Shown: piece by piece, positions 1-64,000 of the stretch
How the letters are laid out: every line of letters begins with the position of its first letter
Numbering within the stretch: position 1 is the stretch's first letter
Source of the DNA: Candidatus Latescibacterota bacterium
GTDB lineage: Bacteria > Latescibacterota > UBA2968
Direction of reading: 5' to 3'
NCBI GenBank assembly: GCA_965198115.1
Contig: OZ240241.1
Coordinates: 1,952,001 to 2,016,000 of the forward strand
DNA length: 64,000 nt
Translations under genes and position numbers: made by a program
The notes under the pieces: generated by a model
Seen by the model: the letters and a program-made list of their open reading frames with translations, nothing else
Database searches by the model: none
Told to the model about the DNA's origin: nothing

Positions 1-164
1 CCCTTCTTCACACCCGCGTTGGGCTGGGCGCTCTTGACCGAGACGACGATCGTGTCTCCAAGCCTCGCGTAGCGGCGTTTGGTGCCGCCAAGCACGCGGA
101 AACACATCACCTTTCGGGCGCCCGAGTTGTCGGCGCAATTCAATACCGTGTATTCCCTGACCAT
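1..164 (-). CDS. rplN: 50S ribosomal protein L14 (5' part, runs off window)
   Basis: Manual translation from ATG at 164: [44 protein letters not shown]; follows rpsQ. Confidence 0.96.
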
Positions 165-184
165 CGCTCTCGTCTCTCTGCTCT

Positions 185-451
185 CTACTGGGCCCGCTCG
201 AGGATCTCCGCGACACGCCACCGCTTGGTCTTGCTGAGCGGCCGCGTCTCGACAATCCGGACAGTGTCACCGATGTGGGCGTCGTTGTTTTCATCGTGTG
301 CCGTGAATCGCGTCGAACGCTGCACGACCTTACCGTAAAGCGGGTGCGGTACGCGCCGGCTCACGCGAACGATCACCGTCTTGTTCGATCTGTCGCTGAC
401 GACCTCGCCAATCCGAATTTTGCGTCGGCCCCGTGCAGGTGCTTCCGTCAT
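185..451 (-). CDS. rpsQ: 30S ribosomal protein S17
   Basis: [16 protein letters not shown]...HPLYGK...AHDENN...[11 protein letters not shown]; start could be GTG at 460. Confidence 0.97.
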
Positions 452-456
452 GCCTC

Positions 457-696
457 TCACTCTCCTCCTTCGTCGCCGGCCGAATCACTGCCGCCCAGCG
501 AATGGACACCCAGCTCGTGCGCCCGCAGAACCGTCTTCAACCGAGCGACATCTCGCCGTGCCTTCCGGACCGCCAGTCCGTCCTCCAGCTGATGTGTGGC
601 CAGCTGCAGCCGCAGGTTCGTCAGCTCTTCCTGCTGGTCCTGAATCTGGGCTCGAACCTCGTCGGCGCTCATATCTCTGATTTCGGACGCTTTCAC
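457..696 (-). CDS. rpmC: 50S ribosomal protein L29
   Basis: [10 protein letters not shown]...[11 protein letters not shown]...RRDVARLKT; S10 operon position. Confidence 0.96.
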
Positions 697-1110
697 CTAA
701 AGAAATCCCCGCTCGACGAAGCGAACCTTGATCGGCAGCTTTCGTCCGGCCAGCTGGATCGCGCGCGCGGCGTTTTCACGCCCGACGCCCTCGATCTCGA
801 ACATGATGCGGCCCGGCTTGATCACAGACACCCAGTACTCCGGGCTCCCTTTGCCCTTGCCCATGCGGGTTTCGGCCGGCTTGATCGTGATCGGCTTGTC
901 CGGGAAGATTCGGATCCAGATCTTGCCGCCGCGCCCGAGAGATCGTGTGATCGCCTGACGTGCGGCCTCGATCTGCCGACTCGTAATCCAACCGGGCTCC
1001 AGAGCCTGGAGACCGAACTCACCGAAGGCGACGCGGCTGCCTCCCTTGGCAGCTCCACGCCTGCGACCCCGCTGCTGCTTCCTCCATTTGACGCGCTTGG
1101 GCATCAACAT
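697..1110 (-). CDS. rplP: 50S ribosomal protein L16
   Basis: [15 protein letters not shown]...[16 protein letters not shown]. Confidence 0.98.
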
Positions 1111-1141
1111 AGCTTACGTTTCCTCTCACCCGAGCCGAGAC

Positions 1142-1798
1142 TCAGATCCCCTCGGGGGCCTCCTGCCCCGACACGACCTCACCGTGGCAAATCCAGACCT
1201 TGACACCGACGGTGCCTGACGTCGTGTAGCCCGTCGAGCGGGCAAAGTCGATGTCGGCTCGCAGTGTGTGCAGAGGCACGCGACCTGCAGGGTCCGTCAT
1301 CTCTCGTCTCGACATTTCGGCCCCACCCAGTCGTCCGGCGCAGATCACCTTGATGCCCTCCGCACCCATCCGGAGCGCCGAAGCTACGGCCCGCTTCATC
1401 GCCCGACGGAAAGACACACGCTGCTCCAACTGGCGAGCGATGTTGTCTGCGACCAGTTGAGCGTTCAGTTCCGGTCGTTTGATTTCCTGGATGTTGATGT
1501 AGATCTCTTTGCCCGTGATGTGCTTCAGCTCGTCGCGCAGCTTGTCGACCTCGGCACCCTTGCGCCCGATCACGATTCCCGGTCGTGCCGTGTGGATCGA
1601 GATCGTCACGCGCTTCGGTGCACGCTCGATATCGACCTTGGCCACACTCGCTCGTTGCAGACGGCTTTTGATGTAACGCCGTAGCATGCTGTCTTCCTGC
1701 AGCAGCGAAGGGTAGTCGCCCTTGGGGGCGAACCATCGGGACGACCAGTCTTTGGATACACCGAGACGAAACCCGATCGGATGTGTCTTCTGACCCAA
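1142..1798 (-). CDS. rpsC: 30S ribosomal protein S3
   Basis: [14 protein letters not shown] motif [21 protein letters not shown]; TTG start. Confidence 0.98.
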
Positions 1799-1808
1799 AT
1801 CGCCCTCC

Positions 1809-2150
1809 TTACGCGTCGTCGGAAACGACGAGTGTGATGTGACTCATCCGTTTGAGGATGTGACCCGCCGCGCCGCGTGGCATCGGACGGATTCGCTTGA
1901 ACGCGATGCCTCCGTCGACGAAGGCTTCTTTCACGTAGAGGTCCTCTTCGTTGGCCGCGTCTTCTTCCCGGTTCAACGCGTTGGCCACGGCCGACCGTAG
2001 CGTCTTCTCGACCAGTCGGGCAGCCTTCTTTGGCGTGAACCGAAGAATGTTCAGGGCCTCGTCCACGGCTTTGCCCCTCACCAGGTCCACGACCTGGCGG
2101 GTCTTTCGCGGCGAGATCTTCGCGTATTTGAGGACGGCTCGTGCTTCCAT
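1809..2150 (-). CDS. rplV: 50S ribosomal protein L22
   Basis: [27 protein letters not shown]...SHITLVV; ATG at 2150. Confidence 0.97.
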
Positions 2151-2160
2151 TTCTTGCTGC

Positions 2161-2448
2161 CTACTTGAGTGCCGTGGACCGCTCGGTGATCTGCCCGCCG
2201 TGTCCGCGATACGTACGGGTCGGGGCGAATTCACCCAGCTTATGACCGACCATATTCTCCGTCACGTAAACCGGAATGAACTTGTTGCCGTTGTGTACGG
2301 CGAGCGTGTGTCCCACAAACTCAGGCGAAATCGTCGACCGCCGCGCCCACGTTTGAATCACACGCTTGTCGCCGCTCTTGTTCATCGCTTCGATTTTTCT
2401 GTGAACACTGGGGTCGATGTAAGGACCCTTCTTGATCGATCTCGACAT
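2161..2448 (-). CDS. rpsS: 30S ribosomal protein S19
   Basis: [10 protein letters not shown]...[13 protein letters not shown]. Confidence 0.98.
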
Positions 2449-2460
2449 GGTCCGCTCCCG

Positions 2461-3282
2461 TTACCCTCGTCGCCGCACGATATACTTGCTCGACTTCTTC
2501 TTCTTCTTTCTCGTGATGTAGCCCTTCGTCGGCTGGCCCCAGGGGGTCACGGGGTGACCGCCTCCCGTCGCGCGTCCCTCCCCACCGCCGTGCGGGTGAT
2601 CGACAGGATTCATGGCGACACCCCGCACCTTGGGTCGCCTGCCCAGCCAACGAGCACGACCCGCCTTCCCGATCACGATGTTCTCGTGATCCGTGTTCCC
2701 GACCTGCCCGACCGTGGCATAGCACGTCAGGCGAACGAGACGCATCTCACCCGAGGGCATCCTCAGCTGTGCAAAGTCGCCCTCTTTGGCCATGATTCGA
2801 ATTTCTGCACCCGCGGAGCGGCCGATCTGGCCACCCCGCCCCGGCTGCAGCTCGACGTTGTGCACCGCCGTCCCGTCCGGAATCTTTCCGAGCGGGAGGG
2901 CGTTGCCGACACGAATGTCGGCGTCGGGACCCGACACCACGGTCGTTCCGACCCTCAGCCCCAGCGGCGCAATGATGTAGCGCTTTTCGCCATCGACGTA
3001 GTGCAGCAGGGCAATGCGAGCCGAGCGATTGGGATCGTATTCAATCGCAGCCACCTTCGCGGGCACACCGACCTTGTTCCGCCTGAAGTCGATCTTACGA
3101 TAGTGCTTACGGTGCCCGCCCCCACGATGACGCGATGTCACGCGACCGTGGTTGTTGCGTCCCCCGGATTTCTTCTTCGTGCCGAGCAGCGCCTTTTCCG
3201 GTGTCGACTTCGTCACATCCTCGAACGTCGATACCGTCTTGAAGCGGAGGGACGGGGTCGTGGGGCGGAAAGATTTGGCCAT
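2461..3282 (-). CDS. rplB: 50S ribosomal protein L2
   Basis: [29 protein letters not shown]. Confidence 0.99.
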
Positions 3283-3295
3283 GGCTTCCGGAATC

Positions 3296-3583
3296 CTAGC
3301 TTTCGAAGTACTCGATGCTCTGACCGTCTGCGAGCGTCACGACGGCTTTCTTCCAGTCCGGGCGACGACCCACGAACCGCCCGAGTCGCTTGACCTTCCC
3401 GTGGACGCCGCTCGTGTTCACCTTCACGACGTTCACGTCGAAGAGCACCTCGACGGCGCGCTTGACGTCGATCTTGTTCGCGGCACGGTCGACTTCGAAC
3501 AGATACTTGTTCTCCGACTCTTGGAGGGTGGTGGCCCGCTCGGTGATGATCGGACGCCGAATGACACGTCGAGAGGATTTCAC
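3296..3583 (-). CDS. rplW: 50S ribosomal protein L23
   Basis: IRRPIITER...[18 protein letters not shown]...WKKAVVTL; GTG start overlaps rplD stop. Confidence 0.96.
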
Positions 3584-4212
3584 GAAACACCCCAAATCGA
3601 CTGTGCGCGATCGAGCGCACCCTGAGTGAAAATCACCGCATCCGCGAGCAGGACATCGTAGGCGCACACCTGGCCGACGGGTCGGACCTCCAACCCCCTG
3701 ATATTCCGGCACGACTTGGCCACGTTGGCATCGGGCTCGTCCGTCAGCAGCAGCGCCCGAGCGTTGTCCACTTCGATGGCCCGCGTCATCCCCGCGATCC
3801 TACGCGTCTGCGGCGCATCGAGCGTGATGTTCTCCACCACCTTCACGGCCCCAGTGCTGGCCTTGAGCGACAACGCCGACTTCAACGCAAGCTGACGCAC
3901 CTTCTTGGGTAGTCGCTCCTGACAAAACTGCGGTTGAGGCCCGTGCGCGACCCCACCACCAACACGGATCGGCGACGACGCAGACCCGGCCCGGGATCGT
4001 CCTGTCCCCTTTTGACGATACAGCTTCCGCTTCGTGAGGAACACCTCACCCCGTGTCTTCGTTGCCGACGTTCCCTGCCTCTGGTTTGTCCGGTAAGCTC
4101 TGACGGCCTGGTAGATCGCGCCTTCCGAAGGCTCCACGCCGAACACGCCGTCGTCCAAATCGGCCTTCCCCACCACTTTACCGTCCAGATTGTGTATGTC
4201 TACGGTCGCCAT
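3580..4212 (-). CDS. rplD: 50S ribosomal protein L4
   Basis: RQGTSATKTRGEV...RQKGTGRSRAGS..SP..VGGGVAHGPQP. Confidence 0.98.
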   Translation of the reverse strand: MATVDIHNLDGKVVGKADLDDGVFGVEPSEGAIYQAVRAYRTNQRQGTSATKTRGEVFLTKRKLYRQKGTGRSRAGSASSPIRVGGGVAHGPQPQFCQERLPKKVRQLALKSALSLKASTGAVKVVENITLDAPQTRRIAGMTRAIEVDNARALLLTDEPDANVAKSCRNIRGLEVRPVGQVCAYDVLLADAVIFTQGALDRAQSIWGVS

Positions 4213-4226
4213 CGCCCTTTCTCGTC

Positions 4227-4853
4227 CTATGACGATCGCTTGTGAATCACGAGCGTCGCACCACGGCCGCCGGGGACGCTTCCCCTCACAAGCAGCAGGT
4301 TCTTGTCCGGGTCGGTGCCGAACACCGTCAGACCCCGAACCGTCACGTTCCGGTCGCCCATGTGCCCGGCCATGCGAATCCCTTTCATGACGCGAGAAGG
4401 CGTCGAGCTTTGACCGATCGACCCGGGTGAACGGTGTCGATCCGATTGACCGTGGGTCTTGGGACCCCCTTTAAAACCGTGCCGCTTCACACCCCCGGCG
4501 AACCCTCGACCCTTCGAACGGGCCGAGACATCGACCGTGTCACCCGACTCGAAAACCTCGACGTTCAGCACGTCCCCGACCCCGTGATCGGACCCGCCAT
4601 CGAGTCGAAACTCCTTCAACACTCGGTGCGGGCCGACACCGGCTTTGGCAAAGATTCCGCCGGCCGGCTTCGAGATCCGCTGTGATTTCACCTCGTCGAA
4701 GGCCACTTTGAGGGCGCTGTAACCATCCGTGTCTTGCGTCTTGACCTGAACGACGGGGCACGGCCCCGCCTGGATGACGGTGATCATCGTCAGATTCTCG
4801 TTCTCGTCGAAAACCTGGGTCACGCCGACTTTTTTCCCGATCAAACCGAGCAC
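4227..4853 (-). CDS. rplC: 50S ribosomal protein L3
   Basis: GLIGKKVGVTQ, SKGRGFAGGVKRHGF, MAGHMG. Confidence 0.98.
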   Translation of the reverse strand: MLGLIGKKVGVTQVFDENENLTMITVIQAGPCPVVQVKTQDTDGYSALKVAFDEVKSQRISKPAGGIFAKAGVGPHRVLKEFRLDGGSDHGVGDVLNVEVFESGDTVDVSARSKGRGFAGGVKRHGFKGGPKTHGQSDRHRSPGSIGQSSTPSRVMKGIRMAGHMGDRNVTVRGLTVFGTDPDKNLLLVRGSVPGGRGATLVIHKRSS

Positions 4854-4857
4854 GACG

Positions 4858-5166
4858 TCACACCTTGATTTCGATGTCGATACCGGCGGGCAGATCGAGC
4901 TTCATCAGCGCGTCAACCGTTTGCGGTGTCGAGTTGTGAATGTCGATCAGACGCTTGTGCACCTTCATCTGGAACTGCTCGCGCGACTTCTTGTAAACGT
5001 GGGGCGATCGCAGCACCGTGTAGAGCGACCGCTTCGTCGGCAGAGGAATGGGTCCCGAAATGAGGGCGCCCGTCCGCTTCGCCGTCCGAACGATATCGTC
5101 GGCCGAACGATCCAGCGCCAGGTGGTCGTAAGCTTTCAGTCGGATTCGGATCTTTTGTGCCGGCAC
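4858..5166 (-). CDS. rpsJ: 30S ribosomal protein S10
   Basis: [11 protein letters not shown]...GPIPLPT...[13 protein letters not shown]. Confidence 0.98.
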
Positions 5167-5181
5167 GCGCTTCTCCTAACG

Positions 5182-6375
<1,194 letters not shown>

Positions 6376-6402
6376 CTCTTGATTCCTCCTGTCGAGCCCT
6401 AA

Positions 6403-7515
6403 GTGCATGGTTTCATAAATATTATTACGTATGTCCTGAACATTATTTGTAGCTTATGTTCTCCTTCAAAAGGAGGAGAACAATGCCAAGACGTTCGCCT
6501 TATGTGGTGCTACTGTCTGAGAAGGAACGGGTCGACCTCGAGCGAATGGCTGGACAATATACGTTACCGTATTATCAAGTGATCCGATCGAAAATCGTGC
6601 TTCTCGCCGCCGAGGGATTATCCAACAAGATTATCGCCCAACGGTTGGATGTCCCGCGTCCGATCGTAAGCAAATGGCGTAAGCGCTTTTTCGAAGAGCG
6701 TCTTTCGGGACTCGAAGATAGATCTCGTCCCGGGCGCCCGCCCGGTTTTCCCCCCTCAGGTGGTCGTTCAGATCAAGGCGCTGGCGTGTGAACTACCGAG
6801 CGAGAGCGGGATACCGCTCTCGCGGTCCAGCTGTTCCGAGATTGCCGCCGAGGCAGTGCAAAGGGGCTTCGTTGCCAAGATCAGCGGCGCCACTGTCTGG
6901 CGCTGGTTGAACGAGGACGCGATTCGTCCTTGGTATCATCGCTCCTGGATTTTCCCACGGGACCCGGACTTCCAAACCAAAGCAGGTAGAGTCCTTGATC
7001 TGTATCACCGCCAATGGCAAGGAAAGCCTTTAGGGCCGAGGGAATATGTACTTTCTGCCGACGAAAAGACCAGTCTTCTTCGGGTATCGAGCCCTTCAAC
7101 CGGCTCCTGAGCCTGATCATGAGCCGGAAACCCTATTGCTCGGCAAAGAAAGTCTACCTCATCGTGGATAATGGCTCCTCGCACCGAGGGCAAACATGCA
7201 TCGACCGTATCCAGGGGAAGTGGCCAAACATCCACCCCGTTCACCTTCCGATCCACGCAAGCTGGCTCAATCAGATCGAGATCTACTTCTCGATCCTCAA
7301 ACGCAAGGCTCTGACACCTATCGAATTTGCATCGCTCGAAGAGCTTGAGGCAAGAATCCTCGGTTTTCAGGAACGCTACGGACGTATCGCCACACCCTTC
7401 AAATGGAAGTTCACACGAACAGATCTCGCGGAGATGATCGACAAACTCAGGTTCTACGATACGCCCTTGGCAAAGTCTGCTTAGAATACGTCACCGTATT
7501 TGAGAACAGGAGTAC
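6403..7515 (+). mobile_element. IS630-family insertion sequence (1113 bp), probably defective
   Basis: TAA on both flanks (6400-6402, 7516-7518; CTAAGT at both junctions); imperfect terminal inverted repeats (18/30 by eye); IS630 transposase fragments; visibly lower GC. Confidence 0.88.
6483..7484 (+). pseudogene. IS630 transposase in three reading-frame pieces (HTH orfA; N-terminal DDE part to ADEKTS; C-terminal DNGSSH...SWLNQIE part)
   Basis: ORFs 6456/6483-6791, 6760-7110 and 7014-7484; +1 shift at T4C6 (6746-6755); second shift with apparent internal deletion at about 7074. Confidence 0.85.
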
Positions 7516-7574
7516 TAAGTCAGGGTGGCTCGCCACCCGCTTTGAGAGTTGCTCTTCGCTATGATTCAGGGCGC

Positions 7575-9668
7575 TTACGCACTCGCGCGAAGCGCCCCCA
7601 CTTTGGACATGATCTCTTCAGCTACGCTGTTGGGTACTTCCTGGAATTTGGAAAACTCCATCGAGTAGATCGCGCGCCCCTGAGTCACCGAGCGAAGGGT
7701 CGTGGCATATCCGAACATTTCGCAAAGAGGAACGCTGGCCGAAATAACCTGTGCATCGGCGCGGCTGTTCATGCCTTCGATGTGCCCTCGCCGCGAGTTC
7801 AGATCACCCATGACGTCGCCCATGTACTCTTCGGGCACGACGACTTCGACATTCATGATCGGTTCGAGCAGATACGGGTTTGCCTTCCGGGCACCCTCCC
7901 GAAACGCCATCGATCCGGCCACCCGGAAAGCCATCTCCGAAGAATCGACGTCGTGATACGACCCGTCGATCAACGAGACCTCCACGTCTTCGAACGGGTA
8001 CCCCGCCAGCACACCACCGGTCATGGCGTCCTGAATGCCATTTCGAACCGATGGAATGTATTCCTGGGGAATCTTGCCACCGACGATCTTGTTCTCGAAC
8101 GTGAGGCCGGTTCCCGATTCTCCAGGGCCCATTTCGATCACGACGTGACCGTACTGGCCGCGACCGCCCGTCTGGCGTACGAAACGACCTTCGATCTCGA
8201 CCGTTTTTCGGATCGACTCCTTGTAGGTTACCTGCGGTCTTCCGACCGTGGCCTCGACCTTGAATTCGCGTAAAAGTCGGTCGACGATGATCTCCAGGTG
8301 GAGCTCGCCCATGCCAGAAATGATCGTCTGGCCCGTGTCTTCGTCCGTGTGCACCTGGAAAGTCGGGTCCTCCTCAGCGAGCTTGGCCAGCGCACCTCCC
8401 AATGAATCCTGATCGGCCTTGGTCTTGGGTTCGATGGCGACCGAAATGACGGGAGCCGCGAATTCCATCGACTCTAGAATGACCGGTGCATCCTCCACAC
8501 ACAGCGTCTCTCCCGTCCCCGTATCCATGAGACCGACCACGGCGGCGATGTCACCGGTGTGGACTTGGTCGATTTCCTCGCGCTTGTTCGCGTGCATCTG
8601 GAGCATCCGACCGATGCGTTCACGTTTTCCTTTGTTGCTGTTAGCCACGTAGGATCCGGCCTTGAGCGTCCCCGAATACACGCGGAAGTAGGTCAATCGG
8701 CCCACGTAGGGATCGGTCATGACCTTGAAAGCCAGAGATGAGAACGGCGCGTCGTCGTCGATGTCGCGGACGAGAGGCTCGCTCGTTTTAGGATCGTATC
8801 CCTCGACCGCGGGGATATCGGCCGGCGAAGGCAGGTAGTCGACGATTCCGTCCAGCAAACGCTGGACGCCTTTGTTCTTGAAGGCCGAGCCGCAAAACAC
8901 GGCCACTGCCATCCCTGCCACGACAGCCTGTCGAAGCGCAGTCTTGATCTCCTCTTCGGCGACGTCTTCGCCGTCGAGGAACTTTTCCATCAGCGTGTCA
9001 TCGAAATCCGAAACCGACTCGAGGAGCTTTTCCCGATACGTGTTGGCCTCGTCTTTGAGGTCGTGGGGAATGTCGTCTTCGGTAAACTTCACACCCAGCG
9101 GATCCTCCTGGTAGGACACCAGACGCATCCTGACCAGATCGATCAACCCCGTGAACAACTCCCCCGAGCCGACGGGGATCTGAACCGGCACGAAGTTCGA
9201 GCCAAGACGATCGCGCATCATCTCCAGGACCCGAAAGAAATCGGCCCCGGTTCGGTCCATTTTGTTGACGAACGCGATTCGGGGCACGTGGTACTTGTCG
9301 GCCTGACGCCAGACGGTCTCCGACTGCGGCTCTACGCCGCCGACCGCGCAAAAGACGCCGACCGCCCCGTCGAGCACCCTGAGCGAACGCTCGACCTCCG
9401 CCGTAAAATCGACGTGTCCGGGCGTGTCGATGATGTTGATGCGATGATCGTTCCAGAAGCACGTCGTCGCGGCCGACGTGATCGTGATCCCACGCTCACG
9501 TTCCTGCTGCATCCAGTCCATCGTCGCCGCACCGTCGTGCACTTCGCCCATGCGGTGCAGTACGCCCGTATAGTAGAGGATGCGCTCGGTCGTCGTCGTC
9601 TTGCCGGCATCGATATGCGCCATGATGCCGATGTTCCGAATGCGCTCTAGGTCGATCGATCTTGGCAT
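7575..9668 (-). CDS. fusA: Elongation factor G (697 aa)
   Basis: [37 protein letters not shown]; ATG at 9668. Confidence 0.99.
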
Positions 9669-9700
9669 TCTAAGCGTCTCCGCCTCGCCCCTGCCTCCCG

Positions 9701-10171
9701 TTACCACCGGTAGTGTGCGAATGCCCGGTTGGCTTCGGCCATCCGGTGCGTCTCTTCCTTCCGCTGAATCGACCGCCCCTGGCCGCTCGAGGCATCCATC
9801 AGCTCCCCTGCCAGTTTCTGCGCCATCGTCTTTTCGCCACGCTGACGCGCGAACAGAATCAACCACCGGATCGACAGCGCCAGTCTTTCGTCCTGACGCA
9901 CCTCGACCGGAATCTGATAGGTCTGCCCGCCCACGCGCCGAGATCGCACGTGAATCATGGGCTTCACACTGTCGACGGCCTTCTCGAACACTTCCAGGCC
10001 TTCGTTTCCGGACCGCTCTTTGATGATGTCGAACGCATCGTAGATGATGCGCTCGCCGGTGCTCTTTTTGCCTTTCTTGAACAGGCAATTCACGAACTGG
10101 GTCACGAGCACGCTGTGGTGCTTCGGGTCCGGAAAGGGCGGTCGCTTACCGCCGCGACGTTTTCGAGCCAT
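9701..10171 (-). CDS. rpsG: 30S ribosomal protein S7
   Basis: [19 protein letters not shown]...[11 protein letters not shown]...[15 protein letters not shown]. Confidence 0.98.
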
Positions 10172-10265
10172 TGCTTTCCTCACACTAAGGGGGACTCGTG
10201 CAGCCTCGCTGCAGCGTCCCCCTCGTTATCCTGAAAAACCGACCGGGCCCAAGGCCTCTATTCGA

Positions 10266-10637
10266 TCAGTTCGGCGCTTTGGCCCCGTATTTTGAACGAC
10301 CCTGTCGTCGGTCGGAAACACCCGTCGTGTCGAGAACACCACGCACGATGTGATACCTCACCGAAGGGAGGTCCTTCACGCGACCCCCACGAATCAACAC
10401 GACCGAGTGCTCCTGCAGGTTGTGACCTTCGCCCGGGATGTAGGCCGTGACCTCCATTCCGTTCGTCAGCCGCACGCGAGCCACCTTGCGCAAAGCGGAA
10501 TTCGGCTTTTTTGGTGTGGTCGTGTAGACACGCGTGCAGACGCCACGCTTTTGCGGGCACCCCCTGAGCGCAGGAGCTGTGGATCGCTTCGGCTTTTCCC
10601 GTCGCCCCTTTCGGACGAGTTGGTTGATCGTGGGCAA
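10266..10637 (-). CDS. rpsL: 30S ribosomal protein S12
   Basis: [11 protein letters not shown]...[16 protein letters not shown]; TTG start with AAGGAG RBS. Confidence 0.99.
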
Positions 10638-10673
10638 ACACAATCTCCTTAGGATTTCTTATGGGAGACTTCC

Positions 10674-10702
10674 AATATATAAGTTAGGTTCCTGACTGTC
10701 AA
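10674..10702 (-). promoter_or_regulatory. Sigma70-type promoter of str operon
   Basis: TTGACA (10702-10697), 17 bp spacer, TATATT (10679-10674). Confidence 0.75.
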
Positions 10703-10730
10703 GCGATTCCTCCGAGCCCGAATCTCGCTT

Positions 10731-13700
10731 CTACGCGTTGATTGGGGGTAGTCCGACACTCTCGGCGACCTCCTCTTCCTGCTCTGGCAACACCGGCTCC
10801 TCGTCGAGAGGCTTGGCCTCGATCGAGCGGTAGGCTTCCGCACCCGTGCCGGCTGGAATCAGGTGACCGATGATCACGTTTTCTTTCAAACCGAGCAACC
10901 GGTCCACCTTGCCCTGTACCGCCGCTTCGGTCAGGACGCGCGTCGTCTCCTGGAAAGAGGCCGCGGAAATGAAGCTCTCGGTCATCAGCGAAGCTTTTGT
11001 GATGCCGAGCAGAACCGGCTCGAACGTCGCAGGATCTCCACCCTCCTCGATCACCTTGTCGTTCTCGTCGCGGAACCGGAACCGGTCGACGATCTCCCCC
11101 TCCAGGAAGTTCGTGTCACCAGGATCGGTTACCTGAACCTTTTGCAGCATCTGCCGGACGACCGTCTCGATGTGTTTGTCGTCGATCTTCACACCCTGAA
11201 GCAGGTAGACGGCCTGAATCTCGCTAACCAGATACTCCTGGACCTTCTGAATACCCTGAATCCGCAGGATATCGTGCGGAATGACCGATCCCTCGGACAG
11301 ACGTTCACCCGCCAGGACTCGATCTCCCTCCTGAACCCGTAAGTGCTTGCCATACGGAATCGTATACTTGCGCTCCTCGCCGTCGTCCGACGTCACGTGG
11401 ACCACACGGGAACCCCGGACCAGACCCCCGAAGCTGACCGTGCCGTCGATCTCGGACACCACCGCAGGGTCCTTGGGCCGGCGAGCCTCGAACAGCTCGG
11501 CCACACGCGGCAAACCCCCGGTGATGTCTCGTGTTTTGCTGCGCTCGCGCGAGATCTTGGCCAGCGTATCTCCCGATTCGACTGCCTGGCCGTCGTGGAC
11601 AACCAGCCTGGCCCCGAGTGGCAGGATATATTGTCCGAGCTCCTCGCCCGACTTGCCGACCACGACGATTCTGGGCGACAGGGTCCGGTCTCTGTGTTCG
11701 ACGACGACCTGCGCGGCCATGCCCGTCGTCTCGTCCGCCTCTTCGCGGTAGGTGACGCCCTCGACCAGGTCCACGAACTGAAGGGTACCGGTCTGGAGCG
11801 TGAGGATGTTGTTGTTGTAGGGATCCCATTCGTAGAGCACACCGTCACCATCGACGTGATCACCATCCTCGACGCGCAAGATCGCCCCGAACGGCACGTG
11901 ATAGTGCCCGCCACGGGGTCGGCCCTGGTCGTCCTGAACCTCGATCTCGCCGTTGCGCGTGATCACAACCGAGCGGCCATCCCCTCGCTCTGCAACACGA
12001 AGGTTCTTGAACAGAACCGTGCCCTCGCGCTTCGCTGTGATCTCGGCCTGTTCGGCGATGCGGCTCGACGTGCCGCCGATGTGGAAGGTTCGTAGCGTCA
12101 GCTGCGTACCGGGTTCGCCCACGCTCTGCGCGGCGATGACACCCACGGCTTCACCCGTATCGACGATCCTGCCGGTCGCCGGATTCCGCCCGTAGCACTT
12201 GGCACAGACGCCACGGCGTGTTTCACACGTGAGCACCGACCGGACGAAAACGGTCTCGACACCGGCGTCGGCGATCTTGGCGGCCAGCGCCTGGTCCAGC
12301 AACGTGCCGGCATCGACGATCACCTCGTTCGAAATCGGGTCGAAGACGTCGTCCTGCACGGTACGCCCCACGATCCGATCGGCCAACGACTCGACGATCT
12401 CTTCGCCGTCCTTCAGGGCCGTCATTTCGATTCCGAGGATCGTTCCGCAGTCGTCTTCGGTGATGACCATGTCCTGCGCCACATCGACCATTCGGCGCGT
12501 CAGATACCCGGCCTCGGCGGTTTTGAGCGCCGTATCGGCCAGACCCTTTCTCGCGCCGTGGGTTGAAATGAAATACTCGAGGACGTTCAGGCCCTCCTTG
12601 AACGAGGCGATGATCGGCGTCTCGATAATCTCGCCGATCGCCCCCGTCAGCTTCTTTTGGGGTTTGTTCATCAGACCCCGCATACCGCCCAGCTGTTTGA
12701 CCTGATCGTCGCTGCCGCGGGCCTTGGAGTCCTTCATGATGTAAATCGGATTAAACCCATCCTGATCCTTCTCCAGGACCTCGTTCATCACCATGGCGAT
12801 GTTGTTCGTCGTATGCTGCCAGACGTCGATCACCTTGTTGTAGCGCTCGCCCTCAGTGATCACGCCCATCGCATACTGATCCATGATCTTCCCGACTTCG
12901 GTCTTGGCCCGATCGATCAGCGTATCCTTCTGCGGCGGCACCACGACGTCTTCCATGGAGATCGTCAGTCCCGACCGGGTCGCGTACTCGTAGCCCAGAT
13001 CCTTCAACCCATCCAAGAAGTCGGCCGTTACACGGTTTCCGTAGGCCTTGTGAACGTCGCTCGACACGCGCACGATCACACCCTTGTCGACGACCTCGTT
13101 CACGTAGGGCACCTTTTCGGGAACGACGGAATTGAACACGACACGACCCGCCGTTGTGATCATCACCTCGCCCGCGATCCGGACTTTGATCGCCTCGTGA
13201 AGCGCGATCTGACCGTAGTCGTAGGCCATCAGGGCTTCGTCTTCCGACGCGAATGTCCGCAGCTGATCGTCCTCGCTTCCGTGGACGATCTTCGTCAGGT
13301 AGTAGCACCCCATGGCAATATCGTGAGGCTTGTCGACGACAACCGGGGACCCGTCGGCCGGCTTGAGCAGGTTGTTCGACGACAGCATCAGCAGACGCGC
13401 CTCGATCTGGGCCTCGAACGACAGCGGCACGTGAACCGCCATCTGGTCGCCATCGAAATCGGCATTGAACGCCGAACACACGAGCGGATGCACGCGGATC
13501 GCCTTGCCCTCGACAAGGACGGGCTGGAAGGCCTGGATACCCAGACGGTGGAGGGTCGGAGCCCGGTTCAGAAGGACGTAGTGGTCCTGGATGATTTCTT
13601 CCAGGATGTCCCATACCTCCAGGCGCTCGCGCTCGACCAGTTTTTTGGCGCTCTTGACAGTCTGAACGAGCCCCTTCTCCTCGAGTCGACGGATGATGAA

Positions 13701-14825
13701 CGGCTTGAACAGTTCGAGGGCCATGTGCTTGGGCAGCCCGCACTGGTGCAACCGCAAATGCGGGTCGACCACAATCACCGAGCGTCCAGAATAGTCGACG
13801 CGCTTCCCGAGCAGGTTTTGACGGAACCGGCCCTGCTTGCCCTTGAGAAGGTCCGAAAGCGATTTGAGCGAACGGTTTCCATCCCCACGAACGGCGCGCG
13901 ACCGACGACCGTTGTCGAACAACGCGTCGACGGCTTCCTGCAGCATGCGCTTCTCGTTCCGCAGGATGACCTCAGGCGCCTTGATGTCCATCAGCTTCTT
14001 CAGCCGGTTGTTTCGGTTGATCACACGTCGATACAGGTCGTTCAGGTCGGACGTGGCGAACCGCCCTCCCTCGAGCGGCACGAGGGGACGAAGATCCGGG
14101 GGAATCACCGGGATGACGTCCAGGACCATCCAGTCCGGACGGTTGTCCGACTGGCGAAACGCCTCGACCACCTTCAGTCGCTTCAGCGCTTCTTGTTTGC
14201 GCTGAACCGAGGTCTCCATGCGCGCTTGCGTGCGCAGCTCCGCCGACAGCTCTTCGATGTCGATCGAGCCGAAAAGGCGTTTTACGGCATCGGCACCCAT
14301 GTCGACTTTGAAGTTGTATCCCTTTTCCTGCAGGTCCATCACGTCATCTTCCGACAGGAGGTCCTTGAACTTCAAGTCGGGCGCATCTCCGGGATCGAGC
14401 ACGACATACGACTCGTAATAGATGACGCGTTCGAGATTGCGAATCGACATGTCGAGCAGGTAGCCCATGCGAGAAGGCAACGATTTGAAATACCAGATGT
14501 GCGTCACCGGTACGGCCAGCTCGATATGACCCAGACGCTCGCGACGCACCTTCGACTGCGTCACCTCCACGCCACAGCGATCGCAGACCACACCCCGGTA
14601 GCGGATGCGCTTATACTTTCCGCAATGGCATTCCCAGTCCTTGACCGGTCCGAAGATGCGCTCACAAAAGAGACCGTCACGCTCGGGCTTGAACGAGCGG
14701 TAGTTGATCGTCTCGGGCTTAGTCACCTCGCCGCGTGACCAGCTTCGAATGGTCTCCGGCGAAGCGAGCTGAATACGGATGCTGCTGAAGTCGGTGGGTC
14801 GCTTGGATGTATTCTGATCTGCCAC
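10731..14825 (-). CDS. rpoC: RNA polymerase beta' subunit
   Basis: [12 protein letters not shown] catalytic motif, zinc fingers, 1364 aa. Confidence 0.99.
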
Positions 14826-14867
14826 GTCAATCCCCCTTTAAGCGATCGTTGAATCGGTGTCCCGAAC

Positions 14868-17800
14868 TCAGTCTGCGGCCTGGCCGTCTTCCAGGATCAC
14901 GTCCAGACACAGACTCTGGAGTTCCTTGACGAGCACGTTGAAGGATTCGGGAACACCCGGCTCGGGCGGGTTTTCCCCCTTCACGATCGCTTCGTAAATC
15001 TTGGAACGTCCCGCGACATCGTCCGATTTTACCGTCAGCATTTCCTGCAGCATGTGTGCGGCGCCGTAGGCTTCGAGCGCCCACACCTCCATCTCTCCGA
15101 ATCGCTGCCCACCGAACTGGGCCTTTCCGCCCAGCGGCTGCTGCGTGACCAGCGAGTAGGGGCCGATCGATCGGGCGTGCATCTTGTCGCTCACGAGGTG
15201 CGACAGCTTGAGCATGTAGATGTAGCCCACCATGACTTCCTTGTCGAACGGATCGCCTGTCCTCCCGTCGTAAAGAACCGACTTCCCCGAACCTGGCAGA
15301 CCGGCATCGCTCAACGCGGTTCGGATCTCCTCGAGCGATGCGCCGTCGAACACCGGTGTGGCCATGTGGGTGCCCAGCGCGTGTGCGGCCCAGCCCAAGT
15401 GGGTCTCCAGGATCTGTCCCAGGTTCATCCGCGATGGCACACCCAGCGGGTTCAGAATGAGGTCGATCGGTGTCCCGTCGGGCATGTAGGGCATGTCTTC
15501 TTCGGGCACGATGATCGAAACGACACCCTTATTCCCGTGTCGACCGGCCATCTTGTCGCCGACCATCAGCTTGCGCTTTCGTGCGACGTAGACCTTGACC
15601 AGCTGGACGATCCCCGGTGGAAGCTCGTCGCCACGCTGGATCTTTTCGAGATCGCGCTCCAACTCATCCTCGGCCTGACGCTCCAGGTCGAGCGACAACT
15701 CGACCAGCCGCGCAATCTTCCGGTTCGTTTGCAGATTGTCGGCCCACTGTTCTTCGGGGCGGTGCTTTCTGAAGTCCAGTTTCTCGAGTACGCGGTCGGT
15801 AAAAACCGTTCCCGATCGCACGACGACCGAGTCGTCCTCGATGTCGCGAATCGTGTTGACCCGCTCCCCGTCGATGAGGGCCAGGACCTGCTCGTTCCGG
15901 CTCTCCTCGATCGACCGAATGCGGTCGGCCGCGTCCTTTCTGGCGGCATTGCTCCTTTCCCGGTCGGCCTTGCGCGTTTTCTCGTCGCGTTCCTTCCGGG
16001 AAAAGACCTTGCGGTCCATCACAACACCATCCATCCCCGGCGGGGCTTTGAGCGATGCGTCTCGCACGTCTCCGGCCTTCTCCCCAAAAATGGCCCGGAG
16101 CAGCCGCTCCTCCGGCGACAGTTCGGTCTCGCCCTTGGGCGTCACCTTCCCGACCAGAATGTCACCCGATCCGACCTCGGCGCCGACACGAATGATACCG
16201 TGCTCATCGAGGTTGGCGACCGCCTGCTCGCTCACATTCGGAATCTCTCGGGTGATCTCCTCGGTGCCGCGCTTGGTATCGCGAACCTGGAGCTCGAACT
16301 CTTCGATGTGGATGGACGTGAAGATGTCCCTCTTGATCAGTCGCTCTGAGACGATGATCGCGTCCTCGAAGTTGTAACCGTTCCAAGACATGAAGGCGCA
16401 CAGGACGTTGGCTCCCAGCGCCAGGTCGCCCCGGTCAGTGGCCGCGCCGTCGGCGAGCACCTGGCCCTCTTCGACTCGATCGCCCGTCTTCACGATGGGC
16501 TTTTGGTTGATGCACATGTCCTGGTTGGAGCGTTTAAACTTTGTGAGGTCGTAAATGTCCTCATCCGTCAAACCCACGAGCTCACCGGCTCGATTCCGCC
16601 GGTGCTTGATGATAATTCGGTCGGCACTCACGTAAGACACTGTGCCGGCGTGGGCGGCCGACACAACGGCCTTCGAGTCGATGGCCACCTTCCGTTCCAT
16701 CCCAGTACCGACGTAGGGAGCGTCCGTACGCAGCAGCGGAACAGCCTGGCGCTGCATGTTCGATCCCATCAGGGCTCGGTTGGCGTCGTCGTGTTCGAGG
16801 AACGGAATGAGTGCAGCAGCCGCACTCACGAGTTGGCACGGCGAAACGTCCATGTAGCCTATATCGCCGGGCGGCAGGACCGGATAGTCCGCACGTCGAC
16901 GCACCTGTATCAGGTCCCCCTCGAACCGCCCGCGCCCATCGACCGGCGCGTTGGCCTGCGCAACGATCTGCTTGTCTTCCTGATCCGCGGTCAAATACTC
17001 GACCGACTCCCCGACCCGACCGCCTTCGACTCTTCGATAGGGCGTCTCGAGAAAGCCAAACGGGTTGACCTTGGCGTAGGTGGACAACGACGCGATCAGA
17101 CCGATGTTCGGGCCCTCAGGCGTCTCGATCGGGCAAATCCGGCCGTAGTGGGTGTGGTGCACGTCACGCACTTCGAAACCGGCGCGATCGCGTGTTAAAC
17201 CACCCGGCCCGAGGGCGGAGAGCCGTCTCTTGTGGGTCAGTTCATCGAGGGGATTCGTCTGTTGCAAGAACTGCGACAGCTGGCTGCTTCCGAAGAACGC
17301 CTGAACCACGGTCGAAACGGTCCGGGCGTTGACTAGGTCGTGCGGCGTCAGCTGGTCTGAATCACGCAGACTCATTCGCTCCCGAATCGTACGTGCCATA
17401 CGCGAAAGGCCGATCGAGAACTGGTTACCGAGGAGTTCGCCCACCGATCGTACACGCCGGTTGCCCAAGTGATCGATGTCATCCGTGTAGCCCTCGCCCT
17501 TAAACAGGACAATGATGTATCGGATCACCTTCAGAAAATCTTCGATGCAGAGCGTCGTAAAATCGAGGGGGATGTTCATGTCGAGCCGCTCGTTCATTCG
17601 ATACCGGCCGACGTCGCCCAGATGGTAGCGTCGCGGGCTGAAGAACTGACGTTCGAGCAGGCCGCGAGCCGTTTCGATGTTGGGCGGGTCCCCCGGCCGC
17701 AGGAGGCTGTAGATTCGGGACAGGGCTTCTTCGTCGTTGTCGCAGGGGTCCTTGGCCAGCGTATTCGAAATCACTCCGGCGTCGTCTTCGGGGTTCACGT

Positions 17801-18641
17801 CGATGACCCGAAGCTTGCGGATTTTCGCGGCCGTGAGCGCTTCGAGATGCTCCTCCGTGATCGTCGTGAACGCCTCCGCGATCACCTCACCCGACTTCTT
17901 GTCGACGATGTCATCGAGGGTCACTTCACCCACGACTTCTTCGTCGAACTTGATCTCCTTGTCCTCGTGGAACATCCAGAGGATTTCTTCGCTGCGGCCG
18001 TAGCCGAGTGCGCGCAGGAACGTGGAGACGGGAAGCTTTCGCTTCCGGTCGATGTGGACATACATGATGTCGTTGATGTCCAGACTGAACTCGAGCCACG
18101 CGCCCTTGTATGGGATGATTCGCGCGGAGAAAAGGCGCTTTCCGTTCGGATGGATATTTTCGTCGAAGAAAACGCCTGGCGAGCGGTGTAGCTGGCTGAC
18201 GATCACGCGCTCAGATCCGTTGATGATGAACGTACCCTCGCCCGTCATCAACGGCAGTTCGCCCAGGAAGACCGTCTGTTCGACGATGTCCTTCACGCGG
18301 AATTCGTTGTCTCCCAGTTTCTCACGGGCAACCAGTCGAAGTGTGGCCCGAAGGGGGGCCGCGTAGGTCGTGCCCCGCTCGAGGCACTCTTCGACCTCGT
18401 ATTTGGGTGTTCCGATCGAGTAGTCGACGAACTCGAGCGAGAACAGGTTGTGAACGTCCGTGATGGGAAAGATGCTGGTGAAGACGGCCTGCAGACCCTG
18501 ATTTTGCCGCTCACTCGGGAGCAATGCCCGCTGCAGAAAGCCGTTGTAGGAGTGTAACTGAATGTCCAGCAGGTTCGGCATGTCGATGGCGGCCGCCAGG
18601 CTGCCATAGGTTCTTCTCTCGATATATCCGTTTTCGGCCAA
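14868..18641 (-). CDS. rpoB: RNA polymerase beta subunit
   Basis: [29 protein letters not shown]; TTG start at 18641 with AGGAG RBS. Confidence 0.99.
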
Positions 18642-18670
18642 GGTCGCTCTCCTGTGGTGGGGTTCAGACC

Positions 18671-18711
18671 AAAGGCCGGGAACACGGAATCCACTCGGAT
18701 CCGGCCCGGCC
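18671..18711 (-). terminator. Putative attenuator hairpin between rplL and rpoB
   Basis: Minus strand GGCCGGG...CCCGGCC stem followed by TTT; same position as the E. coli rpoB attenuator. Confidence 0.45.
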
Positions 18712-18739
18712 AACAGTCGTCGACGTCGAGGTTCAAGTC

Positions 18740-19117
18740 CTACTTGACCTCGACCACAGCCCCTACCTCTTCGAGTTCCTTCTTGATTTCCTCGGCCTCA
18801 TCCTTGCTCACCCCCTCCTTAACCGGGTTGGGTGCACCATCGACGAGCGCCTTGGCCTCCTTGAGGCCAAGGTTGGTGATGCTCCGGACGACCTTGATCA
18901 CCTGGATCTTCTTGTCACCTGCTGCAGACAGGATGACGTCGAACTCGGACTGCTCTTCGGCTGCGCCGCCCTCGGCGGCAGGTCCGCCGGCCGCCGGGGC
19001 CGCAACAACGGCCGCCTGCGCAGAGACCCCGAACTTCTCTTCGAGCGCTTTCACCAGCTCGGCCAACTCGAGCACAGAAAGCTTCTCGATCTCTTCAATG
19101 ATGTTTTCTACGGCCAT
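18740..19117 (-). CDS. rplL: 50S ribosomal protein L7/L12
   Basis: [21 protein letters not shown]...[19 protein letters not shown]; GGAGG RBS fits ATG 19117. Confidence 0.98.
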
Positions 19118-19203
19118 CTGGGACATCCTCCATCGGACGAGGGGGTTGTAATGGTTTCCATCAAATGTTTCAGGTTAACTGATTATAAGACAATAGATTA
19201 TGA

Positions 19204-19728
19204 CTATTCGGATTGTTTTTTATCGGCCAGTGCTTGCAACGTGCCTACGAGGCTCTGCAAGAGTCCTGACAGGGCGAACACCAGACCCGAAACCGGACTC
19301 TGAATAGTCGTCACGACCTGCGTGAGCAGAACGTCTCGAGTAGGAAGCTGGGCCAGCGCCTCGACCTGCTCCTCGACGAAGATTTCGCCCTCCAGCAGAC
19401 CCAATTTGACGCGCGGCTTTCCATCCGTGACTTTGGCGAAATCGGAAAGCAGCTTGGCCGGAGCGATCGGATCCTCATCGGTATAAACCAACCCGGTGGG
19501 ACCTTCAAGCGCGCCGAGGAGCCCATCCACGCCGGCTTTCGTCGCAGCCAGCTTTGCGAGCCGGTTCTTCACCACTTTGAAACCAACCTGCTCGGCGAAG
19601 AGCTTCTTCCTCAGCTGGGTAAAGGCCGGAACGTCCAGTCCCGTGAAATCGGCCAGGTAGACGCTCTTGGATTGCTGGAATAGCTCGGCCATCTCTTCGA
19701 CGGCTTGTTCTTTCTCTACGGTCGGCAT
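19204..19728 (-). CDS. rplJ: 50S ribosomal protein L10
   Basis: DFTGLDV..FTQLRK...VVKNRLAK...LAQLPTRDVL. Confidence 0.97.
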   Translation of the reverse strand: MPTVEKEQAVEEMAELFQQSKSVYLADFTGLDVPAFTQLRKKLFAEQVGFKVVKNRLAKLAATKAGVDGLLGALEGPTGLVYTDEDPIAPAKLLSDFAKVTDGKPRVKLGLLEGEIFVEEQVEALAQLPTRDVLLTQVVTTIQSPVSGLVFALSGLLQSLVGTLQALADKKQSE

Positions 19729-19749
19729 GTCGGCCTCAGATTCGCTCGG

Positions 19750-20442
19750 TCAGGATAGGGCGTTACGGTCCAAGCGCACACCCGGGCTCATGGTCTTCGA
19801 GATCGTCGCCGAGCGAACATATTGACCCTTGGATGCAGCGGGCTTGGCCTTGAGAATGATATCGAGGACGGTCTGCAGATTCTCGGCGAGTGCATCGGGC
19901 TCGAACGACGATTTCCCGATCAGCACGTGAATGTTCGACTGCTTGTCGACGCGAAACTCTACACGCCCGGCTTTGGCCTCCTCGACGGCTTTTGCGGGGT
20001 CGGGCGTCACCGTACCGCTCTTGGGGTTCGGCATCAAACCGCGGGGACCGAGCACACGCCCCAGACGACCGACTGTGCCCATCATGTCGGGGGTTGCGAT
20101 CGCAACGTCGAAATCCGTCCACCCCCCTTGAACCCTCTCGGCCAGGTCGTCGGCCCCGACGTGATCGGCCCCGGCCGCTTCAGCAGCAGCGGCCGGCTCA
20201 CCCTTGGCGAACACCACGATGCGGATCGTCTTACCCAACCCTCTCGGGAGGGAGACCGTGCCTCGAACCTGCTGATCGGCGTGACGCGGATCGACACCCA
20301 GTCGCACCGACAATTCGACTGACTCGTCGAATTTCTTCTCGGGCATCTTTTTCAGAATCTCTACTGCTTCGTCGACCGAATACTGCGTCTTTCGGTCGAA
20401 CAACTCACGTGAAGCAGCGTATTTTCTTCCTGATTTGCCCAC
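19750..20442 (-). CDS. rplA: 50S ribosomal protein L1
   Basis: [38 protein letters not shown]. Confidence 0.98.
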
Positions 20443-20460
20443 GATTCCTCCCCCTGGACG

Positions 20461-20943
20461 TTACCCTTCGACGGGTTGAGGTTCGGCCGATGGCTCGACA
20501 GGCAGCGGCTCGACAGGTAGGCCATCGACATTGATGCCCGCGCTTCGCGCCGTGCCCTCGATGATGCGCATGGCGGCCTCGACCGTCTGAGCGTTCAGAT
20601 CGACCATCTTCATTTCTGCGATTTCGCGAACTTGCTCCGGCGTCACCGATCCGACCTTTATCCGGTTCGACTCGGGCGACCCCTTGTCGAGCCCGGCCGC
20701 CTTTTTGAGTAAAACCGCTGCGGGCGGCGTCTTGAGAATGAACGAGAAGCTGCGATCGGCGTATACCGTAATAATGGCCGGGATGATCAGCCCGGCCTTT
20801 TCCTGGGTCTGCGCGTTGAACGCCTTGCAGAATTCCATGATGTTCACACCGTGCTGGCCCAGTGCCGGGCCCACGGGGGGGGTGGGTGTCGCTTGCCCGG
20901 CCGGGATCTGCAGCTTGATCGTCGTGAGGACTTTCTTGGCCAT
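20461..20943 (-). CDS. rplK: 50S ribosomal protein L11 with Pro/Glu-rich C-terminal extension
   Basis: [34 protein letters not shown]. Confidence 0.98.
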
Positions 20944-20953
20944 GGGTTCCTTT

Positions 20954-21520
20954 TTAGGCTTCGGTGACCGTTTCGACCTGGAGAACGTCCAACTCCACGG
21001 GTGTGTTGCGACCGAAAATGCTGACCATCACCTTGATCTTGCTCTTTTCGGGGTTGATGTCGTCGACCAGACCGATGAAATCGCTAAAAGGTCCGTCGGT
21101 CACCTTGACCCGGTCGCCGATTCGGTAGGGAATCTCGGTCACCTCACGCGTCTGACTGCGGTCGGCCTGCCCGAGAATCCGCTGGACTTCCTCGTCCTGC
21201 AGTGGCTGTGGGCGCCTCCCGGGACCCACGAAGCTCGTGACACCGGGCACGTTGGTCACGAAGTGCAGCGTTTCCTTGTCCATGTCCATTCGGACGAGCA
21301 CGTAGCTGGGAAGGAACTTCTTTTGGGATGTGGTCTTACGGCCGTCTCGCATCTCGACAACTTCTTCGGTGGGAACAACCACTTGCTCGATTTTCTCGTC
21401 GAGCCCTGCCCCGCCTTTGGCATTGTCGATGTAGCTGCACACCTTGTTCTCGTGCCCGGAGTAGGTGTGAACGACATACCATCGTTTTGCCATCGCTGTA
21501 GCCTCGTTGTCCTCGGCCAT
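20954..21520 (-). CDS. nusG: Transcription termination/antitermination factor NusG
   Basis: [47 protein letters not shown]; alternative start 21493. Confidence 0.97.
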
Positions 21521-21523
21521 CGG

Positions 21524-21709
21524 TCAGTTGAGGATCTGGTTCATCACGAAGGACAACACCGTGTCAGCCACAAAAATGAACAGGGCCAGTGCCAGAGAAA
21601 CGGTGAGAACCACTGACGTCGAGGTCGTCAATTCGTCTCGGGTGGGCCACGTCACCTTTGCCATCTCGTTCCGGACTTCTTCCAGAAGTCGGGCAATCCT
21701 GCCGAACAT
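21524..21709 (-). CDS. secE: Preprotein translocase subunit SecE
   Basis: EMAKVTWPTRDEL motif plus one TM helix; upstream of nusG. Confidence 0.95.
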   Translation of the reverse strand: MFGRIARLLEEVRNEMAKVTWPTRDELTTSTSVVLTVSLALALFIFVADTVLSFVMNQILN

Positions 21710-21759
21710 TGTGCGATTATCGTCCTGTGTACCGGGCCGGGGAGGACCGAAGTAAAGGG

Positions 21760-21835
21760 TGGCAGGCCAGACAGGAATCGAACCCGTAACCGCCGGTTTT
21801 GGAGACCGGTGCTCTACCAATTGAGCTACTGGCCT
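21760..21835 (-). tRNA. tRNA-Trp (CCA)
   Basis: AGGCCAGTAGCTCAATTGGTAGAGCACCGGTCTCCAAAACCGG...GGTTCGATTCC...GCCA, 76 nt. Confidence 0.97.
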
Positions 21836-21872
21836 ACGCCATTCCCAGGACCGGGGATGCCCCGATCTAACC

Positions 21873-21948
21873 TGGAGCCCACGACCGGACTCGAACCGGT
21901 GACCTCCTCCTTACCAAGGAGGTGCTCTACCGACTGAGCTACATGGGC
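21873..21948 (-). tRNA. tRNA-Thr (GGT)
   Basis: GCCCATGTAGCTCAGTCGGTAGAGCACCTCCTTGGTAAGGAGG...GGTTCGAGTCC...TCCA, 76 nt. Confidence 0.97.
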
Positions 21949-21988
21949 TCGGCAGCCCGATCGTAGTCCCAGACCGAGCTCGCACGAG

Positions 21989-22064
<76 letters not shown>

Positions 22065-22139
22065 CCTAGCAGCATTTTTCTCGGATTGATTGTGACACCT
22101 GGTAATGCGGACAGACCGATGAAAAAACCACAGACTAAA

Positions 22140-22168
22140 AAACTATTAAAGTTACGAAAAAGAGTCAA
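22140..22168 (-). promoter_or_regulatory. Sigma70-type promoter for tRNA-Gly-Thr-Trp-secE-nusG
   Basis: TTGACT, 17 bp spacer, TAGTTT in AT-rich context. Confidence 0.65.
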
Positions 22169-22335
22169 GTGATTTCTTAAGCTTTCCTTTTCCGCAACAA
22201 AAGCTGTAACTCTGGTAAAATAAGCGGCTTGGACCGCGAACTGACGAGGATGGGGAGTCGGTGTTGGGTGGATATTCGGATGGAGTCGCTCCTCCCGGAA
22301 AGCACCCGGGAGGGAGAGACGCGAGAGAAGTTTTT

Positions 22336-22421
22336 TGGTGGGGAGTGGCGGATTCGAACCACCGAAGGCGATAGCCAACAGATTTACAGTCTGCCCCGTT
22401 TGACCGCTCCGGAAACTCCCC
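22336..22421 (-). tRNA. tRNA-Tyr (GTA)
   Basis: GGGGAGTTTCCGGAGCGGTCAAACGGGGCAGACTGTAAATCTG, long variable arm, ...CTCCCCACCA, 86 nt. Confidence 0.97.
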
Positions 22422-22445
22422 ACAAAATTGGCAAATAGGCCGCGT

Positions 22446-22474
22446 AAAATACAGGCCGTGTCAGACCAAGTCAA
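22446..22474 (-). promoter_or_regulatory. Sigma70-type promoter of tRNA-Tyr
   Basis: TTGACT, 17 bp spacer, TATTTT, followed by a GC-rich discriminator. Confidence 0.65.
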
Positions 22475-22511
22475 GCCGATTTTCCCCCATTCTGGCGCTT
22501 CTTCGTCCGAA

Positions 22512-22540
22512 TTGACTTCAGGATCCGGAAGTGATATTAT
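22512..22540 (+). promoter_or_regulatory. Sigma70-type promoter of isomerase gene
   Basis: TTGACT (22512), 17 bp spacer, TATTAT (22535). Confidence 0.65.
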
Positions 22541-22610
22541 TCACGCACTTTTGATGGATCGTCGTCGATCGGCGACGTATTTCAATGCCTCGAAAGGAGC
22601 GTGCGTCCAA

Positions 22611-23525
22611 ATGACCGAGCCCATTCACAGCTACGCCCGGATCGGCATCGTCCACTTTATGGCCTACAAGGCCTGCCTCCAGGGCGAGGGGCCCATACTG
22701 GAAACCATCGAAAAAATCGCCGTAGATCCGTATTTTCAGGCGATCGAGGTGACCCACATGAAGGACGCTGCTGTTCGCAAACAGGCAGCGGATCTGCTGC
22801 GGTCCTCTCACCTCGACGTCGCATTCGGCGCGCAGCCCATCATCTTGGTCAACCAGCTGAATCTGAACGCACTCGCGAAGGGCGACCGGCAGAAAGCGGT
22901 CGACGGCGTCAAGGGTGGCATCGACCAAGCAGAGGAACTGGGTGCACCCGGCGTCGGGTTTCTCTCCGGCCCCGACCCGGGTTCGGGCGATCGTGACGCG
23001 GCGGTCGACGCCCTGGTTTCCTCGATCGGCCAACTGTGCGAATACGCGGGCGAAAAAGGCATGTCGATGGTGATGGAAACGTTCGATCGGCTCCCGTTCG
23101 GAAAAAACTGCCTCGTCGGGCCAAACGCTTTGGCCGTCGAGGTTTCCTCGCGCGTGCGTCGTGAACACCCCAATTTCGGTCTGATGCTCGACCTTTCTCA
23201 TTTCCCCCTTCAGGGGGAGACGTCAGCCTATGCGCTCAACCTCGCCCGAGACCACATGGTCCACGCCCACATCGGCAACTGCGTGATGAGCAATCCCGAA
23301 CATCCCGCTTACGGCGACAACCACCCCCGGTTCGGATGTGAGGACGGCGAGAACGACGTCGCTGAAGCGGTCGAGTTCCTGCGTGAATTGCTCAACATCG
23401 GCTACCTCGACCCCGACAAGCGGCCGATTCTGAGTTTCGAGGTCGCTCCGATGGAAGGGGAGTCATCCGAGGTCATCATTACGAACGCTAAGCGCGTACT
23501 CGATACGGCTTGGGCTCAGGTCTGA
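22611..23525 (+). CDS. Sugar phosphate isomerase/epimerase (xylose isomerase-like TIM barrel)
   Basis: Metal-ligand pattern METFD...LDLSH...HAHIGN...SFEV; AAGGAG RBS before ATG 22611. Confidence 0.8.
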   Translation: MTEPIHSYARIGIVHFMAYKACLQGEGPILETIEKIAVDPYFQAIEVTHMKDAAVRKQAADLLRSSHLDVAFGAQPIILVNQLNLNALAKGDRQKAVDGVKGGIDQAEELGAPGVGFLSGPDPGSGDRDAAVDALVSSIGQLCEYAGEKGMSMVMETFDRLPFGKNCLVGPNALAVEVSSRVRREHPNFGLMLDLSHFPLQGETSAYALNLARDHMVHAHIGNCVMSNPEHPAYGDNHPRFGCEDGENDVAEAVEFLRELLNIGYLDPDKRPILSFEVAPMEGESSEVIITNAKRVLDTAWAQV

Positions 23526-23614
23526 CTGGTCAGTCTGACCACTTAATCTCACATCTGATGCGACACGAAGGGCCGGGATCCCCAGCGGATGCCGGCCTTT
23601 CTATAAGGTCCACC

Positions 23615-26199
23615 ATGGTTCAAACCAAACGTCGTCTCCAGATCGCGACCTCGCTCGCTGTGGCTCTTCTGATCCTGGCCGTCGGGGTGGCCAGTGCGCT
23701 CACGGCAACGGGTCGTCTTCGTACGATGCTCGAACGTCAGATCGCCGAAGACAGTCACGTCATTGGCGAAAACCTGAAGATCATCATCCGTCAGGCCACC
23801 CGGGAGCTGGACCAAAGGGACCAGGCTTTCGATAAGGTTCAGGCCGTGTTGGAGAGCGTGCGGGTCGAAGGCTGGCGAGGGTTCGCGTGTGTGGTCGACA
23901 AGGACGGGCGCGTCGTAGCCCACCCGAACCCTGCCATGCGGGGAACCCGAGCCAGACTCGAGGAATACGCGGCCACGACGCTGTCACGGACGCCGGAGCG
24001 GGTCGATCTGCTGACCACGGATCCGGAGTCGACCACGGGCATCTTCCGGTCATCCGCCGACATCATCGCCATTCAGTGGCTACCACGGTTCATGACCTAT
24101 CTGTGTGTCCACCAGCCACACGGCGAGATCACGCGCAGGACGGACCGGATGCTCGCCGTCCTCGGGCAAGTCGGGGCCGTCTTCGTGATCATCGCTTCCG
24201 CCGGTAGCTGGTTCTTCGTCGGCTGGCTCGTGGATCGCTATGAGAGCCACGTCGCCCGGTCCGAAGCACAGAACCGTGCTCTCGTCGAAAGCAGTGATCC
24301 GATCATCGTCGCCGACCTCGACGGCCGCATCCTCACCCTCAATCCCGATGCGAGACGCCTCCTCGATATCGTGCCGGAAACAGATCCTACCGAAACACGA
24401 AGTCTGTGGGTCGACGACGATCGAGCGATGTTCGAACAGCTCGTGACTCAATCCGCCAACGGGGGGATCGTGGCCCACGACGGTCTTTCGATCCGCACAG
24501 TATCGGGGCGCACCGTGCCTGTCGCCGTCCGAGTTCGTCGCATCGCCTATGGCGCCGACACGGCCGTATACATACTTCTGCGGGACATCACCGACAGCCG
24601 GCGCGCTCAGGAAGAGATGCAGGAAGCCAACCGTGTCCTGCGCGAGCTGGACCGAATGAAGACCGACTTCCTGAACACGGTCTCCCACGAACTTCGCACA
24701 CCCCTGACATCGATCAAGTGGTCTGCGGAGTCGCTGGCTTCCTTAACCAAGGGTGACGACGAGAAGATCGACCGTCTCCTGACCATCATACGTGTGACGC
24801 CTTGCGATAATTCTCCGCCCAGCTTAAGCTATTCGCAGAATAGGCAGAATCGTTTCAATACGGTTAACAGTGGAGACCGTTCCCTAATGAGTTGAGGGTC
24901 ACCTAAGATCTGGCGGCCATGCGACATAGTGCCATAGGAGTACTTACAAGGCGCAACTGCCAAAAGCGGTTGTCGGACCTACGCCTGATGTCCCTTTCTT
25001 TACGCGAACGCGTTTGGCACATTCCGGGGGATCGGGACGCGAAACGCTCTCGACCTCCGACGGGTCCACGACCGGCAGCACCGCCAGGGAAACGGCCGAT
25101 TTTCTACCCCGCTTCGCCATTTTCGGGAAGCACCTTCAAAGCCGCCTTGTAGACAGACGCAAGCTCTTGTTTTTGAACTGGTTTAAGTGTTTCCGACACC
25201 TGAAAAACCCCCCTTTCGTCGACAACGGCCGCGATGCGCCCTCCGGAACGAAAATTAGGACGGATTAGTAAAAGAAACGGTCCACTACCGGTGTCCAAAA
25301 GAGAGCTGCTCGTTTCCACCCCCCCTACCCCCCTGGTGCGGGCCTCGGGCCAGCGACGCGCCCAGGGCCAACACCGCGCACCCCCTATGCCCGCTGGGAC
25401 TTGGCCTGGCCACGTCTTGAGCCTAATCGGTCGAAACGCGCTATTTTCGCGGTTCGAGAGCCTACTTCTCGCGCGTGTGGGAAAATGAAAAGGGCGCGGT
25501 CTACATCGGGACGCCCAGAGAGTTCATCCTCCCTTATCTCCGGTCGTCAGTTCTTGGTGCGTGAGAATGCGAATAGCGTAATCTGGGCGGGAATTTATCG
25601 TAAGCCGTAACATCATACGGAACGACAATCAGCGGCTGACGACGTTGATCGAGCAGTTGCTCAGCTTCTCCAGGATCGAAGCGGGTCAACTCGAACCGCG
25701 ATTCGGCGAGGTCGACCTGTCCGCTCTGATCGTCGACGCAGCCTCCGATATGGCCCCCCTCGCCCAGCAGAAAGGGGTGGCTCTGAGCCACCGCCTACCC
25801 GCAGAACGCGTCGTTGTCGAGGCCGACCGCGACCAGATTCGCCAGGTCATCGACAACCTGCTCGGGAATGGGGTCAAATACACGCCCACGGGGGGGTCGG
25901 TGTCGATCGCGCTATCCGGGGGTGATCCGGCCGAACTCGAGGTCACAGATACGGGTATCGGCATTCCCGAGACCGATCAGGAACGCGTGTTCGAGAAATT
26001 CTACCGTGTCGAGCAACACGAAGTGGAAGCCGAAAGTGGCACGGGCCTCGGTCTGGCCATCGTCGAGCGAATCGTTCACGCGCACGGGGGTCGGGTGGAG
26101 CTCGAAAGTCAGCCAGGGAGCGGCAGTTGCTTCAGGATCAGCCTCTCACGGTCGCGCCACAAGAGGCTGGAGAAATCGCGATCGGGGTCGATACAGTAA
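23615..26199 (+). pseudogene. Membrane PAS sensor histidine kinase interrupted by 820-bp insertion (restored 585 aa)
   Basis: TM, Cache-like, TM, PAS and H-box (VSHELRTPLTSI) in 23615-24792; continues in frame at 25620 (NDNQRLTTLIEQLL) into HATPase (NLLGNGVKYT, DTGIGI, GTGLGL). Confidence 0.92.
24793..25612. mobile_element. Non-autonomous TGT...ACA transposable element (820 bp, no transposase)
   Basis: 45-bp terminal inverted repeats with 37/45 identity (24793-24837, 25568-25612); 7-bp target duplication TCATACG (24786-24792, 25613-25619); removal restores the kinase ORF. Confidence 0.92.
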
Positions 26200-26246
26200 G
26201 TAGATCAGTCTGTCCTGAAACGTCAGCCCATCGAAGGCACTCCCCC

Positions 26247-27442
26247 ATGCGCCTTTTTGTTCTGATCGCGGCCGTTTGTGTATCCGCGTGCGCGGCAACT
26301 CCGTCCCACACGGTCCCCAGGGACCTGGGCCCGTTGCCGTCCCTGGACCGCGTCCCGACCCGGGATCCCAGCGGCCTGCAACAGGCCGCTCTCAGCCACT
26401 ACTCGGGCGGAGACTACGTACGAGCGCTCCGCTTCGCCTACTGGGCAACACAGACGATTCCAACGGACATCCGTCTGCGTCTCCTGCTCGGCATGATCTA
26501 CGACGAAGGCTTCGAGCGGCCCGATCTGGCCCTTCCCGAGTACCGACGGGCGCGCGACCTCAGTCCGCTGCCGGCGCTGACAGATCGTCTCGACGAACGC
26601 ATCCGATATCTGCACAGACGAGAACTGGAAGACAGCTACCTCCGCTCGCTGATCGAGCAGACGAACCCCCCGATCTCCAAAAACTGGCTCGCCGTGTTTC
26701 CCCTCCAAGCTGTCGGCCCGCGCGAACCCGAAGACGGCCTCACCCACGGACTCCTGTCGATGCTGCTGCCGGCGCTCAGGGATCACTCGACATCACTCCA
26801 CGTCGATCCTTTCTCCGCGCCCATCGCGGCCAGGTCTTCGGCGAGGTCCGGGGCCACGACCCCGAGGCTTTTGCGCGGTGGTCGGGAGCGGGTGCCGTAC
26901 TCACGGGGACCCTGTCGGACCTGGGTGACAGAAGAATACGAGTGGTCCTCCGACTGCTCGACTCGAACGGCGAAACCACGTGGATGTCCGAACCGATCGT
27001 CGAGCGCCTCGACGCGGCCGGCGACCTCTACCGAGACCTTCTGGCGTCGGCGAGCGGGGGCCTGGGCATCCCCGTCACTGGGGGGTCAGCGGGCATTTCA
27101 TCTCCCTTGACCCTGTCGCTCTATGCCGAAGCCGTCGTGGATTACGCCGGGGCCCGTGTCTTTGACGCCCACCGAAGCCTCGAAACGGCGCTCGCCTTCG
27201 AACCCGGGAGCCCGGTCCTGATCGAGGCATTCGGGTGGGTCGATCAGGATCTCAAGGGGAGCCAGCACGGTACCTCCCTAGCAGACGCCTATCGCCAGCT
27301 GGTCAAACTGCCCGACGACGATACCGCACTCAGGCGGCGGCTCACCCGGGCACACGGGATGACACGCCCTGCCTCGGGAGCTTCGCTCGGAAAAGAATCG
27401 ATCGATCCTTACAAACGGCCCCGGCCGGAGGTGGGTCCGTGA
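26247..27442 (+). CDS. TPR-containing lipoprotein, frameshifted near 26830
   Basis: Lipoprotein-like signal MRLFVLIAAVCVSAC, TPR-like helices, LAVFPL...AGAVLTG..RVVLRL (TolB-N/CsgG-like); joins ORFs 26127-27110 and 26276-27442 if one base is added. Confidence 0.6.
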
Positions 27443-28555
27443 GACGGCTTCTCCTGCCTTTCGTGCTGGTTTGCCTCGCAGCCCCCTCGCGGGTCTGCGC
27501 TCGATCACCCCCCTGTCCAGGCCGACGCCGGGAGCTTTTTCCATCAGGTGGTCCTCGTCGACGTCGACTCCACGCGAACGCGTTATCGGCAGGCGGTCTC
27601 CCCGGTCGAGGTGCGCACACCCCTCCTCCGTGGCACGATCGCTCTGTCGAGTGCGTTCATGTACTTCGAGCAGGATGTCGACGAACAAACGACCGATGTC
27701 TGGGGAGCGCTCGACACGGAGGTAAGCGGCGACTGGAATCTGGGGTTCGCGAGGGTGACTGGATTCGTCGTCCTTCCGACTGGAAAAGGAGGACTCGACA
27801 CCGCCGACTCGACGCTGGTTGGCGCACTCTACAGGAACGACCTCAATTTTCCCGTGCGCGCCTTCGGCCAGGGCTTCGACTTCGGCGCTGCCGCAACGGC
27901 CGCCCACCAGCGCGGTCACCTCGGAGCCAGTCTCGGATTCGCCTACACGGCACGAGGGGCCTACGAACCCTTCGCGTCGGGTCGGGACTACCATCCCGGC
28001 GACGAGGCGACCTTCTCCGCCGGGCTGAGCTACAGCGACGCCGCGTGGACCGTGAGCGCCGACGTGGCGGGGACCTTTTTGTTCACAGACAGGTTGGACG
28101 GGCTCGTCATCTTCCAAAACGGCAAACAGGTGGTCAGTAGCGCGGCGTTTCTCTACGAAACCCGTCGGTTTCAGGCGATGCTCGAAGCCACCGAAATCTT
28201 TCGGTTCAAGGATCGTCGGCTGGGCCTGACTGGAACGTCATCGGGGCTGCTCCTGTTCGGCCAACGGAACCGAAACGACTTCCGAGCCTCGGGACAGCTG
28301 GTTTGGCGCCCCTCACCTACCCTATCCATCACCGGGTCGAGCGATGTCAAGATGATCGCTGACACGAAGGACGCCGACGGCAACATCCTGCAGCCATCCG
28401 CAAGACTCTACGGATACGGTGGTGGGGTTTCTTACCAGATCGGCCGAACAGAACATCTCGACCTGGCTGTCACGCGCTACGATGGTTGGGTCGAAGGAGG
28501 TTTACGGGACCTGGAGGGCTGGAACGCACGCGTCAACGTCCGTCTTCTTTTCTAA
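27439..28555 (+). CDS. Outer-membrane beta-barrel protein, frameshifted in C5 run at 27482-27486
   Basis: GTGA overlap with upstream gene; signal peptide MRRLLLPFVLVCLAAP; amphipathic strands; C-terminal VNVRLLF barrel signature. Confidence 0.7.
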
Positions 28556-28624
28556 TCCGAACAGAAATGAAGCGATCGCCACAGGCCGATGTCTTAGCGG
28601 ACACCGGCCTTCGACGTGTACGGT

Positions 28625-29305
28625 TCAGTCCGAAGCGGGGGGGTCGGGCACGATTCGTCGTCCGCTCACCAGATGTCCGAAGACAAAAGCGAACACCGCC
28701 GTCAGGTAGAAGTGCAACACGGAGAGGACGAGAGGACCCAGGTAGGGAATGCCCACGAGGATGAGAAATGTCATCATCCAGAGCCCGAGGTAAAGGAGAC
28801 ATAGCTGCACGTAGTCGACCCGGACGATGCGACGCAGATCTCGCAAGAGCACGTCCGGCTCGAAAGCCGCCCAGATACGGCGTTCTTCCGCGTAACGTGC
28901 GTAGACCACGGGGGAGAGCGCGTTGAAGACGGCCAGGCTGAACAGCCCGATGGCGAGAACTCTTTGGGGTTCGTCAAAACGTCCAGCGCCCGCGATGGCC
29001 AGGACCGCCACGGCCGCGAAGGCGATCAGCACCAGATAGCCGAGCGTGATGGCGAACAGCCTCAGTCCGACCGACCAGTAGGTCCGCCATCCCGTCCAGC
29101 CAGGAAGCGTCAGCGCGGGTGCGCGATTCAGTCCATCGATGAAGATCCGGTAGAGGTAACCCCACGCAGCGAAGTTCACGACTGGAATGATGCTCAGCAG
29201 GCCACCGACCACGATGCGCATACGGGCGCCCGGTTCCCGTGCGGGCACCCGCATCGTTGCGAGGAGCAGGGCCGCTGTCTGTTGTGGATTGGGTTCCCCG
29301 TCCAC
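28625..29305 (-). CDS. DUF4013-like membrane protein
   Basis: GGLLSIIPVVNFAAWGY...LPGW..W motif and several TM helices. Confidence 0.7.
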   Translation of the reverse strand: MDGEPNPQQTAALLLATMRVPAREPGARMRIVVGGLLSIIPVVNFAAWGYLYRIFIDGLNRAPALTLPGWTGWRTYWSVGLRLFAITLGYLVLIAFAAVAVLAIAGAGRFDEPQRVLAIGLFSLAVFNALSPVVYARYAEERRIWAAFEPDVLLRDLRRIVRVDYVQLCLLYLGLWMMTFLILVGIPYLGPLVLSVLHFYLTAVFAFVFGHLVSGRRIVPDPPASD

Positions 29306-29308
29306 GTC

Positions 29309-30502
29309 TCAGATCGCTTCCAACGCCCGACTCAAGTCGTCGATCAGATCCTCAGCGTCTTCAACCCCGACGGAATATCGGACCAGCTCGTCGTCGATTC
29401 CCATCTCGATTCTGTCCTCCCTCGCCAGCTCATAGTAGGAGATCGTAGACGGGTGTGAGACGATGCTTTCGACTCCACCCAGGCTGGCTCCGATACACGG
29501 AACCTTGAGCGCATCGAGGAACCGGAACGTCCCCTCCAGATCGCTGTCCAGATCGAAACTGACGACGCCACCGAACCCCGTCATCTGTGCTCGTGCGATC
29601 TCATGATGGGGGTGGGAAGGCAGACCGGGATAATAGACGCGTCGAACCTTGCTGCTCTCTTCGAGAAACCGCGCGATGGCCAGTGCCGAAGCGTTCTGCT
29701 GTGCCATCCTCAGAGGGAACGTCTTCAACCCTCGGATCAGGAGGTAGGCACAGTGCGGATCGATGACGCCTCCGAAAATGCCCCGGTAGTCCTTCACCGC
29801 CGAGACGAGCGGTTCGGCGCCCAACACGGCGCCGGCCATCAGGTCGTTGTGCCCCCCCAGATACTTCGTCGCGCTGTGTACGACGAGATCGACGCCGAAC
29901 TCCAGTGGACGTTGGTTCAGCGGCGTGGCAAACGTACTGTCGATGATGACCTTCATCCGATTCGCCCGGGCTACGGCCACCGTCCGTTCCAGGTCTAGTA
30001 CATTCAGGTGCGGGTTGGTCGGAGACTCTGAAACGATAACACGCGTGCTGTCCTGAATGGCCTCCTCAAGGGCGCCATAGTCTCCGGCTGGAACGAAGGT
30101 CGTGGCGACGTCGAACTTATGCAGCACCATCTTGCAAAACTGCTCTGTCTTGCGGTAGCAGTCGTCCATCACGACCGCGTGCTGACCCGACCTCAGCATC
30201 GCGAGCAAGGTCGTGGTCACGGCCGCCATGCCCGTCGAAAACAGGATGGCGGACTCGGCCCCCTCGATGGCCGCGAGTTTTTCCTCGGCAATGCGTTGCG
30301 TCGGGTTGCCGTATCGGCCATAGTCCAACTGACTGTTTCGTCCAGCCACGAAGTCCTCGACTGCCGTCATATTCCGAAACACATAGGTCGAGGTCTGCGC
30401 AATCGGAACGGTCAGGGTGTGGCCCCAGTGCTCGCAGGCCTCTCCTCCGTGGACAGCCCGAGTGGACGTACACGGGGTCTTTACATCTTTTGGGTCGTTC
30501 AT
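29309..30502 (-). CDS. metB: Cystathionine gamma-synthase, plant CGS-like (Cys/Met PLP enzyme)
   Basis: [32 protein letters not shown] (PLP lysine), SLGGVES; preceded by a SAM riboswitch. Confidence 0.85.
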
Positions 30503-30517
30503 CGGCTTATCCTCAAC

Positions 30518-30550
30518 AAAAAATCCCCGGGCCGCACACAGGACCAGGGA
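30518..30550 (-). terminator. Intrinsic terminator/attenuator in metB leader
   Basis: Minus strand TCCCTGGTCC...GGCCCGGGGA followed by TTTTTT, just before the RBS. Confidence 0.65.
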
Positions 30551-30579
30551 CAATATCATCGCGATCGGATCATCGTGGC

Positions 30580-30627
30580 CTTTTAGCGATTCTTTAGAGT
30601 GGCTGCAATATGCCGCAAATCACCACT
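30580..30627 (-). ncRNA. SAM-II (SAM_alpha-like) riboswitch
   Basis: AGTGG-TGATTTG-CGGCATA-TTGCAG-CCACT-CTAAAGAATC-GCTAAAAG fits the recalled SAM-II pattern GTGGTGATTTG...TTGCAGCCAC..TAAA...CGCTAAA; P1 AGTGG/CCACT; upstream of a Met gene. Confidence 0.85.
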
Positions 30628-30653
30628 ATGGACGTTCTACGTCGTGTGGCCAG

Positions 30654-30682
30654 AATCTATCCGTTTGCTCCGGCCGTGTCAA
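30654..30682 (-). promoter_or_regulatory. Sigma70-type promoter of metB leader
   Basis: TTGACA (overlapping the thrC stop), 17 bp spacer, TAGATT. Confidence 0.75.
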
Positions 30683-32031
30683 CCCGGCTGCGAACGTGCC
30701 TCGATACGATCGAGCAACACGCCCCTGACGGCCTCATAGTTCGCCGCCAGTTCGACCGGCACGTTGGCCAGATCCGGCTGAACATCGAAATCGGCAAGTG
30801 CGTCTCGATGGTAGTTGACCTTGAACTCGGTGAACTTGAGGCCGTGCGCCGTCGACAGAACCACGACCTTCTCGTCCCTCTTTATCACGCCCCGGTTCAG
30901 CAATTTGAGCAGAGCCCCGAAGGCGACACCCGTATGAGGACAACAGAAAAGCCCCGTCTGGTCGGCTCGGGCGGCGGCGTCTGCCAGCTCCTGTTCCGTG
31001 ACCTGCTCGACCACACCGTTGAACATCTTCAGGATCTTGACGGCCTTCTCCTGGCTTACAGGGTTGCCGATCTGAATCGCGCTCGCCAGCGTTGCCTTGG
31101 CCTGCACGGTCTCAAGCGTGTCGAAGTTGTTTTGGTAGCTCAAGTAGAGCGGATTCGCATTCGCGCTCTGGGCAACCGCGATTCGGGGCAGGCGATCGAT
31201 CATCCCGAGCTCCCGCATCTCGAGAAACCCCTTTCCCAGGGCGGTGGGGTTCCCCAGGTTCCCACCCGGAACGACGACCCAATCGGGGACCTGCCAATCA
31301 TCTTGTTGTACCAGTTCGATCGCGACGGTCTTCTGCCCCTCGACACGCAGCGAGTTCATCGAGTTGGCAAGGTAGATGTTCTCGTTGGCACAGATCTCCT
31401 TGACGAGCGCCATGCATCCGTCGAAGTCGGTATCGAGGCTCAGGACGAGGGCTCCGTTCGACATCGGTTGCACCAGTTGGGCCGTCGACACTCTGTCCCT
31501 TGGCAGAAAAACAACCGCCTGCATACCCGCAGCTGCGGCATACGCAGCCAGGGCAGCCGACGTGTCTCCACTCGACGCACACGCCACGGCCGGAATCCTC
31601 TGCCCGTCGAACACCATCTGGTTGACCATCGACACGAGCACCGTCATGCCCAGGTCCTTGAAGGACCCCGTGTGGCTGTTTCCACACTGCTTCACCCAAA
31701 GATCGTCGAGACCGAAGGCTTGCCCCAGACGGTCCACCCAGAAGAGATTGCTCCCGCCCTCGAACATGGACACGACATTTTCATCGTCCACGACTGGGCA
31801 AACCAACTCCTTCTTGCCCCAGACTGAACTGCCATACGGCCACTCCGTCCGCATGAACCGTCTGTCGAACAAATCTTTCCACACATCGGCCGGCTGCTGC
31901 TTCAGGGCTTCTAGGTCGTGCTGGACTTCGAGCAGTCCGCCGCACGACGGGCACTCGTAGACCACCTCGGTCAACGGAAAACACCCGCTGCAGCCGCGCG
32001 AACACTGAAACCAGGCGTTGTAGGAACTCAG
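30679..32031 (-). CDS. thrC: Threonine synthase, plant-like; probable CTG start
   Basis: [16 protein letters not shown] (PLP lysine), [30 protein letters not shown]; frame extends upstream of TTG 31974 to the Cys-rich [11 protein letters not shown] with only CTG 32031 behind an RBS. Confidence 0.92.
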
Positions 32032-32106
32032 AGTCTTGCCCTTTCGATCGGTTGGTAGGCGGCGAATATAGATCGCGACAGGGTAACCTCAAAGGCCTTC
32101 GCGGCG

Positions 32107-32850
32107 TCAGATCTCGAGTAAAACCACCGCCGGAAGCCACCCACCGATCCCGTTGGGCAACCGAACCTGTGTCCAACGTCCCTCGGACCGTTCGACGCCC
32201 ACTTTGGTGCCCTCGTGCAGCGTAAACACCTTTAAGAAATCCTCTCCGGGTCCGCTCCGGCCGTCGGCCTGTTCGGCCACGATCACGGCTTCGGGTCGAT
32301 TCCGGTCTTCGACCTTCGTCAAGAGCAGCGCCAGACTGATGACACCGACGACGAAGACGATCCCCCCCGACGCCGCGCAGAACGTCCGAGCACTCGGCCG
32401 CAGGAGCCGGACGATACCGAGCAGGGCAATCCCGAACAGACTCAGACACGACACGACCGCCAGAAAACCGATCCCCAGCGCCCGATACATCGCCTTCGCT
32501 ACACGCGTGACGACATTCTGCTCTTCGCTCTCGACCCGATCCACCTTTCTCGCGTTCGCGATAACCAGATTCGCACGCGCATCCTCGTCTCCGGGGCTCA
32601 AACGGAGGACGCGCTCGTAGGCCACGATGGCTCGGCCGAGTCGACCCGCCTTGAACGCGGCGTTTCCCAGATTGTAGTGCAGTCTGTCGTTCCGAAGTCC
32701 GGTCGCAACAATCGATTCGTAGCGTTCGAGGGCGTATTCGTAGTCACCCGCACGATACAATGCGTTGGCTTCGTTGTAGAGATCGCCAACCGCTCCCGAT
32801 CCTCGAGCCGAACCGCTGATCAATAGGAGGGTGATCAGCAGACCCGTCAC
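32107..32850 (-). CDS. batE: BatE-like TPR/SH3 protein
   Basis: ANALYRAGDY..A...LHYNLGNA..K, TM helices, LHEGTKV...W..V.LPNG..GW. Confidence 0.85.
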   Translation of the reverse strand: MTGLLITLLLISGSARGSGAVGDLYNEANALYRAGDYEYALERYESIVATGLRNDRLHYNLGNAAFKAGRLGRAIVAYERVLRLSPGDEDARANLVIANARKVDRVESEEQNVVTRVAKAMYRALGIGFLAVVSCLSLFGIALLGIVRLLRPSARTFCAASGGIVFVVGVISLALLLTKVEDRNRPEAVIVAEQADGRSGPGEDFLKVFTLHEGTKVGVERSEGRWTQVRLPNGIGGWLPAVVLLEI

Positions 32851-34679
32851 CTCAGTCGCTCCAGCGTGTCAATCGTCGTTCTGGTACGATCCAGCAAGTC
32901 ACGCATGTCCGTTTCGGTCCCGGCGACCGACGCAAATCTCGCGAGATCGCAAGCCCGTAGGATGGACACGGCGGTCGCCGTCGCCTCGGGGTCGGCTGCT
33001 CTTTCCCGCAGGGCACTCTCTGCCTGATCGGGTGTGAGACCCCGCTCCTGCAGGTTCAACCGGTCGGCCAAAAAGGCCGACAGGGCCCGATTGATCTCGG
33101 AATGGAACGCTCCCGTATCTCCAACACCCATCAGTCGTTCGGCTTCGGCCAGCCGCTTCCGCGCGTGCCCCCGGCTCCGGCGTCGACGGGCATATGCCAC
33201 GTCCCCCGTCAACCGTCGCTGATGACGTTGCCACGCGAAGGCCAGCAGAAACCCGACGACAGGAACTCCCTGCAAGATCAGGAACCACCAGGACTCGTGA
33301 AACATGCTACCCTGATCGACCAGTCGATCCGCATCACCTTTAATATGTCGAATGTCCTCACCCAAGAGCCGGACCGACTCGCTCGACGCCATCGCCGTGA
33401 TGGCCTCCGGTTGAAGTGCGGACAGAACACGCAGCGAGATTACCTCGGCCCTGGCGATCTCGTAGGCTGCGGACGAAGGATCGAAGTAGGCCATCTCGAC
33501 GGGTGGCAGGTCGAGATCGCCTTCTACACTGGGGATAACGACGAACTCGAACGTCTTGTAACCCGTCACTGCACGACCGTCGAAACGGGTCTCGAGTGTG
33601 GTCTTGGGATCGTAGACCTTAAAGTGATCATTCAGGTCCAGCACCGGGGCCCCCGCAGAGTGCAGGTTGCCACGTCCGTTCACTTTCACCGTCAACGTGA
33701 CCGGATCGCCACGTCTCACCTCGACCGGTTTCGCGCTGGCCTCTAGTACGTAGCGCCCGACGGCACCCGTGAAGGATGCCGGAGCGGCTTTGGGGAGTGG
33801 CTTGACGACGATTGCCAGATCCTCGGACCGCACGGTCACCTGTTGTGTCTTGAACGGGTCGAACCCCATGAAATCATCGACATCGAACAGACTCCGTCGT
33901 CTCGACCGAACCGGTATGTCGCATTGAACTTCGAGCTGCTCGAGATCGTGCGTGCCCTCGGTCGTCGGGAACAAGGCAACCTTTTTGAGAGAAGATCGAT
34001 TGTAGGCCTGGCCGTCGACGACCGCCCGCCGTTGCTCCAGGCGACTCGCATCGAACACGGTTTCCGCCCAGAATCCCGTGAACGACGGGAGGTGGCCGTA
34101 GCGTACGTTCTGGAGTTGAAATCGCGAATAGAGATCGTAGCTCACGAGCACCTGCTCCCCGACAAAAACCGCAGGCCGGTCGGCCGTGGCCCGGATGAAA
34201 AGGTTCTTTTCGATCTCCTGAAGCTGGCGAGCGTTCGGTTGTGCCCCGCCCTGACGCGTGGAGGTCCGTGGCCTGGCGAGGCCCTGCACCGCCTCCACAC
34301 GCACCGGATTGGACTGGAACACGCGCCCTTCGTGGCTAAGTCGCACAGGACCCAGAACAAAGGTGCCGGATTCCCCTACGCGGAGCGTGTGTGAACGAGT
34401 CAGCGTTCGCGTCTGCGTCATGGCGCCACCCACGACCTGGATCGAGGTCGACGTCGAAGAGGACTGGCGGATCACCTCCACCTCGTCCGGCAAACCGAGA
34501 TCTATATCGGGTGAACCCAACACACGCTCTAACTCGATCACGACGTTGAACGAGAAGGGATCGTCGACCGCGACACGCGTTCGGTCGACGGAAGCCTGGA
34601 TATGGACAGTCTGTCCCACAGCCGGCCCCGTGAACCGCAGGAACAACAGGACCATCCAGATGACGCGCACGGTCACCAC
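32847..34679 (-). CDS. batD: BatD family protein
   Basis: Signal peptide, ASVDRTRV, VFVGEQVLV.Y, FTGAVG, YFDP, DIRHIK, C-terminal TM; operon context. Confidence 0.85.
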   Translation of the reverse strand: MVTVRVIWMVLLFLRFTGPAVGQTVHIQASVDRTRVAVDDPFSFNVVIELERVLGSPDIDLGLPDEVEVIRQSSSTSTSIQVVGGAMTQTRTLTRSHTLRVGESGTFVLGPVRLSHEGRVFQSNPVRVEAVQGLARPRTSTRQGGAQPNARQLQEIEKNLFIRATADRPAVFVGEQVLVSYDLYSRFQLQNVRYGHLPSFTGFWAETVFDASRLEQRRAVVDGQAYNRSSLKKVALFPTTEGTHDLEQLEVQCDIPVRSRRRSLFDVDDFMGFDPFKTQQVTVRSEDLAIVVKPLPKAAPASFTGAVGRYVLEASAKPVEVRRGDPVTLTVKVNGRGNLHSAGAPVLDLNDHFKVYDPKTTLETRFDGRAVTGYKTFEFVVIPSVEGDLDLPPVEMAYFDPSSAAYEIARAEVISLRVLSALQPEAITAMASSESVRLLGEDIRHIKGDADRLVDQGSMFHESWWFLILQGVPVVGFLLAFAWQRHQRRLTGDVAYARRRRSRGHARKRLAEAERLMGVGDTGAFHSEINRALSAFLADRLNLQERGLTPDQAESALRERAADPEATATAVSILRACDLARFASVAGTETDMRDLLDRTRTTIDTLERLR

Positions 34680-35452
34680 GCCTTCCCTCTATAACGCGGG
34701 CCGACCAATCGGACCTTCCGGCGTTTTTGGGCATCCGCTTCCCTGTCCTTCATGGCATCGAGCAGCCGCTCGGCCTCTTCCGGCGAGAGCTGACCCTCAG
34801 CGGACGTTCGTCCATCCTCGGACTGTCGATTCTGTTGTTCGTCGTCCACACGCGACTCCGGTTGCGGGGGTTGCTTCCCCTCCTGTTCGCCCGGGTTCGA
34901 CTCGTCGGATCGATCTTCCGGAGGTTGCTCGTCCTCGCCCGTTCGTTCTTCGCTGTCCTGCTGCTGATCATCGTCATTCTCGCCGCTCTCGCCTTCGTCC
35001 TGATCCTGCTGGCCCTGTTCGTCCAGCATGTCGTTGGCCAGCTCCAGATTGATCTTCGTATCCACCTGATCGGGGTTCAGGGTCAGTGCCTTCTCGTAGG
35101 CGTCGATGGCGCTTTGGAAATCCTTCTTCCTAAAGTGCGAGTTCCCGAGGTTGTGGTAGGCCGATGCCGCGAGGGCGGCATCTTCCGACTCAGCCGCCTG
35201 GGCGAACGATGCGATCGCCTCGTCGTAGTCCTCTTCCCTGTAGAGCGCATCGCCCACGTTATAGCGCAGACCCCGCTCTTCGGGCCGGTCCACTTGTGCT
35301 TCCCGATACTTGGAGAGGGCCTCGGCGAACCGGCCTTCGCCGTAGAGCACGTTGCCTTCCTCTGCCTTCTGTGCAACCGGGTCGAGGAAGGTGAAGCCGA
35401 GGGAGCAAACCGCACATGGCGCGATCAGCCACGCACGAACGATCCGGTTCAC
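34673..35452 (-). CDS. batC: BatC-like TPR protein with acidic Gln-rich tail
   Basis: YNVGDALY, YHNLGNSHF, AYEKAL..NP..K.NLELA, LSPEEAERLLDAM, terminal W. Confidence 0.82.
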   Translation of the reverse strand: MNRIVRAWLIAPCAVCSLGFTFLDPVAQKAEEGNVLYGEGRFAEALSKYREAQVDRPEERGLRYNVGDALYREEDYDEAIASFAQAAESEDAALAASAYHNLGNSHFRKKDFQSAIDAYEKALTLNPDQVDTKINLELANDMLDEQGQQDQDEGESGENDDDQQQDSEERTGEDEQPPEDRSDESNPGEQEGKQPPQPESRVDDEQQNRQSEDGRTSAEGQLSPEEAERLLDAMKDREADAQKRRKVRLVGPRYRGKAW

Positions 35453-36474
35453 GATTCGAACCTCCCCTGCCACGTCGCATCCTCCCGTCGTCTGTCCGAC
35501 AGGAAGCTTTCGACAATCAGGCACACGAGCGCCAACCCGAGGGGCCACTGATACCGATGACGATACTGGGACAGGGTCCGCGTGCCCAGGTCCTTCTTCT
35601 CCATCGCCGCGATCTGCCCATAAACCTCCTCGAGCCCGACGCCCCCACCTTGAGCGCGCACATACCCGCCCTGCGTCATCCGCCCGATCTCCTGAAGGGT
35701 GGACTCGTCGAGACGCGTCTTCACTACGTTCCCCTGATCGTCCTTCAGAAAGTCGACGTGTCCGTTCTGCCGTACGGGAATCAACTCACCCTCTTTCGTT
35801 CCGATCCCTACACAGAAAACACGAACACCGGCTTCGGCTGCCTCGCCGGCGGCTTCGATCGGATCGTCAGCGTGGTCTTCCCCGTCCGTGATCAGTACGA
35901 GCGCCTTGTGCTTGCGTTCATCACTCCCGAAGGCGCGTGTCGCCGTCCGGATTGCGCTCGCAATCGCCGTACCCCTCGCCGGGATCAGCCCCGTATCAAC
36001 CGAATCGAGAAACAGCTTCGCAGCACCGTAGTCGAGTGTGAGCGGACAGAGGACGAAACTCTGCCCGGCGAACGCGACCAGACCGATGCGATCGCCCTCG
36101 AGGCGATCGATGAATGACTCGATCTCGTAGCGTGCCCGCAAGAGTCGGTTGGGCTGAATGTCCTCGGCCAGCATGCTCAGCGACGTATCTAGTGCGACGA
36201 GCACGTCGACCCCACGTCGGTGTACGGTGTCCGTTCGTGACCCGAAACGGGGTTCGACAAGGGCCAGACACAGAAAGAAGAAAAACACCAGCATCAGGGA
36301 CGCCTTCAAGACCTGGCGTGGTCGACTCGTCGCCGATGTCAGCTTCCGCATCAGGACTGGGGCGCCGAATCGCGCCAAGGCAGCTGCTCTGGCACGGAAC
36401 GACCAGACGTAGAGACCGAACAACGCCGGCAGCGCGAGCAGATACCAAAACGCCTGAGGGTTCCCGAAGCGCAC
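35449..36474 (-). CDS. batB: VWA domain protein BatB
   Basis: MIDAS DTSLSM, PNRLLRA, PLTLDY, LITDGED. Confidence 0.88.
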   Translation of the reverse strand: MRFGNPQAFWYLLALPALFGLYVWSFRARAAALARFGAPVLMRKLTSATSRPRQVLKASLMLVFFFFLCLALVEPRFGSRTDTVHRRGVDVLVALDTSLSMLAEDIQPNRLLRARYEIESFIDRLEGDRIGLVAFAGQSFVLCPLTLDYGAAKLFLDSVDTGLIPARGTAIASAIRTATRAFGSDERKHKALVLITDGEDHADDPIEAAGEAAEAGVRVFCVGIGTKEGELIPVRQNGHVDFLKDDQGNVVKTRLDESTLQEIGRMTQGGYVRAQGGGVGLEEVYGQIAAMEKKDLGTRTLSQYRHRYQWPLGLALVCLIVESFLSDRRREDATWQGRFES

Positions 36475-37469
36475 TACGGAATCCTCCTCAACCGTGTATT
36501 GCCGAGGAGAGACTCGGTCCCCAGAAGAATCGCACCCGGCAGCAGCAGAATCGCGAACAGTTCTGAGTAGTTCACGTATTCTCGTGTCTTAATCTCCGTC
36601 CTCTCCATCTCGCCGATCTCCGCGTAGATCGCCTCCAGCTTTTCTTCGCTCGTCGCTCGGAAGTAGCGTCCGCCCGTCATGCTCGCTACCTCTTTGAGAG
36701 TGGCTTCATCGATTTCGACACGAACGCGAACGTTTCGCGGACCGAAAAGGCCTCCGTCGACGCGCCTCAGAATCTCCCCCTCGCTGCCGGCTCCGATGGT
36801 GTAGATACGCACGCCGACCGCCTCGGCGGCTCGCGCGGCCGTTGAGGGATCCACTTCGCCGCGGTTGTTCAAGCCATCCGTCAGCAGCACCACGACTTTC
36901 GACCGGGCGTCTGAATCTCTGAGACGGTTGACGGCTGTCGCGATGGCCGTCCCGATCGCCGTCCCATCCCAGTCCTCCTCGGCGATACGGACCTCCTTCA
37001 AGAAGTCGAGGAAAACTCCGTAGTCCAGCGTCAAGGGACATTGCGTGTAGGCCTCGCCCGCGAAGACGACGAGACCCAGGCGGTCGTTCACGCGGCCGCC
37101 GACGAAGTCAGCCACGACCTGCTTGCAGACTTCGAGACGAGACACCTTGGCCAGATCGGCGGCTTCCATGCTGCTCGAAGCGTCGATGGCCAAGACGATG
37201 TCGATACCCCGGCTCAGGATCTCCCGTCCCTCGCGACCCGATTGTGGGCGTGCAAGGGCGAGCGTGAGCAAGGCCAACCCGGCGCAACGCAGGATGACGA
37301 GAACGTGCCTCAGTCTAATGGCCGGGGACGGTACGATCTCGCGAAGGGCCGTGAGGTCCGAAAACCGAATGCTCCCTCGCTTTTGCCGCTCTCGATGCAC
37401 ATACCGGTAGAGGAGAACCGGAATCAGCAGGAGCAGGAGCAGCCACTCCGGATTCACGAATCGAATCAA
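36474..37469 (-). CDS. batA: VWA domain protein BatA
   Basis: LARPQ, GIDIVLAIDASSSM, GTAIG, LLTDGLNN.G. Confidence 0.9.
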   Translation of the reverse strand: MIRFVNPEWLLLLLLIPVLLYRYVHRERQKRGSIRFSDLTALREIVPSPAIRLRHVLVILRCAGLALLTLALARPQSGREGREILSRGIDIVLAIDASSSMEAADLAKVSRLEVCKQVVADFVGGRVNDRLGLVVFAGEAYTQCPLTLDYGVFLDFLKEVRIAEEDWDGTAIGTAIATAVNRLRDSDARSKVVVLLTDGLNNRGEVDPSTAARAAEAVGVRIYTIGAGSEGEILRRVDGGLFGPRNVRVRVEIDEATLKEVASMTGGRYFRATSEEKLEAIYAEIGEMERTEIKTREYVNYSELFAILLLPGAILLGTESLLGNTRLRRIP

Positions 37470-38407
37470 GAATCGGCCCCCTCTCCGGTCGACTCCTCGG
37501 TCCCCACAAAAGGCTTCAGATCCGCGTCGATTCCCCCCATGGCATCGAGCACGCGGATGAGGTCCTGTCGGGCTCTATCGGGTCCCGGCGCGAACTTCGC
37601 GAACTTGACCAAATCGGCCTCCGACAAGAATCCCTGAACGTCGACCACTCGACCAGAACCGAGGCCTGCAACAGACAAGTCGTCGCCCACCTCGTCAGTC
37701 GTCCGTTCCATGGCCTCCACACCCGTCCGGTCCTCCAGAAACCGTCTGAGCGCTTCGGACAGCGAGGTGTAGTAGGTCAGGAAGTCACCCGCCTCGACCA
37801 GGCCCGAGCGTCCGATTCTCCGAATTTCTTCGAACCAGTCGGGAGGCCGCGGAGGAGGAGCAGGAGCCGCTTTCTTCCTGAAAAAGAACCAGATGGCCGC
37901 TGCGGCCAGAGCCACGAAACAGCAAAGCAAGGCCCACGCCCACCACGGAATCCGTGGCTGGACCACAACAGGGTCGTGGATGTCCGTGATATCCTCGATG
38001 CCTTCCGGTTTGACACTCCCCACGATGATGTCGATGGATGGGGATTCGAGCCGAAGCGTGTCGCCGGCAGCACGGACGATCTGAACGACGGGAGGAGGAA
38101 TCGTATAAGCGCCCGTCTTGAAGGAGGTCAACTCGATCGTTTGTGTGATCAGCTGATCGCCGTCTACACGCGCGGAGGTTGCGCGCGGCGACTCCAGAAC
38201 TTCGAAGGTGGCCGGAAGCCTGAGGTCGGGAATGACCGTGGACGTATCATCGTGATGTCGACGCAAGTCGAGTCGGAGTGCGATCCGGTCGCCGATCGTG
38301 ATCGAATCCCGATCGACGGTCGAGGTGAATTGGAATGCCTCCGAAGCGTCGACGCTCGGGACCGCGACATTCAGAAGCAGACCGAAGAAGAGGAGTCGTC
38401 CCGCCAC
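37466..38407 (-). CDS. Bat-operon accessory membrane protein (BatD/DUF4381-like)
   Basis: Signal peptide, DSITIGD, DITDIHDP plus TM, YTSLSEALRRFLE..AMERTT.E, ADLVKFAK. Confidence 0.7.
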   Translation of the reverse strand: MAGRLLFFGLLLNVAVPSVDASEAFQFTSTVDRDSITIGDRIALRLDLRRHHDDTSTVIPDLRLPATFEVLESPRATSARVDGDQLITQTIELTSFKTGAYTIPPPVVQIVRAAGDTLRLESPSIDIIVGSVKPEGIEDITDIHDPVVVQPRIPWWAWALLCCFVALAAAAIWFFFRKKAAPAPPPRPPDWFEEIRRIGRSGLVEAGDFLTYYTSLSEALRRFLEDRTGVEAMERTTDEVGDDLSVAGLGSGRVVDVQGFLSEADLVKFAKFAPGPDRARQDLIRVLDAMGGIDADLKPFVGTEESTGEGADS

Positions 38408-38464
38408 GTCGTCTCTCGCCGATCAATCCTGTGAGATGGTCTGAATGGGTGCAGCCTGACAAGA

Positions 38465-39346
38465 CTACGATCGAATCTTTGCGGCGCGTGCCTTGAAGAA
38501 GTGCATCAGCGGATCGACGTAGGAGGATGCCGTCGTTACGTCGATCGTATCGAGACCGATCGACCGAAACAAGCGCGCCCGCTCTTCCCGATCGCCGGCG
38601 GAGCGAGCTTCGAAAGCCTGGCGGGTGGCAGGATCGGACGTATCAACCAGGATTTCCTCACCCGTCTCTGCATCTTCCAGCTCGACGATGCCAACGGCCG
38701 GCAGCACTTCTTCGCGAGGGTCCCTGACAACCACCGCGATCACGTCGTGCTTCCGTTTGGCCACCCTGAGTGCGGCTTCGTAATTGGCCGATCTGAAATC
38801 GGAGACGAGAAACACGACACTCCGACGCAGGGGAAGCCGATTGAGCGTGTCAAGTGTCGTAGCGATGTCGGTTCTGCGGTGAGCAGGCTTGAAGTAGAGC
38901 AGCTCGCGAATCACCCTGAGGACGTGCTTCTTTCCTTTTTTGGGGGGGACATAAACCTCGACTTCGTCGGTAAAGATCATCAGCCCGACGCGGTCGTTGT
39001 TCTGGATCGCCGAAAACGCCAGGAGCGCACAAATCTCGACGGCAATCTCCCCTTTCATCTGTTCGACCGTCCCAAAATCTCCCGATGCACTGGCATCCAC
39101 CAGCAGCATCACCAAGAGCTCGCGTTCTTCGTCGAATACCTTGACGAACGGATCCCCCACACGAGCCGTCACGTTCCAGTCGATCGACCGCACATCGTCG
39201 CCGGGTTGGTATTCTCGGACTTCCGAAAACGCCATGCCCTGACCCTTGAAGACAGAATGATACTCGCCCGAGAAAACAGTGTTAACAAGGTGGCGTGTCC
39301 GCAACTCGACCCGCCGGACCTTCTTCAAGATTTCCGCCGGAATCAA
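38465..39346 (-). CDS. DUF58 family protein
   Basis: GEYHSVFKGQGMAFSEVREYQPGDDVRSIDWNVTAR; TTG start overlaps moxR stop. Confidence 0.92.
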   Translation of the reverse strand: MIPAEILKKVRRVELRTRHLVNTVFSGEYHSVFKGQGMAFSEVREYQPGDDVRSIDWNVTARVGDPFVKVFDEERELLVMLLVDASASGDFGTVEQMKGEIAVEICALLAFSAIQNNDRVGLMIFTDEVEVYVPPKKGKKHVLRVIRELLYFKPAHRRTDIATTLDTLNRLPLRRSVVFLVSDFRSANYEAALRVAKRKHDVIAVVVRDPREEVLPAVGIVELEDAETGEEILVDTSDPATRQAFEARSAGDREERARLFRSIGLDTIDVTTASSYVDPLMHFFKARAAKIRS

Positions 39347-40338
39347 GGAACTTCCACCTGGTCGAGCACGCGGCGAACGACGTCCTCGGGGACCATTTCC
39401 TCGGCCTCGGCCTCGTAGGTCAGGATCACCCGATGACGCATCACGTCCATGCCAATGGCCTTGATGTCTTCGGGCGTGACGTAGCCACGTCGACGCAGAA
39501 AGGCGTGGGCCTTCCCCGCCCTGATGAGCGCGATCGACGCACGCGGTGAACAACCCGTCTCGATCAACTGTGACAGATCGTCCAGGCCTTCTACCGAGGG
39601 AAAGCGCGTGGCGTGTACGAGGTTCACGACGTAGTCTTTGATCTTCGTATCAACATAGACGCTGTCGACGACGTCACGCGCCCGGACGATGTCTTCGGGG
39701 CGCACGACGGGCCCGACAGACGGGGCCACGCCCGACCCCATTCGGTCAACAATGACTCGTTCGTCCTCCTTGGAGGGGTAGCCGACACGAACCTTGAGCA
39801 TGAACCGATCGACCTGCGCCTCGGGCAAAGGATACGTGCCCTCCTGTTCAATCGGGTTCTGTGTAGCCAGGACGAGGAACGGATCGTCCATGGGAAAGGT
39901 CGTGGTGCCGATCGTAACCTGGCGCTCCTGCATCGCCTCGAGCATCGCGCTCTGTACCTTGGCCGGCGCACGATTGACTTCGTCCGCCAGGATGAACTGC
40001 GCGAAAATCGGGCCTCTCTGCACCTCGAAGGAGCCCGTCGCCTGCTGGTAGACGAGCGTGCCGATCAGGTCGGCCGGCAACAGGTCGGGTGTGAACTGGA
40101 TTCGCCTGAAACTGGCCTGGACCGTCGCCGCAAGCGTACTGATCGTGAGGGTTTTCGCGAGCCCCGGAACGCCCTCGAGAAGAATGTGACCGTTGCACAG
40201 CAGACCGACGAGGAGGCGCTCGAGCACGGGCTGCTGCCCGACGATCACCTTCCCCACTTCAGAAACGATCCTTTCGATGAACGCACTTTCGGCGGCAACA
40301 CGCTCGTTGATCGCATCAATGTCAGCCGAAACCGTCAT
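39343..40338 (-). CDS. moxR: MoxR-family AAA+ ATPase
   Basis: LEGVPGLAKT, RIQFTPDLLPADLIG, ADEVNRAPAKVQSA, ATQNPIEQEGTYPLPEAQVDRF. Confidence 0.95.
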   Translation of the reverse strand: MTVSADIDAINERVAAESAFIERIVSEVGKVIVGQQPVLERLLVGLLCNGHILLEGVPGLAKTLTISTLAATVQASFRRIQFTPDLLPADLIGTLVYQQATGSFEVQRGPIFAQFILADEVNRAPAKVQSAMLEAMQERQVTIGTTTFPMDDPFLVLATQNPIEQEGTYPLPEAQVDRFMLKVRVGYPSKEDERVIVDRMGSGVAPSVGPVVRPEDIVRARDVVDSVYVDTKIKDYVVNLVHATRFPSVEGLDDLSQLIETGCSPRASIALIRAGKAHAFLRRRGYVTPEDIKAIGMDVMRHRVILTYEAEAEEMVPEDVVRRVLDQVEVP

Positions 40339-40351
40339 GTGCCCACCGCCA

Positions 40352-40825
40352 TCACGATGAAACCGAGTCGATCCACGCTTCGAGGGGCTTGTCAATATTC
40401 TCGACCGAAATCGTCGCATCATCGACGAGGACCGACTGGGGGTAGTTGTCGATGACCATTTGGTAGGCTTCTACGGCGGCCTCCTTCCGTCCGGCCAGGT
40501 CGTGAATGTAGCCGATCATGAACTGAGCCTGATCGACATAGCGGCTTCGGGGAAACCGATCGATTAGGCTCTGATAGGCTGAAATCGCCCGATCGCCTTC
40601 ACCCTGCGCCTGATAGACACGCGCTAGCGCCTGCAAGGCGACGTCGGCCCGTGGATCTGCGGGGAAGACTTCGATGAAACGGGTCAGGTGAGTGACCGCT
40701 TCGGGATAGTCCTCGACATCGTGGGTCGCACGCTCACCTTGTCGAAAAAGTTCATCTGCTGATTCCTGAGCACAGCCAGGAGCCAGAACGTACAATACGG
40801 CCATACCCCAGAAGATCGCCCTCAT
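40352..40825 (-). CDS. TPR lipoprotein (BamD/YbgF-like repeats)
   Basis: Lipobox LAPGC; repeats Y..LI..FP.S....AQFMIG. Confidence 0.75.
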   Translation of the reverse strand: MRAIFWGMAVLYVLAPGCAQESADELFRQGERATHDVEDYPEAVTHLTRFIEVFPADPRADVALQALARVYQAQGEGDRAISAYQSLIDRFPRSRYVDQAQFMIGYIHDLAGRKEAAVEAYQMVIDNYPQSVLVDDATISVENIDKPLEAWIDSVSS

Positions 40826-40908
40826 GACCGATCTGACGCCTCCTTCGTGACGTTTACACAGTAAAACGCGACGGACCGCTTCGGGTTCCGCGGTCGTGAA
40901 TGTGTGGC

Positions 40909-41229
40909 CTACCCTGCAGCGGCCTTCCCCGAACCTTTTTTCGATTTGTTCGATTTCTTGTCGCTCGACTTCAACTCTGACTTCGATCCATCGGACGCCC
41001 CGGACCCACTACCCGAATCGGCCTTGGCCCCGGCTTTGTAGCTGTCGCTCCGATAGTCGGTGATGTAGAACCCAGAACCCTTGAAGATGAGGCCGGACCC
41101 CCCGCCGATTAACCGCTGGAGCTTCATACGACCGCATTCCGGGCACTTTTTGAGCGGTTTTGCCGTGATCGATTGAAACTCATCGAATCGATGCTCGCAG
41201 TTCTGGCACTCATACTCGTAGGTCGGCAT
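40909..41229 (-). CDS. FmdB-family zinc ribbon protein
   Basis: MPTYEYECQNC...CPECG...FKGSGFYITDY. Confidence 0.92.
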   Translation of the reverse strand: MPTYEYECQNCEHRFDEFQSITAKPLKKCPECGRMKLQRLIGGGSGLIFKGSGFYITDYRSDSYKAGAKADSGSGSGASDGSKSELKSSDKKSNKSKKGSGKAAAG

Positions 41230-41268
41230 GAATCATCTCCGATCGGCGCAGGGGGGACGAAGCGAAAT

Positions 41269-41297
41269 AATCTATGCCAGACGTTCCGAGCCGTCAA
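41269..41297 (-). promoter_or_regulatory. Sigma70-type promoter (fmdB-moxR-bat direction)
   Basis: TTGACG, 17 bp spacer, TAGATT. Confidence 0.65.
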
Positions 41298-41387
41298 GCC
41301 CTATACTTAACTTCTTTGGAGACAAGTGGTTGAGACCGTTTTCCCCGTGTCCTGGGCAGGCCCGTACAGCTTTAGGGGCCTTTTCTC

Positions 41388-41416
41388 TTGACACCGAAAT
41401 CTGCCGAACGTAAATT
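41388..41416 (+). promoter_or_regulatory. Sigma70-type promoter of ParA-like gene
   Basis: TTGACA (41388), 17 bp spacer, TAAATT (41411). Confidence 0.72.
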
Positions 41417-41498
41417 GCGCAATATCAACAAGTTCTATTCATTCGGTCCACTGCAACACGTCCACTTCTGATCAACCCCTGTCAGGAGCCCGATCGCC

Positions 41499-42941
41499 AT
41501 GGCCAAGGCCAGCGATGAGGGCGGTGCCGTTCCCACGGGCGGCTCCGACCGATCCGACAACGGATCCCCGCTGAAGAACGATCGAGATCGACACACGATC
41601 GAGATCCGACTGCCACGCGAGAGCCTCGACCTGACCTTCCAGGTCGCGTCCCAAGCCACCGACAGCAGCTGCAAACTGATCGCCTTCCTGTCGCCCAAGG
41701 GCGGATCGGGAAAGACGGTTCTGGGAACCAACCTCAGCAAGGTCCTCCTCCTCGACGCGGACTTCGCTACCAAGAGCCTGACGAATCTGATTTTTCCAGG
41801 TCGGAAAGTCATCGCGGAAAGCCGCACTTCCTACTACAAAGCCCTTCTCGGTCTGGACGGGCTACGAATCGAAAACTGGCTAGAAGGTCTCGAAGCGGCC
41901 GTCTTGAATATCGACAAGACTTCCTCGGGCAAAGAAATCGACATCCTGCCATCCTACTACTCCAAAGAGCAACAGTCCAACATCAACAACAGCCTGTTCC
42001 TCCGCGAGTATCGCAGTCACAACCTGAGCTACGTCGTCGAGCGATTCAGTCTTCTCATCGGGGCACTCAAGGCCCTCAACCGATACGACTACATCATCGT
42101 AGACTGCGCTTCGGCCTTCGACGATATCGGTCTGGCAGCCGCCATTCTGTCTCCGTTCGTGGTCGTTGTATCCGAAGCCGACGACATTTCGTTCGAGGCT
42201 ATGGACGAAACGCTCGGCTACACGATTTCGTTCGCCATGTCGAACACCAAAGACGGCGATTACAACATCAAGCAGCCGTTCATTGCGCTGAACAAGGACC
42301 CTCACCTCCGTCCTGGCGAGAAAACGAGCCGCCGTGCCGCCTTCCACTGTAAATACATTCCTGACATCCACAAGAGTTTTGGAAAACGATCGTTCCTGGT
42401 CCCTGACCTGATCGAAGACGTGGAATTCGAGTACCAACTCTACAGACTCTGGCGACGTATTTCGGAATGGAGCACGAACCCGGAGGAGACCTTTACCGAG
42501 TCGGCCTACCAGCGCGTGCTCCAGCTCGAAAAGATCCGTAACCAGCAGATCGAACGTTACTGGAACGCCGACCTTCAGTATCGCAAGCGCGACGTGATGT
42601 TCGGTTTGACCGTTTTGCTGATCGTCTCGGGCTGGATCGGGGTGTTCGGTTTCCTCCAGCCTCCGTTCAACGCACTCACCGCTGCCAGCAGCGGAATGGG
42701 TATCTTTCTGTCATCGGTCGTCCTCTACCGTGTCTGGGAATACTTCGAGAAGGGAATCCGGGCACTCAAACACGAGCTCTACATCGACGTGAAGGAAACG
42801 TCCGAGGAACATCGACACTTCGTCCACGGTCTGGGCAACCTGATCAAGGCCCGCGAAAACAGTCACGAGACGCCGGCCGCAGCCACCAACGGGGCTCAGA
42901 GCGCGGAAAAAGAGGAGAAGCGCGAGTCGTTATCGGCCTGA
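41499..42941 (+). CDS. ParA/MinD-like ATPase with two C-terminal TM helices
   Basis: Deviant Walker A KGGSGKT, LLDAD, YDYIIVDC, LNK; two hydrophobic segments in the C-terminal third. Confidence 0.75.
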   Translation: MAKASDEGGAVPTGGSDRSDNGSPLKNDRDRHTIEIRLPRESLDLTFQVASQATDSSCKLIAFLSPKGGSGKTVLGTNLSKVLLLDADFATKSLTNLIFPGRKVIAESRTSYYKALLGLDGLRIENWLEGLEAAVLNIDKTSSGKEIDILPSYYSKEQQSNINNSLFLREYRSHNLSYVVERFSLLIGALKALNRYDYIIVDCASAFDDIGLAAAILSPFVVVVSEADDISFEAMDETLGYTISFAMSNTKDGDYNIKQPFIALNKDPHLRPGEKTSRRAAFHCKYIPDIHKSFGKRSFLVPDLIEDVEFEYQLYRLWRRISEWSTNPEETFTESAYQRVLQLEKIRNQQIERYWNADLQYRKRDVMFGLTVLLIVSGWIGVFGFLQPPFNALTAASSGMGIFLSSVVLYRVWEYFEKGIRALKHELYIDVKETSEEHRHFVHGLGNLIKARENSHETPAAATNGAQSAEKEEKRESLSA

Positions 42942-44294
42942 GCGACGGCCATCGTCGGCCCTTGGGGCGTACCTCTCGAGAGGTGCGCCCTTTCTGTTTC
43001 TCACAATGCCAAGGACGCCAATCGCCAACGGCAGCGCCCACACGCACCAGGCGACCCACGGTTCTTCCGTCCAGACCCCGTGAGCGTCGTAGCCGATCAG
43101 CACGTAGTGGGCGACGGCCACAGATCCGGTCAGCGCAATCGCAGGAGCGTAGGGATAGAACGGGAGGAACGGGACGATCCAGAGGCCATACCACGGATGG
43201 AACGTCGGCGTAAGGAGCAGGTAGACCAGACAGAGCACGAACATTCCCAGCAATGCCGGAACACCGCTGAGTGCAACCACGAGCACAGCCGTACAGAACA
43301 AGCCACCCAGAACCGCACGCGCGACGAGCCCATTCCCCGTCAGGTTGCGCAGGATTCGGAAGATCAATCCGTTGAAATCCCAGTTCAAAACGTAGGTCGT
43401 GAGCGAACCGAACGGCGCGATGCCCGCCTCAGCGTAAAACCCGTAGAATCCCGCGCACACCGCGGCGAACACACAGGGAACGGTCCAACCCCGCGAGAGC
43501 AACATCGCCTTCAGGCGCCCGATCGGGCCGGCGTCCTCCTGAGCTGTCGACCAACGCCACAGCACGGGGAGTAAGACAAGGGGAAACACTTTCGTCAGGG
43601 CCGACGCAGCAAGGGCAACCGCAGAACGCCCGGGGCCGCTGACCTGCCCATAGAGTAGTGCCAGCATCACAAAGGCCAGGCCGAGCACATCGATGTGCGC
43701 TTCAATCCCTCCCTCGACCAGCAGAAGCGGGTTCCACCAGTAGAGCAGGAAGGCACGCGGCTCCAGGTCGAAAGCCCGCAGCAACCCGACGATGAACCAG
43801 GCCGTCAGAAGATCGGCGAAGAGGGTGCCTACTTTGATCGACCAGACGGAGTCGTGGAACGCCGTCGCGATTCGAAAAAAGAGTTGGGCGGCAGGCGGGT
43901 AGATCGTGTGCAGGTGGGAATGGTTGATCCGACCTCTAAGCGCTTCGGCACGAACCGAAGGGATCGTGGGCATCTTGTCGGGCGTGTGTGCGTAGGGGTT
44001 GACCCCGGCATTTTGCACGGCCCCGTCCCACACATACCGATAGATGTCGTCGGACAGCGAAGGCGGTGTCACCAGAGTCGTCAGGCGAAAAGCGATGCCG
44101 AACAGAAGAATCGAGCGAAATGAGACATCGGTGCGGGCCCCGATGGCCACGGCATACGCCAAAAAGGCCACCGCATAGCACCCCAGAAACAGGGGAATGT
44201 TCGCCCGCAGATCCTGGCCGAGCAGAAGCACGAGGAAGGCGGCCTGGATCAAAACACCAGCAACGAGGAGTCGCAGGCCTCTCCTGAACTTCAT
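42930..44294 (-). CDS. GT87-like (DUF2029) polytopic glycosyltransferase
   Basis: SLSDDIYRYVWDG..Q..GVNPY, TIYPP, WNPL, H.D, HPWY. Confidence 0.85.
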   Translation of the reverse strand: MKFRRGLRLLVAGVLIQAAFLVLLLGQDLRANIPLFLGCYAVAFLAYAVAIGARTDVSFRSILLFGIAFRLTTLVTPPSLSDDIYRYVWDGAVQNAGVNPYAHTPDKMPTIPSVRAEALRGRINHSHLHTIYPPAAQLFFRIATAFHDSVWSIKVGTLFADLLTAWFIVGLLRAFDLEPRAFLLYWWNPLLLVEGGIEAHIDVLGLAFVMLALLYGQVSGPGRSAVALAASALTKVFPLVLLPVLWRWSTAQEDAGPIGRLKAMLLSRGWTVPCVFAAVCAGFYGFYAEAGIAPFGSLTTYVLNWDFNGLIFRILRNLTGNGLVARAVLGGLFCTAVLVVALSGVPALLGMFVLCLVYLLLTPTFHPWYGLWIVPFLPFYPYAPAIALTGSVAVAHYVLIGYDAHGVWTEEPWVAWCVWALPLAIGVLGIVRNRKGAPLERYAPRADDGRRSGR

Positions 44295-45307
44295 GCGTTA
44301 CGAGCGAACGCTTTGAGCGAAGCCAGATGTCCCTCGTCCCCCAGGGCGATCAGGACATGCCCCTCGTCGATCACGACCGACGCAATCGTTGCGCCCGCAG
44401 TTCGATCTACACGGGGTTGCCCGTCGGCAGATTGGATCCCGATGATGATCGCACCCGTCTCTCCGCCGATGCCCGATTCGCGCAGAGCGCACCCCACCAT
44501 CGGGCTGGCGGCACCGACGTGTACTTCTTCGAGACGCATGGTGATGTCGCCGCCCTCGACGACCACGTCCAAGAAGTCCATCACACTCGGGCGCAGGATA
44601 ACCGACGCGATCCTCCGCCCCGCAATCTGATAGGGCGAAATGACACGGTCGGCACCGGCCTTGATCAGCTTCTTGACCGTTCGCTCCTCCGCCGCGCGCG
44701 CCACGATCGTCAGATCGGGATTCATCGTTCGCGCCGTCAGGACCACGAAGACGTTGACCTCATCCTGACGCAAAGCCGCAACCAGACCCCTTGCCCGATC
44801 GATTCCGGCTTCTAGCAGCGTCTCCTCCTCCTCGGCATCCCCCTCCACGAACAGCACGGACTCGTCCCGTCCCATTTCCGACTCGTCGGGATCACGCTCG
44901 ACGATCACGAAGGGCTCCCCCGCGTGGCGGAACTCTTCGGCGACTTCCTTGCCGACGACCCCACACCCACAGATGATGTAGTGGTCGTCCAGGGCTGCGA
45001 TCGACCGTTCCATCCGGCGCCCCCTCACGAGCTGTAGGATCTGCCCTTCGAAGATGAACGAAATCAGCGTCGTCACCGAATATCCAGCGGTACCGATGCT
45101 GAAAAGCAACAGAAGGATCGTGAATTGCCTCCCCGTGAGGGAAAGCGTGTTGACTTCCCCATACCCCACGGTGGTTACCGTGATCACCGTCATGTAGAGA
45201 CTGTCTGCGATCGGCCAGCCTTCGATGGCTGTATAGCCGAACGTGCCTCCCGCGACGAGCCCGATCAGCAGGAGGAAAGCGATAGAAAATCGGACAACCG
45301 GTCGCAC
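44291..45307 (-). CDS. Potassium channel with RCK_N/RCK_C (TrkA) domains
   Basis: Selectivity filter TTVGYG; HYIICGCGVVG, GDA, GADRVISP; RCK_C-like C-terminus. Confidence 0.92.
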   Translation of the reverse strand: MRPVVRFSIAFLLLIGLVAGGTFGYTAIEGWPIADSLYMTVITVTTVGYGEVNTLSLTGRQFTILLLLFSIGTAGYSVTTLISFIFEGQILQLVRGRRMERSIAALDDHYIICGCGVVGKEVAEEFRHAGEPFVIVERDPDESEMGRDESVLFVEGDAEEEETLLEAGIDRARGLVAALRQDEVNVFVVLTARTMNPDLTIVARAAEERTVKKLIKAGADRVISPYQIAGRRIASVILRPSVMDFLDVVVEGGDITMRLEEVHVGAASPMVGCALRESGIGGETGAIIIGIQSADGQPRVDRTAGATIASVVIDEGHVLIALGDEGHLASLKAFARNA

Positions 45308-45309
45308 GG

Positions 45310-45864
45310 CTACCGTTTCCGCGCTGGGGTGGCAACCCTCGGCCGAGCCATGCGGTATCGGAGTATCCTGTCGGGCAGCATGTCTATGATCTGGTCGCGG
45401 CTTTCGTGGTCCATCGCCCAGTAGTCCGGAATCTTGTAGCGCCTGCCCTCGGTCGGGGTGATGACGATACCCGGTGGGGCCTTACCGTCGAGCGCATCTC
45501 GACTCGGAATCTTGAAGTCCGCCTCCCCCTCGTCGGTCTCCACACGCCAGCGACTGCCGGACCCCTCACGTTCGACGGACTGTATTCGGTAGATGGTCGG
45601 CTCGAAATACTGTTCGCGCAGGAGTCCGTCGATGAGCTCTCTCGACTCCGGATCCATCCCTTCGAGATCGTTCAACAACCCCACTTCGTGGCCAAAAGCG
45701 TCGAGGAAACTGACGAATTCCTGGGGACGGCTCTGTGGAAAAACTCTGACGACCTTGCTGATGGCGTAGGTCTCCCCCGGTTCCTCAGAACCATTCGCAA
45801 CTCGAAGCGTGAAGCCGCCATCACCCTGCCGGCTGAAGGTCAGTTCTCTCGCGATCAGGTTCAT
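45310..45864 (-). CDS. DUF1854-like protein
   Basis: VRVFP.S.P.EFVS..D..G.EVG...YFEP.I.RI...W.VETDEG pattern. Confidence 0.75.
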   Translation of the reverse strand: MNLIARELTFSRQGDGGFTLRVANGSEEPGETYAISKVVRVFPQSRPQEFVSFLDAFGHEVGLLNDLEGMDPESRELIDGLLREQYFEPTIYRIQSVEREGSGSRWRVETDEGEADFKIPSRDALDGKAPPGIVITPTEGRRYKIPDYWAMDHESRDQIIDMLPDRILRYRMARPRVATPARKR

Positions 45865-45889
45865 CGATGTCCTCGCCAGAACGACTACA

Positions 45890-45930
45890 AAAGAGAAAAG
45901 CTCATCGACACCCCTATCGGGACGATGAGC
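45890..45930 (-). terminator. Intrinsic terminator after diadenylate cyclase gene
   Basis: Minus strand GCTCATCG...CGATGAGC stem followed by TTTTCTCTTTT. Confidence 0.7.
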
Positions 45931-45959
45931 AGACAGCAAAGCTTGGATGGATGAAGAAG

Positions 45960-46865
45960 CTACCTCCCCCGCAGCCGCCGACGAGGGGGATCGATCCGCA
46001 TGACGATCTGGCCGTTTCGGAACGCTCGAACCGTGCCGGTTGTCTCCGACACGGCGACGGCGATCGCTTTCAGTTGCTTCGTAATGGAGGCCGCTGCAAC
46101 GTGACGGGCGCCCAGTCCTTTAGGCAGGGTCACGCCCTTCACATCCGACGCAATGTATCTGCCCGCCGACAGCACCACGCCGTTGGCCTGGATGATGAAC
46201 GCCCCGTCCATCAAGGCGACCTCTTTGATGCCTTCCCTGATGTCGGGATTCGTGATGTTCTTTTCCCGTTCCGAATACCCCCGAAACGGGTCGAACGTCA
46301 TTGGACGCGAGTGCCGCATGACACGTTCTGCGTCACCGATCACGAAGAGCGTGCCCACCGGATCGCCTTCTCTTCCCTCCTGGCCGATGTCGACGGCGAT
46401 ATCGAGCAAAGATTTGACCACTTCGATCGGCAGATCTCCAGCCAACTCGGCGATGCTGTCAGGATGATATCCTTCAAAACCCTTGCTCGTGTCCACTACG
46501 ATGAGGGAGTCGACCCCGCGGCGTTCGTAGAGTCCGAACAGGCAGACCAGCCGGCTGCCGCGTTTGATGTAGCCGCCCTCCATGCCCAGAACGATGCCCA
46601 TGCGAACGCGCTCGAAATGGGAGGTGTCGTCGGGTCGAAAGTCGTAGTGGATGCGCCAGATCCCGAGGGCTTCGGTATCCAGCAAGAACCGAGGATTGGA
46701 TGTCACCACGAGGATCTGCGCCTCGTCGCTGAGCGACTCGAGTGCGCGCCGGTTGACGGCGGCATCGGCGAGGATCAGAATGAGGTCGGCCTTGACGTCC
46801 TTGGCGAGCTCACCGGCAGAAGCCAGCATCAGTCCCGGGAGGGCCGGTTTTTTCGAGCGGCTCAA
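45960..46865 (-). CDS. Diadenylate cyclase, CdaZ/DacZ-type (N-terminal PK_C-like domain plus DisA_N domain)
   Basis: EGREGDPVGTLFVIGD, KEVALMDGAF (DGA), GLGARHVAAASIT, VSET.G.V. Confidence 0.85.
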   Translation of the reverse strand: MSRSKKPALPGLMLASAGELAKDVKADLILILADAAVNRRALESLSDEAQILVVTSNPRFLLDTEALGIWRIHYDFRPDDTSHFERVRMGIVLGMEGGYIKRGSRLVCLFGLYERRGVDSLIVVDTSKGFEGYHPDSIAELAGDLPIEVVKSLLDIAVDIGQEGREGDPVGTLFVIGDAERVMRHSRPMTFDPFRGYSEREKNITNPDIREGIKEVALMDGAFIIQANGVVLSAGRYIASDVKGVTLPKGLGARHVAAASITKQLKAIAVAVSETTGTVRAFRNGQIVMRIDPPRRRLRGR

Positions 46866-46908
46866 ACGACGTCTCCAAGTGCAAGTGTCGCGGGTCGAAC
46901 AGCCAGGA

Positions 46909-47547
46909 TCAGCGCCTGGTGAAGCGCCGGCGCCGTCCGAATTGAGGGGGTTCGGACGCTGCCGCGGGTCTGGACCCTTCGTCGGGTGGCTCCGGGGAGG
47001 ACGCTCGGACCCCGCCCTGGACCTCCAGGTAGGCGGCTGGAACCTCGCGGGTCAGCACCGTCGGTCCACAGTCGTAAAAGGCAACCCCGGACTCGTGCGC
47101 TTCGAGTGCGGCCACTCGAATAATCGTGTCGGTGTCTCGCCCGAGCCGGCCGGCCACGTCTGCATCGAAAGAGAGGTGAACATACTGCCTGTCGCCCGGG
47201 GAGAGCCCGTCGGCCATAATCCGGTCTATGTCTTTGGAGGGCGCCCCCTTGTAGAGGGCTTCGGGAGGCTCGAAAGGATCCTGTCCGAGGTCGATTTCGA
47301 AACTGTGCCCGTAGCGTGCCCTGATCTTGCCCTCTACGATCTCGAAACGCTGCTTTTCTGGCGCGTCAACGACCCGCTCAACATCGACCATTCCGATGCG
47401 TTCGTCCCGACCCTGCAGTGCTCGGACGACGACGTCGAGGTCGGCGAACCCGTGTGCGTCGACCTCGACGTCGAACTCCTGCGGCCTGTGCCGCAACATT
47501 AGGGAGAGCATTTTCGAGACCCGAACGGTCGTGGCTCTGGCTGGCAT
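46909..47547 (-). CDS. kptA: RNA 2'-phosphotransferase (KptA/Tpt1)
   Basis: SKMLSLMLRH.P, KQRFE, IRARYGHS, RQYVHLS. Confidence 0.88.
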   Translation of the reverse strand: MPARATTVRVSKMLSLMLRHRPQEFDVEVDAHGFADLDVVVRALQGRDERIGMVDVERVVDAPEKQRFEIVEGKIRARYGHSFEIDLGQDPFEPPEALYKGAPSKDIDRIMADGLSPGDRQYVHLSFDADVAGRLGRDTDTIIRVAALEAHESGVAFYDCGPTVLTREVPAAYLEVQGGVRASSPEPPDEGSRPAAASEPPQFGRRRRFTRR

Positions 47548-47636
47548 GATGATGGCCTTTCGTTACTCGGGAAGCGACCTCGCCGGATCTGGCATTTTTT
47601 GATTGTAGGCCAGCCCCCATGCGAAGTCAAAACAGC

Positions 47637-49019
47637 TCAGATCGGATCGCGATACATCTCTGGCTCTTCGAAGCGCCCGTATTGACCCAGGAAGGTGAGG
47701 AAGACACTCCCAGTCGGCCCATTTCTCTGCTTTCCGATGATGATCTCGGCCACACCCTCCTGGGTGTTTCCCTCTTCATCCGTGATCCCGTAAACATCGG
47801 GTCTGTAAAGAAAGGCCACGACGTCGGCATCCTGCTCGATACTGCCCGATTCTCGCAGGTCGGCGAGGTTGGGACGCTTGTCGGGACGTTGCTCGACGGC
47901 GCGTGAGAGCTGGGCGCACGCCAACACGGGAACGTCGAGCTCCTTTGCCAGCGCCTTGAGGGAGCGCGAAATTCGCGCGATCTCTTGTTCTCGGTTATCC
48001 GTCCGGTCGTTGGTCGTCATCAGCTGGAGATAATCGACGACGATCATTCCGATCTGGTGCTCGGACTTGGCACGGCGCGCCTTGGCCCTCATTTCCATGA
48101 TGGAAATCCCGGGCGTATCGTCGATGTAAATCGGTGCCTCGACGAGCTTGCCTGTCCACGCCGCCAGCCGCTGCCACTCCTCGTCCGTCAGTCGGCCCGT
48201 GCGCAGCCGGTGGTTGTCGACACGCGCCTCGGCGACGAGGAGCTTCTGCGCGATCTGTTGCGTCGACATCTCCAGTGAAAAAAACAGAACCGGGACTCCG
48301 CTCCGCACGGCAGCGTTGCGTGCCATGCATAAGACAATCGACGTTTTCCCCATGGCGGGTCGTGCAGCCAGGATGACGAGATCCGAACGCTGAAGACCCG
48401 CCGTATACTCGTCCAGGTCGGTGTAACCCGTCGTCACGCCGGTCAACGACCCCGGGTTTTGATGGGCCCGCTCGATCGCCGCGAACGTCTCCCCCATTAC
48501 CGACTCGAGCGACACCACACCGCTTCCCAGTTCCCTTTCGGCGATCTGGAACACGCGCTGCTCGGCACGGTCGATCACGTCGCGAATGTCCTCGGTCTTC
48601 CGGTAGCTTTCTTCGACCGTTTGCGTCGATGCGTCGATGAGACGCCGGCGAAGTGCAGCTTCGAGGACGATCCGGGCGTGATACTCGGCGTTCACCGCCG
48701 TCGCCATTTCTCCGGCCAAAGAAGCGACTGTAGCGGCCCCGCCTATTTCGTCGAGCCCGCCCTTTCTCGAAAGCTCTTCCGAAACCGTGACCTGATCGGC
48801 GGGATCACCCCGTTCGTAAAGGGACAGGATGGACGCGTAGATCTTCCGATGAGCCGTGTTGTAGAAGGCGGACTCGTCACCCAGCGTCTCGACGACACGA
48901 CTGATCGCCTCGTTGTCGAGAAGCATCGCGCCCAGCACCGCCTTTTCTACTTCCACCTCCTGCGGCGTGACCCGGTCGATGCCCGGGCGCTCTTCACGCG
49001 TCTGTTGGCCGATTGACAA
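47637..49019 (-). CDS. dnaB: Replicative DNA helicase
   Basis: AARPAMGKT, FFSLEM, VDYLQL, QLSRAVE, DLRESGSIEQDAD, KQRNGPTG. Confidence 0.98.
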   Translation of the reverse strand: MSIGQQTREERPGIDRVTPQEVEVEKAVLGAMLLDNEAISRVVETLGDESAFYNTAHRKIYASILSLYERGDPADQVTVSEELSRKGGLDEIGGAATVASLAGEMATAVNAEYHARIVLEAALRRRLIDASTQTVEESYRKTEDIRDVIDRAEQRVFQIAERELGSGVVSLESVMGETFAAIERAHQNPGSLTGVTTGYTDLDEYTAGLQRSDLVILAARPAMGKTSIVLCMARNAAVRSGVPVLFFSLEMSTQQIAQKLLVAEARVDNHRLRTGRLTDEEWQRLAAWTGKLVEAPIYIDDTPGISIMEMRAKARRAKSEHQIGMIVVDYLQLMTTNDRTDNREQEIARISRSLKALAKELDVPVLACAQLSRAVEQRPDKRPNLADLRESGSIEQDADVVAFLYRPDVYGITDEEGNTQEGVAEIIIGKQRNGPTGSVFLTFLGQYGRFEEPEMYRDPI

Positions 49020-49028
49020 AGTAAACTC

Positions 49029-49724
49029 CTACAGTTTGACGCCGTCGTATTCCAGTCGAAGCCGCTTCAGGTCTTCCCACGTGGGTCGCTTCCACTGAGG
49101 GTTGCGTAACAAAGCGGCGGGATGATAGGTCGGAACCACTTTCACACCCTCATAGTCGTAGACTCTCCCCCTCAGACGCCCCATTCCGGTCGTTGTTTTG
49201 AGCAGGGTCTGAGCCGCAAACCGTCCGAGCGTACAGATGACGCGCGGGCCCAAGATCTCGATCTGGCGTTTGAGGAGCGGTTCGCACGCCGCGATCTCGT
49301 CGGCCTGAGGGTCGCGATTGCGGGGTGGTCGGCACTTGATCACATTCGCGATGTAAACGGTGTCCCGCGTCAGTCCGATCGCCTCGATCATTTTCGTCAA
49401 CAGGGCGCCCGAAGCGCCGACGAACGGCAGTCCCTGGCGATCTTCTTCCTGCCCCGGCGCCTCCCCGACAAACATGACGTCCGCATCGGGCGAACCTGAC
49501 CCGAACACGACGTGGGTCCGGCCCTCGCACAGGCCGCACGCGCGACAGTCCGACGCCTCCTCCGCAAAGGCAGTCAACGTGGCCAGCGGGGCCAACTCTG
49601 CGGAGGACGACGGCTTCGATGGGTGAGGTGCCTCGCAAGGGAGGGTCGTCACGCCCATCTCACCCTGAAAGGAGAGAAAGTCTCTCACAAGGGCGAGAAC
49701 GTCTCCCGAGATCTTTGTGCTCAA
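49029..49724 (-). CDS. Uracil-DNA glycosylase family 4
   Basis: [36 protein letters not shown]; TTG start overlaps coaBC stop. Confidence 0.93.
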
Positions 49725-50929
49725 GAGTCCCCCCACGCATCCACCATCCAGTCGAGGATGAGGTCGCCGACTTCGTATTTTGACATCTTCGGATGGGGTG
49801 TTGTCCGGTCGTTCTGGTCGATCAGAGTCACGACGTTGGTGTCGACGCCGAACCCGGCTCCCTCGGTGTTCAGGTCGTTCAAAACGATCATGTCCAAGTG
49901 CTTGTCGACCAGCTTCTTGCGCGCATTCGCCTCGGCATCGTCCGTTTCCATCGCGAACCCGACCACGAGTCGGCTGCCCTTGTTCGCGCCAAGGTCCACC
50001 AAGAAATCGTTCGTAGTCTTCAAGTCGAGCCTCAGCCCGTCGTCCGACTTCTTGATCTTCCCCTTTGCGACCGACTCGGGCCGGAAGTCGAGCACGGCTG
50101 CCGTCATGATCAGGCCGTCTGCCGTTTCGAATGCCGACCGTGTTGCACCATCCATCTCGGCGACGGTCCGAACCGGCACGTGTTCGACACCGCGGGGCGG
50201 CGTCAGGTCGGTTGGGCCGCTCACGAGCGTAACGGCAGCTCCCCGCGCCCGTGCCCGTGCGGCGACCGCATACCCCATTTTGCCAGTTGAGCGATTCGTG
50301 ATGAACCGTACGGGATCGATGTCTTCCTCCGTTCGTCCCGCGGTGACCACGAGTCGGCGGCCCAGGAGATCCTGGGAACGATCGGAGAGCAACGCGTCGA
50401 CCGCTTCGACGATCGCGACCGGCTCGGCCATTCGCCCGACGCCGCTCGCTCCGGAAGCCAGGGGGCCAGAATCGGGCCCGATGAATGTATACCCACACCC
50501 CCAGAGTGCGGCCAGGTTCTGTTGTACGGCGGGGTGCTCGTACATGGAGGTCTCCATGGCAGGAGCGGCCAGGACAGGACGATCCGTCGCTAGAAGAACA
50601 CAACTCACGAGGTCGTCGGCCAGTCCGTTCGCCGCCTTCCCCAACAGATCGGCCGTGGCGGGAGCAACCACCACGGCATCTGGCCAGCCGGCGAGTTCGA
50701 CGTGCAAGACGTCGGGATCGCCGGACTCTGGAAACAACTCGACGTGAACGCGTTTGTGAGACAGCGCCTCGAAAGTCAGGGGCTGCACGAACCGCGTGGC
50801 GGCGCGCGTCATAATCACCCGTACATCGATACCCAGACGCTGAAGTCCTCGAAGAACCTCCACCGCCTTGTAGGCGGCGATCCCACCGCTAACGCTAAGC
50901 AGAACCTTCTTCGGATTCCTCTGACTCAC
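49721..50929 (-). CDS. coaBC: Phosphopantothenoylcysteine decarboxylase/ligase
   Basis: [48 protein letters not shown]. Confidence 0.97.
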
Positions 50930-51137
50930 TTTCGGTTTCAGCCTCCCTCGTCATCTCGATCTTGCCATCCGTAATCCGTCCGAGCGAAACGGTGGTGATC
51001 TTCTCGACCCCATCGGGCAGGTCGGCGTTGAGGCGAGTCTGGTTCAACCGTCGCGACTCCCTCGAGGCCAGGATGACCGCCTCGTACAGGTTCACGCCCG
51101 TTTCGACGAGTTCTTCGGAATAATACGTCTTGGCCAC
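50895..51137 (-). CDS. rpoZ: RNA polymerase omega subunit
   Basis: NLYEAVILASRESRRLN; gmk-rpoZ-coaBC synteny. Confidence 0.8.
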   Translation of the reverse strand: MAKTYYSEELVETGVNLYEAVILASRESRRLNQTRLNADLPDGVEKITTVSLGRITDGKIEMTREAETESESEESEEGSA

Positions 51138-51138
51138 G

Positions 51139-51843
51139 TCAGTCTCCTCTGTTTGTTAACGGCAACCCCAATGCACGGAATGTCCGGTCGTTGCGTCGGG
51201 CCTTCAGCCTCTCCGCACACAGAACGCTCTTCACGCGTTTCACGGCTTCCTCCAACTCGTGGTTCACAACAACGTAATCGTAAGTCGAGGCGTGTCCCAT
51301 TTCGCGTCGGGCTCGTTCGGTCCGAGCCTTCAACGACGATGCCTCCTCGGACCGTCGGTTCGACAACCGCTTGGTCAACTCTTCGATCGAGGGCGGAAGA
51401 ACAAAAAGCGTCACGCAGTGTTCGCCGAGCAGATGTCGCCACGTCTGCGCGCCCTGAACGTCGACATCGACCAGCAGGAAGGGGGAGCGTTCGAAAGCGG
51501 CCTCGACAGACGCGATCGTCGCTCCATAGTGATGGCCGTAGACGACGGCGTGTTCGATGAAGATTCCCTCTTCGACACACGCCTCGAACGCGTCTTCGGT
51601 CACGAAGTGATAGTCGACACCGTCCACTTCCCCGTCTCGGATGGGACGTGTCGTCGTCGTCACGCAGGGGCCGATCTCCGGAAACGCCGCGAGCGTCGCC
51701 TCGCAAATCGACGTCTTGCCCACACCCGACGGCCCCGAGACCACGAGGGCGAACCCCCCCTCTGCTCGGGCAAGAATTGCCTGAATCGCCTCGCGATGTG
51801 CCGAATCGACCGCCGCTGCGTCAGACATGCGCGCCTCATTCAA
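51139..51843 (-). CDS. gmk: Guanylate kinase
   Basis: VSGPSGVGKT, TTRPIRDGEVDGVDYHFV, DVDVQGA. Confidence 0.96.
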   Translation of the reverse strand: MNEARMSDAAAVDSAHREAIQAILARAEGGFALVVSGPSGVGKTSICEATLAAFPEIGPCVTTTTRPIRDGEVDGVDYHFVTEDAFEACVEEGIFIEHAVVYGHHYGATIASVEAAFERSPFLLVDVDVQGAQTWRHLLGEHCVTLFVLPPSIEELTKRLSNRRSEEASSLKARTERARREMGHASTYDYVVVNHELEEAVKRVKSVLCAERLKARRNDRTFRALGLPLTNRGD

Positions 51844-52714
51844 CGTTGAGGACCTGCTCCTTCAGCTTTTCGATCTCTTCCTTGATATCGACCACGAGGT
51901 GGGCGATATCGGCATCCGATGCCTTCGAGCCGATCGTGTTGGCTTCCCGCAACATCTCCTGAAGCAGAAAGTTGAGGCGTCGTCCGGCCGCTTCGTCCCG
52001 CTTCAGAGTGTCGGAGAACTGCTGATTATGACTGTGGAACCGCACACACTCCTCGGTGATGTCCCCTCGATCGGCAATCAGGGCGATTTCCGTCAACAGC
52101 CGACTCTCGTCGACCTGGTCTGGCGCCAGCAAGGACGATAGCTTTTCCTCCAGGCGCTTGCGCGCGGTCTCGGTCCGTTCCGGCGCCAAACGCTCGACCT
52201 CACCAACCAGTTCCCGCAGTCGGTCCACTCGCGATACGAAATCTTCGCCGAGCTTGGCGCCTTCGGCTCGACGCATCGAGGCACACTGGGCCGCCGCCGC
52301 CCCGCAGGCCGTCTCCATCGCGTTCCACGCCGCTTCGACATCGACCTCGGCCGCCTCGAAAGTGAAGACATTCGGCAGGCCGGCCAGCTCGGTCACGGTG
52401 AACTCTCCGGCCACGAGGTCTCGATCTTTGAGGTTCTGGAGCTCCGACAGGTAGGCGCCGACTACCTCTTCGTTCAGACTCGGCAGTCCCTGGCCGCTCG
52501 AATCGCCCTTCACGGTGACGCTTACATCGATACGACCCCGGGAAAACGACTGCAGTACAAGGTTCTTGACCCGCGATTCGAGCTCGGACAGGTAGCGTGG
52601 CAGATGAATCGACACATCGCCGTAACGGCCGTTGACAGTCCTGATTTCGACCGCGAAACAGACGCCCTCTGCCTGCGCTTCACCCTTACCGAACCCGGTC
52701 ATACTGCTGATCAT
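51836..52714 (-). CDS. yicC: YicC/YloC family endoribonuclease
   Basis: MISSMTGFG, EIRTVNGRY, DITEE..R, GRRLNFLLQEMLREANTIGSK. Confidence 0.95.
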   Translation of the reverse strand: MISSMTGFGKGEAQAEGVCFAVEIRTVNGRYGDVSIHLPRYLSELESRVKNLVLQSFSRGRIDVSVTVKGDSSGQGLPSLNEEVVGAYLSELQNLKDRDLVAGEFTVTELAGLPNVFTFEAAEVDVEAAWNAMETACGAAAAQCASMRRAEGAKLGEDFVSRVDRLRELVGEVERLAPERTETARKRLEEKLSSLLAPDQVDESRLLTEIALIADRGDITEECVRFHSHNQQFSDTLKRDEAAGRRLNFLLQEMLREANTIGSKASDADIAHLVVDIKEEIEKLKEQVLNVE

Positions 52715-52755
52715 GCAGCTTTCGCCCCAAAAATTGACTAAAAGGCCAACCGGAA

Positions 52756-53361
52756 ATGGATAAACTTAAGCTTCTGCGCGATTTCTGTCAAACGAGCGGG
52801 CTCGGATCCCCCCTCGTTTTGGTCAGTTCTTTGTTCCTGGTCCAGTCGAACCCGGCGTGGGCGGAGACGTCGCCCCCGGCAACCGTGTCGACCGTCGTGA
52901 AGGAGGTCCGCCAGGTGTCCGATGGCGCCGGTGCCCAGTATGTGGCCTATCTCTACGACGCCGTGGACGACCGCGCGTTGCCCATCTGGATCAGCCCGAA
53001 TCAGGCCTTCTCGATCGCCACCGTCCTCTCAACGATACGCCCTTCCCAAGACCGCTCACGCACGACCTGATGTCGGCCTTCCTCAAGGAAACCCAGACCA
53101 GCCTCGAGCGAATCGTCATCGACACGCTGCGCCCCACGACCGACGATCGTTCCAGCGCCACCTATTTCGCGACCCTCACGTTGCGCACCTCTGGCGGAAC
53201 GGAGATTCAACTCGACGCCCGGCCCAGCGACGCCATGGCCCTGGCCGTCCGTCTCGGACTCGCCGTTCACGTTTCGCGAGCGATCATGGATCACAACGGC
53301 CTGACCGACGAACACCCCCCCCACCGCGCCGAAATCGACCGAAGAAGATCCGTACTACTGA
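52756..53361 (+). CDS. Bifunctional nuclease (DUF151) protein with possible signal peptide; two apparent frameshifts
   Basis: LPIWI...A.SIA | PRPLTHDL...YFATL...[13 protein letters not shown]; shifts at CTCTC 53026-53030 and C8 53315-53322; start uncertain. Confidence 0.75.
52763..52791 (-). promoter_or_regulatory. Sigma70-type promoter of yicC-gmk-rpoZ-coaBC operon
   Basis: TTGACA, 17 bp spacer, TAAGTT. Confidence 0.7.
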
Positions 53362-55409
53362 CCGACCGCCAGAGCATCGGCGAGGTCTGCAGCTCGATGG
53401 AGAGGCAGCGAGCAGACACGATCGCGGCAAACATACGCCGTCGCCTTCCCGTCGACCAGAACGCGATCTTTGGTGATCGCCAGCGCCTGGCCATCGTCGG
53501 GTGACGTCCGCGCCACGACCAGGTTGGGCACGAACGTGCGCCATCCGGTTTGAACGAGCGTCTCCAGGTCGGGGTCGCCGGGCTCCCCGACGCACACCAG
53601 TTCGGTCGGGCCCTTTAGGACGAAGTCCGCAGCCATCAGCATCTGGCCGAACCCGGAAGGCATTTCTCGCAAGAACGGAAGGAAGAGACGGACCGTCGAT
53701 TCGGCCAGATCTGCCCACTCGGATCTTCCGGTCAGGGTCGCCAACCTGAGCAGGGCTGTAGCCGCAACCGCATTCCCCGACGGGGTCGCGTTGTCGTAAG
53801 GATTCTTCGATCGCACGATCAGGGCCTCGTGATCCCTCCCCGTATAAAAAAATCCGCCGTCGGCATCGTCCCAGAACTGGTCCACCATCACGTCGACGAG
53901 GTCACCGGCCTCCTCCAACCATCCTCGCTCGAACGTGGTCTCGTAGAGATCGATCAAGCCGTTGACGACGCACGCGTAATCGTCGTGGTAGCCGTTGAAC
54001 CGGGGGCGACCATCCTGGTAGACGTGCCACAGTCGGCCATCGTCCTGGCGCATCTCGTCCAAGATGAAGCGGGCGGCTTTCGATGCCGCCTCGTCGAATC
54101 GCGAATGACCGAACACGCGTCCCGCGACCGCCATCGCAGAGATCATCAGGCCGTTCCAGTTGGCCAGAACCTTGTCGTCGCGGTCGGGTGCCACACGTTG
54201 GCTTCGCGCATCGAACATGGCATTCCGCCCTCTGTCGAGGGTCGCGAGAAGCGATGTCACATCGACCCCCAGGCTGTGGGCGACCGATTCCGGATCCTGC
54301 GGGACATTCAGGATGTTCCGTCCTTCGAAGTTCCCCGACGGCGTCACGTCGTAGTAGGCGCACAGCGCGCCCGCTTCCTCTGAACCCACGACAGCTTCCA
54401 CCTCTTCCAGCGTCCATACGAAGAACTTCCCCTCCTCCCCTTCGCTGTCGGCATCCTGCGTGGCGTAGAAGCTCCCCTGCGGAGAGGTCATTTCTCGCAA
54501 AACGTAGACGAGCGTCTCGACGGCGATTCGCTCGTAGAGAGCGTGCCGCGTCACACCGTAGGCCCGGGTATACAGCCTGGACAGAAGCGCGTTGTCGTAG
54601 AGCATTTTCTCAAAGTGCGGAACCAGCCACCGATGGTCGACCGAATAGCGGTGGAAACCGCCTCCCAGCTGATCGTAAATCCCTCCCGTCGCCATCCTGT
54701 CGAGCGTCAGCGTAACGCAGTTGAGGACGTCGGTATCCCCAGTATGGACGTGATGCCGCAACAGCAGGTCCAGATTCATGGTATTCGGAAACTTCGGCTG
54801 TGTCCCGAAGCCACCGAAACGGTCGTCGACGTTCTGTGACAGCTTTACGGCGGCTCGCTCCACCAGGTCGGATTCCAACCCCTCCTCCGACGCCGAGAGG
54901 CGCCCGAGTCGCTCCAGCCCCTCGATCATTCGGCCGCTCGCCCTGCTCACATCTTCACGTTTCTCCCGGTAGGTGGTCGCGATGCTCTCCAGAACCTGTC
55001 CGAATCCGGGTCGACCATAGCGGCTCTCCGGTGGGAAGTATGTGCCTCCATAAAAGGGCTCAGCATCCGGCGTCAAAAACACCGACATGGGCCAACCGCC
55101 CTGCTGGGTCATCAACTGAACCGCATTCATGTAGATCTCGTCGACGTCGGGTCGTTCCTCGCGGTCGACTTTAATGTTCACGAAATGGGCATTCATACTC
55201 TTAGCGATCGCCTCGTTTTCGAACGACTCGTGCGCCATGACGTGACACCAGTGACAGGCCGAATACCCGACACTCAGGAAAATCGGCTTGTCCTGTTGGC
55301 GAGCGGTTTCGAAGGCTTCCTCTCCCCACGGATACCAGTCTACGGGGTTGTCTGCGTGTTGAAGGAGGTAGGGGCTCGTTTCTTCGCCGAGCCTGTTCGT
55401 AGTGAGCAC
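53355..55409 (-). CDS. Thioredoxin-domain YyaL/SSP411 family protein
   Basis: [49 protein letters not shown]. Confidence 0.95.
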
Positions 55410-55420
55410 CTGCGACCTCG

Positions 55421-56794
55421 CTAACGGAAGCTGAGCGTCGTACGGATCGGACGCCCCGGCATGATCTTCTTGAGCCGACCTGCGCCCCACGCATCCCAGC
55501 GATCCGACCACGTAAAGATGTCACCCGTGGGCCGTGTCCGAACGACCCGGCCACCCGGCAGGACACCCTCAATCTGAAGGTTGCCGATCGTGCTCGCCTC
55601 GATGCCGGGCGCATCGATTTCAATCCTGTTGACCAGGTCGAGACGTTCGAGGATGGCTTCGGGAAGATCCATCCTCCTCGGAGCGAACTGAGCCCCGTAG
55701 GGCAGGTCGCCCACCGGTTCCCCGTTCAAACGGACGTGCTTTCCCGGGCGCATGGCATCCCACGCGCAAAACCTCAGGTAGGCTCTTCGCAGGTGCGGGA
55801 TGTCCCGATAAAGGAGTCTGGCGTCGTCGGGATGAGCCATCTCCCAGAGCTGATGGGGGGATCCGGGCTCTCGCCAGGCCACGATCGACTCAACGCCACG
55901 GTTCAGATGGTGCCAGCCGACCTCGACACGGTCCACCTCCACCCGGACCAAAAACCATCCCGGCGCCGTGTTTTCCAGATACCCCGACCACGACCAGAGG
56001 ATGTCATCCTCGTCGACGAGTTTTGCGTGGACCCGATCGAGCGGCGTCGGCAATTCCTCCGGAAGGCCGATCGGCGCTCCCATACACTGCAGCACGGGAT
56101 GGCCGGCCGTCCTTCTAAGAAGGATGCTCTGGTTGTGCGTGTGACCGCAGAAATAGGCATCGATCGGGTATCGTGAGAGCAGTCGGCTCAGGTCGCTCGA
56201 GAACTGCAAGTTCGAGAAGAAGGCTCGGGAGACGGGCCAGACCGGGTGGTGGCCGTGGACGAACAGACGCTTCTCGTCCTTGGCCGATGAAGCCAGAAGG
56301 TCCTCGAACCAGCGTGCCTGCGTGTCGCCTTCTCCCCATGTCGTGGAATCCAGGACCGCGACACGACAACCGCCCACCTCGAAGGCGTAGTAGGATTCCG
56401 ATACGTCCGTCCCCAAAACTCGGCTGACTCGTTCCAGAACAGACGTCTCGTAGAATGGGCTGGGATCGTGATTGCCCCTGGCGAACAGGAGCGGCAATTC
56501 ATAACGCGAGAAAAAACGAATGGCGGATCGAAGTTCCTCTGGCTGAACGTCCACTCCCTGACCTTCAGCCAGATCACCCGTCAACAGAACGAAGGCCGGC
56601 TCAGCCGCACGCAGAGTCTCCATCATGGGGACGAGCGCGTAGTCGACGTTGTCGACATACTTGCTCGCATCGAGGGGTCTTGTCCCGGGGGCCTTCCACG
56701 CGAACTCCCGCTGCGCCAGCTCACCTGAAAAATGAGCGTCTCCTACGACAGCAAACGAAAAAGGCGGTGTGACGGTTTGGAGGGGGGCGTTCAG
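55421..56794 (-). CDS. Calcineurin-like metallophosphoesterase with C-terminal extra domain; probable CTG start
   Basis: GDAH (upstream of the ORF-track start), TGDL, RGNHD, HGHHP, CGHTH. Confidence 0.85.
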
Positions 56795-56817
56795 GTGAGG
56801 CTCCGTTGGATTGTGTC

Positions 56818-56846
56818 TTGACGCAACGATACGATCGGATTACTCT
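56818..56846 (+). promoter_or_regulatory. Sigma70-type promoter of FMN reductase gene
   Basis: TTGACG (56818), 17 bp spacer, TACTCT (56841). Confidence 0.65.
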
Positions 56847-56871
56847 CTTGCCCGATCGAAAGGAGGGCACC

Positions 56872-57417
56872 CTGACTGAGCTCCACATCACGATCCTCAG
56901 CTGTAGTCTTTCCGAAAACAGCCGGAGCCGTCTGCTTTGTCGTCACGCCGAAGCGGTTCTGCATTCGGTGCCCTGTCAGACGACCTGGATGGACCTTCGC
57001 GAACATCGTGTGCTCCCGCACGGTATGGACGGTAGCGAGGGGATCGACGAGATCCGGAATGTGTTGGATACCGCGGCCGGAATCCTGATCGGCTTTCCCG
57101 TCTACAATTATACGATGAACAGCAGTTTGAAGACGGTCATTGAACGGTTTGGCCGATCGATGGAAAACAAGATCGTCGGACTGATGATGGCCGCGGGCGG
57201 TCGCGCCAGTTACATGAGCAGCATGGATGTTGCGGCCAGCCTGATGTTCGACTTCCGCACCTGGATCGCCCCCAGATCGGTCTACGCAACCTCCGACGAT
57301 TTCGACGACGATCGAACACGCATCGACAGCGACGAGATCAGGGATCGGGTCGAGGAGCTGTCACTCACGGTCGCGACACGTGCGTGGCAACACGCCCAGC
57401 AAACACCGTTCGGCTAG
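56872..57417 (+). CDS. NADPH-dependent FMN reductase (SsuE/MsuE-like); probable CTG start
   Basis: ILSCSLSENSRSR, FPVYNY..NSSLK, AAGGRASYMS; AAGGAGG 5 nt before CTG. Confidence 0.85.
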   Translation: MTELHITILSCSLSENSRSRLLCRHAEAVLHSVPCQTTWMDLREHRVLPHGMDGSEGIDEIRNVLDTAAGILIGFPVYNYTMNSSLKTVIERFGRSMENKIVGLMMAAGGRASYMSSMDVAASLMFDFRTWIAPRSVYATSDDFDDDRTRIDSDEIRDRVEELSLTVATRAWQHAQQTPFG

Positions 57418-57437
57418 ACGACATCCACATGAATATG

Positions 57438-57472
57438 AAAACTGCCCGGGCGAGGCCTTCCTGCCCGGGCAG
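57438..57472 (-). terminator. Hairpin terminator between convergent genes
   Basis: CTGCCCGGGC...GCCCGGGCAG 10-bp stem, TTTT on minus strand. Confidence 0.6.
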
Positions 57473-57498
57473 CTCCTGTTTAAACGTGTTCTGGTCGA

Positions 57499-59538
57499 TC
57501 AGAAAGCCACCGACGAGACGGCCTTCGAGATCAGGGCGATCGACACCGACGTCATGCCGATGAGTCCCATCCCACACGAATACCCCGCCAGGAGGATGGG
57601 AGTGTAGGCCTTCCACTTGGCCTCCCCGAATCGCTTCATAAAGTAATGACGCCCGAGCAGGGCACCGATGAACTGAAGCAGAATCAGATGGGGGAACTGA
57701 GACAGGGATCCGACAAACCCGAAGAAGATCAGCGTCGGGGCTTTGAGCGCCGCCAGAACGGCGTAGAACGCGCTGCCCGCGATGAAGCCCGAAACGACTA
57801 GCTCCCACTTGATGATCTCTTTGAGGAGACTTACCCCCACCGCGCCGCTGCTCGCGTCACCCGGAAGAGTCGACTTGAGCCAGAGCGTCTGCATCGTCGC
57901 ATCGAACGGCCAAAGCAGCTGGACGTAAGGATAGGTGCTCGACGGAATCGGTTCGAGACGCCATATGAATTCCCAGAACAGGAAGCTGCACCCGAACACG
58001 ACGATCGACGTGACGACCGTGAGCTTCACGTAGCTCACGAACTTGGTCTTCGTCAACTCGAGCTGCTTGTAGGTTCTGACGGCGGTCCCGTGGTCGTGAA
58101 TCGGCAGCGGGGCGAACCACGCGGCGATACCCTCGTAGCCGGAGAGGATGATGGCCGCCTGCCGCAGGTAGGGTATCGACGCGCCGTAGGGCGATCCGGT
58201 CAACCCGATCATGCGCGCCCCGATGTAGGACGAGATCGGCGTGTAGACAAAACCGAAGAAGGCCAGCCATCCCCAGTGGAACTCGGGAACCAGCACCTGG
58301 CAAAGAATGACGAACCCGATCGTCGCCACCGCCCAGAAAGACAATGCCCAGACCATCGGCACGTCGCCTCGACCCTCGGGCAATTCCTCGACGATGGCCC
58401 CAGACCTTCCCTCGGCCTGTTCCCGCTTCCGATGCTGGTACATGGCCCGGCCGGCGGTCAGGAACCCTGTTGCGGCAATCACGAGCGACAGACCGATGCT
58501 GAAGCTGAGCCAGAAATCGAACTCGTTTGAAATGCGCGCCGGGACCGCCGTCATCCCCGGCGACCAGCGCTGCAGGACGCCGACGTTGTAGAGGACAGGG
58601 TTGATCACCAGATTGCCCACGATCGACCCGACGGCCGACCCAAACACAACGTAGTACGGCAGCACGAACCCGATGAAAACGTGAATCAGGTCGGTGCCGA
58701 TGCCGAACACGGCGGCGGGCAGGATGCTCTTGATCTCGCTCGTAAAGTCGATGAACGGGATCGGCAGAATCTCGATCTTCTCCGTCAGGAAGACGCCCGA
58801 GAGCGTCGGCACCACGATGTAGAGAAGTCCCCAGACCATGCCGATGCAGGTCCCGGTCGAGAACACCCGCCAGCGCCACCCCTCCTGCTTCGATGATGTT
58901 TCCGCCAGAGCCGTGGCGCCGCGCGCTTGCACGGGAGCCATCGGGAACGGCAGCTTTTCGATATCGCTCGTCACGCGGAACGTCACGTAGCCCAGTGAGA
59001 GCCGCGCCGCCTGCGAAAGGACGGTCACGAGGAACAGGATGGCGACTGGCTTGATCCACACACTGTCGACGAACGTGCGGGCCGCATAAACGCCGGAGCT
59101 GAGGGGCGGCACGAACCAGTCGGGCATGTACTTGTCGAGCCCCTCGGCGGCCGGCGATTGGATCAGATACTGATCCCAAATTAGCCCACCGAAAGGTCCT
59201 CCGTAGACGTGGGGACCGCCACCGAGCTTGACCCCGACGCTCAGCAGGAAACCCGCAACCCAGTAGATGACGATCAGTTCCTGCGTCTTCAGCCTGACGA
59301 ACGAGCGCTTGGCGATCTCCAAAAACAGGATGATCGTTACCCATTCCGACGCCCCAGCCATGTTACCGCCCGTCACGAGACCCAGGTAGATCGCGCCCGG
59401 AAGCATGACGAGCCCTACGAAGAAGACCGCCCAGATCGTCTTCATGTTGAAGCCGTCTTCATACGGGGCATCGGGCGGCATGATGTGCTCGTACTGTTGC
59501 TCTTCTTCTCTGGCTTCCTCGTCTGGATCAGTTGCCAC
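57499..59538 (-). CDS. OPT-superfamily-like polytopic transporter (679 aa)
   Basis: More than 14 predicted hydrophobic segments, D.EKLPFPMAP motif, PIPSSTYPY.Q..W. Confidence 0.7.
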   Translation of the reverse strand: MATDPDEEAREEEQQYEHIMPPDAPYEDGFNMKTIWAVFFVGLVMLPGAIYLGLVTGGNMAGASEWVTIILFLEIAKRSFVRLKTQELIVIYWVAGFLLSVGVKLGGGPHVYGGPFGGLIWDQYLIQSPAAEGLDKYMPDWFVPPLSSGVYAARTFVDSVWIKPVAILFLVTVLSQAARLSLGYVTFRVTSDIEKLPFPMAPVQARGATALAETSSKQEGWRWRVFSTGTCIGMVWGLLYIVVPTLSGVFLTEKIEILPIPFIDFTSEIKSILPAAVFGIGTDLIHVFIGFVLPYYVVFGSAVGSIVGNLVINPVLYNVGVLQRWSPGMTAVPARISNEFDFWLSFSIGLSLVIAATGFLTAGRAMYQHRKREQAEGRSGAIVEELPEGRGDVPMVWALSFWAVATIGFVILCQVLVPEFHWGWLAFFGFVYTPISSYIGARMIGLTGSPYGASIPYLRQAAIILSGYEGIAAWFAPLPIHDHGTAVRTYKQLELTKTKFVSYVKLTVVTSIVVFGCSFLFWEFIWRLEPIPSSTYPYVQLLWPFDATMQTLWLKSTLPGDASSGAVGVSLLKEIIKWELVVSGFIAGSAFYAVLAALKAPTLIFFGFVGSLSQFPHLILLQFIGALLGRHYFMKRFGEAKWKAYTPILLAGYSCGMGLIGMTSVSIALISKAVSSVAF

Positions 59539-59570
59539 TGATGTCCCTCCGAATCGTCTTTGCGAATTTG

Positions 59571-62500
59571 TTAGGCCGTTGTCTCGACCGTCTCTCCGGC
59601 AAGGATCTGACTGCCCTCTTCCGCGTAGTTATGCTTCAGGTCACCCGGGATCGTCCTCCACACGAGGAAGCGCTTCCTGAGGGCGTTCAAGAACCCTCGA
59701 TTGATCCGCTTCCACGACGCCACATCTCCGCTCAGTCGGTTGATGACGACCTCGATGCGATAGATGTTGTGCTCGCCCTCGGGGATCGCCTTCAACTCGA
59801 CATTCTGACTGATGCCCAGATCGTAGGGTGCGAGCCAAGCCGTCAGGTGGATTTCGAACTGCGGTTCTCCCTGCACATCCTGGGATGTGAATTCGATGTT
59901 GTCGGCCACGAAGTCGCCGACCGAACCTTCGCCATAAGACTGGAAAACTCGAGTGAGGTAAGTGTACATCCCCAAAACCTCCCCACCACCGACCGTGAAC
60001 GGGAAGTCGAACACCCATCGGTCGCCATCGGGTTCCGGGAATTCCCATTTTCGCGTCACATCGGGCACTGCCATGTCGGCAGCCTTTTTGGCCGGATAGA
60101 GTGTCGACAAGAAAACGGTCGCCATGACGATCAACGTCGCCGAAATGGCTGATAGCGACGAGTAGTTCAGCTCGAGTCCGCCGAGCAGGCCCCGCTCGAA
60201 CAACACCAGGACGAGGACCTGTCCGATCAGGTACCCGAACACGGCACCGAGCGTCGCGAACACACCGGCCTCGGCGAGGAACAGCGCCGAGATGTGGTTG
60301 GGCGCCAGCCCGACCGCCGAATAGATGCCGATTTCCCGGAAACGTTCGTAGACCGCGCCCATCATCGTGTTCAGGACGATCAACGCGGCGATGAGAATCG
60401 GGACGAACAGGCTTCCCAACCCCGAAAGGCTCGTCGAACCGATCGAGCTGTAGACAGTCACGCCTTCTTCATAGCCCACGAACATCGTCAGCGAGACGCG
60501 GGCCATGAACGCCTCGATGTCGGGCACGAAATTGGCCTTGGGTGCTCCGCTCTCATCCTGGAAATCGGAGATCGCAACGGAGTTGAGCGTCCCCCCGACA
60601 TCCTGCACGAACTCGTAGGGTACGATAAACGTGTTCGTCGACTCCAAATGCGTGAACGTTTCGATCGGCGCAGCCGCCACCACCCTCGGGTCCTGATCCT
60701 GCGCGTCGGCCAGGTCGTCCTTTTCTTTGACCGTGTCGACCGGCGTCAGCTTTTCGTCGTCGAGATCCTTGAACTTGTTCAATCCGTCGGAGTCGATGAT
60801 TCCGATGACGGTGAAGACCTGCCCCATGACTTTGATCCGTGCGGTCCCCACGTCTTCGGGGTAGATGCTGACCAGCTCCGCCAGGTCGTGCGGCAGAATG
60901 CAGACGAATTCTTCTCCCGGCTCGAACCATCTTCCCGAAACTAGATGTTGATCGATGTCGGTGACTTTGGGTTCGTCGGGTGTTAAACCCATCACGGCGT
61001 TCACAAAGCTGTCCTTACCCGTCGTCAGCCCCACGTCGAAGTCGATATACGTCGCACGGCTCATGGGAGGCGCCGACGCCTCCGTGGTCCGTTCGAAGTT
61101 CACGTAGGCCCGCTCGCCGCGCACCTGCGACATGTACCACGCACGCGGCACGACCGTCGCTCGACCCACGAACTCGCTCCTCAAGTAATCGAGGACCGAC
61201 TCCTGCATGCCCCGCCACGCGCGATCTCTGACGAGAACACCCTGGTAGGACGGCTTGTTGTCCCTCGGCAGCTTGTAGAACTGTAGCGATGTCTGGACCG
61301 ACGTGAAGGAAAGCGTGGTGAACGTAAGGAGTGTCAGCGTAACCGCCGTGAGCCCCGTTCGGAGAGGGCGTTTTCGAAGGTTCGAGATACCGAGCGTGAC
61401 CGCGGCAGCCGTCGCGCTCAAACGCCCGACATCGGCCTCGTACATGCCCGCCGCAGCAGCTTTCATCTTCCGAACCTCCTGGCCGAACTTCGAAACCACG
61501 ATCACCATGGCCACGCCACCGAGAGCCATGATCACAAAAGCGAGGAAGATGATGTAAGGCGAGTTGCTCAGCTTGAAGGCGGGATGGACGAATCGGAGGA
61601 TCAGGAAGAAGAGGAAGAAGAACCCCGCAAAACCGAACAGCCGTCGAGTGATGTCGGGGAACCCGAACAGAAGCCGCTCGCAGAAGAAGGAGAAGGGCAG
61701 CAACAGGATGAAATAGAAGATGATGCCGCGAACGGTGTCGTTGGCCGTCGCCATCACCTCAGGATACCCGCGTGCCTCCAGCCCCCAGGCGCGTCGTGCG
61801 GCCTCCATGAAACCTTCGTAGTCGTAGTCCTTCAGCCGTTCGTTCGCCTGGCGTAACGCGTCTCTCGCACGTGTGTGGAACATCGTCAACCGCTGGTTCT
61901 CGATCCCGTATTGTGCAAGCTGTTTCATCCGGACGTCGTCGACCACCCACATATCTTTGGCCGCTTCGAACGACGGTCTGAAGATCACGCCGCTCGTGTG
62001 GCCGGTACCACGCGCCCGCTTCTTCAGTTCTTCGTCGACGTCCCATTTGTCGATCGGCCGCTCCAACAGATCCATCGGCGCGTTCAGCAGCAGGTACTTC
62101 ACACCGAACAGCCCCGTGCTCATCAGGATCTTGAGCGGGTCGGTGCCCTCCAACTCCGGCACGTATTTGGCGAAGGCCACACCCGCGCGTGTCACATCGC
62201 CTTCCAATGTGCTCTGTGCCTTGACGTAAGAGAAGCTGAACTCGAGGGGTGTGACGTCGTCCTCGTTCAAGATCTGCATTTTGTCGAGCGCGGTCAGGTA
62301 ACTGGAGTCGATAATCTCGAACACGCTCAGCGACCGGCTCTCGAACACCACTTCCATCATCTCGTTCTCCCACCATCCGTACTTCTGGAGGGTCGGGAAC
62401 TTGGACTTCGAGTTCGATGCACCCCCGCTGTCGCCCTCGGTTCCAAAATCGGGGGCGTAGGAGATGTGGCCGTCTTCGTCGAAATCGTAGGCCAGGACCG

Positions 62501-64000
62501 CATTGCTGAACCGATTGACCATAATCTGGAAGTCGAACCAACCCGTGCGGGCGACCTGGTCGGCCGGGCCGAACTCAGCTCCACTCCCAAAGCGTGCTTC
62601 GTAGGTCGGTCCGATCGTGGCCTTGTCGACGACCAGCGTACGAACGCCGGCTGCGCTGTTCGTGGGACCGATCTGCTGGTAGGTTACGAGCGCGCCCGAA
62701 ATGGGCACCCTCGGAAGTGCGAAGTCGATGTTCCTGTCGTACTTGACGATGCGGCCCTTGAGGGAATGTCCTCTGTCCTGAAGCTTCAGCTTCGAAACAC
62801 GAAAGAAGTCCGGGTCCTCGACCGCCTTGAGGAAGGCGCCCGCCAGCGTCTGTGTCTGGCGTGTCACGTTGGCGACGCTCAGATTGTTCAGATTATCCAA
62901 CGGCGTATCGACAAGACGACGGCTCGTCGACGGTGCGGCGACCGTAATACCTTCCTTTCCCACGAGTGTGACCATCTCGCTGTCGAACCCGAGACGGACG
63001 GGCATGAAGTTCTTCCACGTGCGCTTGGGGGGTGCGATGGCATCGATGTGGCGAACTTCGTCGGGGAAGACACGAGCGAGGTAGGCGTCGAATTTGTCGG
63101 CGTAGGGAGCCAGCAGGTTGTTCAGGTAGTTGTCCGTCAGCCAGGTGTTGTTGTTGAACGTGCCGTGTGAAAAACTGGCGATCTGGTCCGACTCGCTCGA
63201 CAGATCGAGTCCCACGAACAGACGAAAATCGACCTTTTCGCTGTCGGGAATCCGCTCCCGGAAGAACTCGCTCTCGCGCGAGTGCTTATAGAGAAAGTCG
63301 AGAACACCCCTGAGGCTCTGGAAGTGCGACCCTGTCGCGAGGAATTTCACAGTGTACTTGGGTGGGTGGTTCTTGAGGACCTCCGCCAGGTGCAGCATCG
63401 CCGTGATCCCTGTTGCGTTCTCGGCGCCCGGCGCCCGTGCGGGAACGACCGAAATCGCATCGTAGAAAGAGCTGACGACGACGATCTGATCTTTCCACTT
63501 ACGCTCCTGACGTTCCGTAATGTAGCCGTCGACGCCCGGAATCGTCGCGATCAGGTTCCACGAGGGAACCTCCTCCCAGGTCATCTTGGAACGCAACGTA
63601 ACCGTCGCTCCGTCCTTCGATAGCGCCAGCAGACGCTTGGCCGGGCCGTCGTCGACCCAAAAGCGCGGCAGGTCGGCCGGAACAAGCAGGAACTTGTCGG
63701 ACGCCTCCTGCCGCGTGACACGACCGTTATCGTAGAAGATCACGGCCGACGCACCAAGCATCCGGGGATTGAAATAGTTCTGCCCACAATCGAAGTCGAG
63801 CAGCACGATGCTGCCCTGCATGGGCTTGCCGCCGAGTTCCTGAAACGAGCCCTTGCCGCCATAGACGATCGGTCCTTCGATCCCCCCGCGGGGTACCGAC
63901 GGCGTCTGCACGTGGTTGGGCCACAGCCCGTGAACCTCGACCACTTCGCCACTGACTTCAACGGTCACCGATGCGCCGTGGTCGATGGGCACCGTGACGT
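59571..64000 (-). CDS. Giant PA + degenerate M28 peptidase-like + MacB/FtsX permease fusion (>1473 aa, 5' end outside window)
   Basis: PA-like GPIVYGGKG..GSIVL; M28-like SSFYDA...PGAEN.TG; FtsX LNTMMGAVYERFREIGIYSAVGLAP; frame open to window edge. Confidence 0.8.
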   Translation of the reverse strand, partial: VTVPIDHGASVTVEVSGEVVEVHGLWPNHVQTPSVPRGGIEGPIVYGGKGSFQELGGKPMQGSIVLLDFDCGQNYFNPRMLGASAVIFYDNGRVTRQEASDKFLLVPADLPRFWVDDGPAKRLLALSKDGATVTLRSKMTWEEVPSWNLIATIPGVDGYITERQERKWKDQIVVVSSFYDAISVVPARAPGAENATGITAMLHLAEVLKNHPPKYTVKFLATGSHFQSLRGVLDFLYKHSRESEFFRERIPDSEKVDFRLFVGLDLSSESDQIASFSHGTFNNNTWLTDNYLNNLLAPYADKFDAYLARVFPDEVRHIDAIAPPKRTWKNFMPVRLGFDSEMVTLVGKEGITVAAPSTSRRLVDTPLDNLNNLSVANVTRQTQTLAGAFLKAVEDPDFFRVSKLKLQDRGHSLKGRIVKYDRNIDFALPRVPISGALVTYQQIGPTNSAAGVRTLVVDKATIGPTYEARFGSGAEFGPADQVARTGWFDFQIMVNRFSNAVLAYDFDEDGHISYAPDFGTEGDSGGASNSKSKFPTLQKYGWWENEMMEVVFESRSLSVFEIIDSSYLTALDKMQILNEDDVTPLEFSFSYVKAQSTLEGDVTRAGVAFAKYVPELEGTDPLKILMSTGLFGVKYLLLNAPMDLLERPIDKWDVDEELKKRARGTGHTSGVIFRPSFEAAKDMWVVDDVRMKQLAQYGIENQRLTMFHTRARDALRQANERLKDYDYEGFMEAARRAWGLEARGYPEVMATANDTVRGIIFYFILLLPFSFFCERLLFGFPDITRRLFGFAGFFFLFFLILRFVHPAFKLSNSPYIIFLAFVIMALGGVAMVIVVSKFGQEVRKMKAAAAGMYEADVGRLSATAAAVTLGISNLRKRPLRTGLTAVTLTLLTFTTLSFTSVQTSLQFYKLPRDNKPSYQGVLVRDRAWRGMQESVLDYLRSEFVGRATVVPRAWYMSQVRGERAYVNFERTTEASAPPMSRATYIDFDVGLTTGKDSFVNAVMGLTPDEPKVTDIDQHLVSGRWFEPGEEFVCILPHDLAELVSIYPEDVGTARIKVMGQVFTVIGIIDSDGLNKFKDLDDEKLTPVDTVKEKDDLADAQDQDPRVVAAAPIETFTHLESTNTFIVPYEFVQDVGGTLNSVAISDFQDESGAPKANFVPDIEAFMARVSLTMFVGYEEGVTVYSSIGSTSLSGLGSLFVPILIAALIVLNTMMGAVYERFREIGIYSAVGLAPNHISALFLAEAGVFATLGAVFGYLIGQVLVLVLFERGLLGGLELNYSSLSAISATLIVMATVFLSTLYPAKKAADMAVPDVTRKWEFPEPDGDRWVFDFPFTVGGGEVLGMYTYLTRVFQSYGEGSVGDFVADNIEFTSQDVQGEPQFEIHLTAWLAPYDLGISQNVELKAIPEGEHNIYRIEVVINRLSGDVASWKRINRGFLNALRKRFLVWRTIPGDLKHNYAEEGSQILAGETVETTA

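Follow-up and report, generated by a model that had tools for sequence, protein, structure and literature searches.

The window, by which we mean the whole 64,000-nt stretch of DNA that was analysed, contains a sensor histidine kinase gene that is interrupted by a non-coding element of 820 bp. The following features were identified at this locus:

23615..24792, plus strand: 5' part of the interrupted sensor histidine kinase gene (Cache, PAS, truncated HisKA)
24786..24792, plus strand: left copy of the 7-bp target duplication TCATACG
24793..25612, plus strand: non-coding element of 820 bp with TGT...ACA ends, of which the genome has 18 two-ended copies
24793..24837, plus strand: left end, 45-nt inverted repeat, with CGATAA at element positions 13-18, in the register found in related transposable prophages
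25155..25338, plus strand: central module (element positions about 363-546), of which diverged versions (72-85%) without ends occur elsewhere in the genome and in other samples
25568..25612, minus strand: right end, 45-nt inverted repeat, with CGATAA in the same register
25613..25619, plus strand: right copy of the 7-bp target duplication TCATACG
25620..26199, plus strand: 3' part of the interrupted kinase gene (rest of HisKA, HATPase_c)

The inverted arms of the element are 45 nt long and 82% identical (37/45). A preliminary description of this DNA had reported an element of about 820 bp with such ends, a perfect TCATACG duplication, no credible open reading frame inside and a kinase that is restored by excision, and all of these points were confirmed. 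At this insertion site alone, the flanks are also compatible with a 9-bp repeat and a right end that is shorter; the TGT...ACA ends and the duplication of exactly 7 bp were assigned because the other copies fix both. The 5' frame of the kinase now runs into the element and stops at 24895, and its HisKA domain is cut off, with model positions 1-43 of 66 present. In-silico removal of the element together with one duplication yields a 585-aa kinase frame with no internal stops and the domain order Cache-PAS-HisKA-HATPase. The gene was matched in 8 of 30 relatives (E 1e-30). In six relatives it forms one unbroken frame with a gap-free alignment across the insertion site, while a seventh, from the same genus, has no insert at this site but carries a gene broken by stops elsewhere. 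The interior of the element holds five open reading frames of 69-84 aa, none of which (0/5) matches PHROGs at E 0.1. Contigs assembled from the short reads of run X1, which may be the source sample, enter the element by 29 letters on either side, just below the 31-letter threshold for counting a bridge. No empty-site joint was found at this site in any of four short-read runs (4/4), in three of which the flanks were barely covered.

A genome-wide search for further copies and a tabulation of their duplication lengths had both been proposed in the preliminary description. In the 8.43-Mb genome (G000), 19 left and 19 right ends were found at high identity, together with one shortened left end, and these make up 18 two-ended copies. 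Seventeen of them are 751-823 bp long and one is 3,598 bp; the latter was considered as the autonomous parent and rejected, as it is an ordinary copy enlarged by IS256-family insertions. The TG...CA termini are fixed in 18/18 two-ended copies. Exact 7-bp duplications flank 12 of the 18, and another copy matches at 6 of 7 positions; three have no duplication, two of these adjoining other IS sequence, and two copies share one outer duplication. No duplication stops at 5 or 6 bp. The 13 exact 7-bp targets, the shared outer one included, are all different, with a symmetric bias of the form N-S-W-N-W-S-N, in which positions 3 and 5 are A/T in 22/26 cases (p 6e-6) and positions 2 and 6 are G/C in 22/26 (p 0.005). 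Of 14 insertions that could be read, at least 6 interrupt host reading frames that are long and plausible; others lie in IS256 sequence.

Pairwise identity among the copies ranges from 89 to 100% (mean 95%), the nearest sibling of the window copy being 97.9% identical. The proposal that the insertion is recent therefore stands in part: at the window site, the perfect duplication and the two open gene halves point to a fairly recent event, but the family as a whole is not very young. Interior indels among the copies are of all lengths. In the alignment of the 18 copies, the mid-element differences form common blocks in mixed combinations and the first 250 bp are almost invariant; the block pattern suggests recombination or gene conversion between copies. 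A two-ended variant of the element is present in short-read run X4, a sample from another study. Element DNA was found in none of 60 relatives, and searches of PLSDB plasmids and INPHARED phages gave no match. A metagenome scan with an 18-nt degenerate end pattern returned 79 loci, all at chance level (at most 31/45 over the full end, no transposase).

A candidate source of transposition activity was found beside one of the copies. A DUF3102 gene begins about 100 bp away from the left end of the copy at G000:C1:1436674, and a gene for a 460-aa rve transposase follows it. Both are transcribed away from the adjacent left end and thus lie in its flank, not inside the element. The chance of such proximity between element and transposase is about 0.001, and one short-read contig spans both genes and reaches 29 letters into the element end. 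The transposase matches PHROG 310 (E 4e-27) and keeps invariant D154, D240 and E276, which in our reading are the predicted catalytic triad. It stops about 78 aa early, its homologues being about 538 aa long, and it is the only full-length gene of its type in G000, with two 3' fragments elsewhere. No B gene or virion genes were found in G000 by tblastn, and the candidate trans-acting source in this genome is one shortened transposase gene and two fragments. The predicted structure has a pLDDT of 75. In a fold search, its best matches were CAST TnsB and IS21 IstA; MuA was absent among the listed matches, and the fold therefore places the transposase no more narrowly than in the Mu/Tn7/IS21 group.

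The closest transposases (P0001-P0008) are 44-60% identical to the remnant. In the genome and viral scans, homologues occur in Mu-like prophages, and all close homologues that could be read at length (in G108, G169, G444, G168, G170 and G171) sit among phage-type genes, the setting in G092 being ambiguous. Among 60 relatives, one weak match to the transposase was obtained, and phylum-wide it was detected in 7 of 167 other own-phylum genomes (E 1e-10), with 1 further in a set of 400 and 2 further in a set of 85. Matches of the clade to cultured phages were found in 3 of 50,697 records, the best having 24-30% identity over about half the length.

The remnant groups with the transposase of a prophage in G108, a genome of the same class (support 100/98). 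This prophage encodes a repressor, a DUF3102-like protein, the transposase, a transposition ATPase, terminase, portal, protease and tape measure, with the transposase gene lying between the DUF3102-like and ATPase genes; identity to the remnant is 31% for the DUF3102-like protein and 39% for the transposase. Its ends are TGTTGTTACTCA-CGATAATT and TATTGCCGCTTG-CGATAATT, the second of which was fixed by two copies whose flanks diverge there. The G108 prophage is about 40.8 kb long and is present twice, once truncated, breaking the assembly (C1:1-33336, the end of C1 and both ends of C2). It has one TA end and one TG end, and its transposase and repressor genes are central, with the late genes in the opposite direction. 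The G108 flanks showed no pairing at any duplication length, and a generic search for TG..CA ends plus a duplication around the transposase returned noise. A blast match at G108:C1:32710 was rejected as a prophage end, as it lies inside a gene. The prophage in G169 is intact (40,029 bp; G169:C219:22409-62437), has the ends TGTTGCCGGGCG-CGAAAATT and TGTGAGGCAGTG-CGATAAC and is flanked by a 6-bp duplication; its transposase is 32% identical to the remnant, and it is the sole related prophage with a readable scar. By eye, it looks to be inserted in a ComEC-like gene. For the G444 prophage, the second end and the scar were not found.

The element ends are TGTGACGCCTTG-CGATAATT and TGTTACGGCTTA-CGATAAAT, and the related transposable prophages of about 40 kb end in the same TGT-N9-CGATAA register. 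A 20-nt matrix built from the two element ends ranked the true G108 ends 1 and 4 of 141,770 positions and the true G169 ends 2 and 5 of 147,778. With a 45-nt element matrix, the G108 ends ranked 1 and 3 and those of G169 dropped to 763 and 1483, indicating that the G169 likeness is confined to about 20 nt. In the reciprocal comparison, a matrix from four prophage ends gave element ends as the top 25 of 16,852,072 positions in G000, and 38 element ends fell within the top 43. Because two of these four prophage ends had first been spotted via the motif itself, the comparison was repeated with fewer ends. No position outscored the element left end with three prophage ends, and 18 positions outscored either element end when only the two prophage ends located by a duplication or by diverging flanks went into the matrix. 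In a blind test, the top hit of the element-only matrix in 100 kb of G444 lay 60 bp beyond the last tail-side prophage gene. No clear end motif was seen in 13 loci (two in G168, and those in G170, G171, G071, G079, G051, G092, L133-L135, G591 and G606), several of which are fragments or belong to a distant clade, and some of which may miss the junction. On these sequence comparisons, the element ends appear homologous to the ends of transposable phages, mainly over the first 20 nt, and CGATAA is likely to be the outer transposase-binding site.

The interior of the element is not traceable to phage DNA, because no intact parent phage was found: searches against phage DNA gave no significant blastn or tblastx match in a comparison set that contained no close enough parent, and a comparison of the element with five prophage-bearing genomes returned chance matches. 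No promoter or terminator consensus was found. Versions of the central module that lack the ends and are diverged (72-87%) lie at G000:C1:8396846-8397141 and 8403224-8403558, and both run on into a common, different sequence; several variants occur in other samples. The module has a stretch that we take to resemble an IHF site. It is possible that the central module is a retained transposition enhancer, or that it marks a sister family.

Two copies, at G000:C1:1426120 and 1436674, form a composite. They are the only identical pair among 153, lie in direct orientation with unmatched inner flanks, and are together bracketed by one outer 7-bp duplication, TCTGTAG, inside an IS256 gene. The intervening 9.8 kb contains an inverted left-end fragment, an RNA-polymerase-like gene of host type and its neighbouring ECF sigma gene, the transposase remnant and pieces of IS. 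The element-DNA-element structure, a single case, is what a cointegrate would leave, namely the product expected when a circular donor is fused to a target by replicative transposition. A composite of this kind could also result from homologous recombination of a circle with an existing copy, or from smoothing during assembly. Mu-promoted cointegrates and replicon fusions are described in PMC10052514 and PMC8705779, respectively.

The RNA-polymerase-like gene of the composite (L003:4406-7615; G000:C1:1427408-1430614, minus strand) encodes a 1,069-aa protein with RpoB-type (Rpb2_3, Rpb2_6) and RpoC-type (Rpb1_2) parts in one chain, the Rpb1_2 part having an NADFDGD-like motif. The ECF sigma gene lies beside it at L003:7582-8187. 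A second copy of the protein is encoded at C1:3368600 (42%), and matches were found in 13 of 30 relatives. From its domains, the protein looks like a minimal single-chain RNA-polymerase-like enzyme present in addition to the normal rpoB, which lies in the window.

Because its tips match the ends of Mu-like phages, we consider it quite probable that the element is a natural mini-Mu-type unit, which is gene-less, carries the ends of a Mu/B3-type transposable phage and is moved in trans. Against this weigh the 6-bp scar in G169, the failure to find an intact parent phage, the position of the remnant genes outside the element, the short reach of the likeness at the G169 ends, the 13 loci without a clear end motif, the two prophage ends first spotted via the motif, and a fold search that does not single out MuA. 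The preliminary view of a non-autonomous DDE-type element that was mobilised in trans and knocked out a sensor kinase was judged right. Its argument that a 7-bp duplication points to IS21/IS481 over Mu was not supported, since the resident IS21, IS481-like and IS3 elements have other ends and the Mu-like prophages share those of the element. As to the mechanism, a transposable prophage of the remnant's clade would have lost nearly everything between its two ends, and the resulting short end-to-end unit would have been copied around the chromosome by the transposase of a helper phage acting in trans. The transposase would bind the CGATAA sites, nick the 3' CA ends and attack the target with a 7-base stagger. 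Transposition would be replicative (Shapiro type) and could thereby give rise to the element-DNA-element cointegrate. One copy would have landed in the early region of the helper, and later deletions and IS traffic would have left just the DUF3102 gene and the shortened transposase gene as the helper decayed. With a decayed helper, the copies may no longer be able to move unless a related phage enters the genome.

The duplication length sets the element apart from known transposable phages. In PMC8705779, the duplication is given as 5 bp for Mu and as 6 bp for B3 and for 97 Leptospira prophages, and PMC13626063 likewise gives 5 to 6 bp for transposable phages. A mini-Mu-type derivative would thus be expected to make a duplication of 5 or 6 bp, whereas 7 bp was found here; the element is mini-Mu-like in its working but departs from this rule, and we therefore stop short of classing it as an ordinary mini-Mu. 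That the remnant-type transposase makes the 7-bp duplication is inferred, because the sole readable relative, the G169 prophage, has 6 bp. Like Mu, B3 and the Leptospira prophages (PMC8705779), the element has TG...CA ends, and its related prophages of about 40 kb carry a transposase and an ATPase; one relative has a 6-bp scar, as in B3 and the Leptospira prophages, and a TA end, known from Leptospira, is seen in one relative. Unlike them, it makes a 7-bp duplication and has no phage genes, and the transposase clade is without a close cultured phage. Another parallel is offered by mini-Mu and mini-D3112, which were engineered from transposable phages by internal deletion (PMC8705779). These constructs, as described there and in PMC10052514, also keep phage-type ends, lack the lethal and virion genes, insert randomly into genes and give a cointegrate structure with two direct copies. 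The element differs in being natural, gene-less and 750-823 bp long, in its 7-bp duplication and in having both ends as one 45-nt inverted repeat. In the literature searched, from which a 2023 survey in ISME J on transposable phages was missing, neither a natural mini-Mu nor a transposable phage with a 7-bp duplication was found.

On balance, we lean towards a broader reading, in which an uncultured B3/Mu-like phage clade in a little-studied phylum has a transposase with a 7-base stagger, beyond the 5/6-bp rule, and in which a replicatively spreading, MITE-like parasite has arisen from the ends of such phages and knocks out host genes and moves host DNA as cointegrates, with the central module possibly acting as an enhancer. 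Transposable phages are located in genomes by their 5- or 6-bp scar (PMC8705779; PMC13626063), and a 7-bp lineage would be missed. If the broader reading is true, scars of 5, 6 and 7 bp would form a natural series for asking what determines the stagger of the target cuts made by a DDE transposase. A class of MITE-like repeats in bacteria, which annotation would treat as orphan ends of IS, would also have a phage origin, and long after the loss of the phage such relics could still rearrange host DNA and disrupt genes for signalling and metabolism. A unit of 800 bp with random insertion may, moreover, be a basis for genetic tools, of which the phylum has none.

The parent might instead have been a virion-less transposon of the same lineage, consisting of DUF3102 and transposase genes with or without the ATPase, perhaps the 11.3-kb composite itself with its two 794-bp modules as ends. 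The lack of a virion or B gene match in G000 agrees with such a parent, as does the position of the transposase within a unit that has a 7-bp duplication and the right outer ends, and the closest homologues lie on short contigs. However, the composite was found once and is filled with host-type genes and pieces of other IS, its transposase is shortened relative to its homologues, and the close homologues readable at length are all found amid phage-type genes. We regard a virion-less parent as improbable.

We also compared the element with the IS of the same genome. TGT...ACA ends and variable duplication lengths are typical of the IS21-, IS481- and IS1202-like families, and MITEs of IS21/IS481-type IS resemble the element in being non-coding and multi-copy, with TGT...ACA inverted repeats and movement in trans. 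It could accordingly be an ordinary MITE of a lost IS of one of these families, its phage likeness and its adjacency to the transposase being coincidental. In favour of this, the 45-nt inverted repeat is single and resembles that of an IS, G000 contains both IS21 and IS481-like elements, and the fold of the remnant transposase is as near IstA as anything. However, at 13 IS21/rve loci (8 istB and 5 other; the IS21 seeds being 8 of 22 istB-family matches, plus one DnaC-like), the best 20-mer match to the element ends was 12-15/20 and did not lie at the termini. On the phage-end matrix, the IS481-like terminus scored -3.0 and the IS3-like terminus -5.9, as against 20.4 and 17.1 for the element ends, and the reciprocal ranks and the blind G444 hit would be hard to obtain by chance. 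In contrast to such MITEs, the element has ends that match prophages and not resident IS, is larger than most and bears the signature of a replicative cointegrate. It does not look like an IS21/IS481 derivative, because no such IS in the genome shares its ends, and coincidental phage likeness in an ordinary MITE seems to us decidedly improbable. For the repeat to be an artefact of assembly or a structured non-coding RNA is very improbable indeed: its folding z-score of -3.5 (against 20 shuffles) owes something to the pairing of its end-to-end inverted repeats, no Rfam family was found in it above chance, its short-read depth is about ten times or more that of the flanks, and the 13 different duplications and the gene interruptions show insertion.

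The genome is heavily loaded with IS elements, including dozens of IS256-family copies as well as IS3, IS21, IS1595, ISAzo13 and others, and IS256 sequence surrounds or cuts several of the element's copies. At 8.4 Mb, the G000 assembly compares with 5.6 Mb for a same-genus assembly. A 1.38-kb rve (IS481-like) element is present in 17 copies that are more than 99.7% identical (L035-L048; e.g., G000:C1:2302124-2303504), and it begins with TCCAGCG.. at its left end, not TGT, and has target repeats of about 14-15 bp.

Follow-up and report, generated by a model that had tools for sequence, protein, structure and literature searches.

Two adjacent genes of a Candidatus Latescibacterota bacterium encode a threonine synthase (TS) and a cystathionine gamma-synthase (CGS) family enzyme of plant type. 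Judged from sequence, such enzymes probably provide a conserved bacterial entry step into methionine synthesis that is based on O-phosphohomoserine (OPH) and carries a lineage-specific SAM-II switch. For the locus itself we tentatively favour a more specific reading, in which the pair forms a branch point at OPH, with the CGS-family enzyme probably releasing homocysteine itself, under SAM-II control. The use of OPH by CGS is commonly described as a feature of plants. A search of open PMC and bioRxiv text, which takes in few subscription journals, yielded among its top results no account of a plant-type CGS from bacteria that uses OPH, and no plant-type CGS/OPH route was found in the passages of GapMind 2026 that were searched. 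Each component is of a kind already known, and MetM sets a precedent for the conversion of OPH to homocysteine in bacteria.

In the proposed scheme, TS would turn OPH into threonine and the CGS-family enzyme would draw the same OPH into methionine synthesis, with Arg117-Lys118 presumably holding the phosphate of the substrate as in tobacco CGS. Since no beta-lyase travels with it, the CGS-family enzyme would be either an OPH sulfhydrylase using sulfide as the donor or a bifunctional synthase/lyase, and methionine synthesis would perhaps take one step fewer than in plants. Binding of SAM would lock the 3' tail of the aptamer in a pseudoknot, upon which the terminator would form; at high SAM, the OPH would then go to TS, regardless of any activation of TS by SAM. 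The parts of this pathway that can be read from the genome sequence are homoserine dehydrogenase, ThrB, TS, CGS, the leader elements and methionine synthases. We consider it likely that the enzyme uses OPH, since acyltransferases are absent, a homoserine kinase is present, the enzyme falls into the plant clade and the Tyr-Arg-Lys motif is kept; this estimate is divided between direct formation of homocysteine and the exact plant route discussed below.

Gene organization and plant-type enzymes

The window, i.e., the whole 64,000-nucleotide stretch of DNA analysed, holds both genes as uninterrupted open reading frames on the minus strand (Table 1). A sequence-only reading had placed an adjacent plant-type TS and CGS at 29309-32031; the interval is exact with CUG as the TS start, both reading frames are intact, the motifs that were quoted are all present, and the best structure matches are the plant enzymes. 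The 397 residues of the CGS-family enzyme are counted from the second in-frame ATG. A further in-frame ATG upstream, at 30559, falls within the leader ahead of the terminator; as relatives moreover begin at the second site, it was discarded as the start codon. The pair is flanked by genes for a TPR/SH3 protein and for a DUF4013 protein. The latter gene is probably co-transcribed with CGS; nothing found at the locus places its product in the methionine pathway. The closest named relatives belong to Ca. Latescibacterota (69-75 % identity).

Table 1. Features of the TS-CGS locus in window coordinates
Feature	Position	Strand	Remarks
Promoter-like site TTGAGG-16-TATATT, 5' of TS	32065..32092	-	Consensus match only, 9/12
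Plant-type TS, 450 aa	30679..32031	-	CUG start inferred; N-terminal CxxxC...CxxC motif; PLP lysine K125
Internal sigma-70-type promoter-like site TTGACA-17-TAGATT	30654..30682	-	10/12; overlaps the TS stop codon
SAM-II aptamer (Rfam SAM_alpha, RF00521)	30563..30636	-	42.9 bits against a gathering score of 36
Predicted intrinsic terminator hairpin and U6 tract	30518..30551	-	Predicted fold; between the aptamer and the CGS ribosome-binding site
Plant-type CGS family enzyme, 397 aa	29309..30502	-	PLP lysine K213; without MTO1 extension
Codons Tyr116-Arg117-Lys118 of CGS	30149..30157	-	Aligned to tobacco Tyr163-Arg164-Lys165
DUF4013 membrane protein	28625..29305	-	Starts 3 bases past the CGS stop

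Against solved structures, the window TS scores 558 bits with the Arabidopsis enzyme (1e5x/2c2b/2c2g) and 188 bits with the next TS. A model built from a 22-sequence alignment (pLDDT 85; a single-sequence fold with a pLDDT of 36.5 was discarded) matches 2c2b best, with a TM score of 0.87 and 56 % identity. The window enzyme thus agrees with the SAM-activated Arabidopsis TS1/MTO2 (1E5X, 2C2B, 2C2G) in sequence type and in fold, also over the N-terminal region. In contrast, the CxxxC...CxxC motif that the window TS retains has been lost from plant TS. The TATATT box 5' of TS is likewise found in a genome of the same genus.

Whether the bacterial TS responds to SAM was approached through ten residues that we take to be the SAM site of plant TS (in PDB numbering P102, Y103, G104, S125, A126, F127, N132, L133, K141 and N147). 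Seven of the ten positions are identical in the window enzyme, including PY and NL, which also occur in a TS of 42 % identity. The remaining three are K141 (Q in the window enzyme), N147 (D) and A126 (M, which Chara and Enallax have too); two of the ten thus differ beyond what is seen in algae. Since part of the seven-residue identity is family-wide, activation of the window TS by SAM, as described for plant TS (PMC9081730), is given about an even chance on this sequence comparison.

The CGS-family enzyme finds its best structural match in tobacco CGS (1qgn; 397 bits, about 50 % identity), with the next chain at 311 bits. Of the NCBIfam models, the best 25 listed all stay below their curated cut-offs. 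In the alignment, the DCYRK motif is that of the tobacco and Lens enzymes, two other eukaryote rows have Arg-Arg at this place, and all outgroup rows carry either YGG or a different non-basic pair. In the 1999 work of Steegborn, Lys165 of tobacco CGS reportedly fixes the phosphate of OPH, and bacterial MetB is said to have a glycine there. The equivalent of tobacco Lys261, which together with Tyr163 is named as catalytic in plant CGS (PMC8428831), is kept as well. The basic pair after the active-site Tyr is, however, not a clean marker of genomes free of acyltransferases: where both residues are basic, the genome has an acyltransferase for 23 of 91 loci, and where the pair is a different one, for 19 of 28 (some genomes being counted twice).

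The window enzyme thus resembles plant CGS (tobacco 1QGN/1I41; Arabidopsis CGS1) by best PDB match, by membership of one clade and by the equivalents of Tyr163-Arg164-Lys165 and Lys261. It differs in having neither transit peptide nor MTO1 region, in its riboswitch control and in the lack of a conserved beta-lyase partner. Plant CGS is regulated by the MTO1 nascent peptide (PMC8137854). No MTO1 motif or N-terminal extension was found in the window enzyme, as had been noted from the sequence alone; the MTO1 region occurs in three angiosperm rows, whereas neither the window enzyme nor the rows of the alga Ostreobium and of one further eukaryote have it. MetB, MetZ, MetY, MccB, MGL and MetBX belong to the same Pfam family, PF01053. 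However, the sampled MetB, MetZ, MetY, MccB and MGL rows (MetBX was not among them) lie outside the plant-type clade and have a non-basic pair after the Tyr, and MetB, MetZ and MetY use acyl-homoserines, whereas the window enzyme is predicted to use OPH.

Homoserine activation in the genome and the phylum

The genome that contains the window is a single contig of 8.43 Mb, 100 % complete with 5.1 % contamination. It carries a homoserine dehydrogenase, a ThrB above the cut-off and four genes of the CysK/CysM family; metH is present as frameshifted pieces, and there are five MetE-core-like matches. The sequence-only reading had asked for a look at metA/metX and thrB. Profile searches of this genome gave no match to TIGR01392 (MetX) or PF04204 (MetA), and tblastn with the MetX and MetA of relatives found nothing below E=1, the same queries matching the control loci. 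In the order to which the genome belongs, metX occurs in 0 of 52 genomes, metA in 4 of 52 and thrB in 51 of 52.

The wider sample comprised 151 genomes of the phylum that are at least 80 % complete. Plant-type CGS, counted at a best E of about 1e-120 or lower, is present in 123 of them, of which 19 have MetX, 5 have MetA and 99 have neither, two weak MetX-like matches (about 150 bits) being tallied with the last group. If the enzymes use OPH, a methionine "gap" would close in many uncultured phyla, as these 99 of 123 genomes without a clear acyltransferase illustrate. Among the 40 single-contig genomes, 39 carry plant-type CGS; an acyltransferase (metX/metA) accompanies it in 0 of the 39, ThrB in 35 and HomK in the other 4. 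Since these 39 genomes are kin, their pattern amounts to a few evolutionary events, not 39. A seemingly reciprocal pattern in one family (f10), with a Tyr-Gly-basic motif, MetX and no thrB, was weakened by the finding of HomK in 10 of its 11 members.

From O-phosphohomoserine to homocysteine

The plant-like methionine route that the sequence-only reading had put forward holds as far as homoserine activation is concerned, with no acyltransferase found and thrB present. The full plant route fares less well for want of a conserved beta-lyase. Within the phylum sample, no cystathionine beta-lyase conserved alongside plant-type CGS was found. PatB occurs in 4 of 151 genomes; none exceeds the cut-off in the window genome, where the two best matches are aminotransferases. 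In five near-complete genomes (G049, G064, G122, G052 and G076, chosen for having few PF01053 members), plant-type CGS is the only member of PF01053. These five contain MetE-core-like proteins and no full-length MetH. In view of the missing beta-lyase, the simplest reading appears to be that one enzyme carries the conversion through to homocysteine, and we would place it ahead of a separate lyase. MetBX of the Xanthomonadales is a precedent for one enzyme working without MetC (GapMind 2026). Moreover, ThiS-type carriers that are fused or adjacent to the CGS-family enzyme in a few relatives (P0257, L116 and L125) hint at a sulfide-equivalent donor.

The alternative that survives best is the exact plant route, in which OPH and cysteine give cystathionine and a separate lyase, either a PF01053 paralogue or a promiscuous PLP enzyme, completes the conversion. 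Plant CGS forms cystathionine from cysteine and OPH (PMC8137854), all the evidence for the use of OPH applies equally, and the four CysK/CysM-family genes could supply the cysteine. A candidate lyase also exists: the window genome has one other full-length PF01053 enzyme (874106-875227), and a second member of this kind is present in 29 of 30 members of the family and in 14 of 22 genomes of the sister family. However, its neighbours, nitrilase- and oxidoreductase-like as read from their ORF sequences, look catabolic, and the paralogue stands apart from the MetB/MccB rows in the tree and below every NCBIfam cut-off. Together with the five near-complete genomes that have no second PF01053 member and with the rarity of PatB, this makes the exact plant route possible but rather unlikely, and direct release of homocysteine by the CGS-family enzyme is retained as the lead reading.

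Homocysteine might also be made by another road altogether, with a MetM/MetO-like route built on a TS paralogue of the PRK08197 type or with an unrecognised acyltransferase, which would turn the CGS-like enzyme into an acyl-homoserine-using or auxiliary one. In Streptomyces, MetM and MetO form homocysteine from OPH without acylation, and metM too has a SAM riboswitch (Hasebe 2024 via GapMind 2026, PMC12172450). As described there, MetM adopts the fold of TS and depends on a sulfur-carrier protein, whereas the window candidate is a fold type I enzyme of the Cys/Met family with no carrier adjoining. MetM being a TS homologue (GapMind 2026), the two further TS homologues of the window genome bear on this road, as do its four ThiS-family carriers and its Mec gene; the PRK08197-type paralogue (607 bits), a MetM-like candidate, is found in 51 of the 52 genomes of the order. 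Arabidopsis CGS can replace MetB in an E. coli metB knockout (PMC8428831), and plant-type enzymes can therefore work in a host that acylates homoserine. However, all 19 of 19 loci of the paralogue lack a carrier or Mec gene nearby, all 13 of 13 lack a SAM riboswitch, the three annotated homologues examined adjoin ABC transporters, and the single SAM-II match of the genome is on CGS. We regard this other road as distinctly unlikely.

Least of all do we expect a catabolic or reverse-acting enzyme (a methionine or cystathionine gamma-lyase) that sits beside TS by inheritance only: functions within PF01053 are interconvertible and the second-best NCBIfam model for the window CGS is methionine gamma-lyase (377 bits, under its cut-off), but an OFF-type SAM riboswitch suits synthesis rather than breakdown, the tree sets CGS apart from the MGL and CGL rows, and the genome would be left without a recognised homocysteine route.

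The SAM-II leader of the CGS gene

A promoter-like site and a SAM-II aptamer belonging to CGS itself had been pointed out earlier, and both are found between the two coding regions at the scores given in Table 1. Promoter-like sites of such strength are weak evidence alone (two in 3.7 kb as against 0.7 +/- 0.8 in shuffled sequences); the TTGACA box is at the same place in most order-level relatives with the riboswitch. The aptamer is the sole SAM-II match in the window genome, where 150 of 643 candidates were scored. A simple terminator scan did not pick up the hairpin predicted downstream of it.

In relatives, the 3' tail of the aptamer is complementary to the loop and one arm of the terminator. 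Of 33 distinct leaders (many being near-copies), 28 show more of this complementarity than dinucleotide shuffles do (p<0.05), and the leaders of the relatives fit an OFF switch that acts via transcription termination. The antiterminator motif is missing from the window leader (p=0.39) and from that of a congener (p=0.42). In a predicted fold of a partial transcript, the window leader has only a weaker alternative pairing, and this copy of the riboswitch may switch weakly or by other means.

The arrangement recalls the SAM-II elements of Alphaproteobacteria (RF00521; metZ and metA of Sinorhizobium meliloti), where the same aptamer family lies 5' of a methionine-pathway gene and is followed by a terminator; here, by contrast, the host belongs to Ca. 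Latescibacterota and the target is a plant-type CGS. For S. meliloti metZ, an OFF switch by termination has been predicted (PMC9373788), and an intrinsic terminator after SAM-II has been noted in general (PMC2258182). The relatives have an 11-bp tail/terminator antiterminator; the window copy is without it, like S. meliloti metA, for which none is predictable.

SAM-II is present at 16 of 20 related loci and at 2 of 20 more distant loci of the phylum. Among 74 further named loci (L055-L128), of which 4 were run against Rfam and the others screened by pattern only, no SAM-II was detected by pattern, and the TS-CGS pair is mostly a plain operon there. The riboswitch is a lineage-specific add-on of a few lineages. 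The idea that the regulatory logic of plants is implemented here in RNA may apply to the window locus, with SAM-II 5' of CGS, and does not extend to most pairs, which are plain operons. Where the switch is present, it would offer a natural example of SAM feedback as in plants, exerted via RNA instead of a nascent peptide.

Distribution and relationship to the plant enzymes

Outside the phylum, the CGS family also occurs in Methylomirabilota, Myxococcota, Chloroflexota, Planctomycetota, Binatia and more. Acyltransferases were searched for in 50 non-Latescibacterota genomes (50 of 70 loci): a MetX match reaching 300 bits was obtained in 14 of 50, any match at E<=1e-10 in 25 of 50, and MetA in 6 of 50. 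Planctomycetota gave a MetX match in 8 of 8, one of them partial. Since MetX coexists with the family in Planctomycetota and others, the CGS family does not require the loss of acylation, and "plant-type" does not always mean free of acyltransferases.

The phylogeny that the sequence-only reading called for separates the CGS of the window from MetB, MccB, MGL and MetZ. The outcome named there as refuting, a grouping of CGS with ordinary MetB/MetC, did not arise. In a tree of 38 rows (LG+G4; outgroups MetB, MccB, CGL, MGL, MetZ and MetY-like), four eukaryote rows group with 24 bacterial ones in a clade (100/100) that excludes the 10 outgroup rows. E. coli MetC, one plant row and 13 bacterial rows were left out of this tree, and 44 near-duplicate rows had been removed earlier at 72 % identity. 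A quick tree of 53 rows with MetC, a long branch, again has the window and the plants in one clade (36 rows, support 97). Plant CGS is nested within the bacterial rows, as sister to one Myxococcales sequence (99/99). Plant CGS thus has a closer relative in the sample than the window lineage, which had been considered relevant to the origin of the plant enzymes; a grouping of plants with the window-lineage clade, named after seeing the tree, is rejected (p-AU 0.00096), and with it the window lineage as the donor. In the TS tree (236 columns), four partial plant rows are sister to the bacterial group that includes the window TS, at 90/86, which is not strong. Plant CGS and TS are listed as non-cyanobacterial in a survey of 2012 (PMC3518814), and the window enzymes offer testable bacterial relatives of both.

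A broader form of the preferred reading would have a single stand-alone OPH sulfhydrylase throughout the bacterial clade (Latescibacterota, Methylomirabilota, Myxococcota, Chloroflexota and others), with both plant enzymes drawn from that pool, a SAM activation of TS that predates plants and a riboswitch in place of MTO1. As a whole this seems to us unlikely; if true, it would mean that homocysteine is made from homoserine in two steps, by a route not yet described. The association of the two enzymes is found beyond the phylum as well: a plant-type TS lies within 5 kb of CGS in 30 of 80 named loci, the genes often nearly overlapping, and in two proteins (P0281 and P0261) a TS-like part with a PALP domain is fused to CGS.

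Neighbours, fusions and leaders of the plant-type enzymes

Relatives of the plant-type cystathionine gamma-synthase (CGS) include one ThiS-CGS fusion, PALP-CGS fusions and plant-type CGS genes adjoined by ThiS genes (among proteins P0257, P0261 and P0281 and loci L116 and L125). Among proteins P0243-P0265 are chains of 755-770 aa, some of them alphaproteobacterial, which score highly despite only about 40% identity and are perhaps a tandem pair of Cys/Met domains. In two Anaerolineae (L117, L118), thrB and a more distant thrC (42%) adjoin plant-type CGS. The leaders of relatives L035-L037, L041-L048 and L171 carry a tandem pair of hairpins 3' of the SAM-II aptamer, each with a GCUUUU motif complementary to the aptamer's 3' tail, an arrangement that resembles a duplication of the attenuator.

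Threonine synthase (TS) itself has an apparent CUG start codon preceded by a purine-rich ribosome-binding site. A same-genus genome also carries CUG at this position, while other relatives have AUG; the public gene call (P0123) is short by 22 residues. Upstream lies an ordinary, bat operon-like run of vWA/TPR genes, and the four tRNA genes are equally ordinary.

Related genes elsewhere in the genome

The ThiS-type carrier of the cysteine gene cluster ends in Gly-Gly, and the cluster's gene content suggests a likely thiocarboxylate route to cysteine. The interruption of metH may be an assembly error or a genuine break. The PRK08197-type TS paralogue is kept throughout the order, often adjoined by squalene/phytoene-synthase-like genes.

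Coordinates of features in the window and the closed genome (G000)
Feature	Locus	Position	Strand	Remark
TS start codon		window 32029-32031	-	apparently CUG
tRNA genes (n=4); vWA/TPR gene run		window 21763-22421; 32107-38407		
putative cysH, cysM-like, mec, flavoprotein, ThiS-type carrier, rrf2, cysK cluster	L193 6558-11478	G000 about 8182.5-8187.5 kb		
metH	L012/L013	G000 2498967-2502486	-	split over three frames
PRK08197-type TS paralogue	L009 6462-7673	G000 1712461-1713672
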